Shown here: positions 1 through 64,000 of the stretch, one piece after another
How the letters are laid out: the number at the start of each line of letters is the position of its first letter
How positions within the stretch are numbered: position 1 is the first letter of the stretch
Origin: Candidatus Marinacidobacterales bacterium
Lineage (GTDB): Bacteria > Acidobacteriota > Vicinamibacteria > Marinacidobacterales > SMYC01
Direction: 5' to 3'
Length of the DNA stretch: 64,000 bases
Assembly (NCBI GenBank): GCA_965224085.1
Contig: CBDCYI010000005.1
Span: 512,001-576,000, forward strand
Notes under the pieces: generated by a model
Told to the model about the DNA's origin: nothing
Databases searched by the model: none
Seen by the model: the letters and a program-made list of their open reading frames with translations, nothing else
Translations under genes and position numbers: made by a program

Positions 1-180
1 TATCGTGAGCTGGCGCAGGGCATGCGCCCGGCTGAAGGAAGAGCACCGGTGGGACTACGACATGCCGGCCGACGGGATCTACGGTCCGCGCTTTCTCAAG
101 AAACTCTCCGAAGCGGCCGACCCGGGCACGATCTTCGCTTGCGATGTCGGTCAGCATCAGATGTGGGTGGCGCAACACTG
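1..180 (+). pseudogene. ilvB: Acetolactate synthase large subunit, internal fragment (enters from window edge, cut by IS)
   Basis: Frame of ORF 5..1213 reads ...GTIFACDVGQHQMWVAQH, the DVGQHQMW motif of AHAS catalytic subunits; similarity stops at the IS terminal repeat and does not resume after the IS. Confidence 0.8.
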
Positions 181-1269
181 CTGCCTTGGTGCACAACTCG
201 CGATCTCGGTCCACAATTGTCCTGTACTCGCGGATACGAGGTTCCCCATGAGCATTTTCAAACGCACTCAGCGGAAGTATGTGAAGAAGGCCTATCGCGT
301 GAGGAATTGGCGTGAATATGAGGCGGGTCTACGCAACCGCGGGAGCCTGACCGTCTGGATCTCGCTCACCGCCGGCAAGCTTGTGAACTGGGACGCGCCC
401 CGGCCAAGGAGGAGGAAACCGGGCCGTCAACGCAAGTACTCGAACCACGCCATCGAGACGGCTGTCACCCTGGGCATGGTGTTTCATCTGTCGTCTAGGC
501 AGAGCGAGGGATTGCTGCGATCGTTGTTCGCTCTGATGAAGCTAGACAATGATGTGCCCGATCACACCACGATCTCGAGGCGCAAGGCGAAGCTGGGTAA
601 GGTCCCCTTCTACCAAGACAAGCAGAAGACGCCGTTGCACATCTTGATCGACAGCAGCGGTCTCGCTGTACACGCCGGCCAGCTGCGCAGAGCACCAAAT
701 AGCAGGGACTATCGCAAGCTCCATCTGTGTGTCGACGAGCAGACTGGCGAAGTCGTCGCCGGCGAGCTGACGAGCAAAAGAGCCCGCGATTCATCGCGGG
801 TTGCATCGCTTGTCAGACAGAGCGACAGTCCCATCTCATCGGCCAGAGCTGACACCGCATACGACGCCAGCGGCGTCTATGAGGCAATCGAGAATCACAG
901 CGCTCATCGCTCGCCGAGGGTGCTGATACCGCCGCGCAAGGGCGCCCTGCTCGCATCGGGGCCGGCGAGCAGCCGACAGCGCAATCGCAACATTGCAGCA
1001 CAAGCTCGGCTCGGCAAACGAAAGTGGCACACAGAATCGGGCTACAGCAAACGGAGCAAAGTCGAGACAACGTTCCATCGCTACAAGGCTATCGTGGGCT
1101 CAGCAATGCGAGCGAGAGGGTTGGCGGCACAGAGAGTCGAGGCAAGGATCGGGTGCAAGATTCTCAACACCATGACGGCGCTCGGGATGCCTGATAGCGA
1201 GATGATCGGATGATGGGAGTCGGGGCCAAGCGAGCTCTTGGCCTCTATCGGAGTTGTGCACCAAGGCAG
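181..1269 (+). mobile_element. IS5-family (IS903-like) insertion sequence
   Basis: Perfect 19-bp inverted match CTGCCTTGGTGCACAACTC (181-199) / GAGTTGTGCACCAAGGCAG (1251-1269) enclosing a DDE transposase; exact end may be 1-2 bp inside; no flanking direct repeat. Confidence 0.85.
248..1213 (+). CDS. IS5 family transposase
   Basis: YRVRNWREYEAGLRNRGSLTVW, VPDHTTISRR, IDSSG, RKLHL, ADTAYD and GYSKRSKVET are characteristic IS903-group motifs; ATG at 248. Confidence 0.9.
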   Translation: MSIFKRTQRKYVKKAYRVRNWREYEAGLRNRGSLTVWISLTAGKLVNWDAPRPRRRKPGRQRKYSNHAIETAVTLGMVFHLSSRQSEGLLRSLFALMKLDNDVPDHTTISRRKAKLGKVPFYQDKQKTPLHILIDSSGLAVHAGQLRRAPNSRDYRKLHLCVDEQTGEVVAGELTSKRARDSSRVASLVRQSDSPISSARADTAYDASGVYEAIENHSAHRSPRVLIPPRKGALLASGPASSRQRNRNIAAQARLGKRKWHTESGYSKRSKVETTFHRYKAIVGSAMRARGLAAQRVEARIGCKILNTMTALGMPDSEMIG

Positions 1270-1283
1270 GTCGGAGCCGCAGA

Positions 1284-1562
1284 CTAGCCACCCGCAGCTT
1301 TTTTCTCTGCTTCTTTCTTAGCGGCTTCTTCCTCTTCTTCGATCGCCACCCGCTCGGCGTCCGTCAGGACATCCATGAGCTCCCAGGCCTGCTTCTGCGG
1401 GCCGGAAACCATACCGATGAGGTCGGGGTCCTCTCCAGATGCATCCACCTTGACGCGGTCAGTATTCCTCTGGATCCGCCTTTCCGCTTTGATCCGCTGT
1501 TTCTCCTGACGTGCACGTTCTTTTTGACGCTTGATGAACGTCTGTCGACTTCGATTCGCCAT
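1284..1562 (-). CDS. Small charged hypothetical protein
   Basis: MANRSRQTFIKRQKERARQEKQ...EDPDLIGMVSGPQ; GGAGG RBS upstream of ATG 1562. Confidence 0.7.
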   Translation of the reverse strand: MANRSRQTFIKRQKERARQEKQRIKAERRIQRNTDRVKVDASGEDPDLIGMVSGPQKQAWELMDVLTDAERVAIEEEEEAAKKEAEKKAAGG

Positions 1563-1691
1563 AGGCAAACCTCCTGGTTTGTGCTGCTTTTTTAACCGCG
1601 CCAGGTTGAGGGTACCTTTCAAAACCCACCGAACAAAAGCGTTAGCCAAAGATGTATTTTAGTACAGTAGAAACGCCCGGGCAAGGACACA

Positions 1692-2798
1692 TCAATCCGT
1701 GGGCGATCCGTCCAAAAACCCCTCGAGGGGGCGCTCCTCGGCGCCATTCTCGTTGCAGGTCGCGTAGACTTGCTCGCCCGACGCGTACATCGCGACCCCG
1801 GCATATTCGCCTTTCTTGTTCAGGACGAAAAACCGCAGATTGAAGCTCGGGAGCCCCCGATCGTTGAGGAGCCGCTTTTCGACGGTGTTGGCCCGAACCC
1901 GCCGAAGTGCTTCCATACCAGCATCTTTCGGGTGTGTGCCGCCGCGGAGCTGCTCGACGATGAAGAACGAACATAGATTGTAGAGGTTTGCCTCTCCTCG
2001 TCCGGTGGAGCCAGCCGCCCCGACATCCCCGTCGACGTAAAGCCCGGCGCCGAGTATTGGCGAATCCCCCGTGCGCCCAGGGATCTTGAATGACAGCCCA
2101 CTCGTTGTGGTAACGCCCGCGATCTCGCCTTTCTCGTTGATGGCGTCGCAGTTGGTCGTGCCCCAGAAGTGGTCCTCGGAAATCAGCCCGTCGGCGACCA
2201 TCGTGAGCCCGGCGCGGTAGCCCTCATCCGCGCGCTTTTTGGGATCGAGGTAGTGGCTCGGGTCGACACGACGCTTCCATTCGAGCCAGTGTTTCCGAGA
2301 TTTCTTGGTGTTGAGGTCATCCTCGACTTTCACGCCCATGTTGCGTGCGAAGCTCTGCGCCCCGTCGCCCACCAGTAGATGGTGGTCGGTGTTCTCCATC
2401 ACAGCCTTTGCCACGACGGAGGGCGTGCGCACGCCTTCGATGGCCGCGACTCCGCCCGCCCGCTTGCTCGGCCCGTCCATGCAGCAGGCGTCGAGCTGCA
2501 CCACGCCGTCGGCGTTTGGAAGACCTCCGTAGCCGATGCCGCTCTCTTCCGGATCGTTCTCGGGGATTTGCACGCCGGCGACGACGGCGTCGATGACCCG
2601 ATCGCCTTCGGCCATGCGATAAAACGCCATTTCCACCGAGCTCATCGGCCCGCCATTCTTGAAACGGATGCCGCTTACATCGGAAATGACGACGGGCTGG
2701 ACCTCGGATGGAATCAACATCGTCGGCGCGGCTGCGATGGCGGCGGGCGCGACGACGCTACTCTTCACGAACTCACGACGATTGACTTTGCGCGGCAT
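1692..2798 (-). CDS. N(4)-(beta-N-acetylglucosaminyl)-L-asparaginase family Ntn hydrolase, Tat-exported
   Basis: NRREFVK twin-arginine signal; GYGGLPN...LDA, GT nucleophile site, TTTSGL, GRTGDSPILGAG, STGRGE. Confidence 0.85.
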   Translation of the reverse strand: MPRKVNRREFVKSSVVAPAAIAAAPTMLIPSEVQPVVISDVSGIRFKNGGPMSSVEMAFYRMAEGDRVIDAVVAGVQIPENDPEESGIGYGGLPNADGVVQLDACCMDGPSKRAGGVAAIEGVRTPSVVAKAVMENTDHHLLVGDGAQSFARNMGVKVEDDLNTKKSRKHWLEWKRRVDPSHYLDPKKRADEGYRAGLTMVADGLISEDHFWGTTNCDAINEKGEIAGVTTTSGLSFKIPGRTGDSPILGAGLYVDGDVGAAGSTGRGEANLYNLCSFFIVEQLRGGTHPKDAGMEALRRVRANTVEKRLLNDRGLPSFNLRFFVLNKKGEYAGVAMYASGEQVYATCNENGAEERPLEGFLDGSPTD

Positions 2799-2855
2799 TG
2801 GGCTTTCTCCCTGTACGCGACGTATTCTTGGTTGCAGGTGCTATTATAGAGCTAA

Positions 2856-4103
2856 ATGTCAACGAAGAAACAGGTTAGCCACATCAAGCTCACTTCACAC
2901 CCCGGGCAAACGAAGCCCATCCCGATCCGCTGGGACGCTCCGACGGCCGCGGAGCGCGGCCCCGTCGTGGGCACGCTGTCCGATCCTCAGAAACGCAATG
3001 TCATCGGAACTCATTCTGGTTCCTACGCGGTCTACCGCGCGCTCGCGGTCGCCGCGAAAGCGCTCGATCCCGAGCACAAGCCGGATTTCACCGACACGTC
3101 GCCATGGCACGCTATCGGGCCGCACCCGCAGTGGGCCAACGAGAACCGCATCGTCTCGATCGATCCTTTTGGCGCCACCGTGCACGACGCGTTCTCGGAC
3201 TATTACGACCAGGGATTTGACATCCGCCCGAGCATCGCGATTACGAAAGCGCATCTTCAGATGCCGGAGATCAAGGAGGCGATCGAAGCGGGGAGGCTCG
3301 AGGCCGACGGCGAGATCTTGAAAGAAGGCGGCAACTGCGCGGTCACCAAGGCTGCCATCGAGCCGTGCTGGTACCTACCCGAAGTCGCGAAGCGCTTCGG
3401 CACGGAGGAGGGGGAACTCCGACGGATTCTCTTCGAGCAAACGGGCGGTATGTTCCCGGAGCTCGTCACGCGCGGCGATCTCGGGGTCTTCTTGCCACCG
3501 ATTGGCGGGAAGACGGTCTACATCTTTGGCGATCCCGAGAAGCTCTCGGACAAAAAGAGCCCGGTGACCGCACGGGTTCACGACGAGTGCAACGGCTCGG
3601 ACGTCTTCGGCTCGGATATCTGTACATGCCGTCCTTATCTCGCTCACGGCATTGAAGAATGCATCCGCTGCGCGCAGGAAGGCGGCGCCGGTGTCATCGT
3701 CTACTTCCGCAAGGAAGGCCGCGCGCTCGGGGAGGTCACGAAGTTTCTCGTGTACAATGCGCGCAAAAGGCAAGAAGGAGGCGACCGCGCCGAGGAATAT
3801 TTCGCGCGCACCGAATGCGTCGCCGGCGTTCAAGATATGCGGTTCCAGACGCTCATGCCGGACGTTTTGCACTGGCTCGGCATACGGCGCATCGATCGCT
3901 TCGTCTCGATGAGCAACTTGAAATACGACGCGATCGTGAGCTCCGGGATCGAGATCGGTGAGCGGGTACGCATCCCGCCGGAACTCGTGCCGGCGGACGC
4001 GCAGGTCGAGATCGACGCCAAGATGGCAGCGGGCTACTACACCGATGGCGAGCTTCCAGACGAGGGCGAGCTGGGAAAGCCCAAAGGGCGCTCTTTCGGA
4101 TAG
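2856..4103 (+). CDS. GTP cyclohydrolase II-like protein with N-terminal extension (URC1-type)
   Basis: RNVIGTHSGSY N-domain; RVHDECNGSDVFGSDICTC zinc motif; KEGRALG; lies upstream of URC4-type gene and upp. Confidence 0.85.
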   Translation: MSTKKQVSHIKLTSHPGQTKPIPIRWDAPTAAERGPVVGTLSDPQKRNVIGTHSGSYAVYRALAVAAKALDPEHKPDFTDTSPWHAIGPHPQWANENRIVSIDPFGATVHDAFSDYYDQGFDIRPSIAITKAHLQMPEIKEAIEAGRLEADGEILKEGGNCAVTKAAIEPCWYLPEVAKRFGTEEGELRRILFEQTGGMFPELVTRGDLGVFLPPIGGKTVYIFGDPEKLSDKKSPVTARVHDECNGSDVFGSDICTCRPYLAHGIEECIRCAQEGGAGVIVYFRKEGRALGEVTKFLVYNARKRQEGGDRAEEYFARTECVAGVQDMRFQTLMPDVLHWLGIRRIDRFVSMSNLKYDAIVSSGIEIGERVRIPPELVPADAQVEIDAKMAAGYYTDGELPDEGELGKPKGRSFG

Positions 4104-5251
4104 TGCCGACCTCTCCCGTCCAATTTCTTCGAACGCCCGAGGCCGTCCGCGAGCGAGCGGAGAACATCTTTCGCGCCGAGCGTGAGCACTTCGATGTGCG
4201 GCTCGACCGGCTGCCCAGGGTGGTCGAGATGGTGCACGAGGTGACGCAATCCGCCTACCCGAAGGGAAACATCCCAATCCACGGGCGCTTCCGTCACTTC
4301 GGTGAGGCGCGCCTCGCGCTTCTCGACAATACGATCTCGGGTGTCGACCGAGCGGCGCGAGCGTGCGCACAGATCGATCTCGTCGTCACGAGCGTTCTTC
4401 TCGATGCCGGCGCGGGGGCGCGGTGGCGCTACCTCGAGCCCGGGACGGGCGAGGAGCTAAAGCACTCGGAAGGCTTGGCGGTCGCGAGCTTTCACATGTT
4501 CATGGCCGGCGCTTTTTCGCATGAGGGCGGCGCGCAGGCGACCGCCGCGGGGTTGGCATCGATCGACGAGACCGCCCTCGCGGACGGTTTCCAGGTCGAA
4601 GCCGACAATCCGCTCGTGGGTCTCGAAGGACGCACCGAGCTCCTGCGCGCACTCGGCCGAGCGCTCGAAGCAAAGCCCGAGCTCTTTGGCGAGACGGGGC
4701 GTCCGGGTCATTTGTTCGATACGGTCGATGCGAATGCCCGGGCGCTCCTCGACGCGGTGCTTTCCGGGCTCGGCTCGATCTGGCCTAGGCACTTGACTCT
4801 CGACGGCGAGAAACTCGGCGACGTCTGGCGGCACCCGCTCGCGGGCGGCGACGGCCCGAGCGCCGGTCTCGTGCCGTTTCACAAACTCTCGCAGTGGCTG
4901 ACTTACTCGCTGGTCGAGCCTTTCGAGCAGGGCGGCCGGAAGGTCGCGAATGTCGACAGCTTGACGGGGCTCGCCGAATATCGCAACGGCGGACTCTTCG
5001 TCGATCTCGGCGTCGTCGTGCCAAAGCACGACGCGGTGACGCGCGAGGCGCACCCACCCGATTCGGAGATCGTCGTCGAGTGGCGCGCTCTCACGATCTC
5101 ACTTCTCGACCGTGTCGCAGAAGCTTTGAAGATGCCCATCCCTCGTCTGCTCGAGGGAGGCACGTGGCAGGCGGGGCGGATCGCCGCGCGCGAGAGGCGC
5201 GAAGACGGCTCGCCCCCGATCCGCATCGAAAGCGACGGTACGGTTTTCTAG
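4103..5251 (+). CDS. URC4/Urg3-family (DUF1688) protein
   Basis: SVLLDAGAG, SEGLAVAS, FHKLSQWLTYSL, GLAEYRNGGL, VEWRALT, LEGGTW, IESDGTVF; coupled to previous gene. Confidence 0.85.
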   Translation: MPTSPVQFLRTPEAVRERAENIFRAEREHFDVRLDRLPRVVEMVHEVTQSAYPKGNIPIHGRFRHFGEARLALLDNTISGVDRAARACAQIDLVVTSVLLDAGAGARWRYLEPGTGEELKHSEGLAVASFHMFMAGAFSHEGGAQATAAGLASIDETALADGFQVEADNPLVGLEGRTELLRALGRALEAKPELFGETGRPGHLFDTVDANARALLDAVLSGLGSIWPRHLTLDGEKLGDVWRHPLAGGDGPSAGLVPFHKLSQWLTYSLVEPFEQGGRKVANVDSLTGLAEYRNGGLFVDLGVVVPKHDAVTREAHPPDSEIVVEWRALTISLLDRVAEALKMPIPRLLEGGTWQAGRIAARERREDGSPPIRIESDGTVF

Positions 5252-5266
5252 ACAGGAGCTCTCCCC

Positions 5267-5563
5267 ATGCCAGAGTTACACGTCATCGATCACCCGCTCA
5301 TCACACACAAGATGACTCATATGCGGAAGAAGCAAACGAGTACGGGACAGTTTAGAGCGCTCGTGCAAGAGGTCAGCATGCTTCTCGCGTACGAAGTCAC
5401 GCGCGATTTCCCGCTGAGCCCCATGCCCATCGAGACCCCGCTCGAAAAAATGACGGCGCAAGTTCTCGACGGCAAGAAGATCGTCTTCGTGTCCATCTTG
5501 CGCGCCGGTAACGGCATCCTCGACGGAATGTTGCGTATTCTGCCTTCCGCCCGCGTGGGTCAC
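5267..5563 (+). pseudogene. upp: Uracil phosphoribosyltransferase, N-terminal half only
   Basis: [37 protein letters not shown]; the following G-L-Y-R-D segment, the PRPP-binding DPMLATG motif and the C-terminus are absent. Confidence 0.8.
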
Positions 5564-5786
5564 TTCGTTGAAGCGATACTGACGTCGTTTCCCATTATCA
5601 GCTTCGATTGCGTCGCCGCGCGCACCCATGCGCGACTCTGGGCGAGCCTTTTGTCCAAGGGGGCGCACAATTGGCGCGCACGATCTGCTTATCGCTGCGA
5701 CGGCCATATCCAGAGGACTCGGCGTCGTGACTCGCGACCAGAGAAGCTTTCCAGAGATCCCCGGGTTGAGCGTAGACGTCTGGTGA
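5564..5786 (+). pseudogene. VapC/PIN-domain toxin C-terminal fragment, frameshifted
   Basis: [25 protein letters not shown]; removing one G from the run at 5659-5663 gives [32 protein letters not shown], typical of PIN toxins. Confidence 0.75.
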
Positions 5787-5852
5787 ACAATAGGCGCGAG
5801 GGCGTCGCTTTCCTGTTGGACAACTGCACCTCTATTTTCTTTGCTTGGCGGA

Positions 5853-6725
5853 TCAATGCCTCTGAACGAAATACGAGCCCGTTACGACAAGTAGCGCCCC
5901 GAAGAAGAGCTCGGGGCCTACTTGCTCCCCAAGGACGAGCCAGCTCAACAGAACGCCGAAGAGCGGCTGTGTCAGATACACGGTCGCGACTCGCGACGGC
6001 GGAAAGTTCTTTAGAAGCCACGTCTGCAAGAGAAAGGCGAAGCCGGCGATCACAATGCCTTGATAGAAGAGCGCCATTCCGAAGCGGGCCGTGTACTGTG
6101 TCGGGTCGGTCTCGAAGAGCGCGCTCGCGGCGAGAAAGCTCAACGTGCCAACGCCCGCTTGGGCAAGCAAGAGCTTTTCCACGGCGATCCCTTGCGCCGA
6201 GGCCGACAGGACGATCTGCCGCCCGCCGAGCAAAAGCGAGGAAACGACGAGTAGGCCGTCACCGAGAAGCGTTCCACCGTCGCCGCGAAGGCTCGTGATG
6301 AACACCACGACAACACCGCTATAGGCCACGATCGCGCCGAGCGCGCGCGTGCGTGTGAGCCTGTCACCAGGCACGAGAAAGTGAGCCAACACCGAGGTCC
6401 ATAACGGATAGGCACTCATGATGACCGCAGCGTGGCCGGCGCTCGTGTGGTTTTGTCCTATGTTCATGAAGGCGAGCTGGGAGGAGAACAGGCAACCGAG
6501 CCCGATGAGCGCCGTCCACTCATGGCGCTCCACGCGGAGCGACTGACGGCGGAAAGCCGCCGCCAGGAGCACGATGAGGCCGCCGAGCACGAAACGCATC
6601 CATCCCAGACGCAAGGGCGGGCAGTCCCGTAGCCCAGCTTTCACCGCGACGGGGTTGCCTCCCCAGAGTACGGAAAGCGACACCGCGAGCCCGAGCGCGC
6701 CTTTCGTCAGTTTTTCGTGTCTCAA
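5853..6725 (-). CDS. DMT/EamA family transporter
   Basis: About 10 hydrophobic segments, [34 protein letters not shown]; TTG start at 6725 inferred. Confidence 0.8.
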
Positions 6726-6765
6726 GCCCGCACATCTTATAGGATCGCCCGTCTGGAACTTGACG

Positions 6766-7002
6766 ATGGACGAAACCACAGAGCCGAATCTCGGCGCTTT
6801 TCGAGACGTTCCGTTCATGGGCGTCATCTTCGTCGTCCACGAAGCCATGAAGCGCGGCTTCGTGAACGGCCATCCCGACTGGAGCAATCTCGGTCAAGGC
6901 CAGCCCGAAATCGGCCCGATGGAGGGCACCCACGCGGATCAAAAACGTCCAAATCGAGCCCGAGGACCACGCCCACGGGCCTCTCGAAGGCGTTTCCGAG
7001 TT
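6766..7002 (+). pseudogene. PLP-dependent aminotransferase N-terminal remnant
   Basis: FRDVPFMGVIFVVHEA..WSNLGQGQPE, continuing after a frameshift near 6930 as RIKNVQIEPEDHAHGPLEGVSE; truncated at the 3' end of the convergent gene. Confidence 0.6.
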
Positions 7003-7007
7003 TGGCT

Positions 7008-9704
7008 TTAACCGATGGGCTCGCCGTCCGGGTCGAGGCGGATCACCTCGCCGAACTCGAGCGACGCCACATCTGCCGCAACCTTCTGCGCGTCACCGAT
7101 GACGAGCAAGATCGCATCTTCTGTGCTCAAGTACTTCGACGCAGCGGCTTCGAGCTGACCCCTCGTGACCGACTCGACCTTGTCCGTGTAGCGGCTCATC
7201 TCGTCGAGCGAAATCCCGTAGCCGTCGAGCTCAGCGACTTCCCCCGCCACTTGTCCGAGCGTCTCGAAGCGCTGGGCGAAACCGCGCACGAGATTCTCCT
7301 TCGCGTGTGCGAGCTCGTTATCCGTGACCGGCCGATTCCACGTGGCGAGCGCGTCGAACTCAGCGATCAACTGTTCGAGAGCGTCCTTGGTGACCGAGCT
7401 CTCCACGGGCGCAGAGCCCACGAGGATACTTTGAAGCGTCGCGAAGCGGATCGACGAGAAGGCGCCGTAGGTGAAGCCTTTGTCTTCACGAAGGTTCAAG
7501 TTGAGACGACCGGAGAAGCCGCCGCCGAGGATGTTGTTGAGCACTTCTAGGACGTAATAGTCCTCGGTGTTGCGTGCGGGCGCGAGCTTCGCGAGGCGGA
7601 GCTCGGATTGCGCCGAGCCCGGGCGGTCGACGAAATAAGTGACGCGCGACGGAGGGGCGACTTTCTCGACCTTTGCTTCACCGAAAGCCTCGACCTCCCA
7701 ATGCCCGAGCGAGCGCTCGGCGAGCGATTCTGCTTCCTCGAGACCGATATCACCGACCATGATGAGCACCGCGTTGCTCGGCGCGTAGTGCGTCAAATAG
7801 AACTGCTCGAGCGCGGCGCGCTGCATCCCTTCGATGGTTTTGTCTTCTCCTGAGATCGGCCAACCGTAGGGGTGGCTCTTTCCGAAAAGGGCCTTTCGGA
7901 TTGCCTTTCCGGCGATCGCGCCCGGGCTCACGCGGTCCTGGAGAAATCCGTCGAGCCGCTGCTTGCGACACCGCTCGAGTTCCTCACTGGGAAAGCCCGG
8001 ATGGAGGAGTACGTCCGTCATCAACTCGAGCGACTCGGGAAAGTGACGTTTCAGCGCGTCGAGCGACACCACGCTCCACTCGCGGCTTCCACCGCTCGAG
8101 AGATGACTTCCCATGCGGTCGAGCTCGGCTTCGATTTGAAGAGACGTTCGGCTCGTCGTCCCTTCTTCGAGCATCTCGGCGGTCATGCACGCGAGACCGC
8201 TTCTCTCGAAGCTCTCGGCGGTCGCGCCCACTTTCACTACGAGCGCCGTCGCGATTTTCGGAATCTCGCGACGTTCGACGACGTGCAGCTTGAGTCCGTT
8301 CCCAAGCTTCGTCGACGCGACTTCGGGCACGTGAAAGGCGGGGCTCGGCTTGAGCACCGGACTATTCTTACGATCGGGCTCATCGCGATCCTCGGTCGTC
8401 GAGGTCTCGGCAAGATAGCTCACCACGAGCCTCGGCTTGAGCAAGTAGCGCTTGGCCGCTTTTCGAAGATCCTTGGCCTGGACCTCTTGATATCTTTCGT
8501 AGTCCGCCTCGATGAAATCGGGCGAGCCGAGAAAGGTTTGATACATTGCGAGACGGTCCGCTTTCCCGCCGAAGCCTCCGATGCGCTCGAGCCCGGATAG
8601 GAAATCGAATTCCTGCCCCGCCTTGATGCGCTCCATCTCGTCATCCGTCGGCCCGTCCTTGGCGAGGCGGCGTATCTCTTCGTCGATGAGCTCCTCTAAT
8701 CTCGCGAGTGGCGTCCCAGGTCGAGCGGTAGCGACGATGCCGACGAGGCCGGCAATCTCGAGGCTGTAGTTGAAAGCGCTCACGTCCGACGCCAATTGCT
8801 CGTCGTAAACAAGCCGCTTGTACAGACGCGAGTTCTTGCCGTCCGCGAGCACTGTCGAAACCAGGTCGAGCGCGGCATCATCGGGCTCGAAGAAAGCGAC
8901 AGCAGGCCAAGCCATGTAAACACGTTCCTGCGGCACACGGTCGTAGACCGTAACGCGTCGGTCTGTGTCGAGCGTCACTTCGTAGCGCTCGGGACGCTCC
9001 AGCGGAGGGCTGGGCGGAAGCGGCGCGAAGTACTTTTCGATGAGCGCTCGGGTCGCCTCGCGATCGAAAGCTCCCGCGACGGTGAGGACACAATTGTTGG
9101 GCGCGTAGAACTTCTTGAAAAAGCCATGGATGTCGTCGAGAGACGCGCTTTCGACATCCTCCATGCTGCCGATGATGTGCCACGAGTAAGGATGGCCTTT
9201 GGGAAAGAGATTCTGGAAGAGCACTTCGACGGCAGTCCCGTAAGGAACGTTGTCCATGCTCTGGCGCCTTTCGTTCTTGACGACGTCGCGCTGGTTGTCG
9301 AGGTTCTCCTGCGTCACCGCGTCGAGGAGATAGCCCATCCGGTCGGACTCCGCCCAGAGCACGAGCTCGAGCGAGCCGGAGGGGACCGTCTCGAAATAAT
9401 TCGTGCGATCGAAATTCGTCGTGCCGTTGATGCCGCCTTGCGAGATATTCGCGCCGGCACGCTCCATGAGCGAGACGTACTCGCCTTTCACGTTGCGCGA
9501 GCCTTCGAACATCATATGCTCGAACAGATGAGCAAAACCGGTCTTACCGGGCTGCTCGTTCTTCGAGCCCACGTGGTACCAGAGATTGACGTGCGAGACC
9601 GGAAGCTTGTGGTCCTCGTGAAGGATAACCTGAAGGCCGTTCGGGAGGCGGTAGGTCTCGAAATCGATGTGAGGAACAACGCCAGCGTGCGTTTTCTGGC
9701 TCAA
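7008..9704 (-). CDS. M16 family zinc metallopeptidase (pitrilysin-like, two fused halves)
   Basis: GFAHLFEHMMF inverted zinc motif HxxEH; RTNYFE; VVKNERR; second half with LNLNLREDKGFTYG. Confidence 0.92.
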   Translation of the reverse strand: MSQKTHAGVVPHIDFETYRLPNGLQVILHEDHKLPVSHVNLWYHVGSKNEQPGKTGFAHLFEHMMFEGSRNVKGEYVSLMERAGANISQGGINGTTNFDRTNYFETVPSGSLELVLWAESDRMGYLLDAVTQENLDNQRDVVKNERRQSMDNVPYGTAVEVLFQNLFPKGHPYSWHIIGSMEDVESASLDDIHGFFKKFYAPNNCVLTVAGAFDREATRALIEKYFAPLPPSPPLERPERYEVTLDTDRRVTVYDRVPQERVYMAWPAVAFFEPDDAALDLVSTVLADGKNSRLYKRLVYDEQLASDVSAFNYSLEIAGLVGIVATARPGTPLARLEELIDEEIRRLAKDGPTDDEMERIKAGQEFDFLSGLERIGGFGGKADRLAMYQTFLGSPDFIEADYERYQEVQAKDLRKAAKRYLLKPRLVVSYLAETSTTEDRDEPDRKNSPVLKPSPAFHVPEVASTKLGNGLKLHVVERREIPKIATALVVKVGATAESFERSGLACMTAEMLEEGTTSRTSLQIEAELDRMGSHLSSGGSREWSVVSLDALKRHFPESLELMTDVLLHPGFPSEELERCRKQRLDGFLQDRVSPGAIAGKAIRKALFGKSHPYGWPISGEDKTIEGMQRAALEQFYLTHYAPSNAVLIMVGDIGLEEAESLAERSLGHWEVEAFGEAKVEKVAPPSRVTYFVDRPGSAQSELRLAKLAPARNTEDYYVLEVLNNILGGGFSGRLNLNLREDKGFTYGAFSSIRFATLQSILVGSAPVESSVTKDALEQLIAEFDALATWNRPVTDNELAHAKENLVRGFAQRFETLGQVAGEVAELDGYGISLDEMSRYTDKVESVTRGQLEAAASKYLSTEDAILLVIGDAQKVAADVASLEFGEVIRLDPDGEPIG

Positions 9705-9778
9705 CGAAACTCCTTCCAGTGGGGTGAACGTGTTCTCTATCTGCGGGCTCTCTATATAATACCGTTTCGGGAGGCATT

Positions 9779-10876
9779 ATGAAGCTCGCGATTTTAGCGT
9801 GGTTGGCCCTATCTCAGGAGTTTTTCACCGCCACGAAGTCGCTCGAGGAGATGGCGAACCGGCAGGCGGTCTTCGAGACGACGCGGGGCGAGTTCATCAT
9901 CGAGTTTTTACCCGAAAAAGCCCCGAATCACGTCGGCTACTTCATGAAGCTCATCGAGGAAGGCGCCTATAACGGCACCGCCTTCCATCGCCTCATCAAA
10001 TACGGCATCGTGCAAGGCGGCGACCCGAAGACCAAGGACGTGGACGCCGTCGCCGAATATGGTACCGGCGGTCTGGGCTTTTTGAAGCGCGAGCTCAGCG
10101 ACGAGTTGCATGTACGGGGCGCACTCTCGGCGGTTCAAGTCCCCGGCGACCCGGACAGCGCCGGTTCGCAGTTCTTCATCGTCGTCACCGATCAACCGGC
10201 TCTCGACGGCCAGTACACCGTCTTCGCCCGTGTCGTGGAAGGAATCAACCTCATCCAAACGATCTCGGAGACGGAAACGGGCGAGAACGGCCTCCCCACG
10301 GAGCGCATCGAGGTCGTAAACGTCACTCTGCGCGACAAGCCGCCACCGGAGATCCCGCCGTTCTCGACGGAGACCGTGGAGGAGCTCGCGACTTATCGCG
10401 CCGTGCTCGAGACGTCGTTCGGCGAGATCACCATGGAGCTCTTCTCCCACCTCGCACCGAATCACGTGCGGAACTTCCTGCGTCTCGCGAAGATTGGCCT
10501 CTATGACGGGGTCACGTTCCACCGTGTCGTGCCCGGTTTCGTGATCCAGACCGGGTTCGTCGAGACCCGCACCGAGCCGCCGTCAGAGCGCATCATGAAA
10601 TATTTCGGGAATCTAGAGCCCGAGTTCAATGACACGTCCCATGTAGCGGGCATCGTTTCTATGGCCCACGGCGAAGATCCCGCAAGCGCCAACTCTTCTT
10701 TTTTCATCGTCACCGGACCCGCGTCGCCGCTCGACAATTTGTACACCGTCTTCGGCCGCATCGTCGAGGGCATGGACGTCGTCCAGCAGATCGAAGCCGT
10801 GCCCGCAGAGAACGAAGCGCCACTCCAGCGCGTCGAGCTCACGACGGTCCGCATCGAGCGAATAGATCCACATTAG
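9779..10876 (+). CDS. Peptidyl-prolyl isomerase with two cyclophilin domains and signal peptide
   Basis: Two copies of APNHV..F...YxGxxFHR..Q.G and SQFFIV/SSFFIV..LD..YTVF. Confidence 0.9.
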   Translation: MKLAILAWLALSQEFFTATKSLEEMANRQAVFETTRGEFIIEFLPEKAPNHVGYFMKLIEEGAYNGTAFHRLIKYGIVQGGDPKTKDVDAVAEYGTGGLGFLKRELSDELHVRGALSAVQVPGDPDSAGSQFFIVVTDQPALDGQYTVFARVVEGINLIQTISETETGENGLPTERIEVVNVTLRDKPPPEIPPFSTETVEELATYRAVLETSFGEITMELFSHLAPNHVRNFLRLAKIGLYDGVTFHRVVPGFVIQTGFVETRTEPPSERIMKYFGNLEPEFNDTSHVAGIVSMAHGEDPASANSSFFIVTGPASPLDNLYTVFGRIVEGMDVVQQIEAVPAENEAPLQRVELTTVRIERIDPH

Positions 10877-10961
10877 AAGAGCTGACGCAAAGGCGCAACG
10901 ACGGCAAGAGAGCGAAGCGCTTCGCGATATGATGCCACGATGACGCGGAGAAACGCGGATA

Positions 10962-11948
10962 ATGTCTGACATAGACGTCGCCATCATCGGCGGCGGGCCG
11001 AGCGGGCTAGCGGCTGCAATCGAATGCACCAAGAACGACCTCTCTTACGTGGTGTTCGAAAAAGGGTCGCTCGTAGATGCGATCCGCCGCTTCCCCATCA
11101 ATATGGTGTTCTTCACGACACCGGAGCTACTCGAGATTGGAGAATTGCCGCTCGTCTGCGCTCGGGAGAAGCCGACGCGTCTCGAAGCGCTCAAATATTA
11201 CCGTCTGGCCGCGGAGTTCTATCGCTTACGCACGAAGCTCTATGCGCGCGTGGACGCCGTGCAAAGAGTAAATGGACGCTTTCAGGTAGAGAGCTCTTTC
11301 ACGCGCGGCCAGGTCGGTACGTCCGAGCCCATTACCGCCAAGAAGCTCGTCGTCGCAACCGGCTATTACGACAATCCCAATTACCTGGGCATCCCGGGCG
11401 AAGATCTCTCGAAAACGTCGCACTACTACGTCGAAGCGCATCCATATTATGGGCTCGATGTGGCAGTGATCGGGGGCGGGAACTCGGCGGCCGAGACGGC
11501 TCTCGACCTCTTTCGCTCCGGCGTCAAGGTGCGCCTCATCCATCGCAACAAAGAAATGTCGACGCACATCAAGTATTGGGTGCGCCCCGATATCAATAAC
11601 CGCATCTCGCGCGGCGAGATCGAAGCGCATCTCGAGACCGAGGTCGAAGCGATCTTGCCCGACAAGCTCGAGCTAAAGAACAACAAGGGCGAGCGCTACA
11701 CGATCCCGAACGATGCCGTGTTTGCCCTAACGGGATACCGACCGGACTACACGTTCCTCGAATCGATGGGTATCACGATCGACAACGAAAGCGGCAAGCC
11801 GCATACGGATCCTGAAACGTGCGAGACCAATGTCTCTGGCATCTATCTCGCGGGGGGCATCGTCGCGGGACGGCAAACGAACAAGATCTTCATCGAGAAC
11901 GGCCGGTTTCACGGACAGAAGATCGTCAAACATCTGTCCTCCTCGTGA
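10962..11948 (+). CDS. YpdA-family FAD/NAD(P)-dependent disulfide oxidoreductase
   Basis: IIGGGPSG, MVFFTTPELLEIG, ATGYYD, IGGGNSA, KYWVRPDINNRI, FIENGRFH. Confidence 0.85.
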   Translation: MSDIDVAIIGGGPSGLAAAIECTKNDLSYVVFEKGSLVDAIRRFPINMVFFTTPELLEIGELPLVCAREKPTRLEALKYYRLAAEFYRLRTKLYARVDAVQRVNGRFQVESSFTRGQVGTSEPITAKKLVVATGYYDNPNYLGIPGEDLSKTSHYYVEAHPYYGLDVAVIGGGNSAAETALDLFRSGVKVRLIHRNKEMSTHIKYWVRPDINNRISRGEIEAHLETEVEAILPDKLELKNNKGERYTIPNDAVFALTGYRPDYTFLESMGITIDNESGKPHTDPETCETNVSGIYLAGGIVAGRQTNKIFIENGRFHGQKIVKHLSSS

Positions 11949-13582
11949 GTATCGACACCGTTATCCGAAACGCTCGAATCATCGACGGGACCGGCGCGCC
12001 CGAGAGGATGGGCTACGTCGCCATCGAGGGCGGGCGAATCATCGCGCATGGCGCGAATGACGACACTATCAGGGCGGAGCACGTAATCGACGCTTCCGGT
12101 CGAGTGGTAGCACCCGGATTCGTGGACATCCACTCGCACGGGGATCTCGTGCTCGCTTGGCCGTCCAAAAAGAGGCTCCCACTCCTCCTCGGCCGCATCG
12201 CTCAAGGCATCACGACAGAAGTGATCGGCAATTGCGGCCTCGGCGCCTCGCCTCTCTTCGGCCATGGCAGCGAGCTTCTTCCTCAAATCAACGGCTGGAT
12301 GACGCCGGCGCCGTTCGACTGGAGCTGGCGCGACCTCGACGGCTACTTCGCGCATCTGGAGACGCTCGGCCTTCCCGTCAATGTCGGAAGCCTCGTCCCT
12401 CATGGCGCGCTGAGACTCGGCGCCGCCCATCTCGCGCCCGGAGAGACCGACGACGACACCCGGCACAGGATGACCGCGGCGCTCGATGGCGCGCTCGAAC
12501 AAGGCGCTTTCGGCTTGTCGGCCGGACTCATCTACCCGCCGGGCATGTACACATCGACCGACGAGCTGACCCTGCTTGCCCGCCGTCTCGCTTCTTACGA
12601 CCGCACCTTCACATGCCACCTTCGAGGCTCGAGCGAAACGCTTCTCGACGCCGTCCGCGAGCTCATCGCGATCGGCCGTGACGCCGGCGTTCACGTGCAC
12701 CACTCGCACGCGGAAGCGGTCGGGAAGGCGCACTGGCCGAAGCTCGAGTCCTTCCTGCTCATGGAGCGAGGCGCCCTCGATGAAGGCGTGCATCTAACGG
12801 CAGACATGTTTCCTTATCCCGTGGCGGCAACGATGATGCTCGCCATCTACCCGCCATGGTCGCTCGAAGGCGGGCTGCCGCGTCTTCTCGAGCGCTTGCA
12901 GGACACTGCCACGCGGGAGCGCATCCGACACGACATCGAGACGGTGGCTCCGGAGTGGCCGTCGTGGAAAGAGGGCGGTTGGCCGCACAACCTCGTAATG
13001 GCCGTCGGATGGGACCGCATTCATATCTCCACCGTGGGCTCCGAGACCAACCGGGCGGCCGTGGGGCTGTCGCTGGAAGAGCTCGGGACGAAGCGCAAGA
13101 TGACGTCGTTCGACGCGATCTCCGACCTCATGGTCGAGGAAGGCGGCAATGTCGGTCAGTTCGTTCTCGACATCACCGGCGAAGAGGGCCTGCGCGAGCT
13201 CATCCGGCGACCGGATATCGCGTTCATCACCGACGCCAACGACTACGGCAAAGGCAAGCCCCACCCAGCGGCCTATGGAAGCTTTCCGAGAGTGCTCGGC
13301 CGCTACGTGCGCGAAGAATCGATCGTGAGCCTCCCCGAAGCGATTCGCCGAATGACGTCTTTACCGGCCGATACGATCGGCCTGAGAGGGCGCGGCCGGA
13401 TCGAGAAAGGCGCCTTTGCCGACCTCGTCATCTTCGACGCGGCCGCGATCCACGACGAAGCCACGCTCGAGCAACCGCGCCAGAAAGCGAAGGGAATCGA
13501 GACGGTCCTCGTGAACGGAAAGGTCACCTACGAGAAAGGGCGTCCGACCGGCGAGCTACCGGGGGGCGTCCTGCGCGCTTAG
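11945..13582 (+). CDS. N-acyl-D-amino-acid deacylase (amidohydrolase family)
   Basis: PGFVDIHSHGD, QGITTEVIGNCG, GLIYPPG, HPAAYGSFPRVLG, ADLVIFD; GTG start overlaps ypdA stop. Confidence 0.88.
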   Translation: MSIDTVIRNARIIDGTGAPERMGYVAIEGGRIIAHGANDDTIRAEHVIDASGRVVAPGFVDIHSHGDLVLAWPSKKRLPLLLGRIAQGITTEVIGNCGLGASPLFGHGSELLPQINGWMTPAPFDWSWRDLDGYFAHLETLGLPVNVGSLVPHGALRLGAAHLAPGETDDDTRHRMTAALDGALEQGAFGLSAGLIYPPGMYTSTDELTLLARRLASYDRTFTCHLRGSSETLLDAVRELIAIGRDAGVHVHHSHAEAVGKAHWPKLESFLLMERGALDEGVHLTADMFPYPVAATMMLAIYPPWSLEGGLPRLLERLQDTATRERIRHDIETVAPEWPSWKEGGWPHNLVMAVGWDRIHISTVGSETNRAAVGLSLEELGTKRKMTSFDAISDLMVEEGGNVGQFVLDITGEEGLRELIRRPDIAFITDANDYGKGKPHPAAYGSFPRVLGRYVREESIVSLPEAIRRMTSLPADTIGLRGRGRIEKGAFADLVIFDAAAIHDEATLEQPRQKAKGIETVLVNGKVTYEKGRPTGELPGGVLRA

Positions 13583-13599
13583 TTTCCGCGATCAGGTGA

Positions 13600-14007
13600 G
13601 CGCGGTTCCCATCGAGGGGCCGAGAACGCGAGCTGCCGTTCTTCTCGCCCGACCGCGAGTGGTTGGCTTTTTTTCGCGACAAGGCCCTGTGGAAAGTATC
13701 GCTTTCGGCGGGAGCGCCTCAACGGGTGTGTGACGCGCCAAACCCTGCCGGCGCCAGTTGGAGCTCCGACGACACGATTGTCCTGTCGGTTCAGGACGGC
13801 GACTTGCTCTCGGTGCCGGCGACGGAGGGAGCCCCCACGATTCTCGACACGGGCTCGCTGTCTTCTATTCACTCTCCGTTTCGTTTGGAAGAGGCGGGGC
13901 CTCTGCTGTTCGTGAGCTGGGGAGGTCTACCCCACTTTTTCTCGTCCTCTATAGAGGAGAGCTACGCACACGGCGAGCTCATTCCTGATTTGCTTTGTAA
14001 AGTATAA
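13600..14007 (+). pseudogene. Remnant of a PD40/TolB-like beta-propeller (as in acidobacterial Ser/Thr kinases)
   Basis: PFFSPDREWLAFF..LWKVSLSAGAPQRVCDAP..GASWSSDDTIV with indels near 13620-13640; no start or kinase domain. Confidence 0.55.
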
Positions 14008-14023
14008 CTGTTATACCATTACG

Positions 14024-14302
14024 GTGAGACTCAAGTTCGACGCCAAAAAGAGCGCGGAGCTCAAAGCGAATCCGAAGCGAGGAATCGGATTCGAGGAGAC
14101 GGTTTCTCTCTGGGAGAGACCGTATTACTTGGACCAGCGTATCGATTCACCGGAGCAGTTCAGAGCGATCGGCTGGGTCGAGGATAAGTTGTACTCGGTC
14201 ATCTTCGAAGTTCGTGAGGACGAAGACGGCGAGTTCTACCATTTGGTGACTTTGTGGAAGGCGACACGAGAGGAACGCGAGCTGTATGAAGAAAACGCGT
14301 AA
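14024..14302 (+). CDS. BrnT-family toxin
   Basis: FDAKKSAELKANPKRGIGFEE, RAIG, LVTLWKATREERELYE; overlaps the antitoxin gene. Confidence 0.8.
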   Translation: MRLKFDAKKSAELKANPKRGIGFEETVSLWERPYYLDQRIDSPEQFRAIGWVEDKLYSVIFEVREDEDGEFYHLVTLWKATREERELYEENA

Positions 14303-14591
14303 GACGAAGAACACCAAGAAACGGATCGCGAGCGCCGATGAGATCGCGGACCGCGCCGACCGGGGCGAGGACATTTCACCGTTCTTCACGAACGACGGCA
14401 AGATGAGGCCGCCGATTCAGCGCGTCAATGTCGACTTCACGCGCGAGATGCTCACGGAGTTGGACGAAGCAGCTCGCCGGCTCAACATCAGCCGCCAGGC
14501 CGTCATCAAAACATTCGTTCGCGACAGCCTCGACCGTCGGTACGTGGCGGCGGCGGCCGCGAGAGACGCGTCGTCAAAGAAGGGTTCTTGA
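14286..14591 (+). CDS. BrnA-type ribbon-helix-helix antitoxin
   Basis: ADRGEDIS..F, QRVNVDF..MLTELDEAARRLNISRQAVIK. Confidence 0.8.
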   Translation: MKKTRKTKNTKKRIASADEIADRADRGEDISPFFTNDGKMRPPIQRVNVDFTREMLTELDEAARRLNISRQAVIKTFVRDSLDRRYVAAAAARDASSKKGS

Positions 14592-14693
14592 CAGGAGCCA
14601 TGGTCACCGCGGCGCGTGGGATCCGGTCGAATGGAGGTCTACGTCGAGACCTGGGTATGGACGTTGTCGATGGCGGCTTCTACAATAGGCGCC

Positions 14694-15287
14694 ATGGCTT
14701 TTCTCGACCGCTTCGTTTCGGACATCATCAAGAAATCGACCGGATTCAACACGCGCTCTTTCGTGCGGACGGTCGGCGGCAAGAACATCTTGCTTCTCGG
14801 AGGCGCGGCCGTCGCCGCTGCGCTCGCGGCAGATAAACTTGGCGGGTCACAGAAGCCGTCTCAGCCCGCCGTCCCGCCGGTACCAAATGACGCGCTTCCT
14901 CCGATCCCCCCGCCGCCGCCTCCGCCTCCGGAGCTTCTCTTCGCGATCGTGCGTACCATGGTCGCCGCGTCTCTCGCCGATGGCCAGCAGCACGACGACG
15001 AAAAAGCGCTCATCAATAGCCGCCTCGGAGAATCGGGGCTCTCGCTCGAGCAGATCCAGCAAGTCCACAGCGACCTCGCCACGCCGCCCACCTCCGCCGA
15101 GCTCGCGGCGCTCGTCGACAACGCCCACGACAAAGAACTCCTGTATCGCTTTGGCGCGCTCGTGGTCCTCGCGGATGACAATGTGAGCGACGACGAGAAA
15201 GCATGGCTCACCGGAACCGCCACGGCGCTCGGCATCGACCCGGCGCGACGTCAGGCACTCGATCGCGAAATATTCGAAGCTACTTGA
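14694..15287 (+). CDS. DUF533/TerB-like protein with proline-rich linker
   Basis: RTMVAASLADGQQHDDEKALI, ADDNVSDDEKAWL; ATG 14694 inferred. Confidence 0.65.
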   Translation: MAFLDRFVSDIIKKSTGFNTRSFVRTVGGKNILLLGGAAVAAALAADKLGGSQKPSQPAVPPVPNDALPPIPPPPPPPPELLFAIVRTMVAASLADGQQHDDEKALINSRLGESGLSLEQIQQVHSDLATPPTSAELAALVDNAHDKELLYRFGALVVLADDNVSDDEKAWLTGTATALGIDPARRQALDREIFEAT

Positions 15288-16581
15288 TTAGCAGAATTCT
15301 CTGGTTCACCGGATAAAACCACTCAACCCCTCTCTCGGTCACGATCGCGTCGTCTTCGAGCGGGATCCGCACTTTCGCGCCTCCGAACTCCTCGGCTTTC
15401 GTATAGGCGAAAAGCTCGATCGAGAACATGTTCGACGGCTTGATCTCGTAAGTGAGACGCGTCGGGTTGAACCACGCGATCGACGGCCCGGTTCCGTGGC
15501 CGAGGTTGCCCACCGAGTGGCAACCGATGACAACATCGGTCGTGTCGGCGTCCGTCGGCTGATTGAACCCGATGAGCGAGAAGCCCGCTTCCTGTAGCGC
15601 GTGGTTGACCTGCTCGAGCATCTCACCTGCGGTGGGACCGGCCTTGATGCTCCGCCGCACGACGTCGCGTGCTCTGAGTCCTTGATCGAAAGCGTTTTGA
15701 ATTCCTGGTGGCACCGCTGTCTCACCTGCCTTCAGGACGTAAGCGATACGCTTCATGTCGGTAAAGAAGTTCAGATAACCGACGCCCCAATCGATCATGA
15801 GGAGCTCGCCGCGCTGAATGATGTGCTCATCCGATGTCGCGACGATACCCTCGGGGCCGGTCACGTAGACCGATGGCATGCCGAACGAGGATTCTAGCCC
15901 TCGCTCGAACTGCTGCTCCTGCATCCACCACGAGACGTCCTCGAGGGTCGTCACTCCTGGCGTGATAATGGCGTTCGAGAAGGCGCGCTCGGCTATCTCG
16001 CGGGACATCTCTCCAGCCTCTCCAAAGGCGACGATCTCGCTTGCCACGCGGCGTGAGCGAAAATCCGAGACGAGCTTCTCCGCGGAAGTGAACCTCTCTG
16101 AATAGTCCTCTCCGAGCGTGCGCACGAGATGCTCGAAGCCGGTATGGGACAGGCCGTCCGCCGCGCCGATGCTCTCGGACATGTTGAGGCCGATACTTCT
16201 GGGATCGCGCTCGGCAACGAAAGCCGCGAGGTCGAAACTTCCCGTCACGACGTCGTAGACACCGCAAGCTTCGAGCCTGCGTCCGCCCACGCCGAGCGCC
16301 GCCCGCTCGATCCTCCCACCGCCGCCGTCGGTGAAAATGTAATAACCGATATTGCCGACATAGCCTTCGCCGAGATCGTAGTAGAGTGGATCACGCAGTC
16401 CCTCTTTCTGCATCACGATCCACATGTCGATGTCGTTCTCCTTCATGGCCTCGGGGAGAATGCGGTCGAATTTCTCGTGCCGGATCTGGCACATCCGTTC
16501 CCATCGTCGGCGCGCTTCCTGCGGGAGGGCCTCGGAAGCGGCAAAAAGACATAGGACGGCGACAACAATCGAGAATCTCAT
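15280..16581 (-). CDS. M24 family (Xaa-Pro) metallopeptidase, secreted
   Basis: Signal peptide MRFSIVVAVL; IDWGVGYLNFFTD, HSVGNLGH, SIE and LEDD metal ligands. Confidence 0.82.
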   Translation of the reverse strand: MRFSIVVAVLCLFAASEALPQEARRRWERMCQIRHEKFDRILPEAMKENDIDMWIVMQKEGLRDPLYYDLGEGYVGNIGYYIFTDGGGGRIERAALGVGGRRLEACGVYDVVTGSFDLAAFVAERDPRSIGLNMSESIGAADGLSHTGFEHLVRTLGEDYSERFTSAEKLVSDFRSRRVASEIVAFGEAGEMSREIAERAFSNAIITPGVTTLEDVSWWMQEQQFERGLESSFGMPSVYVTGPEGIVATSDEHIIQRGELLMIDWGVGYLNFFTDMKRIAYVLKAGETAVPPGIQNAFDQGLRARDVVRRSIKAGPTAGEMLEQVNHALQEAGFSLIGFNQPTDADTTDVVIGCHSVGNLGHGTGPSIAWFNPTRLTYEIKPSNMFSIELFAYTKAEEFGGAKVRIPLEDDAIVTERGVEWFYPVNQRILLIK

Positions 16582-16638
16582 GGTTACTCCATCGGCTTTT
16601 TTGATCCGCGGCGGTATCCTACAGGAACGAGCAGTTGC

Positions 16639-17304
16639 TTGGGAAGTCCGCAGCTGACAGAATCGCGCTTCATCAGGAGTGGGTCGTTGAGCAAGAGCGA
16701 AGCGGAGGGCAGGAAACCGAGACGGCCGTCTCGAGTGAATCAGCGCCGGGGTCAGATCCTCGAAAAAGCGGCGCATCTTTTTTGCGTCAAAGGTTACGAC
16801 TCCACCTCCATGAGCGACATCGCCGACGAAGTGGGCATCACCAAAGCGGGCCTCTACTATTTCGTCGAGGGCAAAGAGCACTTACTCTACTTGATTACGG
16901 ATTACGGACTTGACCTTCTCGACGAAACCGTCGTGCAACCGTTGAAAAAGCTCGAAGACCCCAAGGACTTCCTCACCGAACTCATCAAGCTCCATACCCA
17001 CATGGTGTTGAACCGTCCGAGAGAGGTCACCATCATCCTCCACGAGCGAACCGCATTGACCGGTGTCTACCGGGAAAAGATATTGCAGCGGAAAAAGGAA
17101 TATATCAACTACGTGCGCAGTCTTCTCGTACGCCTTCAGCAACGGGGAGAGGCGCGCCAAGATCTTGACCCCACCGCGGCAACCTTCTTCCTGCTCGGCT
17201 CCCTCAACTGGATCTATCAGTGGTACAAGTTAGACGGCCCTCTAACGGAGGAACAGCTGGCGAGCGAGCTCACGAAGCTGTTTACGGCGGGCTTCCTTAA
17301 ATAA
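16639..17304 (+). CDS. TetR/AcrR family regulator
   Basis: ILEKAAHLF..KGYDSTSMSDIADEVGITKAGLYYFVEGKE; LNWIYQWY; start uncertain. Confidence 0.9.
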   Translation: MGSPQLTESRFIRSGSLSKSEAEGRKPRRPSRVNQRRGQILEKAAHLFCVKGYDSTSMSDIADEVGITKAGLYYFVEGKEHLLYLITDYGLDLLDETVVQPLKKLEDPKDFLTELIKLHTHMVLNRPREVTIILHERTALTGVYREKILQRKKEYINYVRSLLVRLQQRGEARQDLDPTAATFFLLGSLNWIYQWYKLDGPLTEEQLASELTKLFTAGFLK

Positions 17305-17326
17305 CAATCCCCCGCCCTCGCTAAAC

Positions 17327-17662
17327 TTATCGGGAAACGCTGCGCGCCGAAAGCTCGATGACCTCGAGGAGTTGATCCTGCAAGTCCGGGTTTCCGATCT
17401 TCCGCCAGTGACCGAGAAGTTTTTGTTCTTCCTTGTTTTCGGCAAGCGGTTTTCGGGTGCGGCTGTCGGGGATGAGATCCGAGACAACCACGTTTAGCGA
17501 CTTGCTGATTTTTTTGAGCCAATCGAGCGACGTGCGCCGGCGGCCTTGCTCGAAATTCGAGAGAGCCGAAGGCGATAGCCCCGCTTTTCGCGCAAGCTCC
17601 TCTTGGAGCATGCCCCTTTTTTGTCGCAGCTCACGAATACGCTGCCCGACTTCTGCGTGCAT
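17327..17662 (-). CDS. XRE-family HTH regulator
   Basis: VGQRIRELRQKRGMLQEELARKAGLSPSALSNFEQGRR; GGAGGT RBS. Confidence 0.88.
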   Translation of the reverse strand: MHAEVGQRIRELRQKRGMLQEELARKAGLSPSALSNFEQGRRRTSLDWLKKISKSLNVVVSDLIPDSRTRKPLAENKEEQKLLGHWRKIGNPDLQDQLLEVIELSARSVSR

Positions 17663-17855
17663 TGGAACCTCCTTTTGTTCCAAAAAGACAATCATGAAAT
17701 CAGTTTCACGGCACCGTAGCATGAAACGTGGCCCCAACGCACCACGGGTAGTTTCTGGTGTAAGAAAGGCGTTAGTTCCAAGAGAGTTCTGCCACCAAAT
17801 CCGGCTACGACGTGTTAAAATAGGGAGTTTTTCGACATTGAGGAGGCAAGCACCG

Positions 17856-18083
17856 TTGGATATCAATGACGCCGGTCTATTCATGAAGGTGAACATCGCC
17901 GCGCAAAGGGCGCGTCAGATCATGCAGGGCGCAGCCGTGAAGGTTCACAGCGACTCCCGCAAACCTGCCGCGATCGCGATCCGAGAGCTCGAAGACGGCG
18001 TGCTCGAAGCGTTTACGCCAGCAGAGCTTCCTGATCCTCCCGAAGAAGGGTTCCAAGAAGAGGATTCAGAAGAAGAGCTCTGA
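17856..18083 (+). CDS. rpoZ: RNA polymerase omega subunit-like protein
   Basis: VNIAAQRARQIMQGA...KPAAIAIRELEDG matches omega conserved regions; AGGAGG RBS at 17841-17846 before TTG 17856; acidic tail. Confidence 0.7.
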   Translation: MDINDAGLFMKVNIAAQRARQIMQGAAVKVHSDSRKPAAIAIRELEDGVLEAFTPAELPDPPEEGFQEEDSEEEL

Positions 18084-18265
18084 GCCCGGCGCTCAAGCCT
18101 TCAACTCACGATCCCTTCCACGTTCTCGTTCTTGAGAAAACTCTTCAACGTGTCCGCCGTCGCGGTTACCCGGTCGAGATGGTACCGCGACAATACGTCC
18201 TTCATGTAAGGATGGTGGCGCAATAGCTCACCTATCCCTTCCTACACAGGACTTTATTTTTTTCG

Positions 18266-18844
18266 TTAGCCGCTTTCTGACTCGCGTTCTTTCAGGAGCT
18301 CGGCGAGACGTTTATGGATCCGCGCCCGATAGCGAAGATCACCGAGGCTAGATGCCTCGAGTGGCGGGTTGACGTTCGTTACGAGGTCGTCCACAGCGAC
18401 CCAACGCGCAGCTTCGAACGCGTCGCGGTCTTGGGGCCCGATCGGCCCGTCCTCGGCATGAGCAAGCATGACATGCGTCATCCACGATGTTTTCTTACCG
18501 TCGAGCATGAAGACCGCATGAATCTGCAGCAGATAGTCCTTCACGCGCACCGCGAGGCCCGTTTCCTCGAGCGCTTCGCGGGCGGCGCCGTCGACAAAAG
18601 ACTCTTCGGGGTGGATACCTCCCGAGGGGATTCGAAAGGCGTCAGGAGGATCGCCCGGCTTGCGCACGACCGCGACGTGCGCGTCCTTCACAATGAGGAG
18701 GCTCACGTCATGTGCTCGGCCCAGAGTGATGTGTTTCTCGACCTCGCGGAACTCGGGCTCCGTCAACGGAACGTCCCAGCGTTCGATGATTGGCGCGCCG
18801 AACTCGAATACGAGCTCTTGGACGATGTGCCTGCTGATATGCAT
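18266..18844 (-). CDS. NUDIX hydrolase
   Basis: PSGGIHPEESFVDGAAREALEETGL Nudix box. Confidence 0.85.
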   Translation of the reverse strand: MHISRHIVQELVFEFGAPIIERWDVPLTEPEFREVEKHITLGRAHDVSLLIVKDAHVAVVRKPGDPPDAFRIPSGGIHPEESFVDGAAREALEETGLAVRVKDYLLQIHAVFMLDGKKTSWMTHVMLAHAEDGPIGPQDRDAFEAARWVAVDDLVTNVNPPLEASSLGDLRYRARIHKRLAELLKERESESG

Positions 18845-18855
18845 ATCGCGGTGGC

Positions 18856-19380
18856 TCAGCTCGCGCTGCTCGGCGCGTTCAAGAGCGCAACGAGGTCACG
18901 AATCACCGACGGGGCCACCCAGTCCCGGGCACCAACGACTTTCGATTTCAGGCGGCCGCTTCTATCAATGATGTAAGTCTCGGGATATTTGAAGGTCTGA
19001 TAGGAGCGGGAGACCTTCATGCCGTTGTCGTGAAGAACGGTGAACGTCAAGTTCCATTCATCGACGAATCTTTCGATATCGCTGAAGCGCTCGTCGACGG
19101 AGACGGCGACGACAACAAGCCCTTTGGACGCGAGCGCCTCGTGTAGTTTTTCGAGAGACGGCATCTCTTCGATGCAAGGAGGACACCATGTCGCCCAATA
19201 GTTGAGCACGACGACCTTCCCTTTGAGCTCGTCGAGCGCGCGCATCCGACCTTCGAGGTCTGGAAGCGTAAAGCCGGGCACGGGCGCCCCTACTTGCGCT
19301 CCCGGATTCTCTTTGCACGATATCGAAGCGCACGCAAAAAGAGCCGTGAAGAGCAGCGTCGCACGCGAATCAACTAGCAT
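18856..19380 (-). CDS. TlpA/ResA-family thiol-disulfide oxidoreductase, probable lipoprotein
   Basis: LNYWATWCPPCIEEMP, YPETYIID. Confidence 0.9.
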   Translation of the reverse strand: MLVDSRATLLFTALFACASISCKENPGAQVGAPVPGFTLPDLEGRMRALDELKGKVVVLNYWATWCPPCIEEMPSLEKLHEALASKGLVVVAVSVDERFSDIERFVDEWNLTFTVLHDNGMKVSRSYQTFKYPETYIIDRSGRLKSKVVGARDWVAPSVIRDLVALLNAPSSAS

Positions 19381-20209
19381 GAGGAGTATCTCGCACGTGG
19401 GCGAGTGGCTTGAGCGCCTCGACATTGGCCACGGCACAAGCTGGATCGTCGGTCATGATGCCGTCGACGCCCCATCCGAGTAGACGGGTGATGTGGATTG
19501 GCTCGTTCACGGTCCACACGTGCACTTCCACGTCGAGCTCGTGAACAGCATCGATGACGGGTTTCGAAACAACCCGTCTCAAGCCCTTATATTCCGGCAC
19601 TTGGAACGCGGTGCCCGGTGGCCGATAGCCGGCAAGGCTTCCGCCTCTCACTCGAAGGAGAAAATCGCGCACCTCTTCCTTGCTGAAGCTCGTGGCCACT
19701 TGCGGCGCGACACCCCGGAAGCGCTGCAGCACGTCGTGATGGTGCGAGGCGACGATGACACGTTCTTCGGCACCGTGCCGGCGCAGACGAGTGGCGACAA
19801 CCTGCTCGACACCCGAGCGGGTCTTCTTGATCTCCAAGGTAAGACCCACATCGGGAAACTTGGTTAGGACTTCGTCCAGCGTCGGCATCCTCAAGCCCTT
19901 GCCGCGATAAGGGAAGGTGCGTCCATAATCCATCGTAAACTTGTATCCCGCATCGAGCTTTTGAAGCTCAGCGAGGGACATGTTCTCAACCCGTCCCCGG
20001 CGGCCCGTAGTTCTGGACACGGAATTGTCATGGATGATTACGGGCTCGCCATCCGCTGTCAAGTGGATGTCCATCTCCAGATAGGACGCCCCTTGCTGGC
20101 ACGCGAGGCTGAAGGAATCGATCGTGTTCTCGGGCGCGCGGGCACAGGCGCCACGGTGGCCGAAGAGCCTTGGCGAAGGACCCGAGAAGAAGCCGTTATT
20201 TGAGGACAC
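19370..20209 (-). CDS. Glycerophosphodiester phosphodiesterase
   Basis: GHRGA..APENT, EMDIHLTADG..VIIHD, LEIK, VWTVN, GVDGIMTD. Confidence 0.9.
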   Translation of the reverse strand: MSSNNGFFSGPSPRLFGHRGACARAPENTIDSFSLACQQGASYLEMDIHLTADGEPVIIHDNSVSRTTGRRGRVENMSLAELQKLDAGYKFTMDYGRTFPYRGKGLRMPTLDEVLTKFPDVGLTLEIKKTRSGVEQVVATRLRRHGAEERVIVASHHHDVLQRFRGVAPQVATSFSKEEVRDFLLRVRGGSLAGYRPPGTAFQVPEYKGLRRVVSKPVIDAVHELDVEVHVWTVNEPIHITRLLGWGVDGIMTDDPACAVANVEALKPLAHVRDTPHAS

Positions 20210-20322
20210 TTTGATCTGGTCGAGTTTCTCAGCGATTATGTCGACGAAGATGCCTCGAAAGAGAAGCGCCTCCGATTGACCCGTTTGCGGGAACCAGTGT
20301 TTATGTTTCTATTATCCGGACG

Positions 20323-22863
20323 CTACCGCGTTTCGTCAAAGGCGGTTATGCGCAGGAAGACACCGAGCTCTCGGCGGTCGGGGTCCTTCGGGTCGAGCTC
20401 CGAAGGCCTGAATCCGCCTTCACTGAAAACGGTGAACGCGGCGAGACCTTCTTCGATGGCAACACGAACGCGCTTCTTCTCCCAGGCTCTGAGACGGAAG
20501 CGCCTGCTGTCCGACCCTGTCTCGACGCGCACCCAGTTCTCTGAGCCGCCGTTCGAAAGCTCGAGCTCGTCGCCCGTCGTGGATTCGAGCGCGAAGGCCG
20601 CGCGCGCGCCTCGCTTCACCCAGAAGCCGCGGCGATCGAGATAGGCTCCGTCATCAAAACTGTGAACACGCTCGTCGCCGGGGAAGACGAGACTTCGGTT
20701 CACGACCGGTCGCGGCCCGAAGAGCTCGTCCCAATGCACCCGTGGAGGACCTCCGTCTTCGAAACGTCGCAGGCGCACGCGAAAACGGCCGAGCGCGACT
20801 TTCGACTCGAAGCGGGCGCCGTCCGGCTCGAAGCAGTTCTGGTCACTGCACGGCGCAAAGCCTTCGAGGGCGACTCCAGATATGCGATAACGTCCCGCCG
20901 GGATGTGGTACGGCAAGCTCCACCAATGGAGAGGGTCGCCGTCGGGACGGAAAGGACGGAGGCGCAGCGAGACGCGCGCCTTGACATCGTCCCCGCTCAA
21001 GCGCTCTCCCGATGGAAAGGCGCGAAAGGCGTCAGCTCTGCCTACGCTGAGCTGTCTCATGAGCTCCGTCACCCAGCGGCCTTCGAGGCGGCGCGAGTGC
21101 TGCGCTCCTGTGAGGTCTTGAGCCCAGGCCGCAGCGAGCAGCAGGAGAACGAAAGGCGGCAGCCGCACGGGGCGAGCGAGAAACTGCAGCACGAGAGCGA
21201 GAAGAGCCAGCGCGAGCGCGATGCTTGCGAAAACGATCGAACGCGCGTCCGCGGTAATGAGCGATGGAAGATAGCTCGTGAGATCCCACGAGCTGGAGAG
21301 TGCCTCCCAAAGCCGCCCCGTGCCGTCCTTGGCGTTCAAGTAAAGAGGCTGCCCTGGCAAGAAAACGGTAAAGAGCGAAACGGAGAGACCTACCGCGAGA
21401 AGCGTCGGCAACCACGGCGTCACGCCCTCGTGGCGCTCCCTCACCCACAGACTAGACGCCGCTAATGCGAGAAGCGGGAGCGCTGGGAAGAGAAAACGCG
21501 CAGCGGGAGAATTGCCCCCGGACCAAAGCGGATGGGCGGCACCAGGAAGCGCGACGACTGCGAGCACAAGTAGCGAAACGACTCCAAAAAAGAAATGGCG
21601 CCGTATCAGTGGGACGAGCCCCGCGAGGCCGATGAGGTAGACGGGCGAGACCGGGAGAAGCCCGAACTCTTGGTCGAAGAACAAGCCGAGAAGACCTATC
21701 GGGATACCGGACAGGAAAACACGCTGGCGTCCATACGAAGCGGTGGGATCGAAGCTTCCCGTTGTGACGAAGAAGAACACGAGGAGCGCCAAAGCACCCA
21801 CAGCAGCTCCAGATAAAACGGGGATGCGCCCACGCTGAAACCGATAGGCGAAAGCACCCCACAATAGGGCGGCGAGCGGGATGAACTTCATGTGAAAGAA
21901 AGGAAGCGTCCCGACCAGGAGTGCCCATCCGAGCGCAAAAAGACGCGTCTCGGGCTCGCTTCGGAGAAATCGTGCCATCACGAGCGTCACGATTACCGCG
22001 ACGGGAAGCTCGGGATAAGCGGAAACGGAGAGAAAGAGCGCCGGCGAAGTCAGCCCGAAAACGCAAGGCGCGAGGACCGACGCCTCGCGGTTGCCTGTGA
22101 GAAGGAAAGTAGCAAGATAGATCCCACGCCACAGCATCGCACCCAATAGCGCGAGCGTGATGAGAGCGCCCGTTAGTCCCGCGACCGCGTAGCCCGGGAG
22201 GAGAAGGATCGGCAGTCCAATCCCGTGAATGGAGTACGGTGTTTCGGCGGCGAGATGCGGCCCGATCTTTCCCAGATAGAAATTACGGTAATCCTCCCGA
22301 AAGTAGTTGTTCTGTACACGAAGATCGCCGTCGTGGACGAGGCTGTGGGTGATAAGGAGATAGTGGGGTTCGTCGCCCGAGAGGCCGACATCGTTCGATA
22401 TCTTCAAGCCGACGGCGAGATGAACGCAAAACCCGACAAAAGCTATGCGACGCGTCGTCGCGATGTGGCGCCCGAGCCCGCGCGGCGCGAGCGCACGCCA
22501 CAGCCACAACAACGTTGCGGTCACGAGTAGAAAGTCGAGCAGTCGCCCCGAGAAGAGAGCCGTGAACGGCGCCACTGAGAAGAGCGACGGGACGAATACG
22601 GCGCCCGCCAGGCCGGCCGGGAGAAATGGCGTGATCCAGCTCGCCTTCCCAAAGCGGTGAGCCGCAAAACCGAGCGCGGCCCCGAGCGAGACAAACGCCG
22701 CAACGACAAAGATGTTAGGGGTCGAGCTCAGGAGCCAGGGCTCGACATTGATGTCGACGTCCCGATCTGAGACCGGGAAGACCGGAAAGCGCAATGTTGC
22801 GCGCATCGCGAGCGCGAGGCCAAGCGCCATGCCCGCCACCACCGCGATCCAGATGGATTTCAA
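20323..22863 (-). CDS. Polytopic membrane protein, GT-C-like glycosyltransferase candidate
   Basis: Many TM segments, GDEPHYLL loop motif, YPE, ARFL; TTG start overlapping upstream stop. Confidence 0.6.
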   Translation of the reverse strand: MKSIWIAVVAGMALGLALAMRATLRFPVFPVSDRDVDINVEPWLLSSTPNIFVVAAFVSLGAALGFAAHRFGKASWITPFLPAGLAGAVFVPSLFSVAPFTALFSGRLLDFLLVTATLLWLWRALAPRGLGRHIATTRRIAFVGFCVHLAVGLKISNDVGLSGDEPHYLLITHSLVHDGDLRVQNNYFREDYRNFYLGKIGPHLAAETPYSIHGIGLPILLLPGYAVAGLTGALITLALLGAMLWRGIYLATFLLTGNREASVLAPCVFGLTSPALFLSVSAYPELPVAVIVTLVMARFLRSEPETRLFALGWALLVGTLPFFHMKFIPLAALLWGAFAYRFQRGRIPVLSGAAVGALALLVFFFVTTGSFDPTASYGRQRVFLSGIPIGLLGLFFDQEFGLLPVSPVYLIGLAGLVPLIRRHFFFGVVSLLVLAVVALPGAAHPLWSGGNSPAARFLFPALPLLALAASSLWVRERHEGVTPWLPTLLAVGLSVSLFTVFLPGQPLYLNAKDGTGRLWEALSSSWDLTSYLPSLITADARSIVFASIALALALLALVLQFLARPVRLPPFVLLLLAAAWAQDLTGAQHSRRLEGRWVTELMRQLSVGRADAFRAFPSGERLSGDDVKARVSLRLRPFRPDGDPLHWWSLPYHIPAGRYRISGVALEGFAPCSDQNCFEPDGARFESKVALGRFRVRLRRFEDGGPPRVHWDELFGPRPVVNRSLVFPGDERVHSFDDGAYLDRRGFWVKRGARAAFALESTTGDELELSNGGSENWVRVETGSDSRRFRLRAWEKKRVRVAIEEGLAAFTVFSEGGFRPSELDPKDPDRRELGVFLRITAFDETR

Positions 22864-23420
22864 GGCGCGTTGTGTTGCGCGAAGGCCGGATGGGTGCGGA
22901 GGTAGGACAAGGCGATGATCGTCTTCGCGTCCCGAACGTCGACACCAGCGACGAGCGACATCGCTTCCTCCCAAGGGAGCTCTACGATCTCGAGGCTCTC
23001 GTCCTCGTCGAGTGACTGCGTCCTCGCTTCGAGATCGGTCGCGGCGAACAGGTGCATCTTTTCTTCGAGAACGCCGGGAGACGGGTAGAACTCGAGCAGC
23101 TTTTCGAGCCGCTTCGGGAAATAGCCTGTCTCCTCGACGAGCTCGCGGCTCGCGGTCTCTTCGGGACGCTCGCCGGGATCGATCGTGCCCGCGGGCACCT
23201 CGAGAAGAAACTCGCCAGCGGCATAACGATATTGCCGGACGAGCACAACCCGACCATTGTTCGTCACCGGCACGAGCACCGCGGCGCCTCGATGCCTGAG
23301 GACTTCGCGCTCGACCTCCATGCCCGACGGCTCCACGACGCGATCCACTTCGAGCGTCACGAGTCGTCCTTCGAAAATGCGCCGGCGCCCGAGGAGCTGC
23401 GCTTCGCCCTCGACACTCAT
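22860..23420 (-). CDS. ADP-ribose pyrophosphatase-like NUDIX hydrolase
   Basis: REVLRH, VRQYRY, EVPAGTIDPGE..ASRELVEETGY, YPSPG, DAKTII. Confidence 0.88.
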   Translation of the reverse strand: MSVEGEAQLLGRRRIFEGRLVTLEVDRVVEPSGMEVEREVLRHRGAAVLVPVTNNGRVVLVRQYRYAAGEFLLEVPAGTIDPGERPEETASRELVEETGYFPKRLEKLLEFYPSPGVLEEKMHLFAATDLEARTQSLDEDESLEIVELPWEEAMSLVAGVDVRDAKTIIALSYLRTHPAFAQHNAP

Positions 23421-23466
23421 TGGTCGCGATTCTAACACGCGCTCTTGTCTGGTACATTCGTTCAAG

Positions 23467-24665
23467 ATGAACGTGCTCTTGCTGTCGTTACTCGCCGCTT
23501 CGAGCCCGGCCCTCGGGCTGAAACTTCGGCCCTCGAGGCTGAAACCTCAGTTGCCCTGGCGAAGCTGGAAGAGCGAGGCCGCTCTCACCTCTACAATCTG
23601 GAATACGACGATGCCCGCACGATTTTCTCGAGCCTCGGGGAGCTCGCACCCACTTCGCCCGTCGGCCCCTATTACGAGGCGACGACGATTTGGATGGAAG
23701 AGTTCACGAGGCGCGGCGGAATGACCGGCTCCACGTTTCGGACGGGCCGTTACTGGAACGACAACCTTCACGAGCCGCCGGCGCCGGAGCTCGATCGAGA
23801 GTTCAAAAACCTCGTGGCCGAGGCCGTCGAACGTGCGGAGGCGGCGTTGGCACGGGACCCCGAAAACGCCGACGCGCTCTACTTTCGAGGTGCTGCCGAG
23901 GGCGTTATGAGTGCGTATCTCGCCATGATCGAACGCAGCTATTACAGCTCCTACAAAGCCGGAAAGCGGGCCAAGAGCTATCACGAGCAGCTCCTCGAGG
24001 TAGACCCGGAATATGCGGATGCGTATCTTCTTCCGGGCATCTACGAATACACCGTCGCCACGCTTCCACGGACGCTCCGCTTCGCAGGGTTTCTCATCGG
24101 GATCCGCGGCTCTCGCGAGAAGGGGCTCGAGCTCGTGAGAAAAGCGGTGGAGGGTGGAGACCGGACGCGCTGGGTGGCGAGGCTTTCGCTCAGCGTGATG
24201 GAGCAGCGGGAGAAGAAATACCGGCGCTCTTTAGCCGTGCTGCGCGAGCTCGAGGCAGCCTTTCCTAAAAACCCGCTCTTTCCCCTCGAGCGCGGCTCGG
24301 TTCACTTGTTGCGAAAAGACTGGTCCGCCGCGCGGCGCGCCTTCGATGAAGTGCGGAGAAACCAAGCGGCAGGAAAGCCGCATTTCGACGCCGCCGAGCC
24401 CTCGCTCATACTCCTGAAGATCGCGGAGAGCTATCTCTTCGCAAAAAATTTCCGGCGTGCGAACGACAACCTGCGCAGAGCACTCGAGATCCCGGACATT
24501 CCCGACCGCATCAAGGCCGTAATCTTTCTGCGGCGCGGAATGGCCAGCGACGCCACCAGCCGTCGCGACCGCGCCCGCGCCGACTACCGCCGCACCCTGG
24601 CGCTGAACGTGGACAAACTCACCAACAACCGAGCAAAACGCTACCTAAGAAAGCCCTACCGCTAA
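23467..24665 (+). CDS. Secreted TPR protein with a 1-bp frameshift near 23516
   Basis: Signal peptide MNVLLLSLLAASSP from ATG 23467 is out of frame with the TPR body (YNLEY, DPENADALY, DPEYADAY); restoring one A joins them. Confidence 0.65.
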
Positions 24666-24716
24666 GTTCCCGCAATCCAAAAGGTAACCGGCAGCCGGCA
24701 GCCCATCGAATGACGT

Positions 24717-25679
24717 TCACATCGTAGGCTGCTCAGGAAACGCGTAGTAACCCTGGCGCGTTCGCACGACGAGATCGTCGCGGCCTTTGATCTGCACTTG
24801 GATCGTACGCCATTCCCCGTTCTGCTCGAGATTCGAGGGTGTGTAAGCGAGCCGGTACTGGCTATGAAGCTCGTTCTGGATCTGCTCGAAGCTCCGGTTC
24901 AGATCCCCGATCCCCTTCGGGAAGAAAGCTTGGCCGCCTGTTTCCCGGGAGATCTTCTTCAAGAAGCCTTTGTTCACGCCGCGGGAGCCGGCGGAGCGCC
25001 GCCCTTGAAAGCCGACCGAGTAGATCGAGACTTCCGAGAACTTGGCACCTTCGATGGCGTCTTTCGACGTAGCCTCGCTCCCCTGGCCGACCGAGCGCGA
25101 GTCGTCGCCGTCGGTGAAGACAAGAAGCGCTTTCCGACCTTCGGCCTCGGAGACTTTTTCGAGTGAGTAAAGGATCGAATCGTAGAGAGCCGTCCAGCCG
25201 GACGGGTAGAGCGACTGGATGGTCGAGACGAGGCGGTCGATGTCGTCCGAAAAATACGAGCTGAAGCGAATGCGCTCATTGAAGTCGGCGATGATGGCTT
25301 TGTCGCCGTCCCAGAGCTTGCTGACGAAGTTCGACGCCGCTTCTTTGATCCCGCCCATGCTCGGACGGATGCTCGTCGAAGCGTCGAGCAAGACCAGTAG
25401 CGTGACCGGCGTGACCTCGGAGGTGAAGAAGTCGACCTCCTGCCGAGCGCCGTCCTCGAGAACGACGAAATCAGACGCTTCGAGGTCCGGAATGAAGCGG
25501 CCTTTATTGTCCGTCACGACGACGCTCAAATTGATGGCCTGGACCGTGGCACGAAACTGAAAACGATCCCCTTCTTGTTGTTGCGCGATCGCTTGCCGCG
25601 ACACCAGAAATCCAGCAAACATCAATGGAATTAGAAAGATAACGATGCCTAGGACGCGACGATCAAGACGATGAATCAT
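24717..25679 (-). CDS. VWA domain protein (acidobacterial type)
   Basis: VTDNKGRFIPDL..DF.VLEDG..Q, LLDASTS MIDAS, TALYD, FTDGDD, TGG, QY.LAY, VRTRQGYY. Confidence 0.88.
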   Translation of the reverse strand: MIHRLDRRVLGIVIFLIPLMFAGFLVSRQAIAQQQEGDRFQFRATVQAINLSVVVTDNKGRFIPDLEASDFVVLEDGARQEVDFFTSEVTPVTLLVLLDASTSIRPSMGGIKEAASNFVSKLWDGDKAIIADFNERIRFSSYFSDDIDRLVSTIQSLYPSGWTALYDSILYSLEKVSEAEGRKALLVFTDGDDSRSVGQGSEATSKDAIEGAKFSEVSIYSVGFQGRRSAGSRGVNKGFLKKISRETGGQAFFPKGIGDLNRSFEQIQNELHSQYRLAYTPSNLEQNGEWRTIQVQIKGRDDLVVRTRQGYYAFPEQPTM

Positions 25680-25842
25680 GAATTCGCCTCCCCGTGCCGG
25701 CGTTAAATGGAGGGTTCGCACGTCGACGTGCGGCCCGACGGGGCCGCTTTCTGCGGGTAGTCTAACACAATCGCCCGACGTCAACTGTGACGTGCGCAGC
25801 GATTTGTTCACTTCAGGGATTTTAGCTACACTGATCGAGGCG

Positions 25843-26238
25843 ATGGACGACAAACACCTGTTCACCGTTCGGGAAGCGAACGAGCTTATTCCCTTTCTCA
25901 GCGACAAATTGGAGGAGCTCGGCCGTGTACATCAGAAGCTCGAAGTGTGGTCGCAGGACACGCCTTCGCAGCAAGAGATCGCGCTCAGAGGCGGCATGCT
26001 GGCCGACCCTCGATACGTCGCACTCCTGACACGGCTTCAAACCCTCGTCGACGATATCTGCTCAGAAGGCTGCTACTTGAAAGACCTCGAGTCCGGTCTC
26101 GTCGATTTTCCCACGCTTTGGGAAGGCCGGGAGGTCTATCTCTGCTGGAAGCTCGGCGAGTCCGAAGTTGCTCACTGGCACGAGATCGAGGCGGGGTTTG
26201 CGGGCCGCCAGTCGCTGAAGAGCGATTCCGCAAAATAG
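25843..26238 (+). CDS. DUF2203 family protein
   Basis: FTVREANELIP, LKDLESGLVDFP, VYLCWKLGE, WHE..AGFAGRQ. Confidence 0.8.
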   Translation: MDDKHLFTVREANELIPFLSDKLEELGRVHQKLEVWSQDTPSQQEIALRGGMLADPRYVALLTRLQTLVDDICSEGCYLKDLESGLVDFPTLWEGREVYLCWKLGESEVAHWHEIEAGFAGRQSLKSDSAK

Positions 26239-26257
26239 CGAAGCGTCGTGCAAGCTC

Positions 26258-26806
26258 TTGCCGTTTGCTTATTATCATCGCCTAACGAAAGCCCAGAGAA
26301 GAATCTACGACGAGAGCAATAGCATCGGTGCGATCGAGCTTTATCGCCCTGAGCTTCAGCGGGAGCGCGTCCTCGCGCTTCAGACAGCGCTCGAGAGCGG
26401 CGAGCGAGCCCCGACCGAGCGCGCCACCCAAGAGCTCGCGGACGGGCTCACAGAGGCTCTCGGAGTGCCGAAACTACGGATTCAGCTCGCGGAGCGCCGG
26501 CCCTCGTGGCAGACGGGAGAGCTGCACGGGCTCTACGAGGCGGATGAAAAAGGCCACTACAAAGTCTCGCTTTGGATGCGGACCGCTCAGCGACAGCAAG
26601 TCGTTAAATTCAAGACGTTTCTACGCACGATGCTGCACGAGCTCGGCCACCACCTCGATTATCAAAAGTTTCGGCTCAGAGACTCGTTTCACACGGAGGG
26701 GTTCTACCGGCGGGAATCGAGCTTACTTCGCCAGCTCTTTGTCGGCGAGCCGGCGAGCGACAGGAAACCACGGCCGCGCTTGCGTCCGCCGCCCAGGATT
26801 GTGTAA
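26258..26806 (+). CDS. Hypothetical protein with zincin HExxH motif
   Basis: ELHGLY, TMLHELGHHLD, SFHTEGFY. Confidence 0.65.
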   Translation: MPFAYYHRLTKAQRRIYDESNSIGAIELYRPELQRERVLALQTALESGERAPTERATQELADGLTEALGVPKLRIQLAERRPSWQTGELHGLYEADEKGHYKVSLWMRTAQRQQVVKFKTFLRTMLHELGHHLDYQKFRLRDSFHTEGFYRRESSLLRQLFVGEPASDRKPRPRLRPPPRIV

Positions 26807-26942
26807 GCTTATTTGTTTGAGTGCCGGTCTCGGCTTGCTCGCTACGACCTTTTAGAAAAACAACACGGGCCTCGCGCGCCCCCGTAGGGGAATTCAGCAA
26901 GTGGTTCCCTTTCAATTTCTGAAAATCGGAGGAAACTGAAGA

Positions 26943-27707
26943 ATGAAGAAGCTAGTCCTGATTGCATCTCTCGCTCTCGCGCTCATGGTCGCCTGCGGCG
27001 GTGGCGGAGAGGATGTCTCGGCACCGGCAGCGTCAGCGGCTCCGGCCGCACCCGCCTTCGACCCCGCCACCGCGGGCGCCGTGACGGGCACGGTCACGCT
27101 CGCAGGTGATGCGCCAGAAATGAGCACCATCCAGATGGCCGCCGACCCGAACTGCGCTCGATTGCATTCCGAGGCGGTCACGAACGAGTTCGTCGTTGTC
27201 GGCGAAGGCGGGACCCTGGCCAACGCGTTCGTGTACGTCAAGAGCGGTATTGAGGGATCGTTCCCTCCGCCAAGCGAGCCCGTTGTGCTCAACCAGGAAG
27301 GCTGCCTCTACACGCCTCACGTCCTGGGCATTCAAGTCGGCCAGACGCTCCAAATCGTCAATAGCGACGAGACGCTCCACAACATCCACGCCATGCCGAA
27401 GAACAACAAAGAGTTCAACATCGGGCAGCCTATCAAAGGCTTGAAAACGGACAAGACCTTCGACAATGTCGAGGTTATGGTTCCCTTCAAATGCGACGTG
27501 CACAAGTGGATGAACAGCTACGCGGGCGTTCTCGATCATCCATATTTCGCGGTGACCGGGCTCGACGGCTCCTTCAATATTCCGGACCTTCCCCCTGGCA
27601 ACTACGTCGTCGAAGCGTGGCACGAGCGGCTCGGAACGCAAGAGATGAACATCACGGTTGGCGAGAAAGAGACCGTCGAAGCGAGCTTTGCGTTCAGCGG
27701 AGAGTAG
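26943..27707 (+). CDS. Lipoprotein with cupredoxin-like and carboxypeptidase-regulatory-like domains
   Basis: Lipobox MVAC; QEGCLYTPH, NSDETLHNIH, KCDVHKWM, HPYFAVT..G.F.IPDLPPG.Y..AWHE. Confidence 0.75.
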   Translation: MKKLVLIASLALALMVACGGGGEDVSAPAASAAPAAPAFDPATAGAVTGTVTLAGDAPEMSTIQMAADPNCARLHSEAVTNEFVVVGEGGTLANAFVYVKSGIEGSFPPPSEPVVLNQEGCLYTPHVLGIQVGQTLQIVNSDETLHNIHAMPKNNKEFNIGQPIKGLKTDKTFDNVEVMVPFKCDVHKWMNSYAGVLDHPYFAVTGLDGSFNIPDLPPGNYVVEAWHERLGTQEMNITVGEKETVEASFAFSGE

Positions 27708-27720
27708 ATTTTTCGAAAAT

Positions 27721-27755
27721 GGCCCTCGCCTAATCGGGCGAGGGTCCTTTTTTTT
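27721..27755 (+). terminator. Intrinsic terminator
   Basis: CCCTCGCC-taatcg-GGCGAGGG stem followed by a T8 tract, just after stop 27707. Confidence 0.8.
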
Positions 27756-27761
27756 GTCCCG

Positions 27762-28640
27762 CTACCGGCTGCCTGCTACTTGCTGTCGGGTCAAAGCTGT
27801 GGCAGCTAGTAGAACTAGCAGGATCCAGATGACGTCGGAGACGGCTAGGTGGGCGAGCTGCATCCACACTGGGGCCTTGAGGTAGACGTTGGCGGCGCCA
27901 ACGGCGAGTTGGGCCGATAACATCATTACCAGCGGCCGGCCGTATGGTTTCTCCCTCCATCCCACCCACGCGGCGAAGAGGGCGACTCCGATGGCGACGG
28001 TCGGGTGGTAGAGTCGGGTTGCCAGCAAGCTCGCTAAGAGGGGAGATTCATCGGGCCTAACGCCTTCGGTCAGCAGCAGCGTGTCTCCCAGTGCTGTAAC
28101 GGCGCCGCTCGTACCCACGAGGAGAACACCCGCGAGGACGAGCGTCAGCGGTACGAGGCTCGGTCCCCGAAGAGCAAGCTTGCGCTCGCCGCCCGCGAGC
28201 CAGGCGGTAAGGGTCACGGCGCCTAGAAGCAGGAACGTATTCAAGAGGTGGAAGGCCATCACGTAGACGCGCTCGACGGAGTCATTCGCGGCCACCCACT
28301 CGAACGTGACGAGTCCCGCGCCCAGAAGCGATTCCGTGACGATGAAAAAAAGCGAGCAAACGGCACCTTTGCGGACGGCGTGGCCCCGCGGATAGACGCG
28401 GAAAGCCGCCACAACGAGACCGAGAACGAACACGCCCAAGAGGCCGCTCGTGAGGCGGTGGCCGAACTCGATGAGAGTCTCGACTCGTGGCGAGTGCGGG
28501 ATGACCTCGCCGTTACAGAGCGGCCAGTGGCTCCCACAGCCAGCACCGGAGCCCGTGGCCCGCACGAACGCTCCCCAGAGGATGACGAGAACGGTGTAGC
28601 CGAGAAGGAACCAAGAGACGGAAGCGAATCGCCGATTCAC
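27762..28640 (-). CDS. ctaA: Heme A synthase (COX15/CtaA)
   Basis: GAFVRATGSGAGCGSHWPLCNG, IEFGHR, conserved His residues in TM helices. Confidence 0.85.
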   Translation of the reverse strand: MNRRFASVSWFLLGYTVLVILWGAFVRATGSGAGCGSHWPLCNGEVIPHSPRVETLIEFGHRLTSGLLGVFVLGLVVAAFRVYPRGHAVRKGAVCSLFFIVTESLLGAGLVTFEWVAANDSVERVYVMAFHLLNTFLLLGAVTLTAWLAGGERKLALRGPSLVPLTLVLAGVLLVGTSGAVTALGDTLLLTEGVRPDESPLLASLLATRLYHPTVAIGVALFAAWVGWREKPYGRPLVMMLSAQLAVGAANVYLKAPVWMQLAHLAVSDVIWILLVLLAATALTRQQVAGSR

Positions 28641-28653
28641 GACCAACCTCCCC

Positions 28654-28920
28654 CTACGCGGGAGAGGTACCTTTGTTCACGCGGCGAAGGCCCTTTTCTC
28701 GCTGGTGGCGCTTCCACAGCCATGAGGCGCCGACCACGCTGAAAACGAAATACGGCATGGCGAGCAGGAAGAGGATTCCGCGGTTGAAGCCGGCGGCCAT
28801 CTCGCCGCCATTTTGCTCGAGCGCCGTCACGCACATCGCGCACTGCGCCTGCGCGAGCCCGGGCGCGAGCACGACGGCCGCGACGACGGCCGAGAGCGTC
28901 AAGACCACACGGCCCGTCAT
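28654..28920 (-). CDS. Small membrane protein with QCAMC motif
   Basis: Signal-like N-terminus, AQCAMC, GFNRGILFLLAMPY; within oxidase operon. Confidence 0.7.
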   Translation of the reverse strand: MTGRVVLTLSAVVAAVVLAPGLAQAQCAMCVTALEQNGGEMAAGFNRGILFLLAMPYFVFSVVGASWLWKRHQREKGLRRVNKGTSPA

Positions 28921-29234
28921 TTGTGGATGCTGTTCTCCAGAATGTGGCCGCCGTCATAAGCGGGGACGAGGAACATCAAAACGCTCGTCAGGAAAATACC
29001 GACGAGGACCGTCAACACCAATCCTTTGTGCTCGAAGCGTAAATGCATGAAGTAAAAGATGATCAGCGTCGCTTTGGTGGCAGATCCAAGAAGCAGCAGG
29101 ATCACTTTCGGCGCCTGCGACAGTGGCGATTCTCCGATGAAGATCATCGTGACCGTGAGCACCCCGAGGACGGCCAGGATCTTCGCATATTGGAGATAGA
29201 CTTTCTTTCCTGATTCAGCTGGATGTTCGGACAT
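28917..29234 (-). CDS. Cytochrome c oxidase subunit IV family protein
   Basis: Three TM helices, KATLIIFYFMHLRFE. Confidence 0.8.
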   Translation of the reverse strand: MSEHPAESGKKVYLQYAKILAVLGVLTVTMIFIGESPLSQAPKVILLLLGSATKATLIIFYFMHLRFEHKGLVLTVLVGIFLTSVLMFLVPAYDGGHILENSIHK

Positions 29235-29256
29235 CGCTGATTACTCCTTGCCTCGT

Positions 29257-29889
29257 TTACACCAAATAGAACAGAGCGAAGACGAAGACCCATACGAGGT
29301 CGACGAAATGCCAATAGAGCCCAGCGTTCTCGACGCCCATCGCCGAGTACTTCCCCATCGCCGAGCGGATAGCGACAACGAGCAGAATGATGACACCCGT
29401 GGTGACGTGCATTCCGTGAAAGCCCGTGATGACGAAAAAGCTCGCGCTGAAAGTACCGATACCCTCGGCTTGCCACGGGTTGCTCGTGAGACGCGCACCC
29501 TCGTGAATAAAATGGCTCCACTCATAGACTTGCATGCCGAGAAAGGACACGCCACCGAGAATCGTCAGCCATAGAAACGTCGTGACGTGCTTCTTGTTGC
29601 CCGCGTTGGCGGCAGAGACGCCGCACGCCATCGTCCAGCTGCTGGCGATGAGGGTGAACGTCATGAGCGTGATGTAGTTCATGTCGAAGGCGACGTTCTG
29701 ATCGGGCCAAGTGGGGCTCGCCACCCGGACGACACCGTAGCTAACGAGAAGGCCCGCGAAGAGCAGAGCATCGGTGATGATGAAGATCCACATCATCAAC
29801 TTTTGCCAGCCGATATCGAACGGGAGACTGCCTTCGCCGAAAAGCGAACCCGCTGCCACTCCAGCGTGTCCAGCCTGGCTATCGCTCAT
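29257..29889 (-). CDS. Heme-copper oxidase subunit III (CoxP-like)
   Basis: KLMMWIFIITD, ITGFHGMHV, GLYWHFVDLVW. Confidence 0.88.
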   Translation of the reverse strand: MSDSQAGHAGVAAGSLFGEGSLPFDIGWQKLMMWIFIITDALLFAGLLVSYGVVRVASPTWPDQNVAFDMNYITLMTFTLIASSWTMACGVSAANAGNKKHVTTFLWLTILGGVSFLGMQVYEWSHFIHEGARLTSNPWQAEGIGTFSASFFVITGFHGMHVTTGVIILLVVAIRSAMGKYSAMGVENAGLYWHFVDLVWVFVFALFYLV

Positions 29890-29975
29890 ATTCACCTCCT
29901 CTTTCGCCCACGCTAATTCGCTTTGGGCGAAAACTCGCCATAGCCCCCGCTATTCACGGTGGGCGACGGCGGGCC

Positions 29976-30617
29976 CTACAGATAAAACAAAACCACAATC
30001 AAATAGACCCAAATAGCGCCCACGAAATGCCAATAAGTCGCACAGATGCTAGGCGAGCTCGAGTCCCCCGGCGTCAGCTGGTATCGCGTCGCCAACATCA
30101 AAACATAGAAAAGTGCGAGAACGCCCACGAGCAGATGCACCGCGTGAACCCCCGTCAACACGTAGAAGAACGAGCTGTGGGGATGACTCTGAAGATAAAT
30201 CCCCTGGCTCGCGAGCTGGTTCCAAGCAGCCACCTGGCCCGCGATGAACAAGGAACCGAGCATCGCTGTCACTGCAGTCCACTTGCGGAAGGCGACCGGC
30301 CGCCAGCTCTGAAAGGCCCGCTTTCCGAGCTCCATCGTCACGCTCGAGAACAGAAGGATCGCCGTATTGGCCCAAATGAGCGATGGGGCAGCGAGCGGGA
30401 CCCAGTCCTCCCCGGCGCTCCGAACGATATAGGCACTCGTGAAGGCCGCGAAGAGCATGGTGACGGAGCCGAGTGCTACCCGCAAGCCGAGCTTGGCCGT
30501 CTCCGCGCGCTTTTCGGACTCGCCGCCCGAGCCGTAATCACCGAAACCTCGGTCGACGAAATCACCGCTGCCCCCGTCGCCGCTTTTGGTCTTCGGTATG
30601 GTTAGCGTTTCGGCCAC
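29976..30617 (-). CDS. Heme-copper oxidase subunit III (CoxO-like)
   Basis: MLFAAFTSAYIVR, SFFYVLTGVHAVH, YWHF; GTG start inferred. Confidence 0.85.
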   Translation of the reverse strand: MAETLTIPKTKSGDGGSGDFVDRGFGDYGSGGESEKRAETAKLGLRVALGSVTMLFAAFTSAYIVRSAGEDWVPLAAPSLIWANTAILLFSSVTMELGKRAFQSWRPVAFRKWTAVTAMLGSLFIAGQVAAWNQLASQGIYLQSHPHSSFFYVLTGVHAVHLLVGVLALFYVLMLATRYQLTPGDSSSPSICATYWHFVGAIWVYLIVVLFYL

Positions 30618-30618
30618 G

Positions 30619-31515
30619 TCACCCCACTTTCCCGTCGAAGGCAAGCAAGGCGAGAACCAGCGGCAAGTAGAAAAGCGATGCAACGAGAAGCTGCACGGCG
30701 CGCGCTCGGGCCGTACCGTCACCGAGCCGCGCGGCGAAGACGACCAGCAGGGCGCCGAGCACCGAAGCACCCACGAGATAGACGACTCCGGTCATCCCGC
30801 CCATCGCAGGCACGAGGCTCACGAGAAGCAACAGCACGCAAGCGGTGACCGTGCGAAGCTGGGTCCCACGGATCGGCATGGCGCAGTAGCCGATCTTCGC
30901 ATAGTCGTCGCGATAGGCCGCCGCGATCGCCCATGTGTGCGGGAACTGCCAAAAGAAGAGGATGGTAAACAAGCTCCACGCGAGTGGGCCGAGACTGCCT
31001 TGAACCGCGCTAAAACCCATGAGCGGAGGGATCGCACCCGAGATGGCGCCTGGAAATGTCGACCACGCCGAGCGCGACTTCATCGGGGTGTAAACCAGGA
31101 CGTAGATTACCGTCGCGGCGAGCGCCAGCACGCCGCAAAGTGGGCCGGCCTCGATGAACAAAATCGCATGTCCGGCAATCGAGCAAACGCTCGCCACCGC
31201 AAAAGCTTCCGATGGGCGCAGGCGGCCCGCTGGAATCGGACGCTCGGCCGTCCGCTGCATACGCGCGTCGGACTCGTGCTCGAGGACTTGGTTGAACGCG
31301 TTGGCGCTGGCGACGACGAGAAAGGTGCCGATGCCGAACCAAAGAAGATGCCCCAGCACCAGCTCGCTCGATGCGAGCCAATAGCCGACGAGCGCCGACA
31401 TCAACACCATCGCAGAAAGTCGTGCTTTGCCGAGCTGGACGTAATCGCGCAAGCGCTCGCGGATCTCGAAACTCCACGCGCCAGATGCCAGGTGAACGTC
31501 GCCTCCCACGGACAT
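30619..31515 (-). CDS. ctaB: Protoheme IX farnesyltransferase (heme O synthase)
   Basis: N..E..D..MQRT..RPIPAG, YTPMK, GAIPPLMG, WQFPH, YRDDY. Confidence 0.92.
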   Translation of the reverse strand: MSVGGDVHLASGAWSFEIRERLRDYVQLGKARLSAMVLMSALVGYWLASSELVLGHLLWFGIGTFLVVASANAFNQVLEHESDARMQRTAERPIPAGRLRPSEAFAVASVCSIAGHAILFIEAGPLCGVLALAATVIYVLVYTPMKSRSAWSTFPGAISGAIPPLMGFSAVQGSLGPLAWSLFTILFFWQFPHTWAIAAAYRDDYAKIGYCAMPIRGTQLRTVTACVLLLLVSLVPAMGGMTGVVYLVGASVLGALLVVFAARLGDGTARARAVQLLVASLFYLPLVLALLAFDGKVG

Positions 31516-31525
31516 CGGTTGGATC

Positions 31526-33298
31526 CTATTGGGGCGCCTTTACTTTGGCCGGCGGCTGCCACTGTGGAGCATGGTCCCCTTCTTCGTCCGGGTGCTGATA
31601 GTCGTAGGGCCAACGGTGAACTTCGGGAATCTCACCCGGCCAGTTGCCGTGGCCGGGCTCGATCGGCGTCGACCACTCTAACGTGTTGGCATGCCAAGGG
31701 TTCTCGGACTCGACCTTCTTGCCTTTGAACATGCTCCAGAAGTAATTGACGAGGAAAATGACTTGGGCGACGCCAAGAATGAAAGCGCTGATGCTGATGA
31801 ACGTGTTGACGTTTTGGAACGGTTTCAAGTAGTCGTAGGTATTCGGGTCGTAGATGCGCCGCATCATGCCCGCGATCCCGAGATAGTGCATCGGGAAGAA
31901 CACACCGTAATACGTGAGGAACGTGAGCCAGAAGTGCACTTTCGAAAGCGGCTCGTTCATGTGGCGCCCGAACATCTTTGGGAACCAGTAATAGACCGCC
32001 GCGAGGAGCCCGAAAAGGCCGGCACCCGCCATGATGAAGTGGAAATGGGCGACGACGAAGTACGTATCATGCAGCTGGATATCGACGGCGTTGGTACCGA
32101 GAAAGACGCCGGTCAGCCCGCCTGTCACGAAGAGCGACACGATCCCGAGCGCGAACAGCATCGGTGTCGTGTATCGAATCTTCGCCTTCCACAGGGTGGC
32201 GAGCCAGTTGAACACTTTCACAGCGGATGGAACGGCGATGCAAAGCGTCGTCATCGTGAACATCGTTCCGAGGAAGGGGCTCATCCCGGAGACGAACATG
32301 TGGTGCCCCCAAACGACGAAGCTGAGCATCGCGATCGCGATGATGGCGTAAACCATCGAGTGGTAGCCGAAGATCGGCCGCCTGGTGAAGGTGCTGATGA
32401 TGTCGGACGTGAAGCCGAGCGCCGGCAGCATGATGATGTAGACCTCTGGATGACCGAGGAACCAAAAGAGGTGCTGCCACAGAAGCGGGGAGCCGCCCGA
32501 ATGCGGGAAGAGCGTGTCACCGATGAAAATGCCCGCGGGTAGATAGAAGCTCGTGCCCAGGCCGCGGTCGAACAGAAGCAGAATTGCGCCCGCTGCGAGC
32601 GCGGGAAAGCTGAGAAGGCCGAGAATGCCGACGAGGAACTGCGCCCATGTGGTCAGAGGGAGCCGCATCATCTTGAGGCCCTTGGTCCGCAAGTTCAGGA
32701 TCGTGACCACGAAATTAAGGCCGCCCATCGTGAACGACGCGACGAAGAAGATCATGCCGACGATCCAGAGCGTTTGGCCCATCGCCGATCCGGGAATGGC
32801 CGAACGGATGGCGGAGAGCGGAGGGTAGGCCGTCCAACCAGAAGCCGCGGCGCCGCCTTCGACGAAGAACGAGATCAAGATGATGATCGCCCCCGGAAGC
32901 GCCGTCCAGAAAGACAACATGTTCAGGAACGGAAACGCCATGTCGCGGGCCCCGACTTGGAGCGGGATGAGGAAATTTCCAAATCCGCTGACGGGCCCGA
33001 GCGATAGCACGAAGAACACCATGATGGTGCCGTGCATCGTGAAGAGCATGATGTAGAACTCCGGCGTCATCACACCCGACGCCATCCCGGCGGGAAAAAG
33101 CGTCTCCCAGAACTGGGCATGCTGCCCGGGCCAGCCGAGCTGGAGCCGGACCAACATGGCCAGCGATCCACCAACGACAGCCATGAACATGACCAGCGTC
33201 AAGTACTGCTTGGCGATCATTTTGTGATCGAAGCTGAAGATGTACTTGCTGATGAAGCTCTGTTCGCCATGGCCGTGGTCGTCGTGACCTTCGCTCAT
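31526..33298 (-). CDS. ctaD: Cytochrome c oxidase subunit I (A1 type)
   Basis: DHK, HGTIMVFF, GWTAYPPL, WFLGHPEVY, WGHH, HDTYFVVAHFH, MRR. Confidence 0.95.
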   Translation of the reverse strand: MSEGHDDHGHGEQSFISKYIFSFDHKMIAKQYLTLVMFMAVVGGSLAMLVRLQLGWPGQHAQFWETLFPAGMASGVMTPEFYIMLFTMHGTIMVFFVLSLGPVSGFGNFLIPLQVGARDMAFPFLNMLSFWTALPGAIIILISFFVEGGAAASGWTAYPPLSAIRSAIPGSAMGQTLWIVGMIFFVASFTMGGLNFVVTILNLRTKGLKMMRLPLTTWAQFLVGILGLLSFPALAAGAILLLFDRGLGTSFYLPAGIFIGDTLFPHSGGSPLLWQHLFWFLGHPEVYIIMLPALGFTSDIISTFTRRPIFGYHSMVYAIIAIAMLSFVVWGHHMFVSGMSPFLGTMFTMTTLCIAVPSAVKVFNWLATLWKAKIRYTTPMLFALGIVSLFVTGGLTGVFLGTNAVDIQLHDTYFVVAHFHFIMAGAGLFGLLAAVYYWFPKMFGRHMNEPLSKVHFWLTFLTYYGVFFPMHYLGIAGMMRRIYDPNTYDYLKPFQNVNTFISISAFILGVAQVIFLVNYFWSMFKGKKVESENPWHANTLEWSTPIEPGHGNWPGEIPEVHRWPYDYQHPDEEGDHAPQWQPPAKVKAPQ

Positions 33299-33334
33299 GC
33301 CATCATCTCCTTCTTATGAATCCAAAACGCTAAA

Positions 33335-34150
33335 TCAATTGGCCTGACTTTGCTCGGCGAGCCAAGTGTCGTAATCAGCCTGGCTTCGAATGCTGAGAAA
33401 ACCCCGCATGCGGTAGTGCCCCAGACCGCAGAGCTCGGCGCAAGCAATCTCGTACTCGCCGATTTTCGTCGGCGTGAACCATACCGAAGTCTGAATGCCC
33501 GGCATGAGATCTTGCTTCACTCGGAAGTGCGGAAGAAAGAAAGCGTGCTGCACGTCCTTCGAGCGCAGCAGGACGCGCACCGGCTGGTCGACAGGAAGCA
33601 CCATCTGGTTGATGAGATGGAGGTCATCGTTACCGGCGGCGTCATCCGGATCGATGCCGAGATAGTTCTCGAGCGAGTAGAGCTCGGGGCGCCATGCGCC
33701 GAACTGACCGTCCTCGCCCGGATAGCGCATGTCCCATTGGAACTGGGCGCCGACCGCTTCGATCGTGAACACGTCCGTCGGGGGCGCGGCTTTGACGTCC
33801 TCCCAAAGCACGAGTCCGGTGAAGACGATCGGGACGAGAACAACGGCGGTACCAATCGTCCACGTCACCTCCATCTTGTGGCTATCGTGCCAATAGCTGC
33901 CCTCGGCGTCGTCGCGGTGGCGAAACTTCCACATGTAGAAGGCGAGAAGACATTGGACGACAATGTAGAGAACGCCGGTGATGCCGAGGATGACGTAATA
34001 GAGCGAGTCCAGGGACCCACGATCCGACGCAAGCTCGGGGACGTCGTATTTGAAAAAATAAGCGACGGAGACGAGCACGATAGCCCAGAGGGCAACGGCC
34101 AAAGCCATCCCGTGCTTCGCGTCTCGGTTTGCCTGGATATTCTCTGCCAT
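33335..34150 (-). CDS. ctaC: Cytochrome c oxidase subunit II (CuA)
   Basis: EVTWT, QFQW, DVQH, CAELCGLGHYRM CuA motif. Confidence 0.93.
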   Translation of the reverse strand: MAENIQANRDAKHGMALAVALWAIVLVSVAYFFKYDVPELASDRGSLDSLYYVILGITGVLYIVVQCLLAFYMWKFRHRDDAEGSYWHDSHKMEVTWTIGTAVVLVPIVFTGLVLWEDVKAAPPTDVFTIEAVGAQFQWDMRYPGEDGQFGAWRPELYSLENYLGIDPDDAAGNDDLHLINQMVLPVDQPVRVLLRSKDVQHAFFLPHFRVKQDLMPGIQTSVWFTPTKIGEYEIACAELCGLGHYRMRGFLSIRSQADYDTWLAEQSQAN

Positions 34151-34193
34151 AAGTCGTCCTTATGAAGATTAAGGTGTCGGAAACGTCTTCTAT

Positions 34194-37013
34194 CTATTCC
34201 GCATAGCGCATCAGGTACGCAGCTACGGCGCGCATCTGCGCTTCCGAGTCGCCTTCCAGAACGTTCGGGAGCGGCGTGATGTGATTGCCGTCGTTGTCGA
34301 AGGGCCAGAACTGCGGCATCTGGGTGCCCGGAGTAATCGATTGCGGATCCTTCATCCAGTCGACGAGCCATTCTTCGCGCAGCCGCTCACCCGTCAAGCG
34401 GAAGCTCGGCGCGAGCTGCGAAGCCTCCATCACTCCCGCCGCCTCCGCGACGTGACAACGCTCGCATTGCAGGCGGTCCAGAAGCTGGCTTCCTATGCGG
34501 AGCGTCGCCCCATCCACCGGCGCCGCGGCCGACGTCGCGAAGGGGTGCGTCTCGTCCATCGCCATGAAGCCCGAGACGACCGTGTTGAGCTGCTCGTCGT
34601 CGAAGTGGAAGGTCGGCATCCGTACATTCAACCAAAACCGAACTTCTGTCGGATCCTGGAAAAATTCGAACAACCAACTCGGCTGGGTGCGTGCGCCTTG
34701 CGAATTGAGGTTGGGCGGGCGGAAGCCGACATCTTCGCTCATCACTTCTGTCTCGTAGATGCCTCCACCGAATCCGTCCACGAGGTGGCATCCGCGGCAG
34801 TTGTACTCGTGGATGAGAACACGCGCTTTCTCCCCGATCGCCTCATTGGCGCTCAAGTTCTTCCTCGCTTCTCTAGGAAGCTCGGTCCGCGTCTGGCCGA
34901 GTACTCTCGTTGCGATGGCCTGGACCTCGTCGTCGGTAAAGCCGAAATAGCCCATCCGAAGTTTTTCGGGCGCGCTCTTCTCTTTGCCCCGGTCGTAGCT
35001 ACGCGGTTCGTGGAGCTTGTTCTCGAGCCACGTTTGACGTGTATGCGGGATGTCGATATAGCCGAAATCGAGGCGGGTGACCATTTTCGAGCCCCACGTC
35101 GAAAGATCGACACCGATCTTTTGCGCCTCCTCGAAACCTTCGATTTCGTGGCAGCCGAAGCAGCCATAGCGAAGAATGAGACGCTCACCGCTATAAAGCG
35201 TTTTCTCTTCCGCCGACATTCCGCCGAGCTGGTCCTCCGCCTGTGCGTTCGGAAGTCCGGTACGGAGAAACTCGCGCGTGATGTCGTCGAGCGCGGCGCC
35301 ATCGATCTGCGGTACCGGGAGCCGCTCGAAGGTCTCGTTCCGGAGCGTCATCAAATAGGCCGCTACATCGGCCGCTTCTCGATCGGTGAGCCGCAGATCG
35401 GGCATGAAAGTCTCTTCCCAGTAATGCTTGGGATCCTTCACCCAATTGTAGAGAAACTCGCGGCTGACTTTGCTTCCGACTCCTACGAGGCTCGCGCCGC
35501 GCGTTCGGTACCAGTCGACTTCCGCCAAATTGCTCTCATCGGTGACGTGGCAGCCAAGACAGCCGACGCTCTCGACGAGGGCGCGGCCTCGATCGACGTC
35601 TCCGCCTGGCACGACGCCGTAGGTGAGCGGCTTCGCTTTGTCGAAGATGTAAGACACGATGGCGGCGACTTCGGTCCCGTTGCGGGCGCCGACCTCGGAA
35701 TCGAGATTGTTCTCGAGATCCCAGAATCGCGGCATGTAAGTCGATTGCTTGAAGCTCTTCGGATCCTTGACCCAACGTGCGGCCCATTCAGGCGTCGTCT
35801 TGGCGACGATATGCTCGAGCTTGGGCCCGACATTACGTTTGTCTTCGAAGCCCACCGTGTTGTGGCAGCCCCAGCAGCCGGCCGCTTCGTAGAGCTGACG
35901 GCCCCGGTTGAATTCCTCAGCGCCCGGAAGAAGAACCTGGTCCCCGTGGCACTTCTGGCATCCAGCCTCGGCCATGCCGTTCTGATACATCGGCTTGTCC
36001 CAGTAATGGTCCTCTTTCCATCCGTACTTCTCGACCCACTCGTGCTCTTGCTCTTCGTTTTGTGGCGTGTGGTTCACGCCGACGAAGTCGATGGCGCGGC
36101 CGCGTCCTTCGTGACAGGAGGTACAGCCGAAGCTGTCGCGAGCATGGACGGCCTCACCGGAGACATAGAGGTCGAGGTTCGGATGCGTCCGGAACGGTTG
36201 CTCCGCATCGGCATAATCCGGGTTGTCGATCCCGAGATGGCACGTTTGGCAGCGATCGATGCGCGGCACGACCGCGAAGTTGAGATCCTCGGTGACGTTC
36301 GCCAAGAGGACTTGCTGAACTTCGATGCTCGGATCGATGAAATCGACCATCGGCAAGTTCCGGAAGGTGTTCGGAACATTCTGCGCGATCGCGTTCGCTT
36401 TGCGCCGCAAGAGCGTCGCCGCCTGGGTCAGGTCTTCCCGCTCACCGCTGAGCGCACTCACTTGCGCCTGCGCGTCTCGGATGTTTCTCTGAACGGCGTC
36501 GAGGTCGTACTCAATGGCCAGACGGTCATCGCGGGCGGCGAAGAACTCGGTCGAGAGCGCCTCGAACTCTTCTCCACTGACCCGCTTTCCATAGGGCGCG
36601 GTCGTCCCTTCGTGCTCGGTCTCTTCGAAGAAGAACTTCTTCGAGTCATAGACGGATTTGAGACTGCGCTCCTGGATGTCCGCTAACGTCCACCGATTGT
36701 CGAGCGTTTCGCGCTCAGCCTCCATTTGCTCGATTTCGGCTTGCTTCACGTCGAGCTCTTGCGTTGCCGTGGCGAGCTCGCCTTCGATCCTCTGAAGCTC
36801 ACGCTGATTGACGGCAGCGTCCGCCTCCGCGATTTGACGTCCGGTCAATTCCCGTTCCATTTGGGAGAACTGCCGTTGGTAACCCTTCCACTCGCGCGAG
36901 TAGTCCGCCCAAATCATCCAGAGGGTCGTGACAAACAACAAGATCGATGAAATCCCAAAAACAACGTTGAGCCCGCTGATGTCGTAAGCGTGTCCTGGAG
37001 CCGGTTTCGCCAC
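34194..37013 (-). CDS. Membrane-anchored octaheme c-type cytochrome with coiled-coil stalk
   Basis: Eight CxxCH motifs (CQTCH, CTSCH, CQKCH, CWGCH, CLGCH, CFGCH, CRGCH, CERCH); N-terminal TM helix and long coiled coil. Confidence 0.9.
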   Translation of the reverse strand: MAKPAPGHAYDISGLNVVFGISSILLFVTTLWMIWADYSREWKGYQRQFSQMERELTGRQIAEADAAVNQRELQRIEGELATATQELDVKQAEIEQMEAERETLDNRWTLADIQERSLKSVYDSKKFFFEETEHEGTTAPYGKRVSGEEFEALSTEFFAARDDRLAIEYDLDAVQRNIRDAQAQVSALSGEREDLTQAATLLRRKANAIAQNVPNTFRNLPMVDFIDPSIEVQQVLLANVTEDLNFAVVPRIDRCQTCHLGIDNPDYADAEQPFRTHPNLDLYVSGEAVHARDSFGCTSCHEGRGRAIDFVGVNHTPQNEEQEHEWVEKYGWKEDHYWDKPMYQNGMAEAGCQKCHGDQVLLPGAEEFNRGRQLYEAAGCWGCHNTVGFEDKRNVGPKLEHIVAKTTPEWAARWVKDPKSFKQSTYMPRFWDLENNLDSEVGARNGTEVAAIVSYIFDKAKPLTYGVVPGGDVDRGRALVESVGCLGCHVTDESNLAEVDWYRTRGASLVGVGSKVSREFLYNWVKDPKHYWEETFMPDLRLTDREAADVAAYLMTLRNETFERLPVPQIDGAALDDITREFLRTGLPNAQAEDQLGGMSAEEKTLYSGERLILRYGCFGCHEIEGFEEAQKIGVDLSTWGSKMVTRLDFGYIDIPHTRQTWLENKLHEPRSYDRGKEKSAPEKLRMGYFGFTDDEVQAIATRVLGQTRTELPREARKNLSANEAIGEKARVLIHEYNCRGCHLVDGFGGGIYETEVMSEDVGFRPPNLNSQGARTQPSWLFEFFQDPTEVRFWLNVRMPTFHFDDEQLNTVVSGFMAMDETHPFATSAAAPVDGATLRIGSQLLDRLQCERCHVAEAAGVMEASQLAPSFRLTGERLREEWLVDWMKDPQSITPGTQMPQFWPFDNDGNHITPLPNVLEGDSEAQMRAVAAYLMRYAE

Positions 37014-37032
37014 GTTTCACTCCACCTCTAAG

Positions 37033-38175
37033 CTAGATATTGAAGAAAATCTCGGGAAACGCCACGATGTATTTCAAATCCCACATCCATCTCATGTACA
37101 TCTTGATGGGTAGACTCATCATGAGAAGAAACAGTGTGACGCCCACGTAATAGCGAGCCGGGCCCATCTTCTCGTAGTACTTGTGGAGGCTCATCCATCG
37201 CAGAAATCCTGGGAATTTTTCCTTCGGAAGCGCCAGCGCCACAGGAAGAACGCCCATGTAGAAGAGAATCATGAGGATACCGAGCCACTCGCGGTAGATA
37301 GGGTAAATCAAATTCGTGACGAAACCGGAACCCGGCGCTGGGCGTGGCAGTGGCACTTCGAGAAACCTCACCCAGAAAAAATCCGAAATATTGACGTTTA
37401 GAAGCGGCTCGACACGATGCTGGTCCCAATATTCATAGGGCCCAAAGAAGTTCCAGTTCGGCCCGCGCAGAAATGTCCCAGAGATCACGAGGAGCACCCA
37501 GAGCACGAGGAACCCGTAGAGAAAGATGGCGATCTCCGCGCGACGCTCTTTGAAAGTGAAGTAGCCGTTCCCTTTCGGGTTCGTGTCGATATAAGGAATC
37601 GCCATGAGACCTACAAGGATGAGCGTAGGAAAGACGACGCCCGCGAGCCATGGGTCGAAGTAGACGAGCATTTCCTGAAGGCCGAGGAAGTACCAGGGCG
37701 CTTTCGACGGGTTGGGCGAATCTGCGGGGTTTGCGGGCTGCTCGAGAGGCGCCGGCAACAAGATCGACCAGACGACGAGCCCGATGGTGAGAAGAACCAT
37801 GCACAGGAGCTCGACGTAAACAAGGTCCGGCCACACCCAGACCTTGTCCTGTTCCTGCTTCTCCATGGGCTCTTCCCCTGCCGCGATCCGCTTGTCGTTC
37901 TCGACGCCTTGATGCATGGCGAACCAGGTAAGAAACGCCACGAGAAACAGCATGAAGGTGATCGGCACGTTGTCCGGTTTAGCGACGATGAGAAAGAAGT
38001 TCGGATCGAACATGCTCAGGAAATAAACGGTCGTCAAGATGCCGAAGAAGATATAGGCGACCTTCTTCGACCATACCTCGGTGTATTTGAGCGATAGCCC
38101 GAACGCGATCGTGGCCACGGTAAAGAGCACCGTCGGCCCGGAAGACCAATTGATGATGTTTTTGAGGAAATCCAT
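37033..38175 (-). CDS. Cytochrome b C-terminal subunit (PetD/subunit IV-like) with extra TM segments
   Basis: VWPDL, APLEQPANP..PNPSKAPWYF (PEWY-like), IPYID. Confidence 0.82.
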   Translation of the reverse strand: MDFLKNIINWSSGPTVLFTVATIAFGLSLKYTEVWSKKVAYIFFGILTTVYFLSMFDPNFFLIVAKPDNVPITFMLFLVAFLTWFAMHQGVENDKRIAAGEEPMEKQEQDKVWVWPDLVYVELLCMVLLTIGLVVWSILLPAPLEQPANPADSPNPSKAPWYFLGLQEMLVYFDPWLAGVVFPTLILVGLMAIPYIDTNPKGNGYFTFKERRAEIAIFLYGFLVLWVLLVISGTFLRGPNWNFFGPYEYWDQHRVEPLLNVNISDFFWVRFLEVPLPRPAPGSGFVTNLIYPIYREWLGILMILFYMGVLPVALALPKEKFPGFLRWMSLHKYYEKMGPARYYVGVTLFLLMMSLPIKMYMRWMWDLKYIVAFPEIFFNI

Positions 38176-38214
38176 AACGCTCAGCCCTGGGTTTCGAACG
38201 AGAAGCGAAAGCGA

Positions 38215-39012
38215 TTACATGGGACCGGAGATACCGCCATCCTTACGCACCCTCCAGAAGTGCACGGACATCAAAACAGCCGCGACCAGCGGCAACCCGA
38301 CACAGTGAAGCACGTAGAAACGCAGCAGCGTGTTCTCGCCCACAGAGCGTGCGCCGAGCAAGGCGAAACGAGCGTCGTTGCCGGAATTGATGAGATTGAT
38401 ATCCCCTAGTTTCAAGGCCGCGCTGAGCGGCCCCTCCGTTCCTAGCAGCGGTGTCGCTCGAGCCATATTCGAGCCCACGGTGATGGCCCAGATAGCGAGC
38501 TGATCCCAAGGAAGAAGGTAGCCCGTGAACGAGAGCAGGAGAGTGAGCACGAGAAGGATGACGCCCACGCCCCAGTTGAACTCGCGCGGCGGCTTGTAGG
38601 AGCCCGTCATGAAGACGCGGAACATGTGGAGCCACACGGTAATGACCATTGCGTGCGCGCCCCAGCGATGAAGCTCACGCATGAGACCGAGAGGCACGTG
38701 CTCGCGGAGATCGATGATGTCGGCGTAAGCGTACTCGACCGTGGGCCGGTAGTAGAACATTAATAGAAGGCCCGTCAAGGTCAAGACGAGAAACAGGAAA
38801 AAAGTGATGCCGCCCATGCACCAGGTGTAGCGTAGCTTGATGCCGGCTTTGCGTGACTTCACCGGATGAAGATGAAGAAACACGTTGGACATCATCACGA
38901 GCACGCGGTTCCGATTACTCGTCAGGGCCCCGTGGCGGAAGATGGACTTCCACACTTGGGATTCCGTCATCGCGTCCCACGCGCCGCTGAATGCGTTTAG
39001 AACCTTCTGCAC
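38215..39012 (-). CDS. Cytochrome b N-terminal subunit (cytochrome b6-like)
   Basis: [54 protein letters not shown]. Confidence 0.92.
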
Positions 39013-39045
39013 CGAAAACTCCTCAATTTCGCTATTCGGAATGAA

Positions 39046-39606
39046 TCAGGAGAGACTCAAAAATGATTCCGGATCGCTCCATTGCCCGGCTTCCTGCTTA
39101 TAGATGCGGCTCTTGTCGATTTCCACTTGGCCATCTTCAGCCATGACGATCCGATGGCGCTCGAGCGGCCTGGGCGCGGGGCCCTCGAAATTGATGCCGG
39201 TCATGTAGAAGCCGCTCCCGTGGCAGGGGCATTTGAATTTGTTCTCTGCTTCGAGCCAGTTCGGCGTGCATCCGAGGTGGGTGCAGATCGTGGAAAGCGC
39301 ATAGATGCCTTCTTCGTTCCGCACGATCCAGACTTGGTAGCGTTCTTTGAAGCGCGTGTCGACGACGCCGATGGCGAAGTCGGCGGGAAAGCCTGCCTTG
39401 AAGTTGGATGGCGGCTCGGTCAGGACGTTCGGAAACATGAAACGGCCCATGGCCGTGAGGCCAGCACCGGCCGCAGCCGCGAAGAACGTCCACCCGAGCG
39501 CAACCCAGTTGAACTCGCGTCGCGTCACGTCCTTTTTCTTCTTCTCTGTTTTCGCGGCGGGAGCCGCTGCTTTCTTTGTCTCGTCAGGCTTTGTCTCGTC
39601 AGCCAT
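39046..39606 (-). CDS. Rieske iron-sulfur subunit
   Basis: TRREF Tat motif, CTHLGC and CPCHGS, GPAPRPL. Confidence 0.93.
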   Translation of the reverse strand: MADETKPDETKKAAAPAAKTEKKKKDVTRREFNWVALGWTFFAAAAGAGLTAMGRFMFPNVLTEPPSNFKAGFPADFAIGVVDTRFKERYQVWIVRNEEGIYALSTICTHLGCTPNWLEAENKFKCPCHGSGFYMTGINFEGPAPRPLERHRIVMAEDGQVEIDKSRIYKQEAGQWSDPESFLSLS

Positions 39607-39789
39607 ACGTCCACCTAGATTCGAGGGTCTCTCAGGGACTATTCGACTCGAAATGTGTTAACGGCCACGCGTTGGGAGCTTGGAAGGAATTCCATGCCAA
39701 CAAATGATTGTATTCGCCACCAGCAAAAGGTGTCAAGGCTCGAAAACGTTCGAAAACGCTCACCCAACTCATTGAAAAAAGGAGCCGTG

Positions 39790-40722
39790 TCACGGCTCGG
39801 GGACCGGGTGAGCGATCGCGTTCTCGGAGAGAGCCGCCAGGGCGGAAAGAGCCTCCTCGCGAAGAACGAGATTGGCGTGCGCGTCCGCCACTTCCTGAAG
39901 TTTCGCGGTCAACGTCTCGCCACCGACGATCGCCACCGCCTGTATGGCGCTCTGGGTAGCGAGGAGCTTTTGCGACCGGTCCATATCCGTGAGCCCTTCG
40001 AGAAACGGCTCGTCCAGCATCTGCAGAAGTTGCGCCTCTCCGGAGGTGTCGTGAAGCTGCGCGAGCGCAACTGCCGCATTCCAGGACACGTCGCGCTCGC
40101 GATCGGAGAGCGCCACTCGAAGCCGCGGGACCGCTTTATCGTCGCCCAGTGCGCCCAGAGCGTAGACCGCCATCTTCCGCACGCCGGCATCGCTATCCCC
40201 GACCAGCTCGAGGACAGGATCGAGGGCCCGCGCGTCGCCAATCGAGCCGAGTGCCCACACCGAATACAGCCGCGTGCTCGGCTCGTCGTCGCCGAGTGCA
40301 GCGACGAGCGCCGGAACCGCGGACGGATCGGCGAGATGCCCCAGGGACAGAGCAAGATAGTGCCGCACTCTAGGGTCGTCCTTCTCGGCTTCCTCGAACG
40401 CAAGGACCATCTCTCGTACGAGGCCTTCCATCCGGCGCTTCTCGTCGTCCATCGTGATGATCTTGGAGAGCTCGAAAGCAGCCTGCCAGCGCCGGTTCGC
40501 GCTGCCGGCGCGCACCTCGTTCAGATAGTCGACACCCGTTTTCTCATCCGATACCAGCCAGGCAAAGAAGACGAAGACACCCACACATGAAGCGACCACG
40601 AAAGCGGGGACGACGAAGAACTGCAGCGCCGTCCTCCCGAAATCGAGGTCGTCGTCGAGCTCCGGCGGTGCCGGTGAGGACTCGGGAGGGTTTACGGTGG
40701 GCGCTTTCTCGTCTTCCGTCAT
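39790..40722 (-). CDS. HEAT-repeat membrane protein
   Basis: N-terminal TM; repeated VR..A..ALG.LGD..AVP.L. Confidence 0.8.
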   Translation of the reverse strand: MTEDEKAPTVNPPESSPAPPELDDDLDFGRTALQFFVVPAFVVASCVGVFVFFAWLVSDEKTGVDYLNEVRAGSANRRWQAAFELSKIITMDDEKRRMEGLVREMVLAFEEAEKDDPRVRHYLALSLGHLADPSAVPALVAALGDDEPSTRLYSVWALGSIGDARALDPVLELVGDSDAGVRKMAVYALGALGDDKAVPRLRVALSDRERDVSWNAAVALAQLHDTSGEAQLLQMLDEPFLEGLTDMDRSQKLLATQSAIQAVAIVGGETLTAKLQEVADAHANLVLREEALSALAALSENAIAHPVPEP

Positions 40723-40776
40723 TATTATTGGGGCGCCATCTTATCCCGACCCGCCAACAGATCAAAACTCTAGATA

Positions 40777-42460
40777 GTACCCGTCCTGGCGGACGTAAGA
40801 GGTTGAGAAAAAGGGAGTAATCGCAAATTTAGGGCTAGTCTTCTGAGGGGTTGTCGCTTAGAATCGAAGTCGTCAAAAACAAGAGTCTAAACGACTTAAC
40901 TCCAAAGGAGACCAGCCCTAAATGCGAAAAACAATCATTCCACAACCAAGCCTATGCGAGCCCTGGCTGGAGGTGGAGCACGCGCGCGAACTCGAAGCGA
41001 TCTCGTCGGTGCTCGATGCCCATCCTAAGCTCAATGAGCTGGTACTGCAAGACCTGAGGTCGGTCACCCCATCGGCAGGGAGCGATGTTGGTCGTGGGGG
41101 AATGAGCGCGGAGCAGGTTCTCCGGGCGTTGTTGGTCAAGCAGCTGAATCAGTTCACCTATCGGGAGCTGGCGTTTCACTTGGCAGACTCTCGAAGCTAT
41201 CGGACGTTTTGCCAGCTCGGCATCATAGAGCCGAGCCCGTCGAAGTCGACCCTAGCAGCAAACATCAAAGCCGTGAAGTTCGAAACGCTGGAGAAAATCA
41301 ACCGAGAGTTGGTGAGTGTTGCCGAGAAGACCGCGATCGAAAAAGGAAGAAAAGTACGAGTGGACTGCACGGTAGTGGAGTCGAATATTCATTCTCCTAC
41401 GGACTCCGAGCTTCTTTATGACTGCGTCCGAGTTCTCACTCGCCTCATGTGCCGAACTCGCGAACTGCTGGGTACAGTAGTGGTCTTCGGCAATCGAACG
41501 CGTCGAGCGAAGAGACGTCGACTGGGAGTTCTAAACGCGAAGGATAAGGAACAAAGGCGTCGCGTCTATCGAGATCTACTGAAGGTGTCGGAAGAAACCT
41601 ATCGCTCCGCTCAACGCGTTGCAGACCAGTTGGACGAGTCCGGCTTGACCGAGCCGGTGAAGCGAGCGAGTGCGGAGAAGATCGCCGCGGATTTTAAGCA
41701 CTTTCTCGTCCTCACCGAAAAAGTCATCAACCAAACTCGGCGTAGAGTGATTGATGAAGAGCGTGTGCCTGCGGAGGAAAAGGTCGTTTCGATCTTCGAA
41801 GAACACACCGACATTATTCGCAAAGACCGGCGCGAGACTCTCTACGGTCACAAGGTGTGTTTGACTGGTGGCTCGTCCTCGATGATTTTGGATTGCGTGA
41901 TCTTGGATGGGAATCCGTCCGATTCAACTCTCGCGGAAACCATGATCGACCGTCAAGTCGAACTCTACGAACGGGCCCCGCGCCAGGTTGCCTACGATGG
42001 CGCGTTTTCTTCAAAGGCAAACTTGGAAGCCATCAAAGGCAAGGGAGTTGAAGATGTTGCCTTTACCAAGGCTCACTTCGCGGTGACCGATATGGTCAAG
42101 AGTTCCTGGGTCTATCAACGCCTACGGCGATTTCGCTGCGGAATCGAAGGCGTCATTTCGTTCTTGAAACGAGTCTTTGGTCTCGACCGATGCACATGGC
42201 GCTCATTGCCTTCTTTCAAATCCTACGTATGGAGTTCCATCATCACCTGCAACCTGTTGGTAATGGCAAGGCACCTATTACGATAATAATGATTACTCTT
42301 ACTGCGTTTATAGCCATGGATTGCTGACGATTCGCCTCTCGTTTCGTCCAAGATTTTCATTCGCTTCCGAGCCTACGAGGTGCCGACTGAAAACGTATAA
42401 TACCCACATCTTCGATAGGCCTCTCGTACACCACAAGTTATGGTGTTTCTGGACAGGAAC
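40777..42460 (+). mobile_element. ISNCY-like insertion sequence with 6-bp target duplication
   Basis: TAGATA at 40771-40776 and 42461-42466; imperfect terminal IRs GTACCCGTCC / GGACAGGAAC (8/10). Confidence 0.78.
40922..42286 (+). CDS. DDE transposase (ISNCY-like)
   Basis: GRGGMSAEQVLR, RVDCTVVESNIH.PTDS, KVVSIFEEHTDII, YDGAF, FRCGIEGVISFLKR.FGL. Confidence 0.9.
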   Translation: MRKTIIPQPSLCEPWLEVEHARELEAISSVLDAHPKLNELVLQDLRSVTPSAGSDVGRGGMSAEQVLRALLVKQLNQFTYRELAFHLADSRSYRTFCQLGIIEPSPSKSTLAANIKAVKFETLEKINRELVSVAEKTAIEKGRKVRVDCTVVESNIHSPTDSELLYDCVRVLTRLMCRTRELLGTVVVFGNRTRRAKRRRLGVLNAKDKEQRRRVYRDLLKVSEETYRSAQRVADQLDESGLTEPVKRASAEKIAADFKHFLVLTEKVINQTRRRVIDEERVPAEEKVVSIFEEHTDIIRKDRRETLYGHKVCLTGGSSSMILDCVILDGNPSDSTLAETMIDRQVELYERAPRQVAYDGAFSSKANLEAIKGKGVEDVAFTKAHFAVTDMVKSSWVYQRLRRFRCGIEGVISFLKRVFGLDRCTWRSLPSFKSYVWSSIITCNLLVMARHLLR

Positions 42461-42469
42461 TAGATAACC

Positions 42470-44290
42470 TCAAAGACTCGGGCTTGCCTCGACGAAGCCT
42501 TGGCGAAGTCGGGCGATTTCCTGGTCTTTGTACTGCAGCTGATAGAGCTTGTAGTAGATGCCACGCTCGGCAAGAAGCTCCTGATGGGTGCCCACCTCCC
42601 GAACCCGCCCTTTGTGAAGCACAACGATACGATCGGCTCGTTGGATGGTCGAGAGGCGGTGGGCGATCACGATACTCGTTCGGTTCTCGAGCAAGCGCTC
42701 GAGCGCTTCACGGACCAGGATCTCTGTGTGGGTATCGACGTTCGACGTCGCTTCGTCGAGAATCAGGATCTTGGGATCGTGGACGAGGGCGCGCGCGAAA
42801 GAAACGAGTTGTTTCTGCCCCGCGGACATCGAGGCGCCCCGCTCCGCGACTTCCTCGTCGAGACCACGCGGCAGCGTCGCCACCCACTCGTTCAAATTGA
42901 CGACGCGGGCGGCCTCGGCGACGGCTTCATCCGAGATGGACTGGTCCCCGAGGCGAATGTTCGACGCGATGGTCCCCGAGAACAAATGGACGTCCTGAAG
43001 AACCATCCCGAACTGCCGTCGTAGCTTCTTCAGATCCCAGTCGCGCACGTCCACGTCGCCCACAACCACCTGTCCCTTTTGGGCATCATAGAGACGCATG
43101 AGCAGGCTCGTGAGCGTCGACTTCCCAGCGCCAGTATGCCCTACGACCGCGACCGTCTCACCCGGACGGACGGTGAGATCGACGTCTTTCAAGACCCAAT
43201 CCTCACCGTCATAGGCGAATGAAACGTTATCGAAACGGATGTTTCCATCGTCGCGCCCCGCTGCGACGATATTAGATGGCGTGGCAGGGGTTCGAATCTC
43301 GACTTCGGTATCGAGAAGATTGAAGATGCGCTCCGAAGACGCCATCGCGCCTTGCAGTATGTTGAATTTCTCCGAAAGATCGCTAATGGGGCGGAAGAAC
43401 TTCTCCGAGTATTGGATGAACGCGACGAAGCCGCCGAGCGTCAGAGTCCCGAGAAGGAGTTGTCCGCCGCCGTACCAAACGATGAGTCCAATAGCGACGG
43501 CGCTCAAGACTTCCACGACCGGGTAAAAAATCGAGTAGTGAAGGATGGACTCGATATTGGCTTCCGTGTGCTGCCGGTTGAGCTCACTATATTGGCCGAA
43601 CTTGCGCTCTTCCTGACCAAAGAGCTGCACGACCTGCATCCCGACGATGTTCTCCTGGATGAAGGCATTCAGCATGGCGACACGGGTGCGCACTTTGCGG
43701 TAAACCGCCCGAACCCGCCGTTTAAAAATCATCGTCACCACGAAGAGCGCAGGGAGCACCGCGAAAGTCACGAGCGCGAGCTTCCAATCGATGTAGACGA
43801 GGACACCCATAATGCCGAGCAACATGAAGAAATCGCCGAAGATGGTGACGACGCCCGAGGTGAAGAGCTCGTTGAGAGCATCCACATCGGTGGTGACGCG
43901 CGTCACGAGACGCCCCACAGGGTTGCGGTCAAGAAATGACGATTGGAGCTTCTGCAAGTGCGAGAAGATCTCGCGTCGCATATCGGCCAGCACGCGTTGG
44001 CCGGCCAGGTTCATGATGTAGATTTGGAAATATGAGGCAACGAATTGGAGGGCGAGCGCGAGAACGTAGACAGCAGCTATCGTGTTGAGCCCAGACAGGT
44101 TACCGACCGCGATGTAATCGTCGATGGCGATTTTGGTGAGGATGGGGCCGACGAGCTTGAGTGCGGAAGCGACGAGAACCAAGACGAAGGACACCACGAC
44201 CCGAAGCTTGTACGGCCCGAGATAGGCCAAGAGACGGCGCATCAAGCGGCCGTCATATACTTTGCCTAGGGTCTGTTCTTCATTCAGCAT
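42470..44290 (-). CDS. ABC exporter, fused permease/ATPase (MdlB-like half)
   Basis: Six TM segments; GHTGAGKS, degenerate signature MSAGQKQ, LDEATS, IAHRLSTI. Confidence 0.92.
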   Translation of the reverse strand: MLNEEQTLGKVYDGRLMRRLLAYLGPYKLRVVVSFVLVLVASALKLVGPILTKIAIDDYIAVGNLSGLNTIAAVYVLALALQFVASYFQIYIMNLAGQRVLADMRREIFSHLQKLQSSFLDRNPVGRLVTRVTTDVDALNELFTSGVVTIFGDFFMLLGIMGVLVYIDWKLALVTFAVLPALFVVTMIFKRRVRAVYRKVRTRVAMLNAFIQENIVGMQVVQLFGQEERKFGQYSELNRQHTEANIESILHYSIFYPVVEVLSAVAIGLIVWYGGGQLLLGTLTLGGFVAFIQYSEKFFRPISDLSEKFNILQGAMASSERIFNLLDTEVEIRTPATPSNIVAAGRDDGNIRFDNVSFAYDGEDWVLKDVDLTVRPGETVAVVGHTGAGKSTLTSLLMRLYDAQKGQVVVGDVDVRDWDLKKLRRQFGMVLQDVHLFSGTIASNIRLGDQSISDEAVAEAARVVNLNEWVATLPRGLDEEVAERGASMSAGQKQLVSFARALVHDPKILILDEATSNVDTHTEILVREALERLLENRTSIVIAHRLSTIQRADRIVVLHKGRVREVGTHQELLAERGIYYKLYQLQYKDQEIARLRQGFVEASPSL

Positions 44291-44316
44291 TCAACACTCA
44301 GGAATATCAAACCGTT

Positions 44317-46053
44317 CTAGATGCGGTTGAGCTCCTCCTCTAGTAGTTGCTTTTCGTACAGGCTGGCGTATAGGCCTCCGTGTTCTATCAGGTGTTCGTG
44401 GGTTCCTCTTTCGACGATTTGACCTTCGTCCAAGACGCAGATTTGGTCGGCGCCTTTTACAGTGCTGATGCGGTGAGACACCAATAACGTCGTTCTTGAT
44501 TTCATTACGCTGCTCAGCTGCGACAGGATGCGTTCTTCGGTCTCGGTGTCGACCGCCGACAAAACGTCGTCGAGAATCAGGATCGGAGGGTCGACGAGAA
44601 GCGCCCTTGCGATCGTGGCACGTTGGCGCTGGCCGCCCGATAAAGTGATGCCGCGCTCACCGACCATCGTGGCGTAGTCGTCCGGAAAATCGGCGATATC
44701 GCCGTCGAGGCCCGCTAAGGTCGCGGCTTCCGCTATCTGGTTATCGCTGACTTCGGCGCGGCCGAAAGCGATGTTCTCTCCGACACTTTCGGAGAAAAGA
44801 AAGCTTTCCTGCGGGACGAAGCCGACCGCGCACCGGAGTGCTTTGAACGAGAGGCGTCGCACGTCGTTGCCGTCGACGAGGACGGCGCCGTCCGTCACGT
44901 CGTAGAGCCTTGCGACGAGCCGGGTCAACGTGCTCTTGCCAGAGCCGGTGCGCCCAACGAACGCCACCGTTTGCCCAGGCTCGATAACGAGATTGATGTC
45001 GCGCAGCACGCGACCGCCATTGCCATCCCCTGCATAGCTGAAGCTCACCTCCCGGAACTCAATGCGGCCCGAGACAGGCTCTTCGAATCGCTCGGGGCCA
45101 TCGCGCAATACGGGCTCTTCGTCGAGAATGGCCGTGAGCCTCTTCATCGACGCGGCCCCGCGCTGATAGATATTGACGACCCAGCCAAGGGCGATCATCG
45201 GCCAACTCAGCATGTTGAGATAGGCGAAAAACGCGACGAGCCCGCCGAGTGTGATCTCCTCGTTCACAACCATAGCTCCACCCCACCAGAGAACGAGCGC
45301 GGTCCCGATGCCAATGAGCGAGGCGAGCAGAGGATGGAAAGCGCCGGAGAGCTTCACGAGCCGCATGATGCGCGCAAAATAGTCCTCGTTCTCGTCCGCG
45401 AACAGTCTGCGCTGGTGATCCTCCTGCGCATAGGCTTTCACAACACGCGTTCCAGACAAATTCTCCTGCGTGAGCGCCGAGATATCGCTCATCTTTTCTT
45501 GAATGGACACGAAGCGTTTGTGGATCGCAGAGCCGAATTTCTTCACCGCGTAAGAAATGAGCGGTAGGACAGCGAGTGCTATGAGGGTGAGCTTCCAGCT
45601 GATCGCGAGCATGAAGCCGAGCGCGCCAACGATGACGATAAGCGTTTCGGCCGGGTACATGATGCCAGGGCCGACCACCATGCGCACAGCGCTGATGTCG
45701 TTCGCAGCGCGTGACATCAAGTCGCCGGTGCGCCAACGCTGGTAAAAGGACGAGCTCAAACTCTGCAGGTGCTCGAAATAATCTCCGCGAAGGTCGTACT
45801 CGACGCGGCGGGAAACGCCGATAAGAAGACGCCGCATCCAGAAACGAAAGAACCCTCCGAAAACGGCAAGCGCTACGATGATACTGGCGTAGAAGGCAAG
45901 CTTCTGCACCGTGACGGCGACGGTGAGGTCGTCGATCGTCAGCCTGAGCACTTGCGGCGTAAGAACCGACGCGGTTTTCGTAAGGACGAGCGCTATCATC
46001 CCGAAAACCATTGCTCTCGGGTAGCGCGCGATATAGGGGAAGAGGCGGCTCAT
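44317..46053 (-). CDS. ABC exporter, fused permease/ATPase (MdlA-like half)
   Basis: TGDLMSR; GRTGSGKS, LSGGQRQR, degenerate Walker B LDDVLSAVD, SHRIST. Confidence 0.92.
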   Translation of the reverse strand: MSRLFPYIARYPRAMVFGMIALVLTKTASVLTPQVLRLTIDDLTVAVTVQKLAFYASIIVALAVFGGFFRFWMRRLLIGVSRRVEYDLRGDYFEHLQSLSSSFYQRWRTGDLMSRAANDISAVRMVVGPGIMYPAETLIVIVGALGFMLAISWKLTLIALAVLPLISYAVKKFGSAIHKRFVSIQEKMSDISALTQENLSGTRVVKAYAQEDHQRRLFADENEDYFARIMRLVKLSGAFHPLLASLIGIGTALVLWWGGAMVVNEEITLGGLVAFFAYLNMLSWPMIALGWVVNIYQRGAASMKRLTAILDEEPVLRDGPERFEEPVSGRIEFREVSFSYAGDGNGGRVLRDINLVIEPGQTVAFVGRTGSGKSTLTRLVARLYDVTDGAVLVDGNDVRRLSFKALRCAVGFVPQESFLFSESVGENIAFGRAEVSDNQIAEAATLAGLDGDIADFPDDYATMVGERGITLSGGQRQRATIARALLVDPPILILDDVLSAVDTETEERILSQLSSVMKSRTTLLVSHRISTVKGADQICVLDEGQIVERGTHEHLIEHGGLYASLYEKQLLEEELNRI

Positions 46054-46100
46054 TTTGGCAAAGCGCTGAAGAAACCAGTATAGCGCTTCGCCAGCAATCC

Positions 46101-46130
46101 GCATGCATGCACGCACGCATGCATGCATGC
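46101..46130. repeat. GCAT/GCAC tetranucleotide tract
   Basis: GCATGCATGCACGCACGCATGCATGCATGC, flanked by AGCAATC at 46093-46099 and 46131-46137. Confidence 0.8.
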
Positions 46131-46168
46131 AGCAATCAGGGTTCAGGACCGTGTTTCGGTGTTGTTCT

Positions 46169-47734
46169 CTACTTTGTTAGGGTGAAGCGGAAGCGGACTA
46201 CGTTCGTGGTTTTGGCGGGGACTCGGAAGACCACATGTCTTTGGTCTAGGGTTAGGACTTCGCCGCTTTCTATTCTTAGGGTGCCTGGGATCAGGTTCCG
46301 GGTGGTTTGGAAATTGAAGTGCCAGCGGCCAGGGTCGATGGGTTGAGTCAGGAGGCGGGCTTCTACGATGTTTTCGCCAGGTCGGGCGGTCAGGTGGTGT
46401 TGGTGCGGTGTGGTCCCACTCGTGGTTTCGGCGGTAGAGTCGTTTAGCGATATTTGGGCGCGTTGAGTTTGGTTGCCTTTTGGGAGCTCTAGGTGGCTCG
46501 TGAACGAGACTTCGGTGCGTTTTGTTCTCGACTCTGTTGCGGCGACGCTTTGGCCTTCGACCACGATGAACTGCGTGGTCGTGTCTTGCCTTCCCTCTCC
46601 GTTGGTCACGGTCAGTCTCACGCCGTAGATGTCGGGCTTTGCGAATTGTCGTGAGACAAAGACGCCTTCGGCGCCCGGACGGCCATCACCGAAGTCCCAC
46701 TCATAATTCGTGATCGCTGAGGCGCCACCGTCACGATCGCCAACCGAGCACTCCCCATTGAAGTTGATGGACTCGTTGGCCGCGATCCGTGGGGGGTCTG
46801 GCGTCGGGGTGAAACAGGCGACGGGAGTCGCGCGCACGCGGACGACGCGTGAGGTGTTGTCGGTTCTTTGTCCCTCGCTCACCGTGAGCCGGACCGAGTA
46901 GATCCCTCCCGGCCGAAAGAGATGCTCCACGCTCGAGCCCGTTGCGGTCTGCCCGTCTCCGAAATCCCAGGTGTAGGCCATAACACTCGCCGGCGTGGTG
47001 CACGATGCGTCGAAGAGGATCGTTTCTCCGGACTCGATATCCGGGATCGGGTCGGGCGTGAAACAAGCTCGAATCGCGCCGGGAGGTTCGGGTGTTGCTC
47101 CGCCATCCTGCGGTGACTCTTCTCCGGCGATCACGAGCGCAGCCACACCCGCCCCCGCGCCGGCAGCCGCAAGGACGCCTAGCGTCGTGCCAGACCACGT
47201 GCCACCCGCTCGAATCCCGTCGGAGCTGAAACCGTTCGGGAACTCGCTCTGATCGCTCGCCGTGCGTTCGACGCGAACGTCGTCGGTGACCGCGCTCGGG
47301 GCGGTTCGGGCGCCGGGGCAGCCCCCCATCAACACGTTGACCATGTGTACCGGCGACTGAAATTCGGGCGCGCTCGACTCAATAACATAGAGGACACGGG
47401 CGGCCTCGGGAAACGGCTTGGGAAGAGCGACTTGAAACAAAGCCCCGCTTGGAGGCCGGAACACGACCTCGTACCAACCTGAGTCCGTCTCCGCCTTGAA
47501 TCGAACTTTGAGTCCGCGAATCACCCGCGCCGCTTCCGCACTCGACGTCCGAGCTTCGATCAGCGGAAACGCTTCGGTATCCATGCACGGGGCGGGGCTG
47601 TGCTCGATCGGCTGCGCGAAGCTCGGTGAGCCTGCGGCCAAGAGAGCGACACTGAGGGTCACTAGGGTGATTCTGGGCGAAGCCGCGGTCAAGAGAGCGA
47701 CACCGGTAAGGGGCACTAGGGTGATTCTTGCCAT
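46169..47734 (-). CDS. Secreted PKD-domain protein
   Basis: Two PKD repeats (FDAS...YTWDFGDG...H...G.Y.VRLTV; YEWDFGDG...YGVRLTVTN); signal peptide. Confidence 0.82.
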   Translation of the reverse strand: MARITLVPLTGVALLTAASPRITLVTLSVALLAAGSPSFAQPIEHSPAPCMDTEAFPLIEARTSSAEAARVIRGLKVRFKAETDSGWYEVVFRPPSGALFQVALPKPFPEAARVLYVIESSAPEFQSPVHMVNVLMGGCPGARTAPSAVTDDVRVERTASDQSEFPNGFSSDGIRAGGTWSGTTLGVLAAAGAGAGVAALVIAGEESPQDGGATPEPPGAIRACFTPDPIPDIESGETILFDASCTTPASVMAYTWDFGDGQTATGSSVEHLFRPGGIYSVRLTVSEGQRTDNTSRVVRVRATPVACFTPTPDPPRIAANESINFNGECSVGDRDGGASAITNYEWDFGDGRPGAEGVFVSRQFAKPDIYGVRLTVTNGEGRQDTTTQFIVVEGQSVAATESRTKRTEVSFTSHLELPKGNQTQRAQISLNDSTAETTSGTTPHQHHLTARPGENIVEARLLTQPIDPGRWHFNFQTTRNLIPGTLRIESGEVLTLDQRHVVFRVPAKTTNVVRFRFTLTK

Positions 47735-50391
47735 GCGACACGAAACCCGACAACGCTTTCCTTGGCCTCGGGATGCAGAAAATTGCGACCCGCCGCCGAC
47801 AGATAGCGCTCGTCGTTGAAATAGGACCCGCCTTTCAACACACGCGTATGGGTCGTAAGGGGGCCCATGGGATTGACCGGCGTCGTGTTTTGCCGTGTTG
47901 GCGTCGAGCCGTCCTGGCACCACTCCCACACGTTGCCCGCCATATCGTAGAGCCCTTCCGGCGTCGCGCCGTCTTCAAAAGAGCCGACCGGCCTCGTGCC
48001 GCCATCCTGCCTGCGATTGACGTTGAAGTTGGCCGTGGCCGCGGTGGGAGCCCGCTCCCCCCAAGGATAAGGCCGCCCGGACGGGCCGCGGGCCGCGAAC
48101 TCCCACTGGGCCTCGGTGGGTAGATTGCCGCCGAGCCAAGCGGCATAGGCCATCGCTTCGTACCAGCTCACTCGCGTCACCGGATGGTCGTCGGGCGCTT
48201 CCGGATCATATTTCGGATCGAATCGCCGGTACTCGGAATTCGTAACCTCGGTGCGCTGAATGGAGAACCGGGAGACCCGCACCTGCCAGCCACCGTCATC
48301 CGCGGTCATCCCCAAGTCGAAGGCACCGCCCGCGAACGAGACACGCCGAAGCCCGACCGAACTGGGCGGTGCGGCGTAACCCGCCTCTTCGCAGAACCGC
48401 TTGACGAGCATGTTCCGAAGCTCCCGCTGTCGCTGTGTGGACGGCTCCCGTTCCAACGCGTCCAAAGCGACGAGAAGCGGGACGAACTCTCTCGCGGAGG
48501 CAAACCATCGCTCGTCGACACGCGCCAAAACTGCGTTCGAATCCTGGCTTCCCCTCACGAGGATATCCAAAGCTCCCACGACTTCCCCCGGGTCGCGGCT
48601 AGAAAGCCGTATCCGAAGAGCCTCGACCAGAGCATTGTTCGTCTCTTGAACTTGTTTTTCGCTGTCCTCGATCTCTTCTTGACGCTCCTCTGCAAGGCTC
48701 CGTTGCCGATCCGCTAGATTTCTCTGGAGTCGCGCGTCCTCGGCCGCGCTCTCGGCATCCGCCCGCGCGCTCACCGCCCCCTGCCGCTGCAAAACGGCCT
48801 CCTCACGCTGCGCATCGGCGATGCCCTTCAAGCGGGACGCTTCGGCCGCGGCTTGCTCGGCAAGCTCGCGCGTGTTCTCCGCCTCTCGCTGCTGACGTTC
48901 GGCCTCACGCCGCTCGGCTTCCGCGATGCCACGTTGCTCTGAAGCTTCCGACGCAGCTTTCTCGGCAGCCTCTTTCGCCGCCGCGAGCGCATCGGCTTGC
49001 TTCTGCGCGAAATAGGCCCAGGCCATGCCGCCGAGTGCACCCACCGCGAGCACGAAAACAAGGAATAGAATAGCGGCTGTCTTCAGGCTCTTTCGGTGAC
49101 GCTCCTCCACTTCGCGCACCGCCTCGGCTTCTCGCGCGCGACGGCGGCGCTCGTCCCGGCTAGTCGTCACTACTCCGGTGAGAAGGTCGTGGGTGAGCTC
49201 CAGAAGCTGCAAGCGCCCTCGCTCCTCGACACGCACGAGCCGCCGTCGTACCAGCTCTTCGATGTCGTCCTTCGTCACTCCCGGAACGCTCAAAGCTTCG
49301 TCATACACGACAAGATTGCGAAAGCCGCGCCTCGTGAGAAGTTTTTCCTCGACGAAAGTGCGAACCGACTCGCTGAGATCCGCGACGCTACGCTCGTAGA
49401 AACCGTGGAGGACCTGCTCTTGCGAACCCTCGACCATCTCGCCAGTGATCCGGGACTCGCGCCGTTCCTGGCGCTGGCTGTTCAGCTCTTGGCAGACGAC
49501 GCTCAAGAGTGCAGGCTCGACTTCGAGGTCAACGAGCTCCTCGTCTTTCTTCGCAGCGGCGACGAAACGCACGATGCTTTCGGCGACGTCAGGAGCGATG
49601 ATCTCCGGTGCCTGGTTGACCACCTGAAGGGCAGCCACACCGTTCATGCGTCCGAGACGAAAACGGTTATGGGCGATTCTGCCCATGCGCTCCCCGAGAC
49701 CTTCGAGGTCCGGAAGAAAATCCTCGCGGAGCGTCAAAAGAACTTTGTATCGGTGGCGGTCGAAAGCAAAACGGTCTGCTTCGCTCTTCTCCTGATTCGG
49801 GGGCTCCATCTCGAGCCGTGACTTCAGCTGCACCGGCGGCCGCCCTTCGACGAGGTCAGCGAGCTCAATGATGAACGCGTGCGTCGCTTGAGAGCGCGCC
49901 GGGTCGCGCTCTCCGAACGTGAAGACCTCTTCGAACTGGTCAAAGACGAGCAGAGGCCTCAAGACCTGATGCCGTGGGCTCCAAAACTCGACGTCGCTAC
50001 GGTGAAAATATTCCCAGAGCGTTTCTTTCGTGAGCGGCTCGGGTGCTTCGACGCGCGCATGGGCCGTCGCCTGCACGACGGCGTTCTTCACTTGAGCGAT
50101 AAGATTGGGTTTACTAGGCGAATAGTCTAGACGGATATAGACGGGGAACACGTTCTCGCGCCGAAGACGCGGGAAGAGTCCAGCCTGAAGAATCGAGGAC
50201 TTGCCGAGTCCCGAAGGCGAGAAGAGGATGGTTAGACGCTCGCGCTCCACCCGCCGAACGAGCATCTCGGACTCGAACTTGCGCCCGTGAAAATACCTCC
50301 AGTCGTCCTCGCCAAAGGGCAGCAGCCCCGGCCACGGATTTTCGTCGCTGAGCCCGACCCCGGCCGGAAGTGAGGAGGATTCGACGTTCAT
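47716..50391 (-). CDS. STAND-class (nSTAND1-like) ATPase - TM - coiled coil - FGE-sulfatase/SUMF1 domain protein
   Basis: NPWPGL..F...FHGR, SPSGLGKSS Walker A, LLVFDQFEE Walker B, TLREDF; TM helix; TEVTN.EY, PVT.VSW.EA, LPTEAQWEFAAR, GLYDMAGNVWEW, GGS, GFR. Confidence 0.85.
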   Translation of the reverse strand: MNVESSSLPAGVGLSDENPWPGLLPFGEDDWRYFHGRKFESEMLVRRVERERLTILFSPSGLGKSSILQAGLFPRLRRENVFPVYIRLDYSPSKPNLIAQVKNAVVQATAHARVEAPEPLTKETLWEYFHRSDVEFWSPRHQVLRPLLVFDQFEEVFTFGERDPARSQATHAFIIELADLVEGRPPVQLKSRLEMEPPNQEKSEADRFAFDRHRYKVLLTLREDFLPDLEGLGERMGRIAHNRFRLGRMNGVAALQVVNQAPEIIAPDVAESIVRFVAAAKKDEELVDLEVEPALLSVVCQELNSQRQERRESRITGEMVEGSQEQVLHGFYERSVADLSESVRTFVEEKLLTRRGFRNLVVYDEALSVPGVTKDDIEELVRRRLVRVEERGRLQLLELTHDLLTGVVTTSRDERRRRAREAEAVREVEERHRKSLKTAAILFLVFVLAVGALGGMAWAYFAQKQADALAAAKEAAEKAASEASEQRGIAEAERREAERQQREAENTRELAEQAAAEASRLKGIADAQREEAVLQRQGAVSARADAESAAEDARLQRNLADRQRSLAEERQEEIEDSEKQVQETNNALVEALRIRLSSRDPGEVVGALDILVRGSQDSNAVLARVDERWFASAREFVPLLVALDALEREPSTQRQRELRNMLVKRFCEEAGYAAPPSSVGLRRVSFAGGAFDLGMTADDGGWQVRVSRFSIQRTEVTNSEYRRFDPKYDPEAPDDHPVTRVSWYEAMAYAAWLGGNLPTEAQWEFAARGPSGRPYPWGERAPTAATANFNVNRRQDGGTRPVGSFEDGATPEGLYDMAGNVWEWCQDGSTPTRQNTTPVNPMGPLTTHTRVLKGGSYFNDERYLSAAGRNFLHPEAKESVVGFRVAWQESP

Positions 50392-51728
50392 GCAAGACTC
50401 GCGCTGCGATAGCTACGCTGAAACTGTACGACCTTCTCCACGAACTCGGAGCTCGGCCCGCCGTGCGGGAGGCTCTCCCACGGGGGCGCGCCGAAGTCGT
50501 TCGGGAGCACGTCTTCTGACGTCCGGACATCATCGACCGCAACCGGAAGAATGAACGGTCCCGAAGGCACTAGTCCTTTAGCCTCCAATATAGCCTCGAC
50601 CCAGTCGGGGCGGAAAAAGCGTCTCCGCGCGGTCGAAGCCCGCCGCGAAAGCACCGGCACGAAGAGCGCACAGCTGGTGACCACGTTTCGGAGCTTTCGC
50701 TCCCACTTGCCGCCCATATCCAAATCGTCATTGCCGAAGATGACATCCACTCCGGCCCGATCGAGAGCGTCGCGAATCGACTCGGCCGCGTCGCGATCGG
50801 CCTCCGCGTAGCTCACGAACACCGCCCCGGATTGCATGCCGGACGAGGCGACCAACGACAAGATGGAAGACGGCGGCTCGGACTCCTCGATCGGCGCGGA
50901 ATCGTGGACACGCCGGGAAAGCTCGTCGATGAAATCCAAAGCGCCCGCAGCGTGGAAGATCTTCGCGCCTCCTCCGAAATGCTGCAGCAAAACAACGTCT
51001 CCTCGCACGGAATTCTGTCCCCTCGTGGGGACCAAGTCGACTTTCGCCTCCAGGCGGCGGCCGCTCTTCGTATGACCCACGAAGAAGTTGATGAGCCAAT
51101 CGTCGAAACGGCTCCCAAGGACCAGAAGGTTGCTTCTCTTGAGCTTGTCCAGCAAGAGATTCGGAGCGTCCTCGCCTTTCGACTGCAAGAGCCGGACGAA
51201 CTCGCCAATATCTTCCCGGGTAACAGCGTAGCTCTGCGGCGTCGCCGAGAGACGGCCGAGTAGATGAAACACCGCGGGCCGGTTCAAGCGGTCGAACTCC
51301 CGAGGAAGATCCTGTTTGTCTGTGGGCGCATGGGTAAAAACGAGCGTTTGCCGCTGCTCGTCGAACCGTTCCTGATTGATCGCCCGCTCGATCAAGAAGT
51401 CAAACGTTGTCGTGACGTAAAGCTTGAAACTCGTGATCCGAGCAAGCTTCAACAGTGGCTCGGGCACCGCAAGCCCGTCGAGCTCCCGCAGCACGACGCG
51501 AAGACCGTGGTAGAGGTCCTGAACGTCGTTTGAGCCAGCAAGATAGCGCCGCGCCACCTCAAAGAGCTCTTCCCTGGCAGGCAAATCCCGCGCTGACACA
51601 CCCAAATACTCGGCAAGCCGCTCCGCAAGAAACGGATAAAGAAGCCTCTGGTCCCCCTCGTTCTCCACGAAAAGAAGATCCTGCCCCACCACCGGGACCA
51701 CCGACTCCTCTTCAACGAGCTGGATCAA
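50388..51728 (-). CDS. SIR2-like + TIR domain protein
   Basis: N-terminal VVPVVG, YVTTTFD, VFHLLG, LLVLG..F.DW (SIR2_2-like); C-terminal VFVSYA..D...CALFVPVLS...FILPVAVD (TIR_2); start uncertain (in-frame LFWEQL continues upstream). Confidence 0.75.
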   Translation of the reverse strand: MIQLVEEESVVPVVGQDLLFVENEGDQRLLYPFLAERLAEYLGVSARDLPAREELFEVARRYLAGSNDVQDLYHGLRVVLRELDGLAVPEPLLKLARITSFKLYVTTTFDFLIERAINQERFDEQRQTLVFTHAPTDKQDLPREFDRLNRPAVFHLLGRLSATPQSYAVTREDIGEFVRLLQSKGEDAPNLLLDKLKRSNLLVLGSRFDDWLINFFVGHTKSGRRLEAKVDLVPTRGQNSVRGDVVLLQHFGGGAKIFHAAGALDFIDELSRRVHDSAPIEESEPPSSILSLVASSGMQSGAVFVSYAEADRDAAESIRDALDRAGVDVIFGNDDLDMGGKWERKLRNVVTSCALFVPVLSRRASTARRRFFRPDWVEAILEAKGLVPSGPFILPVAVDDVRTSEDVLPNDFGAPPWESLPHGGPSSEFVEKVVQFQRSYRSASLA

Positions 51729-51867
51729 CTGCTCCCAAAAAAGCTCAGAATGAACGATCGCAAACCTCCTCCACGCTTCTAGTGCTCAATGCTCGCTCTC
51801 TCTTGACCTTGCCCCGAGCTCGCCCGGCGTGCCGTCGGCCCATTCGGGCCGGAGGAGCGAAGCGAGC

Positions 51868-51903
51868 AGCAGGGTGCAGATGACTTTTTCAGCACCCTGC
51901 TAG
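51868..51903. repeat. Inverted repeat resembling an IS/MITE end or a terminator
   Basis: AGCAGGGTGC...GCACCCTGCT stem ending ACTTTTTCAGCACCCTGCTAG. Confidence 0.45.
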
Positions 51904-52009
51904 TCCGTTCCAAAGGACTCTACCGAACCAGAACCCCCCCCCGCGCAAACCCATTACCCCAAAGCCTCCCGTCCCTTTTTGCGTGCCTTTCGTGGCATCT
52001 CGGCTTCGT

Positions 52010-53995
52010 CTAACGCGGCGCCCCTTCAATCCGCCCAGCCCCCTCGTCTACAAGGCTCTGATACCCCACATCCCCAAGGCTCCGATAAAGAGCAAGCGCC
52101 TCTCGACGCGCGCCCTGCTCTTCGAGAGCGCGCGCCCTGTTGTAAACGAGGTCAGAAGCATCATACGGCGCAACCGGATCGATGTTTCCCAACGCCTCTT
52201 CGAACGCGGCCATCGCACCCGCGAAATCGCGCTGTTCGAAAAGCTGAAGGCCGCGCTCAAGGGCGGTGTCTTCATGCTCCAAAAGAACATTTCTTCTGAA
52301 ATAAACGGGCCCGCCCGGGAAGGGATCGACAAGGGCGCTCCTGACTTCGACGAGCTCGCCATCGAGGACGGCCGCCGCACAATTTTCGTACACGACCTCA
52401 CCGCCGCGCACGAGACGGAGCCCGCTGCAGTCCTCTCCGGCGGCGTAGTAAAAAGCAGCGTCATCGCCCACCGCTTCGACACCGCGAGGAACGTCATCCT
52501 CCGGAGCGAGAAAGACGAGCTTCAAATCGTGACCATCATCCTCGAGCACGAAATTGAAGTGACGCAACCCATCGCTCGTTTGAAACGGTCGCTGCATCAG
52601 AACCTGTCGCGGATCGCTCTCGATGACGTGCACGAAGGAAAAGCCTCGAGCTGGCGGGGCCGTGCGGCGTACGTTCGCGTCGATCTTCCGGACCTCTTCG
52701 AGAAGACGATCACCGATATCGGTCCCGAGAAGTGCGAGCGTCCGGGTCTTCGAAGCGCTGGCGCCTTCGAGTTTAGAGAGGGCGGCCATGACTTCGAAGC
52801 CTACGTCGCGGCTTCGCGACCCGCGCGCAACGCGCTGGGCCAATCGCCGCAGCTGTTCGTAAAGATCGTCGAGTGGCGCGGGTCCCGCCTCGAGCTTCTC
52901 GATCTGGTCGATCCATTCGTACAGCGCGCGCTGCTCGTTGACTTGCCGCTCGAGCGTCACGATAGGAACACTCGCGTGCTCCGGTCTCTCCTCGGTCGGC
53001 AGGTCCGGATCATCGAGGAAGTGAAAGATCGCTTCCACGCGCCGGCGGATCTCGCTCGCGCGAAGATCCGGATACATGGGAATGCGGATCTGCGTGATCC
53101 CGCCGCGAGCGACGACGCGAAGCTCGCCATCCCCGTAAAACCCAACGCTCGGCGGCAACCCCGCGAGACGCCCAACGCCCACCGGGATCGCAAGCAGACG
53201 AACGATGCGCCGAGCGATCGGAAGCTCCGATTCTGGAACGAAAGCAGCGACAAAGAAAGGCGCGTCACGCTTCCTAGCTTCCGTGACGGGGACCATGAGA
53301 CCATCGAGCTGCTCGCTGCAATAACCGCAGGCGTCCACAGGAACGTAGACGACAAGACGCCCTCCGAGCTTGTAGAGCTCGCCTGTGTTCAAATTTCCCG
53401 CATCGGTCACGACTTGGAACGAGGGGAAAGCGCCCGGAAGCAGCTCGATGTCGGGGAACTTACTCTGAAGCTCGGGAAAACGCCGCGCGTCGAGGCTCGC
53501 TTTGAGCGCATTGCGCGAGCGGAACAACCCCGACTCGAGGAGTCTTGCTTCGAGGCCGATGCGGTCCGCTTCCGGACTCAGATAAGCATCGAGCACAAGC
53601 GCGACGCGCTCGGCCCCGTCCAAGTCTTCGTCGTCCGCCATCAAAAGAAAAATCTCGGGGTCGAGTTTCATCTTCGCCGCGCGCCTATAGGCTTTGCGCG
53701 AAGCGCGCCATTCTTCCTGGGCGGCCAACGCGTCACCAAGGGTTCGAAAATAGGCCGCTCGCCGTTCACGATAGGTCTCGCGCGCCTCTAGAATCATGTC
53801 CTCGAACAAGAGGCCTTTGTCGGGACGCGATTCGAGCTCTAGCTCGGGGAGGAAGCTCAACGAAAGCGCGAGCGCCTCGCGCGCCTCGGCTTCAGCACCG
53901 GCTGCATCTGAAGCTTCGAGTTTCTGGCGCGCATTCTCATGTGCCGTATCGGCGCTGGCTTGAACGAGAAGCGCCAGAACGACGAGGGTATTCAC
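52010..53995 (-). CDS. Secreted TPR protein with thioredoxin-like CxxC segment
   Basis: Signal peptide, N- and C-terminal TPR-like helices, central DACGYCSEQL. Confidence 0.6.
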   Translation of the reverse strand: MNTLVVLALLVQASADTAHENARQKLEASDAAGAEAEAREALALSLSFLPELELESRPDKGLLFEDMILEARETYRERRAAYFRTLGDALAAQEEWRASRKAYRRAAKMKLDPEIFLLMADDEDLDGAERVALVLDAYLSPEADRIGLEARLLESGLFRSRNALKASLDARRFPELQSKFPDIELLPGAFPSFQVVTDAGNLNTGELYKLGGRLVVYVPVDACGYCSEQLDGLMVPVTEARKRDAPFFVAAFVPESELPIARRIVRLLAIPVGVGRLAGLPPSVGFYGDGELRVVARGGITQIRIPMYPDLRASEIRRRVEAIFHFLDDPDLPTEERPEHASVPIVTLERQVNEQRALYEWIDQIEKLEAGPAPLDDLYEQLRRLAQRVARGSRSRDVGFEVMAALSKLEGASASKTRTLALLGTDIGDRLLEEVRKIDANVRRTAPPARGFSFVHVIESDPRQVLMQRPFQTSDGLRHFNFVLEDDGHDLKLVFLAPEDDVPRGVEAVGDDAAFYYAAGEDCSGLRLVRGGEVVYENCAAAVLDGELVEVRSALVDPFPGGPVYFRRNVLLEHEDTALERGLQLFEQRDFAGAMAAFEEALGNIDPVAPYDASDLVYNRARALEEQGARREALALYRSLGDVGYQSLVDEGAGRIEGAPR

Positions 53996-55173
53996 GCTTC
54001 CTCCAAAAGCTTCCCGAGACGCTCCGCGGCCGCGTCGAGCGTCTCCGTCTTCTTGCAGAACGTAAAGCGAAGCTTTTGAGCGCCGTCATCGGGAAGGTGG
54101 TAGAAGCTCGAACCTGGAACCGCGGCGACACCGACCTTCTCGATGAGATGACGGCCGAAGCCGACGTCATCGGGGAAGCCGAAGCCCGAGATGTCCGTCA
54201 TGATGTAATAAGCGCCTCCGGGCGGGTAACAACGAAAGCCCGCTTGCTCGAGGCTCTTCATGAGTATATCGCGCCGCACTTCGTAACCCTCGGCAAGCTG
54301 GTCGTAATACGAGGGCGGTAGACGGAGCGCCACCGCCGCTGCTTCTTGAAGCGGCGCGGCGGCGCCTACGGTGAGAAAGTCGTGCACTTTGCGGATCGCG
54401 CTCGAGAGCTCCTCGGAGGCGACCGCCCATCCGACGCGCCAGCCCGTCACGGAATAGGTCTTCGACAGGCTGTTGATGGTGACGGTGCGATCGGCCATCC
54501 CGTCGAGCGACGCCAACGGAACATGCCTAACACCTCCGTAAACGATGTATTCGTAAATCTCGTCTGTGATTGCGATGACATCCCATTTCTGACAGAGCGC
54601 CGCGATCGCCTCGAGCTCACCCCGCGTATAGACCTTGCCGGTAGGGTTGTTCGGCGTATTGATGATGATCGCGCGGGTTTTGTCGTTGAAGGCTTTTTCG
54701 AGCTCGTCTGCGTCGACGTGCCAATCCGGCTCGTGAAGCTTGACGTAGCGCGGGACCGCGCCGGAGAGGATCGCGTCCGGGCCATAGTTCTCGTAATACG
54801 GCTCGAACACGATGACCTCGTCACCGGGATCGACGACCGCGAGCATCGTCGACATCATCGCTTCGGTCGAACCGCAAGTAACCGTCAGATGAAGCTCCGG
54901 ATCCACGTCCATCGCGTAGACGTCGCGATAGCGGTCCGCGAGCGCGTCACGAAACGATTTCGCCCCCCATGTAATCGCGTATTGGTTGACGTCGCGCCGC
55001 ACGGCATCGACGGCGGCCTCTTTGATCTCGGACGGCGCGGCAAAGTCCGGAAAGCCTTGCGCGAGATTGATGGCATCGTGCTTCGCCGCCAGCCGGCTCA
55101 TTTCTCGAATGACCGACTCGGTGAATTGAAGGGCTTTTCGGGAAGCTAGCGGACGGGTTTGGGACTCGGGCAT
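53992..55173 (-). CDS. PLP-dependent aminotransferase class I/II
   Basis: INLAQGFPDF, NTPNNPTG, DEIY, SLSKTYSVTGWRVGW. Confidence 0.92.
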   Translation of the reverse strand: MPESQTRPLASRKALQFTESVIREMSRLAAKHDAINLAQGFPDFAAPSEIKEAAVDAVRRDVNQYAITWGAKSFRDALADRYRDVYAMDVDPELHLTVTCGSTEAMMSTMLAVVDPGDEVIVFEPYYENYGPDAILSGAVPRYVKLHEPDWHVDADELEKAFNDKTRAIIINTPNNPTGKVYTRGELEAIAALCQKWDVIAITDEIYEYIVYGGVRHVPLASLDGMADRTVTINSLSKTYSVTGWRVGWAVASEELSSAIRKVHDFLTVGAAAPLQEAAAVALRLPPSYYDQLAEGYEVRRDILMKSLEQAGFRCYPPGGAYYIMTDISGFGFPDDVGFGRHLIEKVGVAAVPGSSFYHLPDDGAQKLRFTFCKKTETLDAAAERLGKLLEEA

Positions 55174-55215
55174 GGCTTTATCGTTACCTCGGAGCGGTGG
55201 AAAGAACGAAGGATT

Positions 55216-57499
55216 TCAGGGCGCCGCGGCCGCGGCGACGTCCACCCCACCGTAGAGGCGACGATACAGCATCTCGTTTCGGAGCACCAGCTTGACGTAT
55301 TTGCGCGTCTCGTCGAAAGGAATTTCTTCGATGAAGACCTCAGGGTCGATGGACATATCCATCCCGGTCCAGCGCTTCACGCGATGAGGGCCCGCGTTGT
55401 AGCTCGCGAGCGCGTAGTCCACACGCCCGTTGAAGCGGCCGAGAACGTCTTTCAAATAGCGCGTACCGTAGCGGATGTTGATCTCTGGATTGTAGAGCTC
55501 CCGGGTGCTGTAGCGGCGGCGCTCCTGCCTCGCGACCTGGCGTCCGGTCGCTGGGATGAGCTGCATCAGGCCACGAGCTCCGGCGCGTGAGCGGACGCGA
55601 GGATTGAACGTCGATTCCTGGCGAATGAGCGCAGCTACGAGATAGGGGTCGAGACCGCGCGCGTTCGCGTAGTGGTCGATGTGTTCGCGATACAGAAGAG
55701 GATAGAAGAGCTCCCACACAGCACGCGGGAGCAAGTCGCCCGTCGCGGATGCGTGAAAAGGGAACGCCTCGCGTATCGTAATGATCGTTTGAAGCGGGCG
55801 TCCCTCGCTGTAGTGGATCCAGGCCGCCATCAGGAGAAAGGCCGCATCATCCCGCTGGCCCCGTTTACTATCGACTGCGGCCTCGGCATCCTCGAGCGCT
55901 CTTTTCGGAAGACCAACGGCCAGAAGCTCAGCGATCCGTTTCTGACGTTCGACGCGGTGAACGCTCATCGCGTCGGAAAGATCAATCCCTTTCCGCGCCT
56001 CCTCGATCGTCGCGATCGAGCTTTGCCGCCCCTTCATTTCAGAGAGATGCTCAAGCGCCCGCCGGCCATAGTAGGTATTCTGGTAGCCGAGCATGACCTG
56101 GCGGTACAACGCGTCCGCACGTTCGAACTCTCCGGCTTCCTGGTAAGCACGTCCAGCCCAGTAGAGAAGACGCGCGAGCTCGCCCGCCCGCGGCCGTTCG
56201 CGGCCGTTCGCGCGCGCTCTCTTCGAAGCCGCGTCCCGCCTCCTCGAAACGGCCACGACGGTAGGCGTGCCAGTGCACGCGCCATCGGGCGTCGAGCGTG
56301 TGCTCTCCCTGGGGGAACTGCTTTATGACCTGGTTGAAGCGGGTGAACGCTTCGTCGAGCTCGTCGTTCTCTTCGTAGTGGTCTGCGAGCCGCACCAAAG
56401 CCGCCGCCGTCCACTTGCTGTGGGGAAAGCGTCTCTCGAGCTCCGTGACACGCGCGAGTTGCGTCTTCTGGCGTCGAAGCCGCCGCGCGACTTGTGCTTG
56501 ATAGTAGAGCGCCTCGGGCGCGAGCTCGTCGCTCGTGACGCGCTTGAAGTTCGCAACCGACACGGTGAGCTGACGGCGTCGATACTGACTGACCCCCATG
56601 CGCAGCCGGACGAGATCGACATCGGCAACTTTGCGGTAGCGCTGCAGCAAGGACGCGTAGCCGTTATGGGCGTCGCGATAGCGCCCCTGCTCCATAAGAA
56701 TCCCGGCGCGTTTCATGCCGAGCTCGTAGTAACGAGCAGGCTCGACTTCGGGAAGTTTCTTACGAAGGCCCGTCAGGCGGCGTCCGCCATTATTCGCTCG
56801 ATTGTGCTGAGGGAGCTCGTAATAGAGCGTCTCGAGCACATCGACAGCGTCCTGGAACCGGCCGAGGCCGATGAAAAGATTCGATAACTCGTCGAGCGCG
56901 TCCCCGCGCGCCGCGTCATCGGTGCTTTGGGTCAACGATCCGAGCTTTCGAATGGCTTCCTCGCGCTCACCTTTGGCTTTTAAAATCCGGGCGTAACGAA
57001 GGCGCGCCTCGTCCATCAAAGGGAAATCCGGATGGGAAGCCTCGAGCGCAGCGATTGCTTTGAGCGCGTCCCCGGGCTTCGAGGCTTCGAGCTCTCGTGC
57101 TATGTAGAAGAGCGCGAAGCCTCCGAGCTCGGTGTCATCAATCTCCGGCGTGCGGAACGACTCCACAGCCGGAGCGATCCGCTTCCTCTCGAGCTGGTGG
57201 AGCCCCAAAGCAAAAGCGGCGAGACCGCGTGTGCGCGGGGACTGGCTTCGGTCGTTCGAGAGCTCTTCGAGCTGGGCGAACTTCTCATTGCGAGGCGTAT
57301 TACTTAATAATGTTGAGACTTGCCGCAGCGCCGGGGCCGGGTCACCCAACGGCGCCCACGGAAGCTCGCTTGGAGCCAGCGCCTCGGGCTGGGATGCGGG
57401 AGATGACGACGGGGACTGGGCGGCGAGCAGACCAAGAAGAACGATAGCGAACACGAGGAAGAAGACCGGAGCCAAGACCTTCCCCGACCCTAGATACAT
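55216..57499 (-). pseudogene. Soluble lytic transglycosylase (Slt-like, TPR + SLT), frameshifted by a 10-bp duplication
   Basis: C-terminal IRQESTF, ARGLMQL, ASYNAG, IPFDETR.YV; CGGCCGTTCG x2 at 56191-56210 splits ORFs 56051..57499 and 55216..56256. Confidence 0.8.
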
Positions 57500-57642
57500 C
57501 GGATTTCCCCGCGTCCCTTTCTTTGTTTAGACGGCCGAATCCGCCGGCCTCCCGGAATTGTATTCTTTGATTGTAGCAAACGCGCGGTCAAAAGCCTCAA
57601 AAACAGGAGACGAAAACCGCTAAAGCGTGTCCGAATAGGCGC

Positions 57643-58906
57643 TTAGCCTGCTGCCAAGTCCTGCCCCATCGCTCCAGAGTCCCCATCAGCCAGGATGCGG
57701 ATGAGCTCGTCGTTGAAATAGGACGACTGAGAGCGGACAGGCTCGGGTACGCGTTCTTTGTAGAGCTGCCGGCTGCGCACCGTGCTGGGACCGCCCCTCT
57801 TGAACCTTCGTTTCGTTGTACAGCTTGATCTCGGAAACCAAAAGGCGCGCGAACCGCATGGCCTCTTCGTGCTTCGTGCGGGTATCCGAGTCCATCGAGT
57901 CCAAGTCGAGCGCCCCTGTGGCGGGAGGGGCGGCGGTCGGCTTTGGGGTGTCCGTCGCAGGGCTGACAGCAGCGAGATCCGCACTTTTGAACATGACTGT
58001 TCCGGATTCTCCGTCCTCTGTGTCGGGAACGTCGGACGCGGGAACCGCGGGCGGTTCAGTAATCGGCGGGGGTGATACCGGTGGCGCCGGCGGCGGCGGT
58101 GGGCGTGATACCGGTGGCGGCGGCGGCGGGGTCGCCGGTGGCGCCACATGCTCGCCGGTTTTCACAGCAGATTTCTGAGCGCTCAGAGCATCGAGAAGTT
58201 TCGAGGAATAAGCGGTGAGGATCTCGAGCGCTTCCGTCTCCCGGAGTGGGTTCGGACCATCACCGCTATCGGCATAGACGATCGCGGCGATACGATCATG
58301 CAAGACGAGGGGCGTGGCAAAGATGGACGAAGGCAACACGTTGCCGATACGCGAGAGCAGTTGGATATTGTCCGGGTGCTTGTTGCTCTCACCAACAAAA
58401 GACGAACGCGAGTTGATGACCTCGGTGAAAACCGTATCGGCCGTTGTCGGAACCGAGATGCGCTTGATGCCTTCATCGTCGAAGCCGGGACTGTCGTCGA
58501 AGCCGCGTCCGTTCCAACCAAAGCAAGAGCCCCCTTTGAGGATGAACAGCGCAACGCGCGGGGCGAACTGAGCAAGCTCTGCGAGAAGCAGCGTCAATAC
58601 CTCGGTCAGCGACGTGCCGTCGTCGATCTTCGTGAGCGACACGCGCACGCTTTTGAGCGAACTCCCTCCCCCGTCACCACCACTGCGGCCGCCGCCGGTC
58701 AAACTGGAGACCTCGCGCACAAAAGCGAGAATGCGTTCCTCGTCGATGTTCTCCTCGTACTTCGACATCTGATCTTGAAGAACATCGAGTTTCTTGAGGA
58801 GATCGTCTTGAAGACCGGAGACCTCCTCGCGGAGATCATTCGACCACGTCGACACGAGCGCGTGAAACACGGCTAGCGATTTGGCACGGAGTTGATCGTC
58901 ACTCAT
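57643..58906 (-). pseudogene. GAF-like domain + Pro-rich linker + conserved C-terminal domain, frameshifted near 57778
   Basis: PLVLHDRIAAIVYADS; HEEAMRFARLLVSEIKLYN in one frame, RSRQLYKERV..YF.DELIRILADGD in another. Confidence 0.6.
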
Positions 58907-59065
58907 CGGGGGCTGTGGTGTAAGTCTTGCTAAGAGAGAGACATTGGCCGGCAACCGGCCCGAATACACTTATCCCTTAATCGGTAAACCATTATGTGTC
59001 CTACTTCCACATAAGTCAACACGAACAAAGACGTTGCCGTGTGCAAGCCGGCCCCGAGTCCCTCC

Positions 59066-59094
59066 TTGCCAGAAACTTGTGATCGGAGTAAAAT
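59066..59094 (+). promoter_or_regulatory. Probable sigma70 promoter of ssrA
   Basis: TTGCCA - 17 bp - TAAAAT, 21 bp upstream of the tmRNA 5' end. Confidence 0.55.
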
Positions 59095-59115
59095 ACTTGT
59101 GAAGAAGAACTTGCA

Positions 59116-59465
59116 GGGGGCGCCCTGGGTTCGACGGAGATAATTGATTTCGAGGTGGCATGCCGAGCTCCCATCCCTCGTTAAACGGTGGGAAAACACA
59201 CAATTGCTGACCAAGAGTTAGCTTTAGCCGCGTAAGCCGGCTACGTTCTCCCGGGTTTCGCCCGCCGTGCTCGGGAAGAACGTCATTCAGGTGGGCTAGC
59301 CGGACATTCGCCCCGCGTGTCCAGCGAAACTTAGGGGATAACTTTCATCAGGTCCTTGCCGGCTCCTAACTGATTGGAAGTGAAGCTTAACGGGAACCGG
59401 ACACGCATGTAGAGGCCTCGGAAGAAGATCTTCGGACGCGGGTTCGATTCCCGCCGCCTCCACCA
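59116..59465 (+). ncRNA. ssrA: tmRNA
   Basis: 5' GGGGGCG...TTCGAC pairs with 3' CGCCTCC-ACCA with G3:U wobble; T-arm GCGGGTTCGATTCCCGC; tag ORF 59206-59235 encodes ADQELALAA*. Confidence 0.95.
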
Positions 59466-59476
59466 TTTAAACTACT

Positions 59477-59692
59477 CTAGTTCCTCGTGTTAACTTTTTC
59501 ATCCAACCCCGTCTCCACAATGTCTCCAAAACGAGAACCGGTTTTTGGTTGCTCCAACAAACGAATCGCACCTTCCACCGCTGCCGGGCTCAAGTGCATG
59601 TAACGCTGCGTGGTCGTGATGTCTTTGTGACCGGCAAGCTCCTGAATCGCCCGAGTGGGTGCCCCGCGCATCGCGAGGTGCGAACAAAACGA
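59477..59692 (-). pseudogene. Tyrosine integrase C-terminal fragment A
   Basis: SFCSHLAMRGAPTRAIQELAGHKDITTTQRYMHL; begins at the codon right after the missing H-x-L-R-H; ends 11 bp from the tmRNA 3' end. Confidence 0.85.
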
Positions 59693-60019
59693 ATTAATAG
59701 CGGTTTGCAGGAATCGAGCGAAGCACGGCGTTACGCGAGGCACGATGCTTGTAGAGCGAGCATTCGTGCAAACCGTAATTGAACTAAGCCGCCCAGCTAG
59801 CGGCAACTATGCATAAATTGGAGTGAGAAGACGGTCGGACAGGAAGTCGGAGTTGGACGTCAGGGAGTTGCGAATCGACAGAGATATGGCGGGGAAGATA
59901 GAAGAAGGGCCTACCCGGTGCGGTAACCACCACGGTAGCGTTATGAGTTCGCGACGAGACACACGAGTCCGTTTCAACGACCGGTCGGCGTTGTGAGAGG
60001 CGGAGCGAAAGCATCGTGA

Positions 60020-61267
60020 TCATGACTCATCTGGAGGGGAGCGGATCTGGAGGTTGATCCGTCGAAGCTTCGTGGAGAGAGGGCATCGGAGCATGCGACC
60101 TTTCTTGCAGCGGGGACAGATGGTGAGGTCGATGCCGGTGAGCTCCTTGAGCCGCTCGCGCCAGTCCTTGTCCTCGGTGGCACGCGAGCTGACTTGCACG
60201 TCGTCGGCGTCGGTCGTGGGTTTTGTTTTCTCATCGAGCAACTGGCGCGCGACTACGAGCTTGGTGGTCGCATTGGAGGAGGCCATTAAGCCGAAATGGC
60301 GAATCTTGACGAAACCTTTCGGCAGTACGTGCAGGAGGAAACGGCGGATAAATTCCTCTGGGGGGACGGTAACGGTATTACCATTCTTGGTGGCGAAGCA
60401 GACGCCGTAGTGGTCGATGCGAATGAGTCGGCGGTTGGAGATGCCGACCCGGTGGGTATATCGGCCGAGGTAGTTGAAAACCTGCTCTGGGCCACCGAAG
60501 GGTCGTTTGCTGTAAACGACCCAATCGATGCGGTAGAGCTTGTCTTTCAGCTCCCGGAAGCGAGGTGGGTTTCTGAGGTGGGAAGCGTTTGCGCTCAACT
60601 CAAGCTCATCTTGGTCGTAAGCGAGCCTAAGGGCATCGAGAAACTTGCTGCGAAAAAGCCGCGACATGGCCTTGACGGGAAACAGAAAGCGAGGGTTTGC
60701 GGCGTTCCACAGCTGCTGAGGGTGGTTGAGCCCGCCCCCGGAGACGATGCAATGCAGGTGTGGATGGAACAGGAGCTTCCGGGTCCAGGTGTGCAGTACG
60801 GCGGTGAAGGCAAGTTGAGCTTCGAGCCGGCTTTGGCCGAACTCCAATAGAGTTCGCGAGGCGGCGCGAAACAGGAGGTTGAACATGAACTTGGGATTGT
60901 CTCGGGCGAGAGGCTTGAGTTGCTGCGGGAGGGTGAAAACGACGTGGAAATAGTGAGTCGGAAGAATCCTCTGAGCTCGCTGCTCCATCCACTTCGCCTG
61001 GGCTAGGCTCTGACACTTGGGACAGTGCCGATTGCGGCACGAGTTAAACGAAGGCGCCGCGTATCCGCAAGCGTTACACACGTCGAGATGGCCACCTAGC
61101 ACCGCCGTGCGACAGTTCTCTATAGCCCACATCACCTTGCGCTGCTCGGCTGTCAGCGCATGGGTTTGGCGAAAGCGTGGACCATGTTCGCGGAAGATTT
61201 CCGCGATCTCGAGCAGTGGCCGTGGTGGTGACTCGACGCGGGAAGGACACAGCCCATGGGGCTGCAT
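60020..61267 (-). CDS. IS91 family (HUH, Y2) transposase
   Basis: Zn-binding CRT..CNAC..SCRNRHCPKCQ, HVVFTLP, LHTW, HPHLH (HUH), YLGRY (Y2), RHFG. Confidence 0.93.
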   Translation of the reverse strand: MQPHGLCPSRVESPPRPLLEIAEIFREHGPRFRQTHALTAEQRKVMWAIENCRTAVLGGHLDVCNACGYAAPSFNSCRNRHCPKCQSLAQAKWMEQRAQRILPTHYFHVVFTLPQQLKPLARDNPKFMFNLLFRAASRTLLEFGQSRLEAQLAFTAVLHTWTRKLLFHPHLHCIVSGGGLNHPQQLWNAANPRFLFPVKAMSRLFRSKFLDALRLAYDQDELELSANASHLRNPPRFRELKDKLYRIDWVVYSKRPFGGPEQVFNYLGRYTHRVGISNRRLIRIDHYGVCFATKNGNTVTVPPEEFIRRFLLHVLPKGFVKIRHFGLMASSNATTKLVVARQLLDEKTKPTTDADDVQVSSRATEDKDWRERLKELTGIDLTICPRCKKGRMLRCPLSTKLRRINLQIRSPPDES

Positions 61268-61273
61268 GATGAG

Positions 61274-62134
61274 CTAGCCGAGCTTTTTGCCCTTCTTCGT
61301 TCCCAGCAAATCGAGAGGGCTCTTGATGCGCCCCAAGTGCTTTGCTGTTACCTTTGTGTAACGGGCCGTGGTCTGGATGGAGGCATGACCGAGCAGTTGC
61401 TGCACGGTACGAATGTCTTCACCCAGTTCGAGCATATGTGTGGCAAAACCGTGGCGCAGCGAATGAGGAGTGATACGTTTGGTGAGCCCCGCCTCAGCCA
61501 CGGCCTTACGAAGAGCCCAGCGAACGCCATCGTCTGAGATGTGGGCACCAGGATTACGGCCGGGAAACAAGTACTCTCCGCGAGGGCGAGTGGTTTTCCA
61601 GTAGTAGCGCAGGAAGCTCAACAAACGTTCGCTGAGCGTGACATAGCGGGCCTTGGAGTTCTTGGCGTGACGAATGTGCAAGAGCATGCGTTTGGAGTCG
61701 ATGTCGGAGTGCTTCAGACAGCACACCTCGGAAACGCGCAGCCCGGCGCCGTAGGCGCTCATGAGAATCGCGCGGTGTTTGACGGAGTGAACGGAGTGAA
61801 GCAAACAATCGACCTCCTCGCCGCTCAAGATATCGGGTAACGTGCGAGGTTTCTTGGGCCAAGGAATCTTCGCCACCTCCTCCGGGCGGTTGAGTGTGGT
61901 TGCGTAGAGAAACTTGAGAGAGGCGACGTACATGTGGTGGCTGGCCGGAGAGGCCTTCTTCTCGTTAACGAGATGAATCAGATAATCGCGGGTCTCCGGC
62001 TCGCCCATCTCGGCGGGTGAGCGCATGTAATGTGCCGCGAAATGGCGCGCTCGCAGCAGATACTCCTCCTGCGTGGAGCGTGCGAACCCCTTCAGTTTCA
62101 TGTCGGCAAGCATTTTTTCGCTAAGGCATCCCAT
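61274..62134 (-). CDS. Tyrosine recombinase, intact
   Basis: YGAGLRVSE, K, HSLRHGFATH, LLGH, TARY: full catalytic set. Confidence 0.93.
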   Translation of the reverse strand: MGCLSEKMLADMKLKGFARSTQEEYLLRARHFAAHYMRSPAEMGEPETRDYLIHLVNEKKASPASHHMYVASLKFLYATTLNRPEEVAKIPWPKKPRTLPDILSGEEVDCLLHSVHSVKHRAILMSAYGAGLRVSEVCCLKHSDIDSKRMLLHIRHAKNSKARYVTLSERLLSFLRYYWKTTRPRGEYLFPGRNPGAHISDDGVRWALRKAVAEAGLTKRITPHSLRHGFATHMLELGEDIRTVQQLLGHASIQTTARYTKVTAKHLGRIKSPLDLLGTKKGKKLG

Positions 62135-62672
62135 GATTATTCCTCCAGTGATTTAGCAGACGACGACCATCGCCGCCCGCGGGGGACAGGGATGATGCCA
62201 TGTGTGAGAGAGCGGTTCCGAGAAACGCAGGACTCGTTGTCCGGAGCGAAGATCGAACGAATGAAGACGACGGCGAAGCCGTCCTCCTTAATCCCTTCTG
62301 GCTCCCGTGGCCCGGAAAAACAAGGGAAACGGGTTAGAGGCGAGTGAGTTCACCGCGGCTGGCTTGCCGTGCAAAACCCGGAGTCCGGAGCCCCTGCCGG
62401 AGGCACCCGTCCGCCCATCGCCCATAGTGACTCGCATCATGGCGCGTAGGTCGTGTCCAGGGCGGCGCAGCCGGCGCGCGAAGCGCGCGAAACCCTTGAC
62501 ACGACCTGCGCGCCGTGATTCCCTGGAAGGGCGATGGGCTGCGGCGAAAAAGGCGCAGGCAAAATGCCCCCAGTTTGGCTCACCAGTTCGGGAGAGCTTG
62601 CAGGTCCCGCCGCCGCGCGAGCGGCTTAGTTCAATGACGGCTATGCCGAATTCGGCATAGGCGACATAATGC

Positions 62673-62831
62673 ACTTCAGCGACGCTCTCGCTCCAGGCGG
62701 GAACGCCGGTGCACGTCGTCTCGCAGCGTCTCGGGCACAAGAAGACCGACATCACGAACGACATCTACGCGCACGCGCTTCCTTCGATGGGCCGGGACGC
62801 GGCCACGAAACTTTCGTCGCTCTTGAGGTGA
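62673..62831 (+). pseudogene. Tyrosine integrase C-terminal fragment B (ICE/phage type)
   Basis: Manual translation TSATLSLQAGTPVHVVSQRLGHKKTDITNDIYAHALPSMGRDAATKLSSLLR*; starts right after the missing H-x-L-R-H; not in the ORF track. Confidence 0.85.
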
Positions 62832-62835
62832 TTGG

Positions 62836-63138
62836 ATGGTAGAGGACCGTATCGATAAAGCTACTAAATGGGCCACCACCCACGAGGCGTGCGGTGGCAA
62901 TGTAGAGCCGAAGGAACCCTCCCGTGAGGATTTCAAAATAGTCGGTGGCGTATTGTTAGGCTCGTACCGCGAGGTTACTTGCACCGGTTGCGGCGGGCTT
63001 TATCGTGACTTTGTGCCGATGGAGCAGGCCCTGGAGCGTGTCGCGTTCCTCGAGGAAATATGCAAGAAAGAGGGGATTAACCTCGAACCTCGAATTCCTC
63101 CCAGCAATGCTCTTCTGCCTCTTGATTCTCGGTTTTAA
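62836..63138 (+). CDS. Hypothetical protein with HxxC/CxxC motifs, 3' end probably fused at a junction
   Basis: HEACGG and CTGCGG; starts 4 bp after fragment B; tail overlaps the truncated integrase. Confidence 0.45.
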   Translation: MVEDRIDKATKWATTHEACGGNVEPKEPSREDFKIVGGVLLGSYREVTCTGCGGLYRDFVPMEQALERVAFLEEICKKEGINLEPRIPPSNALLPLDSRF

Positions 63139-63631
63139 TCGACTTGGGTTTGTTCTCGACGAGTTCAGCCGGATTGACGAGGATCTTTTTCTTGCGCTGT
63201 GCGAGCTTCAGAATGTTGAAAATAATCGCCGAGTGTTGTTCTAGAGTTGATTGAGCGAGTGTCTCTTGTTTGTCGAAGTAGTATTCTTCTATGTGCTCGG
63301 GTTCGAGCTGTTGCAGACGAATCGAGCTTAGAGCTGGCTTGATGTGCAAGTCGAGGACGCTTCGATAGGTTTCTATCGTTCGCTGACTCTTGCGAGACTC
63401 GACGTAGGTTGAGAACCAAGTCTCTGACCATTCGCCAAATGTGAGCTTCGAGGGATCTACGTATTCACCACGGCGAACGTCACCGAGGAACTTGGTGATC
63501 TGATCTTCAACCTTTCGTTTGGTGCTCTCGGTGATGGTAAGTTGCTTGCGCCGTCCTGTCCCGGGATCTATACCCACGTCAATACGAGCGAACCAAGAAT
63601 TACCACGTTTTTTCGGTTTCGATCCTCTCAT
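63077..63631 (-). pseudogene. Integrase N-terminal part (arm-binding + SAM-like domains), truncated before the catalytic core
   Basis: W.ARID.G.DP.TGRRKQ, GEYVDPSKLTF.EW, TIETY...HIKP.L..I.LQ.L, LVNPA; stops at 184 aa. Confidence 0.8.
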
Positions 63632-63984
63632 GCTGTCATTCCTAGCCGTTTGTAGATCTCAATTCGGGAGATTCGGATCACACGTTTTCTTCCGTAACGC
63701 TCAGCGGGAAGCTCTCCGCCGTTGACCATTTCACGCACGAGACCGGGACTGATATTTAGCGCGTCTGCGGTCTGCTGTACATCGCACATATCCGGAAGGC
63801 TCTCGATCTTAATCTGTCGTTTGATTCTTCGTTGCTTGGCGCGGGAGAGGCGCTCGATGAGGGTTAGAGTACGAGGACCGAAGATAGCTTCCTCGCGCTC
63901 CCATTGCTGCTCGGCGAACTCATAGCCATCTTCGAAGTGCTGACGCCATGCGGGATCGTCGACCATTGGTTTATGCGCGCTCAT
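63628..63984 (-). CDS. Excisionase-like HTH protein
   Basis: DVQQTADALNISPGLVREMVNGGELPAERYG..IRI; overlaps the integrase start (ATGA). Confidence 0.75.
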   Translation of the reverse strand: MSAHKPMVDDPAWRQHFEDGYEFAEQQWEREEAIFGPRTLTLIERLSRAKQRRIKRQIKIESLPDMCDVQQTADALNISPGLVREMVNGGELPAERYGRKRVIRISRIEIYKRLGMTA

Positions 63985-64000
63985 GAGATTCCCCCTCTAG

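Follow-up and report, generated by a model that had tools for sequence, protein, structure and literature searches.

Two overlapping genes in the window (the whole stretch of DNA analysed here, 64,000 nucleotides of a Candidatus Marinacidobacterales genome; contig CBDCYI010000005.1, positions 512,001 to 576,000) raise the question of whether a bacterial STAND NTPase may act as a receptor across the membrane, with its sensor outside the cytoplasm and a separate SIR2/TIR protein recruited as its effector, as the first-pass annotation had proposed.

Gene pair and neighbouring genes

Both open reading frames in the ORF list, g1 and g2, lie on the minus strand where the first-pass annotation had placed them, and a third gene, g3, overlaps the end of g2:

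50388-51728, minus strand: g1, SIR2-like plus TIR protein (SIR2_2 + TIR_2), 446 amino acids counted from TTG
47716-50391, minus strand: g2, nSTAND1 NTPase, single span, helical stalk and FGE-fold head, 891 amino acids
50388-50391, minus strand: ATGA overlap, ATG being the start of g2 and TGA the stop of g1 (sequence read directly)
46169-47734, minus strand: g3, secreted protein with two PKD domains (Pfam PKD_4 and PKD; start and overlap read directly)

Bases 50391-50388 read ATGA, which confirms the overlap reported earlier, and the identical 4-nt overlap of g1 and g2 is present in Paraburkholderia caribensis MBA4. The true start of g1 is uncertain, as its open frame extends to 51784, beyond the TTG at 51728, and the frame ahead of this TTG codes for conserved N-terminal residues but contains no ATG, GTG or TTG at which they could start.

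The start of g3 lies 16 nt ahead of the g2 stop, with the two genes overlapping by 19 nt, and its product has a predicted signal peptide. In the window and at loci L004, L005, L008, L006 and L077-L081 (fragments in L029), a g3 homologue comes immediately after g2; g3 goes with the pair all through the window's acidobacterial family and is probably the third operon gene there. The other neighbours in the window, judged from their translations only, are ABC-type exporter, aminotransferase and lytic-transglycosylase-like genes, and the gene order around the pair is kept only within the genus.

Domain architecture of g2

The order STAND ATPase, transmembrane helix, coiled coil and FGE domain, which had been proposed for g2, is borne out by Pfam, hydrophobicity and AlphaFold2:

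49174-50337, minus strand: nSTAND1 NTPase module (g2 residues 19-406; Pfam PF20703)
50194-50214, minus strand: Walker A, residues 60-66 (S60, G61, G63, K64 and S66 invariant in 75 aligned sequences)
49927-49941, minus strand: Walker B, residues 151-155 (D151, Q152, F153, E154 and E155 invariant in 75 aligned sequences)
49021-49077, minus strand: predicted single transmembrane helix, residues 439-457 (Kyte-Doolittle mean 2.51)
48382-49020, minus strand: Ala/Glu/Arg-rich helical stalk (458-595) and small helical bundle (601-670), from AlphaFold2
47731-48342, minus strand: FGE-sulfatase/C-type-lectin-like fold head, non-catalytic, residues 684-887 (Pfam, Foldseek)

The NTPase module belongs to nSTAND1 (residues 19-406, E 7.2e-28, 98.7 bits versus a cut-off of 27.1; PF20703) and contains intact Walker A and B motifs (GxGKS and DQFEE), and of 8000 candidates scored, 1569 are homologues of g2 at E ≤ 0.001. 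The AlphaFold2 model of g2 has a mean pLDDT of 83.8, with values below 50 at residues 1-11 and 464-499. A single modelled helix (403-480) runs through the hydrophobic span and is followed by a second helix (492-595), the bundle (601-670) and then the FGE fold, the stalk comprising about 140 residues. Among 28 orthologues outside the genus, identity is 68-79% in the NTPase, 52-73% in the stalk and 51-66% in the head, the last being moderate and not hypervariable.

The head matches the FGE-sulfatase family (residues 684-887, E 8.9e-45; PF03781), with FGE structures as its best Foldseek matches (28-31% identity), and it also matches PorK/GldK and PvdO. As aligned with the S. coelicolor and human enzymes, the two copper-binding cysteines of the formylglycine-generating enzyme correspond to Asn and Leu in g2, and the head, in which both catalytic cysteines are missing, is non-catalytic. 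In the 6.87-Mb genome the final 300 nt of g2 have no match other than their own position, so that there is no DGR template repeat; no DGR reverse transcriptase is located near g2, and the RVT_1 matches of the genome are multi-copy elements elsewhere. The module behind the span differs among relatives, and 30 C-terminal regions were classified with Pfam as follows:

WD40: 13 loci
TPR: 6 loci
FGE: 4 loci
Ribosomal_L12_C: 2 loci
Sel1: 1 locus
No Pfam match: 4 loci

The head is the swappable part between relatives, attached to a constant core. The ribosomal L12 C-terminal domain (L012 and L013) and a GmrSD_N nuclease-family domain located after WD40 (L016) are odd heads for a periplasmic location.

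Membrane span and predicted topology

Of the 39 loci with enough sequence, 38 retain a hydrophobic span behind the NTPase: 36 reach a Kyte-Doolittle (KD) value of at least 1.8 and two have values of 1.61 and 1.47, while the remaining locus is frameshifted. No second span at or above the 1.8 threshold was found in 33 relatives, which were scanned also at a lower threshold; four weaker extra segments have KD values of 1.46-1.64, one of them within the NTPase module and two in WD40/TPR regions. The 15 residues preceding the span contain on average 6.1 Lys + Arg versus 2.9 after it, and the count is greater before than after the span in 34/36 loci, while a few relatives (L033 and L040) are equally basic on either side of the span. 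From the single span and this positive-inside bias, the FGE head is predicted to lie outside the cytoplasm, and the external sensor of the first-pass annotation is likewise a prediction.

The same helix may be read otherwise, as part of an all-cytoplasmic STAND protein in which it is a latent membrane-inserting effector or anchor, driven in on oligomerisation, and in which the heads sense intracellular invaders. FGS sensors are treated as intracellular by Kaur et al. 2021 (PMC8195603), and in the literature the sensors of cytoplasmic STAND proteins are usually WD40 or TPR modules. The L12 C-terminal and GmrSD_N modules are typically cytoplasmic as well, basic residues flank the helix on both sides in some relatives, and a helix bundle gathered by the oligomer would stand in for the missing effector, g1 being apparently non-enzymatic. 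However, helices whose KD mean is 2.0-3.2 are normally inserted co-translationally, the basic bias before the helix is nearly general, and the helix lies between NTPase and sensor in every intact relative, whereas the effector helices of known STANDs sit at an end. The FGE-fold relatives PorK/GldK and PvdO are envelope proteins, which together with the signal peptide of g3 also argues against a cytoplasmic head. This all-cytoplasmic arrangement is considered improbable, and a head outside the cytoplasm is preferred.

Catalytic residues of g1 and its predicted contact with g2

g1 contains a SIR2_2 domain (residues 103-223, E 5e-11, 43.3 bits versus a cut-off of 24.5) and a TIR_2 domain (residues 303-400, E 2.8e-13, 50.9 bits versus a cut-off of 28), as identified with Pfam:

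51060-51422, minus strand: SIR2-like domain core of g1 (residues 103-223), with non-canonical Thr108 and Leu157 (Pfam and ThsA profile alignment)
50529-50822, minus strand: TIR domain of g1 (residues 303-400), with invariant Trp376 and with Ile380 at the catalytic Glu position (Trp+4)

The closest PDB structures to the AlphaFold2 model of g1 (mean pLDDT 89.5, pTM 0.80) are ThsA, EfAvs5 SIR2-STAND and DSR2 as found with Foldseek, and the modelled fold is ThsA-like with two domains. As aligned by profile with ThsA chains (8bto, 6lhx and 7uxt), the catalytic Asn column of SIR2 is occupied by Thr108 in g1 and the catalytic His column by Leu157 (Leu, Met or Phe across the g1 family), while the catalytic Glu column of TIR, defined with AbTir and PdTIR chains, is occupied by Ile380 (Ile or Leu in the alignment). 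In BcThsA both N112 and H152 are needed for activity, as is E208 in AbTir, where E208A is inactive; the roles of AbTir W204 and E208 are described by Manik et al. Column counts find the canonical Asn and His each in 0/101 and the Glu in 7/101 of the g1 family sequences, and the three residues in 5, 0 and 14 of 131 more distant representatives, respectively.

Other NAD-pocket residues are kept in the g1 family, namely Ser306 (99/101), Trp376 (101/101), Asp110 (99/101) and Gly158 (101/101). His155, two residues ahead of the canonical His position, is present in 86/101 sequences and is Gln, Tyr or Ser in the other 15, while position 375, adjoining Trp376, is acidic in 97/101 and 131/131 g1 sequences, so that a relocated catalytic residue is possible. 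These residues would suit an abortive infection system in which the STAND oligomer activates g1 as an NADase through SIR2 and/or TIR, leading to NAD+ depletion or a cADPR-type signal, the more so as both domains exceed their Pfam cut-offs and the fold is nearest to the NADases ThsA, Avs5-SIR2 and DSR2. Against this stand the family-wide replacement of the residues equivalent to ThsA N112/H152 and AbTir E208, the column counts above and the variability of His155. As g1 is devoid of the canonical SIR2 Asn/His and TIR Glu, it is unlikely to be a plain NADase effector, and such an abortive infection mechanism has little probability. With neither domain retaining canonical catalytic residues, the operon holds no recognisable killing or signalling enzyme. 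The separate SIR2/TIR effector proposed earlier is real as a separate protein with both domains, but recruitment of an NAD-depleting effector is doubtful.

Prediction of a g1-g2 complex gave a score of 0.50, versus 0.00 for the best of three controls. The threshold applied passes 58 of 80 solved complexes and 2 of 110 mismatched pairs, and the passes scoring 0.60 or less comprise 7 of the 80 solved complexes and both passing mismatches. At least 46% of contacts are common to the runs, and the partner pLDDT is 73 or higher. The model weakly suggests that g1 binds g2.

Pairing and distribution

Among 45 loci found through g1 alone, 44 have an nSTAND1 gene as their immediate downstream neighbour, encoded on the same strand at a projected distance of -13 to +168 nt, and because of this recurrence the adjacency of g1 and g2 is above chance. 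In the reciprocal survey, a close homologue of the g2 NTPase was found in 4/300 other genomes of the phylum, with g1 upstream in 4/4. The identities of g1 and of the g2 NTPase to their counterparts in the window co-vary (Spearman 0.87, 44 loci which are not independent), and only g1 and the nSTAND1 gene are recurrent across the 45 loci. The g1-g2 pair is an obligate unit, and the constant STAND partner with swappable sensors, for which a survey of g1 homologues had been suggested, was found. Of the three outcomes named beforehand as refuting the first-pass annotation (a pair not conserved together, a match to a named system, a cytoplasmic FGE domain), none was observed.

Clustered at 50% identity, the g1 family has 537 representatives at E ≤ 1e-30. 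In the window's family, the module is present in 15/18 other genomes as a single copy per genome, while none was found in 42 genomes that belong to other families in this order and class; within the family it resembles a stable set of genes, inherited vertically and kept in single copy. Other loci are located in metagenome-assembled genomes of Verrucomicrobiota, Gemmatimonadota-type bacteria, Nitrosomonas, Chitinophagaceae and Cyanobium, and also in Paraburkholderia, and this scatter across phyla implies horizontal spread. Neighbours matching PADLOC models among 121 flanking genes of 34 loci are patatin effectors (3), NsnB (2), AriA/GajA (2) and DrmC (1), and some loci hold a second pair or tandem g1 paralogues.

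The regular occurrence within the family bears on a non-immune function, in which the module would be a device for signalling across the envelope or for maintaining it, reading for example self glycan, peptidoglycan or the surface state, and working in either direction; in one variant the periplasmic head would be controlled inside-out by the cytoplasmic nucleotide state read by g1. The single copy per genome, the conserved third gene, which encodes a secreted PKD protein, the housekeeping-like neighbours (from translations, and recurrent only within the genus), the good conservation of g2 in NTPase and head, the missing catalytic effector residues and the lack of a PADLOC system match are all consistent with such a device. 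However, the module is patchy across the phylum, its loci in distant phyla imply horizontal spread, wholesale swapping of the binding module on a constant core is a habit of conflict systems, and defence-model neighbours and duplicated pairs or g1 genes occur at some loci. A non-immune device is considered rather unlikely.

Proposed mechanism and significance

The preferred reading, to which about an even chance is given, is that the conserved two-gene module (three genes in the window's family) acts as a membrane-spanning STAND (NLR)-type receptor. g2 would be anchored in the inner membrane, its NTPase facing the cytoplasm and its stalk and head extending into the periplasm. A ligand would bind the head, possibly jointly with the secreted PKD protein g3, and the signal would be relayed via stalk and span to NTP-dependent oligomerisation of the cytoplasmic NTPase, which may then engage g1. 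The output of g1 would most likely be assembly-driven, as the SIR2 Asn/His and TIR Glu are missing, and g1 may serve as a scaffold, an adaptor, a nucleotide-binding module or a site of non-canonical chemistry other than ordinary NAD+ hydrolysis. A putative conflict or surveillance role, the sensing of foreign or abnormal things in the envelope, is proposed from the kinds of domains present, the uneven distribution among phyla and the exchange of heads.

The STAND/NLR-like defences known from bacteria detect phage proteins within the cytoplasm. If the sensor of g2 sits behind the membrane span, STAND machinery would survey the periplasm or cell surface, a bacterial layout nearer to the surface-immunity receptors of animals and plants. 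g1 keeps the SIR2 and TIR folds and pocket residues, with the canonical catalytic residues gone in nearly all members, and is therefore a test case for whether such bacterial domains can signal simply by assembling or by binding a ligand. Besides being large, the g1 family is experimentally tractable, since it is found in at least one cultivated soil bacterium, P. caribensis MBA4.

Comparison with known systems

The coupling of STAND to FGE, part of the system proposed in the first-pass annotation, is already known: Kaur, Iyer, Burroughs and Aravind (eLife 2021, PMC8195603) described STAND ATPases with FGE-fold sensors, nSTAND1 included, where FGS and NPCBM are intracellular invader-sensing lectin-like domains, and STAND-FGE sensors have been met again in later surveys. 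The published STAND-FGS proteins share with g2 the nSTAND1 clade, a C-terminal FGE fold as presumed ligand binder, and the mixing and matching of sensor and NTPase among relatives. However, they carry an N-terminal effector or effector-associated adaptor on the NTPase, are described as intracellular sensors and are often DGR-linked (PMC8195603), whereas g2, with its nSTAND1 match from residue 19 onwards and no further Pfam domain (effector or adaptor) found at the N-terminus, has no N-terminal domain and possesses a hydrophobic span between NTPase and head. The partner here is a separate SIR2-like/TIR protein, and the genome has no template repeat; no mention of the g1/g2 arrangement was found in the main text of PMC8195603. 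DGR-diversified CLec/FGE-fold STAND 'antigen sensors' of multicellular bacteria were described by Dore et al. (PNAS 2024, PMC10907252), with nSTAND1 or NACHT NTPases, a C-terminal CLec/FGE fold and one target predicted to be periplasmic. In contrast, no DGR is present here and the head is fixed and moderately conserved in the organism family; in the text of PMC10907252 the SIR2-like/TIR partner is absent ('sir2' occurs 0 times).

Avs/AVAST and bNACHT proteins resemble the pair in combining a STAND NTPase, a repeat or other sensor and an NAD-related domain, and the SIR2-like domain of g1 matches the SIR2 fold of Avs5 (SIR2-STAND; PDB 9jap and 9nc9). Each Avs protein is described as one polypeptide of the cytoplasm that carries its effector as an N-terminal fusion, whereas the NAD-related domains here are on a separate protein and devoid of catalytic residues, and the sensor is behind a predicted membrane span; no Avs or NLR model in PADLOC matches the pair. 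ThsA of Thoeris (7uxt, 6lhx, 8bto and 8wc0) provides the best matches to g1 over both domains (E 1e-9 to 2e-8), the N-terminal half of g1 aligns to ThsA by profile at E 5e-5, and a TIR domain is present in both systems. However, N112 and H152 of ThsA are Thr and Leu/Met/Phe in g1, the second domain is TIR and not the SLOG of ThsA, this TIR has no catalytic Glu, and the partner gene encodes a STAND NTPase and not a separate TIR sensor. An assignment to Thoeris was rejected on the missing SLOG, the TIR fused to the SIR2-like domain, the STAND NTPase neighbour and the lack of a ThsA/ThsB match in PADLOC. In PADLOC-DB v2.0.0 the pair has no full-length match to any named anti-phage system, in line with the novelty suggested earlier, and only weak domain-level matches are found (SAVED_TIR, 7.6e-6, g1 residues 295-351; PDC-S66, 4.5e-4; LmuB, 0.0091, g2 coiled coil).

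Some bacterial Ser/Thr kinases combine one membrane span with an extracytoplasmic FGE, WD40, TPR or PASTA module, and animal Toll-like receptors use non-enzymatic TIR adaptors. Both resemble the predicted layout of an outside binding module, one span and a cytoplasmic signalling module, and as in Toll-like receptors the TIR of g1 may be an assembly adaptor and not an enzyme; the engine here is a STAND NTPase, the TIR is on a separate SIR2-like protein, and homology is claimed for the shared domains only. A further reading, that these modules are widespread transmembrane NLR-like receptors with swappable extracytoplasmic heads, in which a STAND NTPase signals to a dead SIR2/TIR adaptor as a counterpart of Toll-like receptor logic and which would be the first envelope-side pattern recognition by STAND proteins, is tentative and falls clearly short of an even chance. 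The pair is an undescribed variant of STAND conflict systems, for which we infer a transmembrane topology and an assembly-driven output.

Gene content and domain architecture

The best-supported reading of this locus, which in our estimate could equally well prove right or wrong, is that g2 encodes a STAND receptor that is bitopic and carries its head outside the cytoplasm, partnered by the non-canonical SIR2-like/TIR protein g1. Its significance hinges mostly on the topology of g2 and on how g1 acts. The genes are arranged as follows.

50388-51728, minus strand: g1, open frame of 446 aa from a TTG; SIR2_2 (residues 103-223; Pfam E 5e-11) and TIR_2 (residues 303-400; Pfam E 2.8e-13)
47716-50391, minus strand: g2, open frame of 891 aa; nSTAND1 (residues 19-406; Pfam E 7.2e-28) and FGE-sulfatase (residues 684-887; Pfam E 8.9e-45)
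50391-50388, minus strand: overlap of g1 and g2, ATGA, read from the sequence
46169-47734, minus strand: g3, starting with an ATG 16 nt before the g2 stop; signal peptide and two PKD domains (Pfam)
52010-53995, minus strand: upstream 661-aa protein with a signal-like N-terminus and a weak TPR match

The g2 protein contains a single strong hydrophobic stretch (residues 439-457; Kyte-Doolittle mean 2.51), which in the AlphaFold2 model (75 homologues as input; mean pLDDT 83.8) lies inside a single helix of residues 403-480, followed by a helix (492-595), a small helical bundle (601-670) and the FGE fold, with pLDDT below 50 across residues 464-499. The Walker A residues S60, G61, G63, K64 and S66 and the Walker B residues D151, Q152, F153, E154 and E155 are invariant in the 75 aligned sequences. 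The first-pass annotation had described two overlapping genes, the second encoding a STAND ATPase, a transmembrane helix, a coiled coil and an FGE domain, and in view of the open frames, domains, span, model and Walker motifs this description is correct.

About 17 N-terminal residues conserved in most g1 homologues are encoded in frame 5' of the TTG at 51728 (window 51729-51787, minus strand). The region upstream of the window's g1 carries a 9-nt insertion and offers no ATG, GTG or TTG after the TGA at 51785-51787, while L005, a locus from another genome retrieved by homology to g1, has a GTG at the corresponding place. The window's g1 either has a non-canonical start or is a copy shortened at its N-terminus.

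The pair as a unit

A search with a 9-sequence g1 alignment against one genome per species identified 45 loci, whose record titles name Acidobacteriota-labelled MAGs (Thermoanaerobaculia, Vicinamibacterales, Holophagae, Terriglobia) and other MAGs (Verrucomicrobiae, Longimicrobiaceae/Gemmatimonadales, Nitrosomonas, Steroidobacteraceae, Rhodanobacteraceae, Chitinophagaceae, Cyanobium). A g2 NTPase homologue lies directly 3' of g1 on the same strand in 44 of the 45 (projected gap -13 to +168 nt), a count which is independent of g2 because the loci were retrieved via g1 alone; the lone exception, L048, contains just a fragment of g1. Reciprocally, in a phylum-wide sample of 300 other genomes, 4 contain a close g2 NTPase homologue, and g1 lies upstream in all four; g1 is rare in the phylum. 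Clusters built from every non-overlapping ORF in the 45 loci show no recurrent genes besides g1 and g2, and a larger conserved operon is rejected on that ground. Identity to the window's g1 co-varies with identity to its g2 NTPase (Spearman 0.87 over 44 related loci, hence descriptive), the NTPase being more conserved than g1 in 44/44. A search of proteins of 782-2230 residues revealed no fusion of g1 with g2, which is weak evidence. The pair is a genuine, widespread and obligate unit.

Complex prediction (g1 with g2 residues 1-435, custom alignments) gives a score of 0.50 versus 0.00 for the best of three controls, with at least 46% of contacts agreeing between runs and a partner pLDDT of at least 73. 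In the benchmark, 58 of 80 solved complexes reached the mark, as did 2 of 110 mismatched pairs, and passing scores of 0.60 or less came from just 7 of those 80 complexes plus both passing mismatches. The predicted contact has weak support and adds little to the genomic linkage.

Three loci, L016 (2355-14323), L021 (9329-15120) and L031 (3737-11512), contain two g1 paralogues in tandem and/or another nSTAND1 gene beside the pair, so that the module is locally duplicated. In the cultivated Paraburkholderia caribensis MBA4, the pair is present with the ATGA overlap on a 2.56-Mb replicon (L087; NZ_CP012748.1 371172-386356; ORFs 6689-8329 and 8326-10308), encoding a SIR2_2 + TIR_2 protein and then a 660-aa nSTAND1 protein with a hydrophobic span behind the NTPase at about residues 433-451. 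The PLSDB table annotates no features there, and this pair is a possible experimental entry point.

Predicted membrane span and interchangeable heads

The span was surveyed in 39 loci with a g2 frame extending past the NTPase, leaving out L005 and L008 (near copies of L004) and L015, L019, L046 and L048 (cut or broken). A span with a Kyte-Doolittle value of at least 1.8 lies within a few tens of residues behind the NTPase in 36 of the 39; L013 and L018 have a weaker one (1.61 and 1.47), and L029 is frameshifted there. No second segment of at least 1.8 was detected in the 33 relatives scanned at a lower threshold, which revealed four weaker segments (1.46-1.64): one lies inside the NTPase module and three outside, two of the latter in WD40/TPR regions. 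The mean number of Lys and Arg per 15 residues is 6.1 before the span versus 2.9 after it; of 36 loci, 34 have the higher count before the span and two have equal counts. As judged from these sequences, the predicted membrane span is a family trait.

Scanning 30 C-terminal regions against Pfam assigned the following heads.

Modules behind the span in 30 C-terminal regions
WD40 propellers: 13 loci, one then with GmrSD_N
TPR: 6 loci, one weakly
FGE-sulfatase: 4 loci, one with Lcl_C before it
Ribosomal L12 C-terminal domain: 2 loci
Sel1: 1 locus
No recognised Pfam module: 4 loci

BLAST to the window's head adds an FGE head in five further loci (L004, L005, L006, L008 and L031). A constant partner with swappable sensors among g1 homologues, the pattern for which the first-pass annotation had proposed a survey, is thus found, and the g2 heads are swappable between relatives. 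Compared with 28 orthologues from beyond the genus, the window's NTPase is 68-79% identical, its stalk 52-73% and its head 51-66%. Both copper-binding cysteines of FGE are replaced in the window's head, aligning to Asn and Leu, and the head is non-catalytic.

That the STAND protein is instead all-cytoplasmic, its helix being a latent membrane effector, appears quite unlikely beside the charge bias across the span. On its side may stand L016 (10751-14320), in which GmrSD_N (DUF262-type; E 8.5e-19) follows WD40 propellers within one open frame, beyond the single span; this domain, odd in the periplasm, may be either a separate in-frame gene or an argument against the outside topology. The ribosomal protein L7/L12 C-terminal domain behind the span in L012 (10691-11275) and L013 (4090-6069), with E 1.8e-24 and 6e-24, respectively, is also unexpected at a predicted extracytoplasmic position.

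Diversification of the FGE head by a DGR is rejected, as the genome is without a template repeat, and a search for a second copy of the last 300 nt of g2 in its own genome returned the self-match alone. The 22 RVT_1 matches in this genome (e.g. G000:C4:254494-255123, C5:2152940-2153569 and C11:1216096-1216725) are multi-copy elements away from g2, many being identical copies with open frames of 468 aa or about 495-534 aa, some in adjacent pairs. These copies represent a retroelement, of a group II intron-like or similar kind, that has no connection with g1-g2.

Active sites of g1

The AlphaFold2 model of g1 (101 sequences; mean pLDDT 89.5, pTM 0.80) finds its best match among solved structures in ThsA, followed by Avs5 SIR2-STAND, DSR2 and KomC. 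In profile alignments, ThsA chains match the N-terminal half (E 5e-5), with ThsA TTNYD over the g1 family (T/S)TTFD and ThsA His-Gly over (L/M/F)-Gly. The whole-protein profile aligns the TIR domain to AbTir and PdTIR, with their conserved Trp over Trp376 and their catalytic Glu (Trp+4) over Ile380. The roles of ThsA N112 and H152 and of AbTir W204 and E208 are described, E208A being inactive (available part of Manik et al.). These positions were read in a close set of 101 g1 homologues (36-88% identical) and a distant set of 131 cluster representatives (31-50% identical; 400-520 aa) among 143 newly numbered proteins, 150 being listed.

Canonical residues in g1 homologues (close set; distant set)
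SIR2 Asn position: 0/101 (Thr 99, Ser 2); 5/131
SIR2 His position: 0/101 (Leu 44, Met 30, Phe 27); 0/131
TIR Glu position: 7/101; 14/131

Extending through both sets, the loss of the canonical residues is ancient and concerns the whole family, and the fold and pocket are still under constraint. The pocket residues Gly15, Asp110, Gly158, Asp173, Ser306, Asp311, Ser361 and Trp376 are retained, position 375 is acidic in 97/101 and 131/131, and His155 is present in 86/101. A plain NADase abortive-infection system, with the match to ThsA in its favour and the replaced catalytic positions against it, is therefore rather improbable; g1 may be a module for binding or assembly, or else an enzyme whose chemistry has been relocated.

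Distribution and genomic neighbourhood

In the acidobacterial family of the source organism, 15 of 18 other genomes carry a single copy of g1; the 42 genomes from other families of this order and class carry none. The order of the genes flanking the pair is preserved within the genus only. The upstream 661-aa TPR-like gene is rejected as a member of the module, because just g1 and g2 recur and its synteny with the pair is genus-limited. A g3 homologue lies 3' of g2 in all family loci with downstream sequence (the window, L004, L005, L008, L006 and L077-L081; fragmented in L029), which suggests a three-gene operon in which g3 may partner the FGE head in the periplasm; none was found beside pairs outside this family among the 45 loci. 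The parts of g3 on either side of the PKD domains have no domain assigned, and the sole ESM Atlas result is a 0.75 lead to an unnamed acidobacterial cluster.

A non-immune envelope signalling device is an unlikely but tenable alternative to the receptor reading. Compatible with it, the window's neighbours, as read from translations without a family-library search, include ABC-type exporters, an aminotransferase and a lytic-transglycosylase-like gene. Elsewhere, 127 flanking genes were picked from 34 other loci and, six being dropped for size, 121 were scanned: some match PADLOC models, namely patatin effectors (3), NsnB (2), AriA/GajA (2), DrmC (1), PDC-M55A (2) and HEC-03B (2), and others are housekeeping genes, e.g. 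GatB and Kdo transferase. In a library of 1.84 billion, the g1 family numbers 4165 cluster representatives at E <= 0.001, falling to 2507 at <= 1e-10 and to 537 at <= 1e-30. No match to the pair was found in 50,697 phage records, and the single match among 72,556 plasmid records is on the 2.56-Mb replicon.

Comparison with known systems

The first-pass annotation had held that a lack of hits to defence systems would support novelty. PADLOC-DB v2 gives only short domain-level matches for the pair, and in NCBIfam no model passes its cut-off. No description of a SIR2-like/TIR + nSTAND1-TM pair was found in the available parts of the literature, supplementary tables, which may list it, apart; nor was any use of the term 'SIR2-TIR' found in the searched literature. 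The EACC1 two-gene membrane system is rejected as a counterpart, consisting of a small TM protein and a caspase protein (available part of Kaur 2020). The available part of Kaur et al. 2021 (PMC8195603) defines nSTAND1 and describes STAND-FGS systems that sense inside the cell, bear effectors or adaptor domains at the N-terminus and are linked to DGRs; a span between NTPase and FGS is unmentioned in that part of the text. Catalytically inactive TIR domains are discussed as multimerisation modules in ParA-STAND systems (October 2026 preprint), and FGE-type sensors are included among defence-associated STANDs in the available part of a 2026 survey. DGR-diversified CLec-STAND targets are also described, for one of which a periplasmic location is predicted (available part of Dore et al. 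2024, PMC10907252).

Follow-up and report, generated by a model that had tools for sequence, protein, structure and literature searches.

RIT (recombinase-in-trio) elements have been known since 2009–2013. They carry the genes ritA-ritB-ritC (Van Houdt et al., 2012, PMC3414803; Nielsen et al., 2017, PMC5737581; Idola et al., 2023, PMC10214605), and the passages of these papers on the element ends mention 34 bp inverted repeats and palindromic repeats of 47 and 51 bp. The relevant part of PMC3414803 describes RIT ends as varying in sequence and RITs as inserted into a Tn6049-type transposase gene and into radC, and Table 1 of PMC10214605 (2023) lists the target specificity of RITs as not tested; in these passages the ends, the target and the mechanism are left open by all three papers. 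The related loci described below resemble the known RITs in having three tandem, overlapping tyrosine recombinase genes within about 3.3–3.5 kb and terminal inverted or palindromic repeats, and in often lying in islands and inside other mobile elements. The window (the whole stretch of 64 000 nucleotides analysed here) differs from them in holding 38 bp of one end and no rit genes. Whereas the published passages give no target site, the ends are given here to the exact base together with the preferred targets.

Group I and group II introns, inteins and homing endonucleases target the codons of conserved catalytic motifs. RITs resemble these elements in that they insert where the DNA of a widespread family of enzymes is best conserved, so that a site is available in many hosts and elements. 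Unlike homing elements, however, a RIT relies on tyrosine recombinases and is not spliced out, and the target gene is therefore inactivated. In Mx8 IntP and the SSV1-type integrases, attP lies inside the integrase's own gene, which is likewise split at the recombination site into N- and C-terminal parts at the element ends; in the present case, by contrast, the genes that are split have been targeted by a foreign element, and their intact relatives lack the site.

ISfinder lists IS91-family members with an upstream tyrosine recombinase gene, and the tetranucleotide flanking IS91 elements (GTTC/CTTG) abuts the ori end. The family transposes by a rolling-circle mechanism with an HUH Y2 transposase, according to PMC5714925 and PMC10288648. 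The insertion sequence (IS) in the window is like the family in its Y2_Tnp and zinc-binding transposase, which passes the NCBIfam equivalog cut-off, in its insertion without target duplication and orientation-specific ends, and in its many copies, some of them truncated or read-through; it is unlike the family in carrying an upstream tyrosine recombinase (YR) gene. Nothing on what the recombinase contributes to IS91-type elements turned up in our literature search.

In the window, two broken integrase genes (A and B) meet at their catalytic codons. A first-pass annotation, made from the sequence alone, had attributed both breaks to a single YR + HUH mobile element, or to a precursor whose ends remain, that targets the H-x-L-R-H codons of integrase genes. 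We consider it likely that the two genes were instead brought together by a lost RIT element homing to those codons. Downstream of the tmRNA gene, three unrelated kinds of mobile element (decayed islands, a lost RIT and a later IS91-family IS) are probably layered upon each other. In the corrected annotation, the locus holds a single ordinary IS91-family IS, the scar of a RIT and two decayed integrases from islands.

Integrase fragments beside the tmRNA gene

The tmRNA gene (59116–59465, plus strand; tag ADQELALAA) was located with ARAGORN and matches Rfam RF00023 with 174.8 bits. The C-terminal part of integrase A (59477–59693, minus strand) comprises 71 residues from S-F-C-S-H-L-A-M to the stop, 11 nt downstream of the tmRNA gene, and also includes, at 59693, the third base of the preceding His codon. 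It matches PF00589 over profile positions 135–170 (E = 1.9e-9), and the point at which the gene resumes, correctly placed by the first-pass annotation, is profile position 135. Full-length relatives of 370–390 residues adjoin tRNA or tmRNA genes in other genomes, and at three loci (L056, L063 and L094) the same integrase gene stands beside tmRNA. A degenerate copy of the tmRNA 3′ end is found 8 kb further on (C5:579.6 kb), together with a second integrase A-type fragment. With an integrase at its 3′ end and that end repeated on the far side, the tmRNA gene is the attachment site of the island that carried integrase A, and the fragment itself is, by these comparisons, the remnant of a tRNA/tmRNA-targeting island integrase. 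A genome-wide search of the window's own genome (G000) found no N-terminal part of integrase A type. The L-R-H codons had been described as missing from integrase A, but not all of them are: CGT (Arg) and the first two bases of the His codon, CA, sit directly to the right of the IS (62635–62639, minus-strand reading), and the IS therefore splits the His codon. These five bases match the R-H codons of the integrase A paralog and of the relative L064.

The C-terminal part of integrase B (62673–62831, plus strand) comprises 52 residues from T-S-A-T-L to the stop. Its PF00589 match (E = 0.0015, profile positions 138–169) is below the gathering score. The fragment is 51–62% identical to the last 51–52 residues of three full-length relatives (L076, L077 and L083), and a fourth (L078) aligns over residues 10–51 only, with 57% identity. 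Alignment to full-length relatives confirms that integrase B begins at the residue after R-H. Comparison of the relatives likewise bears out the statement that A and B belong to unrelated families and point away from each other. Both fragments retain the catalytic C-terminal region with G-H and the nucleophile Tyr that follow R-H.

An N-terminal part of the integrase B family, about residues 1–208 with the arm-binding and SAM-like domains (Pfam Phage_int_SAM_3 and others), is encoded at 63083–63631 on the minus strand. In a tblastn search with L076, residues 24–208 cover C5:575655–575083 and residues 364–414 cover the integrase B fragment. On these alignments, integrase B is the C-terminal piece, now inverted, of the integrase that has its N-terminal part at 63631–63083; the middle ∼155 residues are missing. 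An excisionase-like HTH_17 gene (63628–63984, minus strand; Pfam PF12728, E = 1e-7) lies upstream of the N-terminal part. Inversion mediated by the IS, which would predict a second IS copy flanked by the missing N-terminal halves, was considered and rejected, as G000 contains no N-terminal part of integrase A type and no other IS end beside a recombinase match. The open reading frame at 62836–63138 served as a marker in a search of 101 genomes for B-locus relatives that are intact; no genome other than G000 contained it, and it is therefore probably not a gene. A paralog of integrase B (C4:1616785) was also discarded as a possible carrier of the block described below, since in a local alignment it is homologous no further back than the T-P-V codons.

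The IS91-family element

The IS occupies 59694–62634 (minus strand, 2,941 bp) and encodes the tyrosine recombinase (62134→61274, minus strand), which matches Pfam Phage_integrase, and the Y2 HUH transposase (61267→60020, minus strand). The transposase scores 407.8 bits against the NCBIfam equivalog NF033538 (cut-off 125), and its Pfam matches (Y2_Tnp, 6.3e-55; Zn_Tnp_IS91, 3.4e-31) identify an HUH Y2 enzyme with an N-terminal zinc-binding domain. At the left end, 59696–59714 pair with 59762–59780 in a stem, and a 14 nt inverted repeat relates 59779–59792 to the right end of the IS (62621–62634).

The ends were fixed by comparison of the copies in the same genome, where 13 left and 13 right IS ends are 99–100% identical. 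The left junction at 59692/59693 proposed in the first-pass annotation is real but off by one base, as the 13 aligned left ends and an empty site place the start of the element at 59694. The proposed right junction at 62672/62673 is not an end of the YR + HUH element at all: the other copies end at the base matching 62634, except for three that end 4 nt earlier, and 38 bp separate the IS from integrase B. Three IS copies have a common alternative right flank, which with the subterminal stem (59696–59780) may be an indirect hint of a rolling-circle route by way of a single-stranded circle. One copy interrupts a Ser/Thr kinase gene in G000. The uninterrupted site in the ortholog from a genome of the same genus (G001) shows that the flanks rejoin without repeated bases, and hence that insertion occurs without a target-site duplication.

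The left flanks carry T, A and A at positions −3, −2 and −1 in 8, 10 and 12 of 13 cases, and the right flanks carry T, T, A, T and G at positions +7 to +11 in 8, 9, 7, 8 and 5 of nine distinct sequences. The target motif of the IS is TAA| followed by TTATG six bases on. It departs from that of IS91 in having TAA, not GTTC/CTTG, in the transposase-distal flank and a second target element, TTATG, six bases past the other end. The 13 left flanks do not have the GTTC/CTTG tetranucleotide beside the ori end, T-A-A being their usual ending, and GTTC occurs only inside the other end of the IS (...GTTCAA).

These results bear on the proposal that the IS91-type element itself targets H-x-L-R-H codons and made both breaks. 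The left end of the IS does fall inside the integrase A His codon, and the IS encodes a tyrosine recombinase. Its right end, however, is 38 bp from integrase B; out of 13 left and 13 right ends in the genome, the window copy alone has a PF00589 match at its ends or close to them, the remaining 12 and 12 lying elsewhere, and one copy is inside the kinase gene. The window site fits the target motif of the IS (AA| then N6-[T/C]TATG), but native integrase A sequence fails it at +7 to +11, and the match is supplied by the RIT palindrome described below and not by the integrase. We regard targeting of integrase genes by the IS as barely credible; the YR + HUH element is an ordinary later insertion between two integrase fragments.

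The 38 bp block and the targets of RIT elements

The 38 bp between the IS and integrase B (62635–62672, plus strand) are the remnant of a terminal site of a lost RIT element, and match a 30 nt pattern of RIT ends exactly. Together with base 59693, the block forms a 34 bp imperfect palindrome with 13 nt arms and an 8 nt centre. Bases 62661–62667 constitute a 7 bp core, GCGACAT, and 62661–62672 match the first 12 nt of RIT inverted repeats. The block is unique within G000. A search of public collections with the 30 nt pattern returned 66 blocks in 62 loci, a sample consisting only of RIT ends that match the pattern, whereas a reversed control pattern gave no match in 401 genomes. Where at least 900 nt of inward sequence was available, a Rit-like recombinase gene was present inside 42 of 46 blocks. 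Three adjacent, overlapping tyrosine recombinase genes occur at five loci (L097, L105, L147, L122 and L127); at L097 (G017) the block is 78 nt from three such PF00589 genes, and at the G295 locus it lies upstream of ritA. The complete elements measure 3,316–3,430 bp and have matching inverted repeats, which are perfect over 31 nt at L105. One match with two mismatches (G189) was treated as spurious, having no recombinase flank or RIT features. Repair of a folded-back hairpin had been considered as the origin of the palindrome and was superseded once the block was found elsewhere.

Several observations count against the RIT assignment. No ritA-ritB-ritC genes were found in the window or anywhere in G000, so that the window holds a RIT remnant and not a RIT member; the assignment is drawn from 38 bp, and 23 of these positions made up the search pattern. 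Read on the coding strand, the outer core is CCGTCAT, which departs in its first base from the GCGNCAY found as a rule. Finally, five bases (62668–62672) intervene between the inner core and the first codon of integrase B. They are explained only as RIT repeat, and the exact start of integrase B after R-H is therefore left unexplained by a simple model.

The outward flanks of the blocks reveal what RITs insert into. Among 46 distinct flanks, 31 contain an open frame of at least 30 residues, and 21 of these match PF00589 (E ≤ 0.01), so that 21/46 are C-terminal parts of tyrosine recombinases. When recombinase flanks were tested singly, nine of ten started at PF00589 profile position 133, the Arg of L-R-H. 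The core varies at synonymous sites (CGN or AGG, then CAY). The block occurs at the same codon in at least five recombinase families and several phyla; as a baseline, 19 of 13,820 GCGNCAY sites in G000 lie in or near recombinase matches. Three loci (L105, L137 and L153) have a complete RIT placed exactly at HxL|RH of a recombinase gene. Across the RIT from the C-terminal part, the N-terminal part ends in ...H-x-L, so that the target gene is continuous without the RIT, and at L105 removal of the RIT plus block restores the target reading frame. The remaining flanks are led by HNH genes (about 12/46), followed by IS66, IS256 and others, the HNH and IS66 genes being cut at fixed motif positions. 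The preferred targets are thus recombinase R-H codons, HNH C-R codons and a fixed point in IS66 transposase genes. About half of the flanks are not recombinase genes, so that the specificity concerns a DNA motif and not integrases in themselves. Nothing on recombinase genes as RIT targets turned up in a literature search; the preference may nonetheless already be in print.

The core idea of the first-pass annotation, a mobile element homing to the H-x-L-R-H codons of other elements' recombinases, accordingly holds for the RIT, to which the surviving 38 bp end belongs; its alternative of a precursor whose ends remain was apt. The outer segment is RIT-type and the YR + HUH element merely inserted into a RIT site, an outcome that the first-pass annotation had itself named as refuting its reading. 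That two breaks at the same codon exceed chance also stands, but their cause is the 38 bp block. The opposite case is that the integrases were cut independently by deletions and IS activity, the common break position and the palindrome being meaningless. Broken integrase fragments do occur elsewhere in the genome (C4:1575896, C11:787952 and C5:966604), an unrelated IS of rve type interrupts the integrase A paralog at a distance of four codons, and fragments of relatives break at residues 161–314. Such independent decay is nevertheless very improbable in view of the recurrence of the 30 nt block at one codon across families and phyla, the empty reversed control and the covariation of the palindrome arms between the window and G055. 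An apparent hot spot among integrase A relatives, in which 7 of 16 fragments or pseudogenes end at residues 299–314, was not used as evidence, because local alignments tend to begin at the conserved patch and two cases are frameshifts; the 16 include L066 from an unpublished genome (G027), on which no claim rests.

We judge it extremely improbable that the palindrome is an attachment or operator site of the integrases themselves (attP inside the int gene). It does lie at a fixed position inside the coding region, has lox-like 13-8-13 geometry and in G055 stands alone beside an integrase A-type fragment. Full-length relatives of A and B, however, lack the block at H-x-L-R-H, unrelated recombinase, HNH and IS66 genes have it at their side, in most cases it encloses RIT genes, and at L105 the target frame is restored by taking out the RIT together with the block.

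We lean slightly towards seeing RITs of this type as parasites dedicated to other mobile elements, homing into their enzyme genes and inactivating them, be it in islands, phages, IS elements or indeed other RITs. Their core would copy the L-R-H codons, related arms would fit the HNH C-R codons and the fixed IS66 motif, and different integrases would have their C-terminal halves joined head to head, as in the window, through recombination between copies. Should recombinases and other mobile-element enzymes be targeted at their catalytic-motif DNA, RITs would be hyperparasites with a site wherever mobile DNA is present. They would also be a cause of integrase decay and island fixation, and would explain odd head-to-head integrase fragments in genome annotation. 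The defined 7 bp core and 34 bp site make RIT transposition testable at the bench for the first time and automatic annotation of RIT ends possible.

Proposed order of events at the locus

From the arrangement of these parts we infer the following order of events, including a RIT origin for the integrase B junction. Integrase A belongs to an island at the tmRNA site, and integrase B, its N-terminal part and the excisionase to another island, both of which decayed. A RIT with three tandem tyrosine recombinases (about 3.3–3.4 kb) would once have been present. RITs of this type have at their ends the 7 bp crossover core GCGACAT between ATGCCG/CGGCAT repeats. Since this core equals the DNA encoding (L)-R-H of the catalytic H-x-L-R-H, the RIT would recombine into recombinase genes of other elements exactly at these codons, leaving the 34 bp palindromic site beside the C-terminal part of the gene. 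The site in the window is still fused to the R-H codons of integrase A. On the other side, only 12 nt of the RIT inverted repeat would remain, fused to integrase B just past its R-H position. RIT-mediated recombination between the two integrase genes, followed by loss of the RIT body, may have produced the present arrangement.

The block could alternatively be the solo footprint of a RIT that lay between the two C-terminal parts and was lost when its identical terminal palindromes recombined with each other, in which case the inner core (62661–62667) would be integrase B's own R-H codons. At L147 and L144, two different outward-facing recombinase C-terminal parts and identical palindromes indeed flank intact or truncated RITs, an arrangement that also speaks for the preferred course, and such palindromes are able to pair as direct repeats; the five extra bases before the integrase B Thr codon, however, match the RIT repeat (N-ATGC), and we consider this route unlikely. 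Following the preferred course, in which recombination joined the two integrase genes and the RIT body was then lost, the multi-copy IS91-family element with its own recombinase gene would have inserted last, one base inside the palindrome, splitting the His codon of integrase A.

Gene fragments at the tmRNA locus

The tmRNA gene (59116–59465, plus strand; ARAGORN, Rfam RF00023) is followed on the minus strand by integrase A (59692→59477), the C-terminal 71 residues of a broken tyrosine recombinase (Pfam PF00589), with the stop codon 11 bases past the tmRNA gene end. Within the PF00589 profile the match begins at position 135, one residue beyond the R-H of the H-x-L-R-H motif. Next lies a YR+IS91 insertion sequence (the IS; 59694–62634, 2941 bp), in which a tyrosine recombinase gene (62134→61274, minus strand) stands upstream of an IS91-type transposase gene (61267→60020, minus strand; Pfam Y2_Tnp and Zn_Tnp_IS91) whose product scores 407.8 bits on NCBIfam NF033538 (cut-off 125). 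Beyond a 38 bp block (62635–62672) are integrase B, a 52-residue recombinase C-terminus (from 62673, plus strand), the N-terminal part of an integrase (63631→63083, minus strand) and an excisionase-like HTH_17 gene (63984→63628, minus strand). An ORF of 100 residues between the two integrase pieces (62836–63138, plus strand) overlaps the N-terminal part on the opposite strand; lacking both a Pfam match and relatives in 100 related genomes, it is probably not a gene.

The tmRNA site holds tandem decayed islands, one in the window and one 3.6 kb past its right end (C5:579560–580140 on the same contig; 5560–6140 of the extracted locus L021). There, a second integrase A-type C-terminal fragment, with 83% DNA identity, comes after a degenerate version of the tmRNA 3′ end. 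This fragment retains V-L-R-H and its break lies four codons upstream of that in the window; it was cut by an unrelated rve-type IS, itself interrupted by an IS5-type element. The same island remnant contains, outside the window, a 415-residue ORF (L021 3803–5050) with a cytidine/dCMP-deaminase-like zinc motif (HAE...PCxxC) and phage-tail-like and ribbon-helix-helix-like neighbours, which may be a defence or phage gene. Two integrase A relatives (L060 in genome G018 and L064 in G001) are pseudogenes in which the only frameshift to be seen falls in the codon of the catalytic His; both could be due to chance or be footprints of an excised element.

Copies, ends and target of the IS

The genome (12 contigs) carries 13 left and 13 right ends of the IS at 99–100% identity, so the copies are recent. 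The first base corresponds to 59694 at every left end (n = 13), and base 59693 varies among copies and is therefore flank. Ten right ends stop at the equivalent of 62634 and three stop 4 nt earlier, with a different common flank. These ends supersede those of the first-pass annotation, which had placed the junctions at 59692/59693 and 62672/62673. The three short-ended copies (C5:267339, C5:1596409 and C5:1631248) are followed on the right by the same sequence for 100 nt or more, which suggests either that the terminator end was read through or that a second repeat adjoins the IS.

In one case the IS lies within a Ser/Thr kinase gene. The ortholog of this gene in a genome of the same genus (G001, locus L069) is intact and shows the insert to be exactly the 2941 bp IS, without target duplication. 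Of the 13 left flanks, 8, 10 and 12 have T, A and A, respectively, at the three positions that precede the end; the right flanks show T-T-A-T-G at +7 to +11 (8, 9, 7, 8 and 5 of nine distinct flanks). A whole-genome Pfam scan (E ≤ 10) found 22 PF00589 matches, 12 of which are the recombinase genes or gene fragments of the IS itself; among the remaining ten, none except that in the window is adjoined by an IS end, the nearest being 5.6 kb away. Within this genome, which the census of IS ends covers, the proposal that the YR+IS91 element targets integrase codons is refuted. The related genomes contain only distant DNA-level relatives of the IS. It is an ordinary multi-copy insertion sequence, a previously undescribed member of a known family in which some members (ISfinder) have an upstream recombinase gene.

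Upstream of its recombinase gene, the IS contains a stretch of ∼160 nt (62375–62539) that aligns at 71–78% identity with numerous separate loci of the related genomes G001, G003, G010, G012 and G031, with shorter sub-stretches at up to 86%. It includes a 27 nt inverted repeat (62436–62462/62493–62519) and has no match in Rfam; the IS may carry a small repeat element or an RNA here.

The 38 bp block and RIT ends

The block is unique in the genome and, together with base 59693, forms a 34 bp imperfect palindrome. Its first five bases, read on the minus strand, are the Arg codon and the first two His-codon bases of integrase A, the same as in the integrase A paralog outside the window and in L064. 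The IS therefore sits within the integrase A His codon, and integrase A in fact runs on for a few bases, up to the palindrome. A genome of another family in the same class (G055) has a near-identical block (28 of 33 positions) preceding a fragment of integrase A's family; where the two blocks differ at the outermost positions of the palindrome, the changes compensate each other. A 30 nt search pattern derived from the block, with 23 fixed positions, matched five of 401 genomes of the class, this one included, and the reversed control pattern matched none of the 401; one of the five matches (G189) looks spurious. Seven loci in the genome collection (Acidobacteriota, Desulfobacterales, Chloroflexota, Lamprobacter and Obscuribacterales) and 55 metagenome contigs matched the pattern, which overall gave 66 blocks at 62 loci.

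In G017, three tandem overlapping recombinase genes (each with a PF00589 match, E = 1e-20 to 9e-36) lie 78 nt from the block; in G295 the block is upstream of a ritA-like gene with a neighbour interrupted by IS110. Inward sequence of at least 900 nt is available for 46 blocks, and 42 of these have a Rit-like recombinase gene within 1.6 kb; the exceptions are the G055 block and three contigs that form one cluster. Complete elements span 3316–3430 bp, and one on an Obscuribacterales contig (L105) has perfect 31 nt inverted repeats that start with a 7 bp core, GCGACAT, followed by repeated TTATGCCG motifs. Gene order and size match the recombinase-in-trio (RIT; ritA, ritB, ritC) elements of PMC3414803 (section 'RIT elements'), and the loci agree with the palindromic RIT end repeats of PMC5737581. 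The block is the end of a RIT, a different and already known kind of element, and the window retains only a scar of it, which the first-pass annotation overlooked. The Pfam scan for PF00589 found no rit genes in the genome.

Native integrase A, as known from the paralog and from L064, lacks a fit to the IS target motif at +7 to +11, which the palindrome supplies (C-T-A-T-G). The IS thus probably reached the locus later than the RIT and came to lie in the His codon only because it inserted into the RIT site.

RIT target sites and the layout of the window

The palindrome sets the frame in which every outward flank was read, and removal of duplicates among the 66 blocks left 46 distinct flanks of at least 66 nt. 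An open frame of at least 30 residues is present in 31 of the 46, with a PF00589 match (E ≤ 0.01) in 21 of the 31 (22 of 32 with the window counted). Nine of ten flanks tested singly align with their first residue at profile position 133, the Arg of L-R-H; the tenth is a RitB-like C-terminus missed by Pfam. The interrupted recombinases are of integrase A, Xer/integron-like, RitB, RitC and other types. As a baseline, 19 of 13 820 GCGNCAY sites in the genome of the window fall inside a recombinase match or no more than 10 nt away from one. The seven flank bases beside the palindrome vary at synonymous R-H positions (CGN or AGG, then CAY) and are therefore target DNA, not element DNA. In three complete RITs (L105, L137 and L153) the corresponding N-terminal gene part is found at the opposite end, ending ...H-x-L, and L-R-H is completed by the RIT's own terminal core; with the RIT and a 20 nt palindromic filler removed, the recombinase frame reads uninterrupted. 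The RIT of L105 is inserted within ritC of another RIT, so RITs parasitise each other.

The other flanks are likewise non-random. HNH endonuclease genes (∼12 of 46) read toward the block and are cut directly after ...L-C-R, ending at HNH profile position 37–38 in five of six tested; three flanks are IS66 transposase genes, each cut at profile position 258–259, one is an IS256-type transposase and the remainder are assorted genes. Since recombinase and HNH flanks have ∼16 of 18 bases in common beyond the core, the specificity is for a DNA motif of roughly 17–20 bp, which also happens to encode catalytic motifs in the enzymes of mobile elements. The earlier observation of breaks at H-x-L-R-H codons is partly confirmed; the mechanism attached to it is wrong for the YR+IS91 element and its core idea is right for RITs.

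The end structure and the homing to catalytic-motif codons appear to be new properties of a known kind of element. In PMC3414803, RIT ends are described as variable in sequence, the only repeats found being a 28-9 bp inverted repeat and a palindrome; a transposase gene and radC are named as sites of insertion. Table 1 of PMC10214605 classes the target specificity, the empty site and the movement of RITs as not tested, and PMC8138268 only classifies RitA, RitB and RitC. The literature searched, which lay outside the main RIT paper (Ricker et al., 2013) and supplements, yielded no statement on RIT targeting of recombinase genes, although one may be in print.

Full-length relatives of the N-terminal part at 63631→63083 (L076, L077, L078 and L083; 404–440 residues) have C-termini 51–62% identical to integrase B, and on L076 the two pieces correspond to residues 24–208 and 364–414. 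Integrase B is therefore no independent gene: the two pieces derive from one integrase that lost its middle and had its C-terminal piece inverted. We consider the overall reading, with a RIT scar, a later IS and two decayed integrases, to be likely.

The block is oriented as expected where a RIT joins the C-terminal part of integrase A, in the order integrase A C-terminal part, R-H codons (outer core), palindromic filler, and inner core with the first RIT-repeat bases (62661–62672); at 62673, where the RIT body is expected, the integrase B C-terminal part begins. Intact or truncated RITs lie between the outward-pointing C-terminal parts of two different recombinases in L147 and L144, which makes the window layout a known outcome of RIT activity. 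In the simplest case two RIT copies, or one RIT end and a second R-H site, would have recombined, after which the RIT body would have been lost from the locus. The version in which 62668–62672 are RIT repeat is somewhat favoured, although it leaves the exact start of integrase B unexplained. A solo palindrome left by deletion of a two-palindrome RIT, for which these five bases are unaccounted for, seems unlikely.

Two metagenome loci (L127 and L122) contain complete RITs with the palindrome at both ends and inverted copies of the same target half outside, the N-terminal part of an HNH gene flanking the RIT on either side in L127. This layout is a hint that RITs fold back or invert at some step of their movement.
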